Origin: Promethearchaeota archaeon
GTDB lineage: Archaea; Asgardarchaeota; Lokiarchaeia; Sigyniarchaeales; SOKP01
Assembly: GCA_048940925.1 (NCBI GenBank)
Contig: JBHLOC010000059.1
Span: forward strand, 1-24,880
Direction: 5' to 3'
DNA: 24,880 nt
The translations under genes and the position numbers were made by a program. Shown in pieces: positions 1-24,880 of the stretch; the stretch's first letter is position 1, and the number at the start of each line of letters is the position of its first letter. A model generated the notes under the pieces. That model was not told where the DNA came from and did no database searches. It worked only from the letters and a program-made list of their open reading frames with translations.

Positions 1-1
1 T

Positions 2-244
2 ATTAATAAAATTGAAGGAAAAAGAGTCTATTTAGACGTAAAACAAACAACTATAACTGATGTGGATATAAAAGACAATAAAGGCAATATCATAAAGCAA
101 TTTGAAGCAGGTGAGAGAGGGTATATTTCTGAAAAAGATATTTCCCGAGGTTTAGTTAAAACTAAAGAGGTAGAGGAAGGTATTCTTACTTATCGGGAAA
201 GAATAGCTACACCTGGCAGTGCTATAATTGAATTTTATGAATAA
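2..244 (+). CDS. 3' end of a hypothetical protein (truncated by the window edge)
   Basis: Frame open from position 2 (INKIEGKRVYLDVKQTT...) to TAA at 242-244. The track's GTG at 62 is probably internal. Confidence 0.65.
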   Translation: MNKIEGKRVYLDVKQTTITDVDIKDNKGNIIKQFEAGERGYISEKDISRGLVKTKEVEEGILTYRERIATPGSAIIEFYE

Positions 245-462
245 AATACATATAATTACTTTAATTTTTATAATATATCGTTTAGTAAACTGAGTTTAAA
301 GAAATTTATTTTTTTAATATATGTTTTTAGAAAGTTGTATTTTTTCAAATTATTTTTAAACAATAATTTAGGATGACATAATTATTTTAAAAACTATTTA
401 TATTAGTTTAATAGAATTTATCTTTGAAGTATTAAAATTAAAAATATACTAATGCTTTAAAT

Positions 463-3393
463 TTGACAAGTCTAACTTTAGATACTGAGAAGATTGAAAG
501 TTTAATTTTAAATGGATATAATGAAAAAGCTTCAGAAGAAATATTTAGAGTAGTTGAAAACTTTCACATTCATAACGATAAAGATCTCATCTATAAAAGT
601 CTTAGTTTTTTGAATCTTATTTGTGATAAATCTCCTTCAATTTCCTTAAGAGCGGTAAAAAATGTAGCGATATTTATAAATGAAACAGACTCTTGGATCA
701 GATTAGTATCCTTAGAGATATTATATCAAATTAGTATGTTTAGACCAAATTTATTAATTGACTTAATTAACAAAATTAGAGGACGTTTATACGATCAAGA
801 TCCATCTGTAAGAAGATTAACAGTGAAAATTATTGGAAATTTAATTTTGTCAATACATATTGATTTAGAGGAATTGCAAGATATAATTGAGGAATTTACC
901 GAGAAATTAATGGATAATGATTGGAAGGTTAAGTTACATGTGATTAAAACAATTCAAAAAATTTTGAACCAAGACTATACTTTAATCAGGGACCTAGAAC
1001 CATTATTATCTATGGTTATTATTAACCTAAGAGATGAAGATGATGATGTTGCTAAAGCAGCCGCAGAACTTTTAAAAATACATGGAACATATTTTCTTTC
1101 TAAAGAAAAACTCTTTTATATTTTGTTAAATCTTCTTTATAATGAAAAGATAAGGGTTAAAGAGCTGATTATATGGTTATTTGGAGAAATTGGAAAAGAA
1201 AAATCCTCAGAAATAATTTCAATAATTCCAAAACTAATCAATCTTTTAAATGAAAAAGATTATCATATTCAATCAACAGTTATTGAAACACTAGTGAATA
1301 TCGCAGAGAATAATTTTGATCAAATATGGGCTAATCTATTAAATTCTTTGCAAAAAAAAGGGAGCTCTTATTTTAAAGATTCAATAATAAACGCAATTTA
1401 TCGACTCTGCCAAAAAAATATCACTGATATATTTTCATATTTATTTGAAGAATTAGAGAACCCTTCTGAAAGTATAAGAGAAGGGATAGCTCTTGTATTT
1501 CAGCGTTTATTTGAAGAATATCAGATCGAGATAGAAAATGAGATATCCAGAATATTATATCAATTAGAATCACGCTACTGGCGAGAAAGAAAAAAAACTA
1601 TTAGTCTATTGCACCAAATTTGCTTTATTTTAAAAGATCATAAGATTGCGGTTTGGATCACTATAGAATTAGAGAAAACTTTAAAAACAGAAAGAGATAT
1701 TGAAGTGAAAGAGGAAATTGTACATACTTTGGATTATATCAGAGAATACTTTAAAGATATTGATAAAACAATTGAGAAAATAAGCAATGAATTAAAATTA
1801 TTTCATAATAAAATCATTAAATTTCAACAAAAACCTGCTCAATTTAGAGAGAAATTAAATTCGTATATTGATAACTTCAAATTTAATGATACAGAAATTC
1901 AATTGAATAGAAGATATAATAATATTTTGAAAAAAATTAAAAATTTCGATAATCTGATTAACAGGTTTGAATATAAACGTTTAGCTTTTGATTTATTTGA
2001 AGAATGGGAAGACTCCAAGGTTCAGGTTATTGAAGAATTAGGTATTATAAAAGGTTTTATCACAGAGATCTGTGAAGAGAAGAAGACTGAATTTCTCTAT
2101 AATTTGAAGGAAAAGATTAAGTTATTGACTAATCGAATTAACATTTTAAAAGCTGAATTTGATTATATCAAAGAGATGAAGTTAGATTTCTCTTCATCCG
2201 AATTCGAGATTAATCAAATTGAAGATGAAAAGTTCGCTTATATTACGCAAGTAAGAAAAAAACTTTTTAAACTTGATGGTGAAATAAGAGAATTATTGAT
2301 AAATAACGTAGAATTTAATGAAATTTTTAAAGATATTTTACGAATATGGGTATCAACTAAAATAGAAATCCAAGAATATTTGAATGAATTAGATCGGCAA
2401 CTTAAAATAATGAAAGACACTTTATTTGAATCCCTTCTACAAAGTGGTGCTAAAATACATGAAAATGGGATAAATGGAATAGATAATGAAGTGGGTTTCC
2501 AGCTTCTTCAAAGTCAGATTCAGTCTATTATTACTGAGAGAATAGAAGGAATTAAGAAATTTAATGATAATTTTGATAACTTAAGTTTTAAACTAGAGTT
2601 TTTAATAAAAAAAAAAGAATTTTCGGATGCTAATAAATTAATAGACATGAATTCAACCCAGATCCAAAATTATATTGAAGAGGTTGAAAAACAGATTGAA
2701 GGTATTATTGGAAAAGAGAAAATGGTGGAAGATAATAATGTTTTCAGTTTGTATGTTAGACCTTATATTAATAAATTCCACGCATCTAAAGAGTTATTAA
2801 TCAATAAATTGAAGAATTTCATTAGAAAAAGCGAAAATAAACTATATCTAAATCAAATTAAATATTATTTGAATATAATAAATCCAATCAAATTAAGTCT
2901 TTTATCTTCCTACGTTAATTTAGATATTGAGCAATTAAAAGATAAAATTCTTAAATTTATAAATAAGAATAAATTAACTGCTAAAATAGTTAATGATAAA
3001 TTGTATTTTCAACAAATTGAATCAGCTATACCTGATTCAAAGGAAATCCTCTTTTTTAAAAATATAAAAACTATCGGAAATGAAATATATTTAAATTTTA
3101 AATTAACTAATCCCTCAAACTTCGGATTTAAGGATCTACAAATCTCACTCAAACTACCTTCATATGTCTCTCTCAAGAGAAAAGAGAGCTTTCCCAAATT
3201 GCTTCAATTAAATGAATTAAAACCGGGGAAAATTTTCAAATTTAATTATGTGTTAAAAATTGATAAGCAAAAAGAGCTTAAAAAGAATCTGTTTGACCCA
3301 ACTGCTGATGAAATTAAGCTTGACTTACATTATAGAGATCAGTTTGATATCGCTCGAAAAACCACTAAACACATTGATCTTTTTATTTCATAA
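463..3393 (+). CDS. Large HEAT-repeat protein with helical mid-region, PCI/winged-helix-like segment and C-terminal Ig-like (adaptin appendage-like) domain
   Basis: 976-aa ORF with TTG start. HEAT repeats such as 'LYDQDPSVRRLTVKII', 'LMDNDWKVKLHVIKTI' and 'LRDEDDDVAKAAAELL'. PCI-like 'PIKLSLLSSYVNLDIEQLKDKILKFINKNKLTAKIVNDKLYF'. Beta-sandwich pattern 'YLNFKLTNPS..FKDLQISLKLP...LNELKPGKIFKFNYVL'. Confidence 0.75.
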   Translation: MTSLTLDTEKIESLILNGYNEKASEEIFRVVENFHIHNDKDLIYKSLSFLNLICDKSPSISLRAVKNVAIFINETDSWIRLVSLEILYQISMFRPNLLIDLINKIRGRLYDQDPSVRRLTVKIIGNLILSIHIDLEELQDIIEEFTEKLMDNDWKVKLHVIKTIQKILNQDYTLIRDLEPLLSMVIINLRDEDDDVAKAAAELLKIHGTYFLSKEKLFYILLNLLYNEKIRVKELIIWLFGEIGKEKSSEIISIIPKLINLLNEKDYHIQSTVIETLVNIAENNFDQIWANLLNSLQKKGSSYFKDSIINAIYRLCQKNITDIFSYLFEELENPSESIREGIALVFQRLFEEYQIEIENEISRILYQLESRYWRERKKTISLLHQICFILKDHKIAVWITIELEKTLKTERDIEVKEEIVHTLDYIREYFKDIDKTIEKISNELKLFHNKIIKFQQKPAQFREKLNSYIDNFKFNDTEIQLNRRYNNILKKIKNFDNLINRFEYKRLAFDLFEEWEDSKVQVIEELGIIKGFITEICEEKKTEFLYNLKEKIKLLTNRINILKAEFDYIKEMKLDFSSSEFEINQIEDEKFAYITQVRKKLFKLDGEIRELLINNVEFNEIFKDILRIWVSTKIEIQEYLNELDRQLKIMKDTLFESLLQSGAKIHENGINGIDNEVGFQLLQSQIQSIITERIEGIKKFNDNFDNLSFKLEFLIKKKEFSDANKLIDMNSTQIQNYIEEVEKQIEGIIGKEKMVEDNNVFSLYVRPYINKFHASKELLINKLKNFIRKSENKLYLNQIKYYLNIINPIKLSLLSSYVNLDIEQLKDKILKFINKNKLTAKIVNDKLYFQQIESAIPDSKEILFFKNIKTIGNEIYLNFKLTNPSNFGFKDLQISLKLPSYVSLKRKESFPKLLQLNELKPGKIFKFNYVLKIDKQKELKKNLFDPTADEIKLDLHYRDQFDIARKTTKHIDLFIS

Positions 3394-3521
3394 GCTTCTC
3401 TCCAAATTTTTTCTTGGCATAAATATTTTCTATCGATTTTTTTAATTTATTATATGCAAAATATTAATAAGTGTCTTTATTCATATACCTAAATAAATTA
3501 TTTAGATGAATGAAAATAATT

Positions 3522-3528
3522 GAGGTGA
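3522..3528 (+). promoter_or_regulatory. Shine-Dalgarno-like site (GAGGTGA) of selD paralogue 1
   Basis: GAGGTGA immediately precedes the in-frame ATG ATG at 3529/3532. Confidence 0.6.
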
Positions 3529-4569
3529 ATGATGCAAGAGTTGGAGAATTATCGATTGACATTGCAAACTAAGCTTTTTGGATGAAACTGTAAATTACCT
3601 GCAGAAAAACTTGAACAACTTCTTACAAATGTTGGTTTGAAAGGTGATATAGAGGATTCTGCAATTATCCCTGTGCCTAATAGCAATCTTGTTATGGCAA
3701 AAAATATAGATATCTTTACTCCTATCATTGACGAACCAGAAATCATGGGAGAAATTGCTGCTGCAAATGTTACAAGTGATGTTTTTGCTTTAAATGTTTT
3801 AAATATATCAGGTATGCTGATTTTCTTAGGACTGAATAAAAATATGCCTATGTACATTGCAGAAGGATTACTGAAAGGAATAAAGAATTTCATGGAACGT
3901 AAAATTCAGTCCACAATTCTTGGGGGGCACACAATCTATTCAGAATGGCCATTGATAGGCGGAACCGCCTCAGGGTTCGTTGAAAAAGATAAGCTTATCA
4001 AAAAAGACTTGGTAAAGAATGGTGACAAATTGATATTAACAAAGCCAATTGGAAATCAAGCAATTATGGCGGCATATAGACTACAAAAAGATAATCCTGA
4101 TCTCTTAGAAAATTATTCTATGGTCGAAATTGATAAAGCTATTGATATAGCTGTTGAATTAATGACAACTCCTCTTAAGGATGTTGTAAAAGCAATATAT
4201 TCTTATGAAGATATCTCATTTATTCATTCAATGACGGATGTAAGTGGTTTTGGTCTTGCTGGTCATTTAAAAGAAATGCTACAAAAATCAAATCTTTCAG
4301 CAACTATTAATAGGATTCCAAGTATAATGTTAACAAGTGATTTAGCCTATGAGTTTGGTTACAAATACGATGAATGTGAAATGCCTGAAACTGCTGGTGG
4401 TATGCTTCTTTCTGTAGATCATAGATATGCTGATGAATTCTCCGAGAGATTAACAAATGAATTTGCTGTGTCAAATTGGATTGTAGGCTCAATCGATAAT
4501 CGTAGTAAACCTATGTATGTTCACGTTGCTAAAAATGTTGAGCATATTGAATTAACAAAAATTAAATGA
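3529..4569 (+). CDS. selD: Selenophosphate synthetase (selenide, water dikinase), selenoprotein, paralogue 1; Sec UGA at 3583-3585
   Basis: In-frame with the 3637..4569 ORF: MMQELENYRLTLQTKLFG-U-NCKLPAEKL... SelD motifs: G-U-x-C-K, EDS, NIDIFTP, AANVTSD, GGHT, LTKPIG, MTDVSGFGLAGHL, ETAGGML. SECIS directly downstream. The start could be 3532. Confidence 0.93.
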
Positions 4570-4637
4570 TGTCGATGAAATAAGCAAAAACACATAATTG
4601 TGGCAGCTTATTGAGAATACTGTTGCGTAACAGCATC
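4568..4637 (+). promoter_or_regulatory. SECIS element (eukaryote-like AUGA...GA core) in the 3' UTR of selD1, with basal helix and extra 3' hairpin
   Basis: ATGA(4575-78)-AATAAGC-AAAAA-CACA/TAAT/TGTG-GCA-GCTTATT-GA(4613-14). GATGT(4568-72) pairs with GCATC(4633-37). Hairpin TGTT-GCGT-AACA at 4621-4632. Confidence 0.85.
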
Positions 4638-4869
4638 TAAAAATTGTTATGATTTTTATAAGATTTTTTACTTTTATTATAATACTCTTCTTTTCGATAA
4701 ACCATTTATTTCAATTCAATTTTATTGTTTATCGAAATCTTCTATAAAAGATATCGAAAAGATTAATAAATATACATAAATTTCATTCTTCAGTATATTT
4801 TAAACTTAACGACTTGGAGATAATAAATAGTTTGTTTCAATATTTAAGAATTACGGGAGTTCAGAAAAT

Positions 4870-5226
4870 ATGGTAAAAAAAATAAAAATAAAAAAAATAT
4901 ATTCGATTTTTTATCTAAAGGACAGAAATTATGTTGTGTTTCGTGCGAACTATTCTAAATATGATTTTTTATTCTATAAACACTTAGAAAAAGACATAAA
5001 AGCCTTACTTTTTGGTGAAAATCTTCAAAATGCATTATCTGAAGTTTTGGAAAATCCTGAACTAGAATATGTCGAAATTCTATTAGATAAAATTGTTCAT
5101 GGGGGAGTTTCATATAACGAAGGGGATTTGGTAGAAAGTGATTTTACAAAAAGCAAGGCAAACCAGATTATCTCTAAGTTAAAGAATAAATTAGGTTTTG
5201 ATTCAATTGTAATAGAATTATTTTAG
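4870..5226 (+). CDS. Hypothetical protein between the two selD genes
   Basis: 118-aa ATG ORF preceded by GGGAG, ending 30 nt before selD2. No recognised motif. Confidence 0.65.
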   Translation: MVKKIKIKKIYSIFYLKDRNYVVFRANYSKYDFLFYKHLEKDIKALLFGENLQNALSEVLENPELEYVEILLDKIVHGGVSYNEGDLVESDFTKSKANQIISKLKNKLGFDSIVIELF

Positions 5227-5256
5227 TTTCAATAATATATGAAAAAGTTGAGGTGT

Positions 5257-6285
5257 ATGAAAAAAAATTCGGAATATAGACTAACCACAGATGTAAAAAT
5301 ACACGGATGAAGCTGTAAACTAGGACAAAACGAGTTACATGAATTATTAGCTAAAGTAGGATTAACAGGATATGTTGAAGATGCTGCAGTTATATCCATT
5401 CCTAATAGTGATCTAGTTCTTGTCAAAAACATTGATATTTTTACTCCAATTATAGATGAACCTGAAATAGCAGGTGAAATCGCTGCTTGTAATGTTACTA
5501 ATGATGTATTTGCTATGAATGTACCTGATATATCAGGAATGCTTGTATTTCTAGCAATAAGTACAAGAACTCCAATCGAAGTCGCTGAAGGAATTCTAAA
5601 AGGAATAAAAAACTTTTTAGAGAAAAAAATCAATTCTAAAATAGTAGGTGGACACACAATATATAGTGAATGGCCATTAATTGGTGGTGAGGCTTCCGGA
5701 TATGTTCATAAAGATGCGATTATCCAAAAACAAGGAGTAAAGAAAGGAGATAAGTTAATTTTAACCAAACCAATAGGTTTACAAGCAATTATGGCATCAT
5801 ATAGGCTACTTAAGGATTTTCCGGAAATGTTAGAACATTATTCTATAAATGAGCTCCAAAAATCCATTGATCTTGCGATAAAAATTATGACGACTCCAAA
5901 CCAAGACGTTGTAAAAACTATTCATTCATATAAGGATTTCTCATTTGTTCATGCATTAAGTGATATCACTGGATTTGGATTAGCAGGTCACACAGCCGAA
6001 TTGCTTCAAAATTCTGAATTATCTGCCATAATTGATACAATTCCCTCAATAAAATATTCTAAAGAACTATCTAACGAGTTAGGATATGCGTTTGATGATT
6101 GTTTTTGCCATGAAACTGCGGGTGGAATGTTACTTGCTGTTGATCCCACTAAAGTAGAAAATTTTACGAATGCATTGACTAGCAATAAAATTTCTAACTG
6201 GATTGTGGGTTCAATAGATAAAACTCAACCGGGTCTAGTTAGAGTCGCAGAAAATGTTCAAAATATTGAAATTACAAACATTTAA
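5257..6285 (+). CDS. selD: Selenophosphate synthetase, selenoprotein, paralogue 2; Sec UGA at 5308-5310
   Basis: In-frame with the 5515..6285 ORF: MKKNSEYRLTTDVKIHG-U-SCKLGQNEL... Motifs EDA, NIDIFTP, CNVTND, GGHT, LTKPIG, SDITGFGLAGH, ETAGGML. GAGGTG at 5250-5255. Alternative in-frame ATG at 5239. Confidence 0.93.
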
Positions 6286-6286
6286 A

Positions 6287-6356
6287 GATGTTAATGATAT
6301 AAGCTAAAACATTATTAATGGATGCTTATGGAAATCTCCACCTGCAAGGTGGCATC
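6287..6356 (+). promoter_or_regulatory. SECIS element in the 3' UTR of selD2, same architecture as the selD1 element
   Basis: ATGA(6294-97)-TATAAGC-TAAAA-CATT/ATT/AATG-GAT-GCTTATG-GA(6331-32). GATGT(6287-91) pairs with GCATC(6352-56). Hairpin CACCT-GCA-AGGTG at 6339-6351. Confidence 0.85.
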
Positions 6357-6366
6357 AAATTTAAGA

Positions 6367-7176
6367 TTATTCTCTTTCTTTTATTTTCCCTTTAAGATTT
6401 ATAACAATTTCTCTAAGTTCATTTAAAGCCTTTTCTATCAATTCTTCTCCATTTTTTATATCAAAAGCAGTTATTGAAACCTCTACTTCTACGGATAAGC
6501 CAATTCGAGGGTGGGTTTTAATCCAGAGTTGAGGATATTTTTTTTCTAATTCATTTGTATAAGCTGCTATCTGGCTTTCTCCTATTCCTGAAAAAAGAAA
6601 TCCTTTTTCTACAAATTTTCCTTTTTCTTTTTTTAAAATTGGTAATATTACATTTCTAAACATCGCTTTCAATTCTGTAGGTACACCAGGTAAGATAAAA
6701 ATTGTAGTTTCACCCACCACAATTTTAACACCTGGAGCTGTCCCTACAGTATTTGGTAAAGGAAAAGAATCTTGAGGAAGATACGCCATTTTCTCTCGTT
6801 CTTTAGTCATTCCCTCAAGTTGTAGTAATCCTCTTTTATGAGCACGTTCATAAGCTTTTTTTATAGAATTATATGCATGTTTATTTAACTCTAATTTCCT
6901 ATTCAAACCATTAGCTACTCCTTGTAATGTCATATCATCAAAAGTAGGGCCGATTCCTCCTGATGTGATAATGATATCAGGCTTTCGCTTTAAAATATCT
7001 CTGATTGTATTTGATATTGTTTCTAATTTATCTCCTATAGTGGTTATTCTCTTTACTTTATGTCCAAATTTCGTTATTCTTTTTGCCAACCAATTTGAAT
7101 TAGTATCTAAAGTTTTTCCGATAAGAATTTCATTGCCAACCATTAATAATTCGATTTCCATATTTCTTTCATTCAA
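6367..7176 (-). CDS. CinA-like / MoCF-biosynthesis-domain (molybdopterin-binding) protein
   Basis: Motifs 'VGNEILIGKTLDTNSNWLA', 'IITSGGIGPTFDDMT', 'LPNTVGTAPG' and 'LPGVPTELKAM', typical of the CinA N-terminal domain. No C-terminal PncC domain is evident. Confidence 0.88.
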   Translation of the reverse strand: MNERNMEIELLMVGNEILIGKTLDTNSNWLAKRITKFGHKVKRITTIGDKLETISNTIRDILKRKPDIIITSGGIGPTFDDMTLQGVANGLNRKLELNKHAYNSIKKAYERAHKRGLLQLEGMTKEREKMAYLPQDSFPLPNTVGTAPGVKIVVGETTIFILPGVPTELKAMFRNVILPILKKEKGKFVEKGFLFSGIGESQIAAYTNELEKKYPQLWIKTHPRIGLSVEVEVSITAFDIKNGEELIEKALNELREIVINLKGKIKERE

Positions 7177-7252
7177 AAATATTTAAGACTGAAATTTAAA
7201 AAATTTGATATTTTTTAAATCTTTTACAGAATAAATAAACTTCTAAAAAAAA

Positions 7253-7816
7253 ATGACTATAGAAATAGATGATAGTGGAACTGGAGATCTCGTAGGAAAT
7301 GCATTTATAGGTTTTTTAAGAAAGGAAACTGGAGATTTACTATTTCGAACTTTGCCTGTAGATTTATTTAAAGGCAAAAACTGGAAAAATAAGGAGCCCC
7401 TCAAAGTAGCTGTTGATTTGGTTAAAGATGGCTTGAAAGAATTAAATTTTCAAAAAGATAATGAAATTATCAGGCTATGCAGAGGTAATATATTTGATGA
7501 AGTAAGATCTTATTTTGTGGAAAATGGAATAAATTATGAAGGTGCGATAATCAAAGGTAAATTACAAGATGCAGTTGAAGGTAAATTGGTTGATTACTTA
7601 AGAAATAACCTAGGAATTAGATCAAAAAATTTAACGAAAAAAAGCGGTGCGAAGCGATTTTTTATATTATTTAATTGGGTATGTTATGATTTTGATAATA
7701 GAGAAAAGTATGTTAAATCTGGATTCAAAAAATGGAATACAGTATGGAGAGACCGAGCTTTAGAGAAATATGAAAAGATTAAAAAGAAGGAAAAAGCCAG
7801 ATATAAAAAATATTAA
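7253..7816 (+). CDS. Hypothetical protein, probable RNase H-like fold
   Basis: N-terminal 'IEIDDSGTGDLVG' resembles the RNase HII first-strand motif (IDEAGRGPxxG). Basic C-terminus. Confidence 0.55.
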   Translation: MTIEIDDSGTGDLVGNAFIGFLRKETGDLLFRTLPVDLFKGKNWKNKEPLKVAVDLVKDGLKELNFQKDNEIIRLCRGNIFDEVRSYFVENGINYEGAIIKGKLQDAVEGKLVDYLRNNLGIRSKNLTKKSGAKRFFILFNWVCYDFDNREKYVKSGFKKWNTVWRDRALEKYEKIKKKEKARYKKY

Positions 7817-7840
7817 TTAGGTTTTAAATTCTAAATAGAA

Positions 7841-8524
7841 ATGAAAATAGTTATATTTGCACCTCATCCTGATGATGAAATTTATGGATGTGGAGGAAGC
7901 ATCTTAAAATGGATGGAAGAGGGTAATGATGTTCATATTGTATATGTAACAGATAATAGAGCTTTTTTATGGTATGGTAGAAAAGATAATGCCATTATTG
8001 AAGAGGAAGCACAAGAATATATCAATTTAACCGAAGATGAATTAGGAGAAATTGGATTACAAGAAGCTAAAGAGGTAGCTAAAGCATTTGGTTTTCCAGA
8101 TAAAAATGTTCATTTTTATAAATTTCATGATCAAGGTGCTTTAGAAAGAATAAATGAAGGTATTAAGCTTTCTAAAGATATTATTAAAGATGCTAATAGA
8201 ATTGTTTTACCAAGTGATAACAATAATCATGTAGATCACCAAGCAACGCATACAATTGTAAAAGAAACTGCGAAAAAGTTAAATTTAAAAGATACAGAAT
8301 TTTATGTTTATGGTATTTACAATGTTTTGAAAACACCAAGAGAAAAGCAAATTAAAATAAGAATCAGTAAATATCAAGATAAAATCTATGAATTAATGAA
8401 GGGCTATAAAACGCAATTATGCCTAAAGGATTCAAGATTAGGTTGGCAAACTTTTAAATTTAAAAGAGCAGAGAGATTTGCAATATTCAGATTAGAAGAT
8501 GCTGGGAAATATTACAATTTCTAA
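7841..8524 (+). CDS. PIG-L/LmbE family Zn-dependent N-acetylglucosaminyl deacetylase
   Basis: 'FAPHPDDEIYGCGG' and 'NHVDHQAT' motifs. Confidence 0.9.
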   Translation: MKIVIFAPHPDDEIYGCGGSILKWMEEGNDVHIVYVTDNRAFLWYGRKDNAIIEEEAQEYINLTEDELGEIGLQEAKEVAKAFGFPDKNVHFYKFHDQGALERINEGIKLSKDIIKDANRIVLPSDNNNHVDHQATHTIVKETAKKLNLKDTEFYVYGIYNVLKTPREKQIKIRISKYQDKIYELMKGYKTQLCLKDSRLGWQTFKFKRAERFAIFRLEDAGKYYNF

Positions 8525-8543
8525 TTTAACCAAAAAACAAGAC

Positions 8544-9233
8544 TTACTCAATATTTGCGCCACAATTAGGGCAGATCTTTTTATTCTTTTCTATTTTAGC
8601 ACCACAGGCAAAACAAATCATTCTTTTTCCATCCTCAGGTCGTTCAAATTCAAATCTCTCTTGATTTGACAAGAAATCTTGTTTAGGTATTTGTTCTTGT
8701 TTTTGATTTGAAATTTTTGATTTTTCTATTTGATTAAGTCTTTTTTGAATAATTTCTTTATCGTGGGGTGTAATAATTGTAAAATCTTCTGAAGCTTTAA
8801 TTTCTTTAAATCCTTCCGGAATATTTTCAAATTCCGTATCTTCACCAACTTTTCTACCAATTGGATCAACATTTTCTTCTGGTTTTTTTATTTGGACTTC
8901 TTTCTCATCTGAAATGGTATTTAATTCTTCCACTTTCTCACCACTTGAAGAATTAAGCTGTGATGTTTCTTCAGTTTCAATTTCTTCTATAAATTCCATT
9001 TCATCAGATTTTTCCCCTTTTAATTGTCTAATATGTTCAAAAATTCCCTTTGTTCTATTAATAAGCATATTTCTAAATGAAACTTCTAAATTCTTTGATT
9101 TAGAGAGATTAAGAGTCATTTCTGAAATTTCAAGCCAAATTTTAACAGCGTCTTCAATCTGATTACGACTTTCTAAAACTCTTGCCATTGTAATTTTCTT
9201 TCCTAATTCTTTATTAAATTTTGTAATATCCAT
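8544..9233 (-). CDS. MIT-like helical domain + acidic linker + C-terminal C4 zinc ribbon
   Basis: N-terminal 'ARVLESRNQIEDAVKIWLEISE...RNMLINRTKGIFEHIRQLK' matches the MIT three-helix pattern. C-terminal CFAC-x10-CPNC. Confidence 0.65.
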   Translation of the reverse strand: MDITKFNKELGKKITMARVLESRNQIEDAVKIWLEISEMTLNLSKSKNLEVSFRNMLINRTKGIFEHIRQLKGEKSDEMEFIEEIETEETSQLNSSSGEKVEELNTISDEKEVQIKKPEENVDPIGRKVGEDTEFENIPEGFKEIKASEDFTIITPHDKEIIQKRLNQIEKSKISNQKQEQIPKQDFLSNQERFEFERPEDGKRMICFACGAKIEKNKKICPNCGANIE

Positions 9234-9403
9234 TAATGACTCAATTCATACTTCTTTAAAATTCAAGATTAACAAATAAATGCTGACTATTAAATATTTA
9301 TTAGAGTTCAACCTAAAAATTAAAATGTCCAAACACTACTATTTTTTTAAGATTAAAGTAGATTATCATTTCTGACCCTTCAAAGTATCAAAAGAAAATC
9401 AAT

Positions 9404-11293
9404 ATGTCGCTAAACCCATTTTCATCAAATGAAATAACAAATTTAAGAGAGTTTATTGAAAGAAATGGTTGGAAAATAGAGGGATTTATAGAAAATTACT
9501 TTCGATATAGTCTAAAAAAGGAGAAAATAATTATATTTACTATAAAGTTTCCTGTATTACTTCCAATTAGAATAAATATCCCTTTTGAGGTCGTAAGTTT
9601 TCGAGTTGCTTTAGCTTTTCAGATATGGAATTTAGATCAAAATATTTATAATTATATCCTTTATTTTATGAAAGCTCTAAGAAATTTGGCATTATCTTTA
9701 GATCTTGAACATCATTTTCCAATTCAAGGAAAAGAACAGAACCTCCTAAACTTATTAAAAATATTATTGCCTGAACTTATAAAAGATGAAAATGAGAGTA
9801 CTTGGCTAAATCGGATAAGAATTTCATTAATGAATAAACGAGATAAGTTTAATAAGTTTTCATCGGATATTCTTGAGAGAATTGTTCAGTCATTAAGAAG
9901 AACCGGACTTAAACCTAGTTTTAAAGTACCATGGGAATTAAAACAAGGAGTTCCTAAAATTAGAACCTCTGAAACTCTGCTTTTTTCAATCAATGACAAT
10001 ATTGAGGAATTCTTCATTTTAGAGAAAGGTTATTTCACATATTTAAAAGACATTAATTATCAGAAATTGCATATAAGAAGCCTTTTTGACACATATTCTC
10101 CATATCTCTTAAATCAGTTATTTAATGATGTTCCAGATTTTAAATTAGAAATATTAGTCGAAAATTGGGTAAAATTTTCCAGAATAATCTTAAAATCTGT
10201 CATAGAAATCATTGAAAATGGGAACATCAATTTGAATGAGTTTATCAACTTCAGGTTAACAAAAGAATTAAGTTTCTATAGTAAAAACTTTATTTTAGAC
10301 AATAATAATTTTCCCTATTCAGCACTCTGTTATGAAAGTTCAATTGCCAAAGAAACTTTTTCTATTCGTAATAACCTTTTTAATAAACCACCCACTAATT
10401 TTGAAGTTATTGAATCTATAAATGAATATACAAATGCTGAAGAACTGATGAATAATTATCGATTTGAAGAAGCGACTAATTTATTAAACGAAGCTCTAAA
10501 AGTATTTAATAAGAATCAACAAAAAAAAGCGGTGGTATCAATCCTTCTGAAACTAAATAAAATCGCGACGCTGTTAAATAAAGAAGAAATTGCATTAAAT
10601 TATCTAGAAAATGCTCTCGGAATAGCTAAATCAGGAGAAATCCCTATAGATATTATTATTAAGATACATTATAAATTGGGTAAATCTTATTTTAAAGGAA
10701 AAGAATTTGAGAACGCACTAAATCATTTTAATGTGATTATAAATTTTTTAGAACAGGAGAAAATTCCATTCAAGAAAGAAGAATATTTAGGATTAACATA
10801 TCTTTATAGTGGATTAATCTGTTTAGAACAAAAAAAAATTGTTGATGCCAAAAATAATTTTAAAAAAACAGTCCAAATAGGAAATAACTCAATAAAAACA
10901 AGATTAAAATATTTTCTCCTTCGTGCTAAATATTTTAAGAATCAAGGTAACTTATCACAAACCCAAAAATTTTTAAGATTTGGCATAAATTCCATTGGGC
11001 TTGAGTTCAATAATGAACCTTATAAGAATATCTTAATCGATCTAGTCCTTGAATTAGCTGAATTTTACATCCATTATAGAAAAGATTCGAAAAAGGCAAT
11101 ATATCTATTAAAAACCGTGGAAAATCACTTTTTTCCCAAAGAAATTAGAGATATACGGAGAGCCATACGTTGGAATTTACTAATGAGTGATTATTATAAT
11201 TCAGTTACAGAAGATCGTAAAAATTCTCAATTTTATTTAAAACAAAGTCAAAAATTAAAAATTCAGCTTCAAACAATAGGAGTAAATGAATAA
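9404..11293 (+). CDS. TPR-repeat-containing protein
   Basis: 629 aa. The C-terminal half has TPR-like repeats ('IHYKLGKSYFKGKEFENALNHFNVII', 'TYLYSGLICLEQKKIVDAKNNFKKTV'). Confidence 0.75.
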   Translation: MSLNPFSSNEITNLREFIERNGWKIEGFIENYFRYSLKKEKIIIFTIKFPVLLPIRINIPFEVVSFRVALAFQIWNLDQNIYNYILYFMKALRNLALSLDLEHHFPIQGKEQNLLNLLKILLPELIKDENESTWLNRIRISLMNKRDKFNKFSSDILERIVQSLRRTGLKPSFKVPWELKQGVPKIRTSETLLFSINDNIEEFFILEKGYFTYLKDINYQKLHIRSLFDTYSPYLLNQLFNDVPDFKLEILVENWVKFSRIILKSVIEIIENGNINLNEFINFRLTKELSFYSKNFILDNNNFPYSALCYESSIAKETFSIRNNLFNKPPTNFEVIESINEYTNAEELMNNYRFEEATNLLNEALKVFNKNQQKKAVVSILLKLNKIATLLNKEEIALNYLENALGIAKSGEIPIDIIIKIHYKLGKSYFKGKEFENALNHFNVIINFLEQEKIPFKKEEYLGLTYLYSGLICLEQKKIVDAKNNFKKTVQIGNNSIKTRLKYFLLRAKYFKNQGNLSQTQKFLRFGINSIGLEFNNEPYKNILIDLVLELAEFYIHYRKDSKKAIYLLKTVENHFFPKEIRDIRRAIRWNLLMSDYYNSVTEDRKNSQFYLKQSQKLKIQLQTIGVNE

Positions 11294-11316
11294 GAAAGGG
11301 ACGAAGATTTGTTTAT

Positions 11317-11520
11317 TTATCTTGAATATTGAGATCTTTTAGCTCCAAGACTATCTTGCTGTCCTCCAAAACGACCACTAACAATTCTAGCTAAATATAA
11401 TTCTCTAAACCGCACTCTTGGAGGTTTTTTCTTCTGGGCATTAACTCCTGTTCTTTCAATTTTAGGAGTTTGCATCTTTACTTTTCCCGCTTTGGTTAAT
11501 GAACCATGTGAACCAGGCAA
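11317..11520 (-). CDS. rps30e: 30S ribosomal protein S30e (eS30)
   Basis: 'SHGSLTKAGKVKMQTPKI' is the S30e signature. TTG start. Confidence 0.93.
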   Translation of the reverse strand: MPGSHGSLTKAGKVKMQTPKIERTGVNAQKKKPPRVRFRELYLARIVSGRFGGQQDSLGAKRSQYSR

Positions 11521-11657
11521 CTTATAACAAACCTTTCTAAAAATTAATATATTATTTAATTAAACGGTTAATCACTATTAAATTTAATTGTTAAAGTAAT
11601 ACACATAACTTCTTTACCCCCTATTATTTAACAATAACGTGATTAGTATTATATATA

Positions 11658-11846
11658 TTATTCTCTTTTTTGCTTTTTTTTCCTGTCCTTTTTCTCTCCT
11701 GCTTCTTCTATTTTCTTGTCTAATTTCACTGGTTTAGACTCATCAAATGCTGTATTGCAAACCCAACATGCATTCTCTAAATTGCTTAAAGCTTCAGAAC
11801 AGGTGATACAATACATAGCATCGCAGGTTGGACAAGTATACATCAC
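11658..11846 (-). CDS. Small Cys-rich zinc-finger protein, possibly a truncated remnant of a longer gene
   Basis: CPTC...YCITC...CWVC (three CxxC pairs). The in-frame upstream codons read QKLICNKRTLSR after a TAA, suggesting a decayed first Cys pair. Confidence 0.5.
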   Translation of the reverse strand: MMYTCPTCDAMYCITCSEALSNLENACWVCNTAFDESKPVKLDKKIEEAGEKKDRKKKQKRE

Positions 11847-11978
11847 TCTTGATAAAGTTCTTTTATTGCATATTAATTTTTGTTATTTTACTCCATTCTT
11901 AAAGATCGGACTCCATTTTTTTATTAAATCTATAGTTTTTTTATTAAAGTATATTAGATATAAATTCCCTTAGAAAAA

Positions 11979-12137
11979 ATGTCTGAAAAAAATTCAATTA
12001 AAGAAGATATAGATAATACTAAACAAGAAGAAACAAAAATACTTTACGGAGATAGCAATAAAGTCTGTTTTGCATGTGGTCAAAGACTAGATAAGGATTT
12101 AGAATTCTGTCCTTACTGTAAAACACCTATCAAATGA
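11979..12137 (+). CDS. Small (52 aa) zinc-ribbon protein absent from the ORF track
   Basis: MSEKNSIKEDIDNTKQEETKILYGDSNKVCFACGQRLDKDLEFCPYCKTPIK-stop, containing CFAC-x10-CPYC. Confidence 0.75.
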   Translation: MSEKNSIKEDIDNTKQEETKILYGDSNKVCFACGQRLDKDLEFCPYCKTPIK

Positions 12138-12448
12138 CTATTCTGAGAATTATAACTGTTTTTTTCATTCTTTGCTTTAAATTTAAAAATAAAAGATAAC
12201 TCAACCAAGAGTACTGAATAAGTGAGAATATTTATAAAATATATCAATAAATCTTCATTATAATAAGCCACTCTTAAAAGATATACCAAAAATGACCAAA
12301 GTAAATTCAGTGGAATAATATATAGAGCAGATTTTTGAAAAAGTGGTTCTTTTTTTCTCCAAATTAAATAAATATCAACAATTTCAAGAATTTTGTGAAT
12401 ATAATCATAAAATAAGAACAAGATAAAAAATTCATAAATAACAATCAT
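12113..12448 (-). pseudogene. Possible fragment of a decayed membrane-protein gene
   Basis: Hydrophobic 111-aa ORF preceded by an in-frame TAA (12452-54) and more hydrophobic-looking codons upstream. It could instead be an AT-rich artefact. Confidence 0.3.
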
Positions 12449-12840
12449 TCCTTAAGGAATAATTGAATATATTAGGAAATTAGTGATACATGAATTATCA
12501 CAATAAAAGAACCAGGCGATTGAAAGTGAAAAATATCTTTTACTAAAAATGAATTAAAATTATATTAGCTTCAGGATCTCTACGTTGCTTAACCCTATAT
12601 AAAGATCTATCCAATAATTGCCATGAAAATGAGATTATAAATTAAAAAATTAATGATATTATCATTGCAAATGAAATCTGAATGATTCTGATTGTCTTGA
12701 TATTTATTTTTAAATATAATATATTTAATTTACTCAATTGAGTTACTTATTTTTCTATTTTAATATTTAGAGTAAATAATAAAGCCTAAAATAATAGAAT
12801 TGTTTTATCTAATATTATATAACAAAATGGTGATATAAAA

Positions 12841-13461
12841 ATTTCAGAAAAAAAAAGGATTATTTTCAATAAGAATATCCATCAACGAAAATCAGTATAC
12901 CTTACTGAGCCAAGAGTACCACCAGTAGAGGAAGAAGATTGGGATGAAGATACTCGAAAATTGATTGAAGGATGGCAAAAGATGAATAATAATGCTCCAC
13001 CTCTAAACATTATGAAAACATTAGGTAATTATTCAAAATTATATAATCGATGGCGTGTTTTTGGTAACCATATTCTCTACAAAAGTTCTCTACCACTCCG
13101 AGAAAAAGAAATCCTTATTCTACGTATTGGATGGCTCTGTAATGCCGAGTATGAATGGGCTCAACATTCAGAAATCGGTAAACGCGCAAGTCTCACAGAG
13201 GAGGAAATATTGCGGATAAGAGAAGGTCCAGATGCAGAAGGCTGGAGTTCTTTTGATGCCCTATTGCTTCGTGCTGTAGATGAATTATATGTTGATTCCT
13301 TCATAAGTGACAATACTTGGAATGAACTAGCAAAAACATACGATACCCACAAACTCATGGATCTGATTTTTACTGTGGGTCAATACAATTTAGTTTCAAT
13401 GGTACTTAACTCCCTTGGATTACAACTTGAGGAAGGTATGAAAGGCTTTCCAAAGTCTTAA
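12841..13461 (+). CDS. Carboxymuconolactone decarboxylase (CMD/AhpD-like) family protein; start uncertain, probably a non-AUG codon upstream of the track's TTG at 12961
   Basis: 'LPLREKEILILRIGWLCNAEYEWAQH' and 'LMDLIFTVGQYNLVS' are CMD-family motifs. The family-like 'PRVPPVEEEDWDE' lies in frame upstream of 12961. GGTGAT at 12829-34 precedes ATA (12835) and ATT (12841). Confidence 0.8.
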   Translation: MSEKKRIIFNKNIHQRKSVYLTEPRVPPVEEEDWDEDTRKLIEGWQKMNNNAPPLNIMKTLGNYSKLYNRWRVFGNHILYKSSLPLREKEILILRIGWLCNAEYEWAQHSEIGKRASLTEEEILRIREGPDAEGWSSFDALLLRAVDELYVDSFISDNTWNELAKTYDTHKLMDLIFTVGQYNLVSMVLNSLGLQLEEGMKGFPKS

Positions 13462-13579
13462 ATTTAGAATTCTAAATCTATAATTATTATTGCTTTTAAT
13501 TGTTAATTAACCTCAAATATCATGATTAATTAAAAAAGATATAAATTTCACAAATTCTTTTATGATTTAAATAACACAA

Positions 13580-13743
13580 GGGGACTTAGTGTAGGTTTTT
13601 TAGCAAAATCGCTTAAAAAGCTCAACCCGGTAGCACGACAGGCTCCAGATCCTATATGCAAACTTGTTCGTGCGGACACCTGTTAATCGGGGGTTCAAAA
13701 GGATTCGCAGGTCGCGTGTTCTGGATAAATCCCTCAGTCCCCA
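13580..13743 (+). tRNA. trnW: tRNA-Trp(CCA) with three introns (approx. 13595-13625 in the D-loop, 13649-13677 at 37/38, 13699-13728 in the T-loop)
   Basis: The spliced 74-nt cloverleaf reads GGGGACT-TA-GTGT-AGCCCGGTA-GCAC-G-ACAGG-CTCCAGA-CCTGT-TAATC-GGGGG-TTCAAAT-CCCTC-AGTCCCC-A, and all four stems pair. Anticodon CCA at 13645-47. No encoded 3' CCA tail. Confidence 0.9.
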
Positions 13744-13830
13744 TTTCTTTAATCCTCAATTTTGAGTTAAATTCTCTATCTTAAGATATAATAATAACCT
13801 CTTTACTTTCTGGGGTCTTTTTCCCTCTTT

Positions 13831-13860
13831 AAAGGGAAATTCAGCGTCTGATTTCAATGA
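13831..13860 (+). repeat. 30-bp direct repeat, copy 1 (downstream of the GNAT gene)
   Basis: AAAGGGAAATTCAGCGTCTGATTTCAATGA; 28/30 identical to 14752-14781. Confidence 0.85.
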
Positions 13861-13887
13861 AAATTTATTGAAAATTTTAGATAAGGT

Positions 13888-14670
13888 TTACAATCTCTCA
13901 TAAGTATAATGAGTATTGCATATTGAAAATCCTAATTTCTTGTATGTATGGATAGCAGGAGCATTAGCCATCCTTACAGTAATAAAACATTGTTCTTTAT
14001 CTTGAAATAATTCTTTCAAGGTCGATGAGATTAGCGAACTAGCATAGCCTCGGTTCCAGCAATCTGGATGAGTCCCAACGACTGCTATATATCCAATACT
14101 TTCATATTTCCATAACCCAACAATGCAAATCAAATCTTTCTTCTTCATTATACCATACCATATATTATTTTCATCAATCAAGATATCCTCTGGATTGCGT
14201 AAACCCCAGAAAATAGGATCAGCAATTCTCATTAATGAAGTTATCTCTTCTCTATAAGATTCATTTAGTTTTTGGAATTTATATTTCTCAAAATCCTTTT
14301 GATCTCCTTTTTCTAAACCCATACGATACAACGCAATCTCTTTTTTATAATCTGGAAAGAATTTTGAGATCAATTTCTTATGGTTATCAAATCCAGTAAT
14401 AGATATCGGGTTATAACTTTTACCATTTAATAAAAATTCAAGACTCACAGCTGTTCCTCTCAATTGAATTCTGCGATTTTTCCAGATTAAAACCATTCCT
14501 TGTACTTTTTCTTCATTATCTAACGCCATATAGATTTCAGTACTTTCTGGATATTGAGCATAGTCAACATGAAAAAAAAAGTATTCAGCAAAGTTATTTT
14601 TGATATAATCATAGAAAAAGGCTTCATTATTAGATGTTACTTGAATTGACCTTAATCGATCATGCATCAT
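13888..14670 (-). CDS. GNAT family N-acetyltransferase (FR47-like C-terminal domain)
   Basis: Acetyl-CoA motif 'VGTHPDCWNRGYASSLI' and 'NAPAIHTYKKLGF'. Confidence 0.88.
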   Translation of the reverse strand: MMHDRLRSIQVTSNNEAFFYDYIKNNFAEYFFFHVDYAQYPESTEIYMALDNEEKVQGMVLIWKNRRIQLRGTAVSLEFLLNGKSYNPISITGFDNHKKLISKFFPDYKKEIALYRMGLEKGDQKDFEKYKFQKLNESYREEITSLMRIADPIFWGLRNPEDILIDENNIWYGIMKKKDLICIVGLWKYESIGYIAVVGTHPDCWNRGYASSLISSTLKELFQDKEQCFITVRMANAPAIHTYKKLGFSICNTHYTYERL

Positions 14671-14751
14671 AGAATAACCTAATTATTTTTAAACAATAAA
14701 AATTTCGATCAAAGAATGGTTTGAATTGAAATTAAATGAAAATTAGGATGG

Positions 14752-14781
14752 AAAGGTAAATTCAGCGTCTAATTTCAATGA
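14752..14781 (+). repeat. 30-bp direct repeat, copy 2 (upstream of the GNAT gene)
   Basis: AAAGGTAAATTCAGCGTCTAATTTCAATGA; 28/30 identical to 13831-13860. Confidence 0.85.
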
Positions 14782-14964
14782 GAGTCCAAATTATAAATTA
14801 TAGAAATCAATTTATAGATTCAATTTTATTATACAAGGCTTGTTAATTTATAGATAGATTAGAGATTATAATTCAAAAAATATCCAAAAATATTTATTAG
14901 TTATAAATTTAAATTATAATCTGTTTGCCTATAAATCATATCTATGTAAATTATATTGAATGTA

Positions 14965-16887
14965 TTAGATATTTTTCAATCTTTCTCGTTCTTTTTGCCT
15001 TTTTTTTTCAATTTTTTTCTTTTGCTTTTCTCTTTTTTTTTGCTTTTTTGCTTCTTTTTCCCTTCGTTTTCTTTCTCGTTTCAACCTTTTAATTTCTAAT
15101 TTTTCTTTTTCAATAGCTTCTTGTTCTTCTCTTTCCTTTTTTATACGTTCCCTTTCTAATCTGACTTTTTCTAGTCTTTCACGCTCAATTTTTTCTAATC
15201 GTTCTTTCTCTGCTTGTTCTTGCATTAGTCTTTCTCTCTCTTTTCGTTCTCTTTCTATACGTTCTCTTTCCTGCTTTTCTCTTTCCCTTCTTTCCCTTTC
15301 CAATCTCTCCTTTTCTTCCCTTTTTCTCCTTTCTTCCTCTAAGCGAATCCTTTCTAATCTTTCTTTTTCTTTTCTCTCTTCTTCTTCGATTTCAAAAAAC
15401 CATGAATCTATTTTTTGAATTAATTCCTGTTTTTCTTTTAGTGGCAATCCTAGACTTGGTTCTTTTTTCACGTAAATATTTGCATATTTACTCATTTCCC
15501 AAATTTTTGCCTGATGTGTCGTTGTAGCACTTACTCCTATCTGTCTCATGCTCTCCCTAGCGATTTCAAAAGCTTGTCCAATAGATCGCATCTCAAAATT
15601 TCCTTCAATAACCTTTTTTAAATATGTTAGAATTTGTTTGATATCAGCTATAGGTGGATTGGGTAAGGATTTAAACTCAACCTTTTCAGATTTTAATGTT
15701 TCTAACTCAAATTTTTCTTGTTTATATTCAGGTAACGCTGCGATTTTAACTTCAGGACTTTGAGTTTCATTTTGTTGAAGATAAACGGGTTGTTCTACCC
15801 TTTTGGGAGGAACTAAGGGTTCCTTTTTTGCTTTTCTCTTAAATTGTATCGGCCAACTGGCAAACGCATATAGTCGATCTTTTGCAGAATCAAAAATTAT
15901 ATGTTTAGATGACTTCTTAGTGGTTGATTCTCTTAGTTTGGGAGAAATTTGGGCAACACCAGAGCTTAACATTGATGATGCTTTTTCTAATATTGAAGAT
16001 GGATACATTGGATCAAACTCTAGATTAGAATAAATATTTTTCAAGGAATTGATATTACCTTCAATTATACTTAGATTCACTTGAGAAAGTGTTTCCTGTA
16101 AAACTTGATCAGCCCCAAAGTTAATCCCATTTAGTCCTGCTGCTGACTTCAAATATGAATTATCTTGTTTGTTTCTCATCTTATCAGAAACTAAAATCTG
16201 ATTATAAAAATCCCAATGAGTACTCAATAGCATATGACCATCTTTAGCAATTCGATAGGAATCATCATTGCGGATTGTTTCCATCATCTCTAAAAATATA
16301 TCCTTATAGGGTATGAATATATTTCTCATTAAAGCACCTTTTATGAAAGTTTTATGATCCTCTGATTTAAAAGATAAATCGATTGGAACTTTAATCACTT
16401 TTTCAGCAATTATTACTTCTTGATCATCTTCTAAAGTAACATTTGCTGACGTAGCCATATGGTCATAAGCAAAATCAGATAGTATTAATCCGGTTAAAAT
16501 TCTGTGGTCAGTAATATATTTACCAGATTCTAATTCAAATTTTATGAAATAGTACCCTAAGCCAAAAAGGTAATAAAGAGTCCCTCGTTCAATCTCAATG
16601 GAATAGTCATAGCCTGTGAAGAAGATAACTGGATCTGAAATAATACTTGATACCTGATGATGAGCATACATTCCTAAGGAGGGATAACCTAACAAGGCGC
16701 CCCAACTGGGTATCATAAAAAGTGAATTGCTTGGAAATAATTTATTCTCCAATTTTTGTTTTTCAATTCTTTCTTTTTCAAGACGTTCTTTTTCAAGTCG
16801 TTCTCTTTCTAACTTCTCTTTTTCCAATTTTTCCTTATCAAGTCTTTCTTCTTCTGATTGTTCTTCGTCTATTTTCTCCATTCCCAT
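14965..16887 (-). CDS. Hypothetical protein with a globular core flanked by E/R/K-rich charged helical regions
   Basis: 640 aa. N-terminal (EKERL)n-like repeats and a ~140-aa C-terminal E/R/K tract. Confidence 0.8.
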   Translation of the reverse strand: MGMEKIDEEQSEEERLDKEKLEKEKLERERLEKERLEKERIEKQKLENKLFPSNSLFMIPSWGALLGYPSLGMYAHHQVSSIISDPVIFFTGYDYSIEIERGTLYYLFGLGYYFIKFELESGKYITDHRILTGLILSDFAYDHMATSANVTLEDDQEVIIAEKVIKVPIDLSFKSEDHKTFIKGALMRNIFIPYKDIFLEMMETIRNDDSYRIAKDGHMLLSTHWDFYNQILVSDKMRNKQDNSYLKSAAGLNGINFGADQVLQETLSQVNLSIIEGNINSLKNIYSNLEFDPMYPSSILEKASSMLSSGVAQISPKLRESTTKKSSKHIIFDSAKDRLYAFASWPIQFKRKAKKEPLVPPKRVEQPVYLQQNETQSPEVKIAALPEYKQEKFELETLKSEKVEFKSLPNPPIADIKQILTYLKKVIEGNFEMRSIGQAFEIARESMRQIGVSATTTHQAKIWEMSKYANIYVKKEPSLGLPLKEKQELIQKIDSWFFEIEEEERKEKERLERIRLEEERRKREEKERLERERREREKQERERIERERKERERLMQEQAEKERLEKIERERLEKVRLERERIKKEREEQEAIEKEKLEIKRLKRERKRREKEAKKQKKREKQKKKIEKKRQKERERLKNI

Positions 16888-17147
16888 AATCTTAACTCGA
16901 AATACTTTTTATCATTTTGAAAAAAAAAATTTCTTACATATTAATAGTAATAACTGCTAATTAATCATTTTCTCTTCACTTTCTGATATTTAAATTCCTT
17001 TATTATCTATTAATAAATAATTCAGTTAGGATCTAGAATAATTTTTTTCTCGCTATTTAAAGAAAAAGATATAGATTTAATGATAAAATTAATATGAATA
17101 ACTAACAATAATCTAATTTAGAATTGAAGTAGTTTAAGGTTCTAATA

Positions 17148-17525
17148 ATGTATCGAATTGAAAAGGTAGGTGAGCACCATTTCTATATAAAAGCAATAGG
17201 TACTTTCCCTCCTTCGGTCGCAGAAAATTTCATAAAAGATTTTGAAGAAAAATTAAAGGGTGTAAGAAATTTTTCTGTAATCGTTGATGGTTTAGATGTG
17301 ATTTTGCTCAATCTCAAATCTTTCGAAATTATTTTAGAATTTCTTAGAAAAAATAATGAAAAGTTAATTAGATCTGCTTACATTATTTCCAAAAATCCAC
17401 CTCTAAAGAAAGAATTTCAAATATTATTAGATAGAGCAGAATCACCTAAAAGGAAAATTGTTAAAAATCTAGAGAAAGCTAAAAAATGGATTGGAGTTTC
17501 AAAGGTTATAATAGAAAAAGACTAG
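17148..17525 (+). CDS. SpoIIAA/STAS-SEC14-like small alpha/beta protein
   Basis: Pattern 'FSVIVDG...RSAYIIS...KIVKNLEKAKKWI'; the terminal 'EEAxxWL'-type motif is typical of SpoIIAA-like proteins. Confidence 0.55.
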   Translation: MYRIEKVGEHHFYIKAIGTFPPSVAENFIKDFEEKLKGVRNFSVIVDGLDVILLNLKSFEIILEFLRKNNEKLIRSAYIISKNPPLKKEFQILLDRAESPKRKIVKNLEKAKKWIGVSKVIIEKD

Positions 17526-17665
17526 CTATCTTATATTTTGTTCAATTTTTAACTATCTTCTTGTGTAATAGCAGTGAAAAATGTAAGTAAAGAATCCTAT
17601 AGCAAAATTTTTTATTATTTTTGCGTTAGAATTCATTCTTAACTCACTGAATTAAACAGACTTAT

Positions 17666-18013
17666 TTAGAAAGTAATTATTGTATATCCTTGTTCAATAT
17701 ATTTCGCTATGCTCGGGTGTCCCATCAATTCAGCACATGTAGAAAACCCTAATTTTTCTACTTCTCCTAAAGAACCCATCTTACTACTACATGCTTTACA
17801 AAAACAATCTACCAATCCAGAGTTTTTTAATTCTTGATATTTATTATAAAACGGATTATTTTTAGATTCAAATTGATTTGCTAACTTGGTTGCAGAACCT
17901 TCAACAATAACTTTTACATCATGCCCTTTTTCACTCATATCTAAAGCATTTAAAATTACATGAATAAAACACATGGGGTCTCCATTGAAAGCAAATAAAG
18001 CAAATTTTCCTAT
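17666..18013 (-). CDS. DsrE/DsrF-like protein; probable ATA start upstream of the track's ATG at 17974
   Basis: The in-frame upstream codons give GKFALFAFNGDPMCFIHVILNALDM...VKVIVEGSAT...FCKACS...GYTIITF. GGTGA at 18024-18020 contains an in-frame TGA, with ATA at 18016 and 18013. Confidence 0.8.
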   Translation of the reverse strand: MGKFALFAFNGDPMCFIHVILNALDMSEKGHDVKVIVEGSATKLANQFESKNNPFYNKYQELKNSGLVDCFCKACSSKMGSLGEVEKLGFSTCAELMGHPSIAKYIEQGYTIITF

Positions 18014-18084
18014 TATTAATCACCATTCCATTGATTGATTTTTCATATGTAGAATATATTTATAATGAATTGATTTGTATTATT

Positions 18085-18885
18085 TCACTTAATATTTAAC
18101 CTTTTTTTACATAGTTCAATAGCTTTTGAGTTATTATCAATGCCTATCCAATTCCTATTCATTCTGTTAGCTACGATTAAAGTAGTTCCTGATCCACAAA
18201 AAAAATCAGCTACAAGGTCACCTTGGTTTGAAGATGCTAAAATAATACGCTCAAGTAATTTTTCAGGTTTCTGGGTAGGATAACCTAGATATTCTTTTGA
18301 TCTAGTCGTTGTTTGGTATGAATAGATATCATCCCAAACATCTCCTATTGTATTTCCTGGTTTTTCATCTAAATATTGTTTTCCTCCTCGTCTTTTTCTG
18401 TAGACTCGACCATCTTCATCTTTATATCGGAACATTTTTCTTATATATTCTTCCTTATATGGAAGAAATTGTTTATTGAAAGTAAAAATATCTGATTTAG
18501 TATAGTATAAGATTGTATCATGTTGACGAACCCATCCTTTCACTTGACTCTTAAAACCTGAAACACTCCCTACATTCCAGATAATCTCTCTTCTGAAAAA
18601 TCTTCTTCCAAAAATGCTATCACATAAAGGTTTCAAATCAAAAACAGCATTCGCATCACAATGACAATAAAAACTCCCAGAATCTTTAAGAACGCGATGC
18701 ATTTCTTTAATCCTTGGTTTCATGAAATTCAAATAGTCGTCCAAAGATCTCCAAATATCAGAAAATTCCGTATAATCAACCCCACTATAAAAGGGAGGAT
18801 CTATATAAATTAAATCAATTAAACCTGAATTAAGTTGGCTTAAAAAATCTAAATTATCTGATAAATACACAGAGTTTAGTTTCAT
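18085..18885 (-). CDS. Site-specific DNA methyltransferase (N6-A/N4-C, beta class)
   Basis: Motif IV 'LIYIDPPFY', then 'YPTQKPEKLLERII', then motif I 'VADFFCGSGTT' (IV before I, the beta order). Confidence 0.92.
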   Translation of the reverse strand: MKLNSVYLSDNLDFLSQLNSGLIDLIYIDPPFYSGVDYTEFSDIWRSLDDYLNFMKPRIKEMHRVLKDSGSFYCHCDANAVFDLKPLCDSIFGRRFFRREIIWNVGSVSGFKSQVKGWVRQHDTILYYTKSDIFTFNKQFLPYKEEYIRKMFRYKDEDGRVYRKRRGGKQYLDEKPGNTIGDVWDDIYSYQTTTRSKEYLGYPTQKPEKLLERIILASSNQGDLVADFFCGSGTTLIVANRMNRNWIGIDNNSKAIELCKKRLNIK

Positions 18886-18921
18886 ATGAAAATTAATTAG
18901 AAATTCAAAATACTTAATATT

Positions 18922-19302
18922 ATGAAAAATAAACGATTAAATAATAATTTCTTGTACGAATTTAGAAATTATGCTTTCTCTAAAATTAGAGAAAGTAAAG
19001 TGTATCTTGTAGGTTCAGCGCGATTTCAAGATTATTTTATTAAGATTGAATCAATATTGCAGATTAAATACAAGAAATTAGTTTCAATATGTTCTATTGA
19101 TGGGTTATTAAACAAAAAAGAATTTTCGACAGAAGAATGGGAAATCCTACAGGAAATTGCTTTAAGAAAATTAGAATATCAGGAAGCTATCCTAATAATA
19201 GATGTAAACGATTATATTGGGCATCATTCAAGAGAAGAAATTGAATTTTTTACTTGCAAACTAAAACGTCCTGTCTATTATTTATCTAAATTAAAGGTTT
19301 AA
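18922..19302 (+). CDS. Nucleoside 2-deoxyribosyltransferase (NDT)-like fold protein
   Basis: 'KVYLVGSARF...RKLEYQEAILIIDVNDYIGHHSREEIEF' resembles the NDT-like pattern (GSxxF...KIxxxDxIxVxNxxGYIGxSTxxEIxxA). Confidence 0.55.
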   Translation: MKNKRLNNNFLYEFRNYAFSKIRESKVYLVGSARFQDYFIKIESILQIKYKKLVSICSIDGLLNKKEFSTEEWEILQEIALRKLEYQEAILIIDVNDYIGHHSREEIEFFTCKLKRPVYYLSKLKV

Positions 19303-19502
19303 ATAAATTTAGTTAGACTAATTTTATCTTCAGTAGATTTATGTCGGTTATTTAAAAGAGTTATTTTAAAAACTTCCCTATTATATTCAAATAAATTATT
19401 AAATCAATTAGGTCAATAAATTTTAAACTAAAAATTGATTTTAGATTGTAAAAAAAATTGAATTGAACGAAGTAAGCTAAAAAATTAAGGGTTTAAATTT
19501 AT

Positions 19503-20468
19503 ATGGAATTGTTCCAAATATTTTGGGACGATCAAAAAAACTTATTCTTAGAGTTTAAAAAAAATGAGGATGAAAAAAAATTTCTTCTTCCGAACAAAAT
19601 AAGAACAATAAATTTACAATTTGAAATTTCAAAAAATGAATGGCAAAAATCACCACCTTATCTAATTTCGATACATAGATTATATTACACGACAGATACT
19701 TTTTCATTTAAAATAGAATTAGATGAATTAGTTAATATGGACGAACTCCAGATTAAAATTTTGCATATGGTGATTATACTTGTCTCTGGTCAGCGAATCC
19801 AGTATGCTTTTACTCGGAGTTTTAGTATGGTTGATATTTCCATCAATGATGAATGCTATGATGGGTATAAGTATGAAGATTTGAAGTTAAAATCTAATAT
19901 AAAAAATAAGATAACTAAAGAAAAAATTTTTCATGAAATTAAAACTAATTTAGATGGTAACGAAGAGCAAAGAACCGAAATCTATGAAAAACATAAGATA
20001 GAGAAAGTTATTAAAGATGATTCCCTAATCTCTATGATCCATGAAAATAATAAAACATTGAAAAGTATTGCTCAAGAATTAAAAAATATTTCTTTATCTT
20101 TACAAAATTTGCCTAATAATGTTGTTTCTTATAATCCTTCAGTTCCGGTTATGAGGAATCAAAAAGAAGGGATTGAAAGGATCAAAATACCTATGAAACC
20201 AACATTAATTCAGGGACAATTATCTTCAGCGAAATTAATGGTGATTAAGGAAATGAAATCTATATTTGAACAAAATGTCGATGATAAATCGAATTTTAAT
20301 GTAAAAGCTATATTAAAACCTTTGACTGAAGAAGAATTAAAAAACATGATGCTTGACGACGAAATTTTGAAAAAGAAGGAAGAAATAGCTATAAACAACC
20401 AGATTAAGAGAATTGAAAAACAAAAAGAAAAACAGATACATTTAAAAGATTTGAAAAAACCGAAATAA
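19503..20468 (+). CDS. Hypothetical protein with C-terminal coiled-coil segments
   Basis: 321-aa ATG ORF; no motif recognised with confidence. Confidence 0.7.
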   Translation: MELFQIFWDDQKNLFLEFKKNEDEKKFLLPNKIRTINLQFEISKNEWQKSPPYLISIHRLYYTTDTFSFKIELDELVNMDELQIKILHMVIILVSGQRIQYAFTRSFSMVDISINDECYDGYKYEDLKLKSNIKNKITKEKIFHEIKTNLDGNEEQRTEIYEKHKIEKVIKDDSLISMIHENNKTLKSIAQELKNISLSLQNLPNNVVSYNPSVPVMRNQKEGIERIKIPMKPTLIQGQLSSAKLMVIKEMKSIFEQNVDDKSNFNVKAILKPLTEEELKNMMLDDEILKKKEEIAINNQIKRIEKQKEKQIHLKDLKKPK

Positions 20469-20609
20469 AATATAATCTTCATTGCTTCAAATAATGCTAT
20501 CAATTTAAAACGAATAATTATTATAACTATGAGTTTATTAACAAATCTTAATTATTTTCAAAAATTTTGATAAGACAGAGGAACATAATTTTAAAGAGGT
20601 TTAAGAAAA

Positions 20610-21386
20610 ATTTTACTTAATTATTTTATCGGAACAGCTGGAAGTGGAAAAAGTACATTAACAGGAGAACTAAAAGAATATATCGTCAATAGGGATCCAG
20701 AAATCTCTGCTATTACCTTGAATTTAGATCCTGGAGTTAGAATAATATCGTATGCACCTGACATTGATATTAGAGATTACATTATTCTTGAGGAAGTTAT
20801 GGAAGAATATGGTTTAGGTCCTAATGGTGCCATGATTTTAGCCTCTGATCTAATGGTTAATTTCTTGGATGATTTGAAAGATGAAATTGATGAAATTAAT
20901 CCTGATTGGGTATTAGTTGATACAGCTGGACAGCTTGAACTTTTTGCCTTTCGTGAAACCGGGCCTTTAATAGCAAGTGCATTAGGTTTTGGTGATATTC
21001 AGAGATCTGTATCTTTTCTCTTTGATTCAAATTTCGTATTACGACCAAACGGATTTATATCAACTTTACTCTTAGCTGCTTCTGTACAATTTCGGTTTAG
21101 AAATATATCTCAAATAAATGTATTATCTAAAGTTGATCTTATCGATGAAGATCAAATTGAAATGATTATTAATTGGAGCCAAGATTTCCGTGCCTTAGAA
21201 GATTCCACTAATGAAAGAGAAAAAGGATTAATAAGAGAATTATCTATGTTGATCTCTGAAGTATTTGTTCAAATGGGTTCAACAAGTGAATTAGTTCCTT
21301 GCTCAATCAAGGAAGAAAAAGGTTTGGATCTCCTATTTGGTCATTTACAGAGAGTTTTCGATTCCGATAAATCAAGATTTTACTAA
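20610..21386 (+). CDS. GPN-loop GTPase (archaeal homologue of GPN1-3/Npa3); probable ATT start at 20610
   Basis: Walker A GTAGSGKST at 20631-20657 is in frame but upstream of the track's TTG at 20718. Other motifs: NLDPG, YGLGPNGAM (GPN loop), VDTAGQLELF, LSKVD. GAGGT at 20596-20600, in-frame TAA at 20592-94. Confidence 0.9.
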   Translation: MLLNYFIGTAGSGKSTLTGELKEYIVNRDPEISAITLNLDPGVRIISYAPDIDIRDYIILEEVMEEYGLGPNGAMILASDLMVNFLDDLKDEIDEINPDWVLVDTAGQLELFAFRETGPLIASALGFGDIQRSVSFLFDSNFVLRPNGFISTLLLAASVQFRFRNISQINVLSKVDLIDEDQIEMIINWSQDFRALEDSTNEREKGLIRELSMLISEVFVQMGSTSELVPCSIKEEKGLDLLFGHLQRVFDSDKSRFY

Positions 21387-21436
21387 TTTTCTTTAATTTT
21401 AGAATAAATTTTAACAAATTATTTTTTTAAAACACA

Positions 21437-22534
21437 ATGAAAATAATAGGACCAATCGCAGGAATTGGAAGTAGATTACGCCCATTTACTTTTAGTAAAC
21501 CAAAAGCATTTATCCGAGTTGCAGGTAAGACTGTTTTAGATCATATATTAGATAAATTTACCAATACATTTGATTTAGATACTGAATTAATTCTAATAGT
21601 TGGATATAAAAAAAGACAAATTATGGAATATATTAAAAAGAATTATAGCGATAAGTTTAAGCTTTGTTTCATTGAACAAAATCCACGCTTTTATAAGGAG
21701 GATATTCCATATTATTGGGGTCTTGGCGAAGCAATATATTTAGCACACAGTAGATTTGAAAAACAGGATTTTAAATCTAATGATGATAACAAAAGAGCGG
21801 GATCTCTAATTTTTCTAAGTGACATGATATCAATTGATGAATATTCATACTTAATGTATAGATATTATGAATCCGATGTTGATGGGATAATAACTGTTAT
21901 GGATGTCCCCAAGGATAAAGCTAGCTCTTATGGAGTCGTTGTAGTTGATAAGGATAATATTATAACAAAATTAGTTGAAAAACCAAAAAAATATATTTCA
22001 AATCTTGCCATAGCAGGGATTTATGCCTTCTCTAATACCACTACCCTTGCTCTTTTCAAACACCTTAAAAAATATTTAGATCAAAGAGATGAAGATTCTG
22101 GTGAAATTTATATGACAGAGAGTTTACAAGATTTAGTAGATGATGGATTTAAAATAGCTGCTGTTAGTCATAAGAAAGGAATCCTTGATTTTGGGAGACC
22201 CTCTGAACTACTAAATGGAAATCGATATCTTTTGGAAACTCATTTTGTTAAAAGAGAAGAGTATCAAAAGTTAAATATATATGTTGAGAGATCTTATATA
22301 AAAAATCCTGTTCATATTGGAAAAAACACAAAAATCATTAATTCCATCATAGGACCGTATGTTTCCATAGCAAATAATTCATACATATCAAATTCTATAT
22401 TAGAAAATTGTGTTATCGAAAAGAGAGTTATTTTAGAAAATATCATTAGTGAAGGATCAATAATTGGAAGTGATGTAAGAATCGAGAATATTAGTAAAGA
22501 TAATTTAATCATTGGAGATAAGAGCATCACCTAA
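21437..22534 (+). CDS. Sugar-phosphate nucleotidyltransferase (long-form glucose-1-phosphate thymidylyltransferase-like, with left-handed beta-helix tail)
   Basis: 'IAGIGSRLRPFTFSKPKAFIRVAGK', 'LVEKPK' and C-terminal hexapeptide repeats ('NSIIGPYVSI'). Confidence 0.88.
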   Translation: MKIIGPIAGIGSRLRPFTFSKPKAFIRVAGKTVLDHILDKFTNTFDLDTELILIVGYKKRQIMEYIKKNYSDKFKLCFIEQNPRFYKEDIPYYWGLGEAIYLAHSRFEKQDFKSNDDNKRAGSLIFLSDMISIDEYSYLMYRYYESDVDGIITVMDVPKDKASSYGVVVVDKDNIITKLVEKPKKYISNLAIAGIYAFSNTTTLALFKHLKKYLDQRDEDSGEIYMTESLQDLVDDGFKIAAVSHKKGILDFGRPSELLNGNRYLLETHFVKREEYQKLNIYVERSYIKNPVHIGKNTKIINSIIGPYVSIANNSYISNSILENCVIEKRVILENIISEGSIIGSDVRIENISKDNLIIGDKSIT

Positions 22535-22730
22535 AAAAGCTCTACCTAATAAAAACAACATCTAATAACCTCTCATCTCATCATATCGTCATAAAATTAT
22601 AAGTTTGCGAAATGTAATTTCTAAATATTATTATTAAATATTAAAATATAGAAAGATTAAAATACTAATTAATAATAACAAGATTTTGACTATATAAAAA
22701 ATATAAATATTACATGGAATAAGATTAAAC

Positions 22731-24113
22731 ATGTCATATCATATTGCATTCGATATTGCTCATAAACCAAGAGGTCAAATTGATGAAAACCTTACTGAGT
22801 TAAGAGATCATTTAAATTCGAATGGTTTTACATGCTATAATTTTTTAGAAGTTCCAATTACAGAAGAATCTTTGATGGCATATGATATCTTAGTTTTTGT
22901 TTGCCCTGATTTTGCAAAAATAGAACCCTTGGAAATTACTGAAATTGTAAACTGGGTCACGAATTCTGGAGGTGGTTTGTTATTATTATCACATGCTGGT
23001 GGAGACAGGGGGAGGGGAAGCAATTTATCTGAAATTTCTGAGCAATTTGGGATAACATTTGAAAGTGATCAAGTTCTTGATGAAACTACTAATTTAGGAA
23101 TAGAAAACATTCCATTAATTTCTACTTTTAACATACCACATCCAATAACCACTGATATAGGTACTATATGCTATAGATCAGGGTGTTCACTTACTATTGT
23201 GGGTAGTGGTGCATTAGCAATTGCATCATCTAATGAAACTTCAGAACCCTTTTCTTGTCCCTTGATATGTGTCTCAGAACTAGGAAATGGTAGAGTATGT
23301 TGTATTGGAAGTTATGAAATGTTTAGAGATAATATTGGTGGAGGGTTTCAATGCAATGATCATCCAAATTTAGCTTTAAATACCTTTAAATGGCTTTTGT
23401 CTGATTATCGTATAGAATTAAGGTCAACAATTGATATTCCAACCCCCATTTCTCAAAGATCTGAGATAGCAACCTCAGATATTAAAGAACCTGCCTATCC
23501 AAGTGCTTCTGCTGCTAGTGAACAAAGAAAAATAGATATTGGCTTTTCAATGAAAATTAATAAAAAAAGCGAGTTGATGGAATTATTAAAAATTTTTCAA
23601 TCTCAACTTAGTACAATTAAAACTACTATAGATAGACTAATTGAAACTGTTTCTATCTCTCAAGATGATATAATTGAAACTAATACTATGGAGATCACTC
23701 CTGTGCAGGAAGAAGAAGAACAAAAGGAAGAAATGACTTTAGAATCGTCTCAAACTCCAGAAAAAGTTGATACTAAAAGTATTCTAGAAGAACTGGCAAA
23801 TATTGACTCTAAATTAACAGAGTTACCTCCAAAACCAGAAAGTATGAAAATGGAAGACACAAATGAATTAGGAATGAAACCTGTTCCTAAACTTAAAACA
23901 AAAGATAAAAGTAAAAATGAATTAAAAGATGAAAAGAAAGGTTTGGAGACTAAATTAACCTCTGTTAAAGATCTATTAAATTTTATTGATAAAAAGCACT
24001 CCTCAGGGGCAATAAATGATGATGAATATGCTAAACGCTCTAAAAAATTACAAAAAGATTTGAAAAAAACTAAAAAAAGAATAGATATTCTGGATAAATT
24101 ATTAGAAAAATAA
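22731..24113 (+). CDS. GIFT/DUF4350-type (class I glutamine amidotransferase-like fold) domain protein, IFT52-like, with acidic linker and C-terminal coiled coil
   Basis: 'IAFDIAHK', 'ITEESLMAYDILVFVCP', 'GGGLLLLSHAGGD', 'NLSEISEQFGITFESD', 'GNGRVCCIGSYEMFRD' and 'LALNTFKWL'. No signal peptide or TM helix seen. Confidence 0.7.
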   Translation: MSYHIAFDIAHKPRGQIDENLTELRDHLNSNGFTCYNFLEVPITEESLMAYDILVFVCPDFAKIEPLEITEIVNWVTNSGGGLLLLSHAGGDRGRGSNLSEISEQFGITFESDQVLDETTNLGIENIPLISTFNIPHPITTDIGTICYRSGCSLTIVGSGALAIASSNETSEPFSCPLICVSELGNGRVCCIGSYEMFRDNIGGGFQCNDHPNLALNTFKWLLSDYRIELRSTIDIPTPISQRSEIATSDIKEPAYPSASAASEQRKIDIGFSMKINKKSELMELLKIFQSQLSTIKTTIDRLIETVSISQDDIIETNTMEITPVQEEEEQKEEMTLESSQTPEKVDTKSILEELANIDSKLTELPPKPESMKMEDTNELGMKPVPKLKTKDKSKNELKDEKKGLETKLTSVKDLLNFIDKKHSSGAINDDEYAKRSKKLQKDLKKTKKRIDILDKLLEK

Positions 24114-24141
24114 TTATTAAATAAGTCATTAGAGTAATTTC

Positions 24142-24602
24142 TTAATTTTTTGGTTTAAATTCATCTGGAACATACGGTTGAGCGTAGTGATTTACAATTT
24201 CAAAGAAATCCTTATCACTTACACCTTAAGTAATTTTTTTTAATTCTTCTTTAATAATATTAAAAGAAGCTCTTAATTCTTCTTTAGATGTAGATTCATG
24301 TTTTCTTTTTACTTCATTTATCTTTTGAGATTTTCATTCACAATCGACTTTACAATCTTCTTTTCTGAATCGGTGATCACTGGAAAACCTACTGCTATTA
24401 ATTTTACACCAATTTCATCCATCAATTTGGCTAAATGAATTTTTTCATCAAGTGTCAAATAAACAGTTGGACTCTATTCGCCATCTTTAAGAGTTTCATC
24501 CCAAATGTCAACTTTACTGTGCAAATCGTACTCTTCCAATACAATTTCATTGTAATTAATTAATAATTCTCTAAGTTCTTCCTTTGTAAATTTATATGAT
24601 AT
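24142..24602 (-). pseudogene. Pseudogene of a DRE-TIM metallolyase (homocitrate/isopropylmalate/citramalate synthase family)
   Basis: The minus strand reads ...VDIWDETLKDGE*SPTVYLTLDEKIHLAKLMDEIGVKLIAVGFP (canonical DTTLRDGEQ...GFP). There is a TAG at 24474-76, then a frameshift and a further stop, and the length is far too short for a TIM barrel. Confidence 0.8.
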
Positions 24603-24880
24603 AGTTTGCCCTTTTATACTATTGATGATAATAAAAAAAATGGAAGGCAAATAAATTTCATTTTTGAAAATAATAAAGCTGTCTGCGAATAATTAAGGGA
24701 AATTTAATAATTTAATAAATATCTTGAAACTAAAAGTATATACTCTTTATAAAGCTAAAATGAAATAAGAGTGAGGTAAAATTATTATAAAATTTGAATA
24801 TTCTTACTTTATTACATCTGTTATGAAGCAGGTCTCCACAATCTTTACTCCTTTAATCTGAGAAATTTTTTCTTCGATAA

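Follow-up and report, generated by a model that had tools for sequence, protein, structure and literature searches.

SelD provides the selenium donor from which all selenocysteine is made, and because SelD is also a selenoprotein, its synthesis requires the very compound that it makes. The closest relatives of eukaryotes are the Asgard archaea, whose selD SECIS elements are, to our knowledge, the most eukaryote-like in prokaryotes. According to the main texts of PMC4989117 and PMC11227280, Lokiarchaeota SPS genes with an 'SPS lokiSECIS' encode a Sec-SelD with the UGA at the homologous position and carry in the 3' UTR an AUGA_GA element with a short upper stem, an A-rich bulge and a mini-stem (type II). 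The locus described here resembles them in all of these features. Furthermore, the main text of Huang, Xiao and Zhang (2024, PMC11227280) reports at least two selD genes in 51 Loki/Thorarchaeia organisms, and the data set includes a genome of the source genus, bin108. Extra selD copies in Loki-type archaea are thus already published, which weakens a claim of novelty. Added here are a linked small gene and, beyond the main texts of these two papers, two orthologue groups (U-N-C-K and U-S-C-K) in a conserved tandem A-then-B order, a single origin of A in one family, equal purifying selection on both copies, and a SECIS whose basal helix and side hairpin would form a three-way junction.

Other duplicated or archaeal SelD systems were also compared. 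As in metazoan SPS1/SPS2 (Mariotti et al. 2015, PMC4561486), which were duplicated independently, both copies of a Sec-SPS were long retained. In metazoan SPS1, the Sec/Cys was replaced by another residue and selenophosphate synthesis was lost (PMC4561486), whereas neither Loki copy has lost Sec-x-Cys-Lys or any catalytic motif; the test for an SPS1-type replacement in one paralogue was negative, all A and B copies keeping the TGA. The best-scoring NCBIfam model was that of the Methanococcales Sec-SelD (NF010705, PRK14105), likewise an archaeal Sec enzyme, with a near full-length match. However, with Sec entered as Cys, SelD-A and SelD-B scored 269.4 and 282.0 bits, both below the equivalog cut-off of 291, and their SECIS is eukaryote-like, other than the methanogen GAA_A type. 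In addition, an oxidoreductase-SelD fusion of the Asgard family f9 (G108, G214) is a second selD homologue beside a Sec-type selD. Unlike selD-A and selD-B, this bacterial-type fusion reads through ~750 aa with no stop codon, has ~400 bits to a bacterial-style model, and is neither tandem nor a Sec-type paralogue.

The window, the whole stretch of 24,880 nt that was analysed, carries selD-A and selD-B on one contig, 690 nt apart and on the same strand (Table 1). Judged from sequence comparison, they probably encode two functional SelD/SPS isozymes, both selenoproteins, derived from one old tandem duplication inside a Lokiarchaeia (Promethearchaeota) family. The two proteins were 60% identical in a full-length alignment, and AIRS and AIRS_C domains were found in both by a domain search. 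Their scores against the TIGR00476 selD model were 178.8 bits (SelD-A) and 189.5 bits (SelD-B), above the curated cut-off of 125. The source genome holds two selD genes only. A third SelD-like gene (contig C7) was rejected as a generic HypE-like AIRS protein without the G-U/C-x-C-K loop.

Table 1. Features of the selD-A/selD-B locus, in positions of the window
Feature	Position	Strand	Description
selD-A promoter-like region	3431..3471	+	one TATCGATT box (3431-3438), then AT-rich TATA-like stretches
selD-A, derived paralogue	3532..4569	+	345 aa; translated with TGA as U
selD-A Sec codon TGA	3583-3585	+	codon 18, L-F-G-U-N-C-K; single internal TGA
selD-A stop codon TGA	4567-4569	+	from the translation
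selD-A SECIS	4568..4637	+	70 nt; from the fold and an alignment of 74 homologous 3' UTRs
selD-A SECIS basal helix GAUG/CAUC		+	5' strand overlaps the stop codon; from the fold
selD-A SECIS AUGA core	4575-4578	+	followed by 7-bp upper stem, A-rich bulge and 4-bp mini-stem
selD-A SECIS 3' GA	4613-4614	+	from the fold
selD-A SECIS side hairpin	4620-4633	+	from the fold
Triple-box region	4692..4775	+	three TATCGAAA-type boxes, then a TATA-like stretch; from the motif listing
TATCGAAA-type boxes	4692-4699 (reverse strand), 4730-4737, 4752-4759		from the motif listing
orf118, small protein	4870..5226	+	30 nt upstream of selD-B
selD-B, ancestral-position paralogue	5257..6285	+	342 aa; stop TAA; translated with TGA as U
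selD-B Sec codon TGA	5308-5310	+	codon 18, I-H-G-U-S-C-K; single internal TGA
selD-B SECIS	6287..6356	+	70 nt; architecture as in the selD-A element; AUGA 6294-6297, 3' GA 6331-6332

The first-pass annotation had described paired selD genes, each with an in-frame TGA at the catalytic position, and both were indeed full-length and Sec-containing. The G-[U/C]-x-C-K loop spans codons 17-21 in A (G-U-N-C-K) and in B (G-U-S-C-K), and it is kept in 93 extracted homologues, with one outgroup exception (V for the second Cys). The assignment of catalytic residues in SelD comes from published work on the E. coli, Aquifex and human enzymes. Retention of the catalytic Lys and Asp motifs, which had also been claimed, was found in both paralogues and in both clade consensuses, with E-D-x-A, D-x-F-T-P-x-x-D, N-V-T-x-D, G-G-H-T and T-D-x-x-G-F-G present in each. 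The Asp/Asn motifs of SelD-A and SelD-B align with their counterparts in human SPS1, and the solved structures closest by sequence are those of eukaryotic SPS1 (3FD5 and 9HJT; E = 2e-36) rather than bacterial SelD. As for the boundary of the first gene, the gene is present as described, but two ATGs stand side by side at its 5' end; the start proposed earlier, 3529, is the first of them, and 3532 is favoured by the relatives and by a GAGGTGA ribosome-binding site. The remark that standard gene callers would truncate both genes is reasonable, because the table 11 ORFs, of 310 aa (TTG start) and 256 aa, are all N-terminally truncated.

Each gene had also been credited with its own eukaryote-like SECIS, and a 70-nt AUGA...GA element with covariation support lies directly 3' of each. 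The element begins 1-2 nt past the stop codon or overlaps it. The 3' UTRs of selD-A and selD-B align mutually and share the fold, and compensatory changes distinguish the two elements in the mini-stem and the side hairpin. All 74 sequences have the GA of AUGA and the A of the 3' GA, at least 90% also have the G of the 3' GA, and the AAA bulge hardly varies. The upper stem is 6-7 bp long, and three of the four pairs of the 4-bp mini-stem show compensatory changes. The four helices covary in the 74 related genes, with 94% of cells paired and 18 of 20 pairs changed on both sides; none of 500 shuffles was as high, and slid controls were 28-51% paired. Three selD genes differed in 3' sequence but, as read by eye from the listing, seemed to share the layout. 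Both predicted elements fit the published description of the type II selD lokiSECIS (AUGA...GA, upper stem of 6-15 bp, A-rich bulge, mini-stem of 2-8 bp). Neither a SECIS nor another relevant Rfam family was found in the window at a permissive threshold, and ARAGORN found no tRNA in it.

Of the Sec-decoding machinery, whose absence from the genome would have spoken against recoding, tRNA-Sec and SepSecS were found above their cut-offs. The tRNA-Sec reached 63.7 bits (gathering score 47), and SepSecS, 500 nt from the tRNA-Sec, scored 484.6 bits against a cut-off of 224.85. An EFSec-like gene on the tRNA-Sec contig was the best match to the SelB model with 240.3 bits (cut-off 242.25), and the best PSTK-like match had 139 bits (cut-off 290.5), both falling below cut-offs that were set on other lineages. 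These EFSec-like and PSTK-like genes are plausibly orthologues.

The order selD-A then selD-B on one strand was found in 21 of 24 genus relatives, two of them single-contig genomes, and about 60% of the genomes in two genera of one Promethearchaeota family share it. The A-type signature was present in 35 of 54 genomes of g1, 23 of 42 of g14 and none of 39 across 11 other genera; among 201 Asgard genomes sampled, two Sec-type selD copies occurred only in g1 and g14. In the 11 other genera of the family, selD-B is the sole selD, and its slot matches that of their single gene (HEAT -> selD <- cinA-like). Three genus members (G014, G016 and G024) have B but lack A at the locus; in G014 and G016 the HEAT gene directly adjoins selD-B, a clean loss of A. 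A is therefore dispensable in some lineages. Separately, tRNA-type mini-introns were observed in selD of relatives, as inserts of 31 nt and 30 nt; in a metagenome scan for further intron-bearing selD-A, made with an overly loose pattern, none of the matches listed encoded selD.

The TGA was kept in 29 of 29 A copies and 64 of 64 B or single copies extracted, and in all 58 A-type signature matches within the family. The concern that the TGAs are sequencing errors was not upheld, because the TGA is kept throughout although synonymous sites are near saturation.

In the selD tree, the A clade was monophyletic (SH-aLRT 99) with a stem branch of 0.26, against 0.09 for B, and the B clade took in the single selD genes of other genera. 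The duplication node differed between the free and the constrained tree. An early duplication at the base of the family, as in the free 'quick' tree, was dropped because a duplication later than the separation from g12, g13 and g15 is compatible with the AU test and even preferred by it, being better by 18 lnL. The median pairwise dN/dS was 0.082 for A and 0.087 for B over 96 species pairs with dS < 1.5. A thus has a single origin, and purifying selection is equally strong on both copies; relaxed selection in one copy, raised beforehand as a ground for refutation, was not observed. Near-fixed differences between A and B were limited to five positions, and the catalytic motifs are all conserved in both. 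The differences adjoin these motifs: U-N-C-K/U-S-C-K, E-D-S-A/E-D-A-A and F-A-L-N/F-A-M-N.

Under the explanation proposed here, selD-B would be the positional descendant of the ancestral single gene, which lay between the HEAT-repeat gene and the convergent cinA-like gene, and selD-A would have been inserted upstream of it. Each selD would be expressed as a separate unit, having a promoter-like region, GAGGTG, UGA-18 and a 70-nt type II eukaryote-like SECIS to itself. The SECIS would presumably recruit EFSec with Sec-tRNASec, UGA-18 would then be read as the catalytic selenocysteine in the G-U-x-C-K loop, and both enzymes would supply selenophosphate to SepSecS. A appears to be the accessory isozyme. 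The division of labour between A and B is presumably regulatory or kinetic (differing conditions or a tuned active site) around the same reaction. Differential regulation, one of the roles suggested in the first-pass annotation, is our best guess and is plausible because the promoter-like regions, ribosome-binding sites, SECIS elements and T-tracts are separate.

Both selD-A and selD-B have a conserved promoter-like region, a GAGGTG ribosome-binding site, a SECIS and a T-tract. The region ahead of selD-A, ~100 nt from the start codon and conserved across the genus, may be its promoter, and the triple-box region is probably the promoter of orf118 and selD-B. Boxes of this type precede selD-B in 27 of the 38 g1 and g14 genomes, and the cluster at 4692-4759 was the only triple one in the 4.8-Mb genome. 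A regulon was not demonstrable, because the single TATCGA(A/T)A box was not enriched genome-wide (749 found, ~800 expected) and only the clustering at the locus is unusual. Homologues of orf118 were found in 14 of 135 family genomes, and in 12 of the 14 they immediately precede selD-B in the same orientation; most members have a C-x-x-C motif. The orf118 protein had no Pfam or NCBIfam match. Its AlphaFold2 model (pLDDT 89.6) gave nothing at E <= 0.001 in Foldseek against the PDB, and the best hit of a wide VIA-align search had a Z of 5.6, inside the noise range stated for the tool.

A more specific version of this explanation can be considered, in which selD-A could be a specialised SPS that has a selenium donor, a partner or conditions of use to itself, orf118 could act together with SelD in selenium delivery or regulation, and the TATCGA(A/T)A boxes at both putative promoters could be the site for a selenium- or redox-responsive regulator. 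Taken jointly, these three suggestions are doubtful. If true, a specialised selD-A would be the first case in prokaryotes of SPS copies that subfunctionalised while both stayed selenoproteins.

SelD enzymes are dimers. An obligate heterodimer, with A and B as two different subunits of one enzyme, was another suggestion of the first-pass annotation, and it would fit the adjacency of the genes on the same strand and their being kept together in most genomes with A. Moreover, no genome was seen that has A and demonstrably lacks B, the A-only G188 ending at a contig edge. However, B occurs alone in 11 other genera and in three genus members and therefore works without A, and the two genes have separate putative promoters and SECIS elements. 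An obligate heterodimer is unlikely for B, and as a general account it is improbable; an optional A-B heterodimer, or a dependence of A on B, is possible.

Equally improbable is a neofunctionalised A whose activated selenium (or sulfur) would go elsewhere than to Sec-tRNA synthesis, for instance to selenouridine, a Se cofactor, selenoneine or another pathway. The accelerated stem branch of A, the A-specific substitutions beside the Sec residue and the Asp motifs, and the presence of A in only some lineages are consistent with a new function. On the other hand, A keeps the Sec, Cys, Lys and all Asp/Asn motifs, with a dN/dS equal to that of B, and no pathway gene is consistently linked to it, the cargo of the A-B spacer varying among genomes. 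In addition, selU, YqeB and YqeC were not found in searches of the genome, which is 100% complete by marker genes; the same absence is reported for Loki in Mariotti 2016 (PMC4989117). The earlier idea that selenouridine or a Se cofactor has a selenophosphate source of its own was thus unsupported.

Finally, an artefact, either two strains merged in the MAG or a pseudogene in which the TGA does terminate translation, has a negligible chance of being correct: the MAG has 8.4% estimated contamination and Mariotti 2016 (PMC4989117) cautions against 'apparent paralogues' in metagenomes, but the two genes lie on one contig, the A-then-B order recurs in dozens of species including single-contig genomes, A and B within one genome differ at dS > 2 and form separate orthologue clades, the 17 codons preceding the TGA are conserved among relatives, and dN/dS is ~0.08 for both copies, so that, as first noted, the pair is diverged and no assembly duplicate.

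The reading of two Sec-containing isozymes from one tandem duplication is therefore preferred. For annotation and for selenoproteome counts of these MAGs, UGA-aware gene calling is needed. For the biology of the family, a duplicate pair in which both copies contain Sec is a natural contrast to animal SPS1/SPS2, and it could reveal buffering or regulation of the autocatalytic selD step.

Both selD genes of the window, the upstream selD-A and the downstream selD-B, contained exactly one internal TGA on translation, at codon 18 in each case, within G-U-N-C-K and G-U-S-C-K, respectively. This confirmed the in-frame TGA that the first-pass annotation had placed at the catalytic position. With translation table 11, the only ORFs obtained were truncated, at 310 and 256 aa; therefore, ordinary gene callers would miss the catalytic loop, and the truncation of both genes that had been anticipated was indeed found. 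The two proteins were 60% identical over their full length, and both possessed the AIRS and AIRS_C domains in a profile search. The scores for the selD model TIGR00476 were 178.8 bits (A) and 189.5 bits (B), above the curated cut-off of 125, and those for NF010705, a Methanococcales-type equivalog, were 269 and 282 bits, slightly below the cut-off of 291. The closest solved structures by sequence were eukaryotic SPS1 (3FD5, 9HJT; E = 2e-36), followed by bacterial SelD.

The genome appears able to decode selenocysteine. The assembly (4.8 Mb in 90 contigs, 100% complete by markers, 8.4% estimated contamination) contained a tRNA-Sec (63.7 bits) with a SepSecS gene 500 nt from it (484.6 bits). In addition, the tRNA-Sec contig carried a SelB/EFSec-like gene (240 bits, slightly below a cut-off set on bacterial proteins), and a PSTK-like gene reached 139 bits, below its cut-off. 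In the whole assembly, only the two window genes passed the selD cut-off. Contig C7 encoded a third AIRS-type protein, which was rejected as SelD, as it was HypE-like and without the catalytic loop.

Positions of the selD genes and associated features (window coordinates unless a locus, L, or a genome and contig, G and C, is named)
Feature	Position	Strand	Remark
HEAT/adaptin-like gene	463-3393		immediately upstream of selD
Single TATCGA(A/T)A box	3431-3438		before selD-A
selD-A	3532-4569	+	345 aa; TGA 3583-3585 read as selenocysteine, L-F-G-U-N-C-K
Overlap of selD-A TGA stop and SECIS basal helix	4567-4571		5' strand (GAUG) of the helix
Three TATCGAAA-type boxes	4692-4759		upstream of orf118
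orf118	4870-5226		ends 30 nt before selD-B
selD-B	5257-6285	+	342 aa; TGA 5308-5310 read as selenocysteine, I-H-G-U-S-C-K
31-nt inserts	L066:982-1012 = G021:C136:4281-4311; L127:1511-1541 = G088:C16:19010-19040		in selD-A of two genus members
30-nt inserts	L135:1821-1850; L136:1973-2002	+; -	families f21 and f10
Divergent selD-B 3' UTR elements	L061:1227-1317; L124:2516-2606; L125:2518-2608	- (L061)	
orf118 homologues	L122, L123, L261-L271		
HEAT gene relatives	L023, L027-L029, L037, L075, L078		
Bacterial-type SelD fusion	G108:C6:26638-27561; G214:C4:102337-103260		also in six other f9 genomes

The selD pair is neither an artefact nor private to this genome. Two Sec-type selD genes were present in 21 of the 24 other species of the genus, always in A-then-B order on one strand, and this recurrence bore out the earlier statement that the pair is not an assembly duplicate. 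The distance between the selD matches was usually about 1.3 kb, and the close relatives included Loki_b32 and the closed genomes bin108 and bin132. The A-type N-terminal signature, Y-R-L-T-x6-G-U-[N/D]-C-K, was searched as a DNA pattern with its reverse as a control. Genera g1 and g14 had it in 35 of 54 and 23 of 42 genomes, respectively, exactly once per matching genome, and none of the 39 genomes from 11 further genera of the family contained it; the reversed pattern had no matches. Moreover, two Sec-type copies were confined to g1 and g14 among 201 sampled Asgard genomes. In some genomes of another Asgard family, f9, a Sec-free bacterial-type SelD of about 750 aa was fused to another domain and had no in-frame stop, and in G108 and G214 it lay beside a Sec-type selD. 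This fusion probably contributes to the count of "two or more selD" in the literature.

A maximum-likelihood tree of 93 proteins recovered the family as a clade (SH-aLRT 99). The 29 A copies were all monophyletic (99), on a stem 0.26 substitutions per site long, and all B copies clustered with the single selD of other genera (93). The unconstrained tree placed A outside all B; a tree constrained to unite A with the B of g1, g14, g16 and g18 was better by 18 log-likelihood units (p-AU 0.79), and therefore the duplication may be younger than the family. Synteny settled that B is the ancestral copy. The upstream HEAT-repeat gene and the convergent downstream cinA-like gene were both common to the single-copy genera, and in the pair B adjoined the cinA-like gene, with A between the HEAT gene and B. 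The HEAT-selD linkage was unusually long-lived and was also present, at 22-29% identity, in two further families of the order. Direct adjacency of the HEAT gene and B in G014 and G016 indicated that A was cleanly lost there. No remnant of A was found in G024, and no genome had A without B, except one case at a contig end. The A copies of G012 and G204 (L060, L128) formed a long separate branch with a B-like N-terminus and were nearer to their own B (dS 1.3 vs 2.3-2.5 elsewhere); partial gene conversion may have occurred.

The selection on the two copies was estimated by pairwise Nei-Gojobori dN/dS for 96 species pairs with dS < 1.5 in both genes. The median values were 0.082 (A) and 0.087 (B), and dS between A and B of one genome exceeded 2. 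The two clades hardly differed in column entropy or in how many columns were invariant, and neither copy is decaying; no sign of relaxed selection, proposed earlier as a check, was seen in either. All catalytic motifs were kept in A and B, as had been claimed. Only five near-fixed differences were found (L/I15, N/S19, S/A43, L/M87 and Q/L185), the first four within or beside the Sec loop and the E-D-x-A and N-V-T-N-D-x-F-A-x-N motifs. In SPS1, Sec/Cys is replaced, a route taken by neither gene. Both genes are real and old and look functional.

The 3' UTRs of the two genes could be aligned to each other and had an identical fold shape: a basal helix GAUG/CAUC, an AUGA...GA core, a 7-bp upper stem, an A-rich bulge and a 4-bp apical mini-stem, with another hairpin separating the 3' GA from the basal helix. 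In the homologous region of 74 selD genes of the family, standard pairing was found in 94% of cells, and both sides had changed in 18 of 20 pairs. None of 500 shuffles reached the observed values, and pairing fell to 28-51% when the partners were moved by 1-3 columns. No variation was seen in the GA of AUGA or in the A of the 3' GA. These matching folds and paired changes upheld the claim that each selD has its own SECIS. No Rfam family matched the elements; their core, stem, bulge and mini-stem agreed with the SPS lokiSECIS (Mariotti et al. 2016) and the type II eSECIS-like pattern (Huang et al. 2024). In the window, the TGA stop of selD-A overlapped its own basal helix; the stop in most relatives was TAA, one base upstream. 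Three selD-B genes (G013-B and two of g16) had 3' UTR elements of unrelated sequence with the closing helix CUCCAAA/UUUGGAG, in which, as read from the sequence, AUGA, stem, GA and side hairpin were arranged in the same way.

In two members of the genus (G021, G088; 2 of 135 family genomes), selD-A was interrupted by 31 nt, inserted one base downstream of the Sec codon. For both inserts, the short fold predicted a bulge-helix-bulge, in which two 3-nt bulges enclosed a helix of 4 bp; a C-G pair of one was U-A in the other, a compensatory change. Cutting after the second bulge base restored U-N-C-K. The interrupted genes were otherwise intact, with dN/dS values of 0.06-0.10 and unexceptional branch lengths; the insert is therefore very probably removed from the mRNA as a tRNA-type intron. 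The two selD were not sisters in the A or the B tree. A 30-nt insert with an in-frame TAA was present in the single selD of two further Asgard families, f21 and f10, where eight genomes had a selD with one TGA and one TAA. It showed a similar bulge-helix-bulge with a compensatory inner helix, and its removal restored D-V-Y-A-[MI]-G-A. In the literature searched, mRNA introns of this type were documented only for cbf5 of Crenarchaeota (PMC2738675).

The spacer of the window was 687 nt from stop to start (702 nt by gene anchors) and contained orf118; in most of the other genus members with the pair it was 228-365 nt. The spacer carried varied cargo across relatives: a 429-aa HGD-D family gene (2-hydroxyacyl-CoA dehydratase D-component) in G005, G007 and G229 (L054, L056, L109), and an unrelated 472-aa ORF in G104 (L105). 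The orf118 had no Pfam or NCBIfam match, and its confident AlphaFold2 model (pLDDT 89.6) had no clear match among solved structures. Of 135 family genomes, 14, from six genera, had homologues with 26-70% identity; 12 immediately preceded selD-B in the same orientation, one was at a contig end and one had no selD within 2.4 kb. C-[IL]-E-C was present in 11 of the 14 members, and both cysteines were lost in the window's orf118 and its two nearest relatives. It represents an uncharacterised family of small proteins. TATCGA(A/T)A boxes closely preceded the TATA-like regions of selD-A and orf118/selD-B. Among 38 genomes of g1 and g14, 27 had them ahead of selD-B, and part of these, the window included, had one box before selD-A. 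Single boxes showed no genome-wide enrichment, and the triple cluster occurred at this locus only in 4.8 Mb. The boxes may be the site of a shared regulator.

The Sec-SPS of Loki and its distinct type II-like SECIS have been reported by Mariotti et al. 2016 (PMC4989117). Furthermore, Huang et al. 2024 counted two or more selD genes in 51 Loki/Thorarchaeia organisms and speculated that the extra selD might play a more active part or have acquired a novel function, with a genome of the window's genus among their data (PMC11227280); thus, the paired selD phenomenon has been published, and the core fact of extra copies is already in the literature. The A/B orthologue groups, tandem order, origin, selection figures and orf118 do not appear in the main texts of these papers.

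The general reading of the first-pass annotation was right; its specific functional proposals were unsupported or tentative. An obligate A-B heterodimer is unlikely for B, because B works alone in many lineages. A separate selenium supply line for one copy, to selenouridine or a Se cofactor, had no support, since selU, YqeB and YqeC were not found in the genome, an absence also reported for Loki (Mariotti et al. 2016). Each gene had a conserved AT-rich promoter-like region, a GAGGTG ribosome-binding site, a SECIS and a T-tract after it. The two look like separate expression units, on which grounds they are most likely two active isozymes: B would be the essential ancestral enzyme, and A an accessory isozyme whose difference from B may be regulatory or kinetic.
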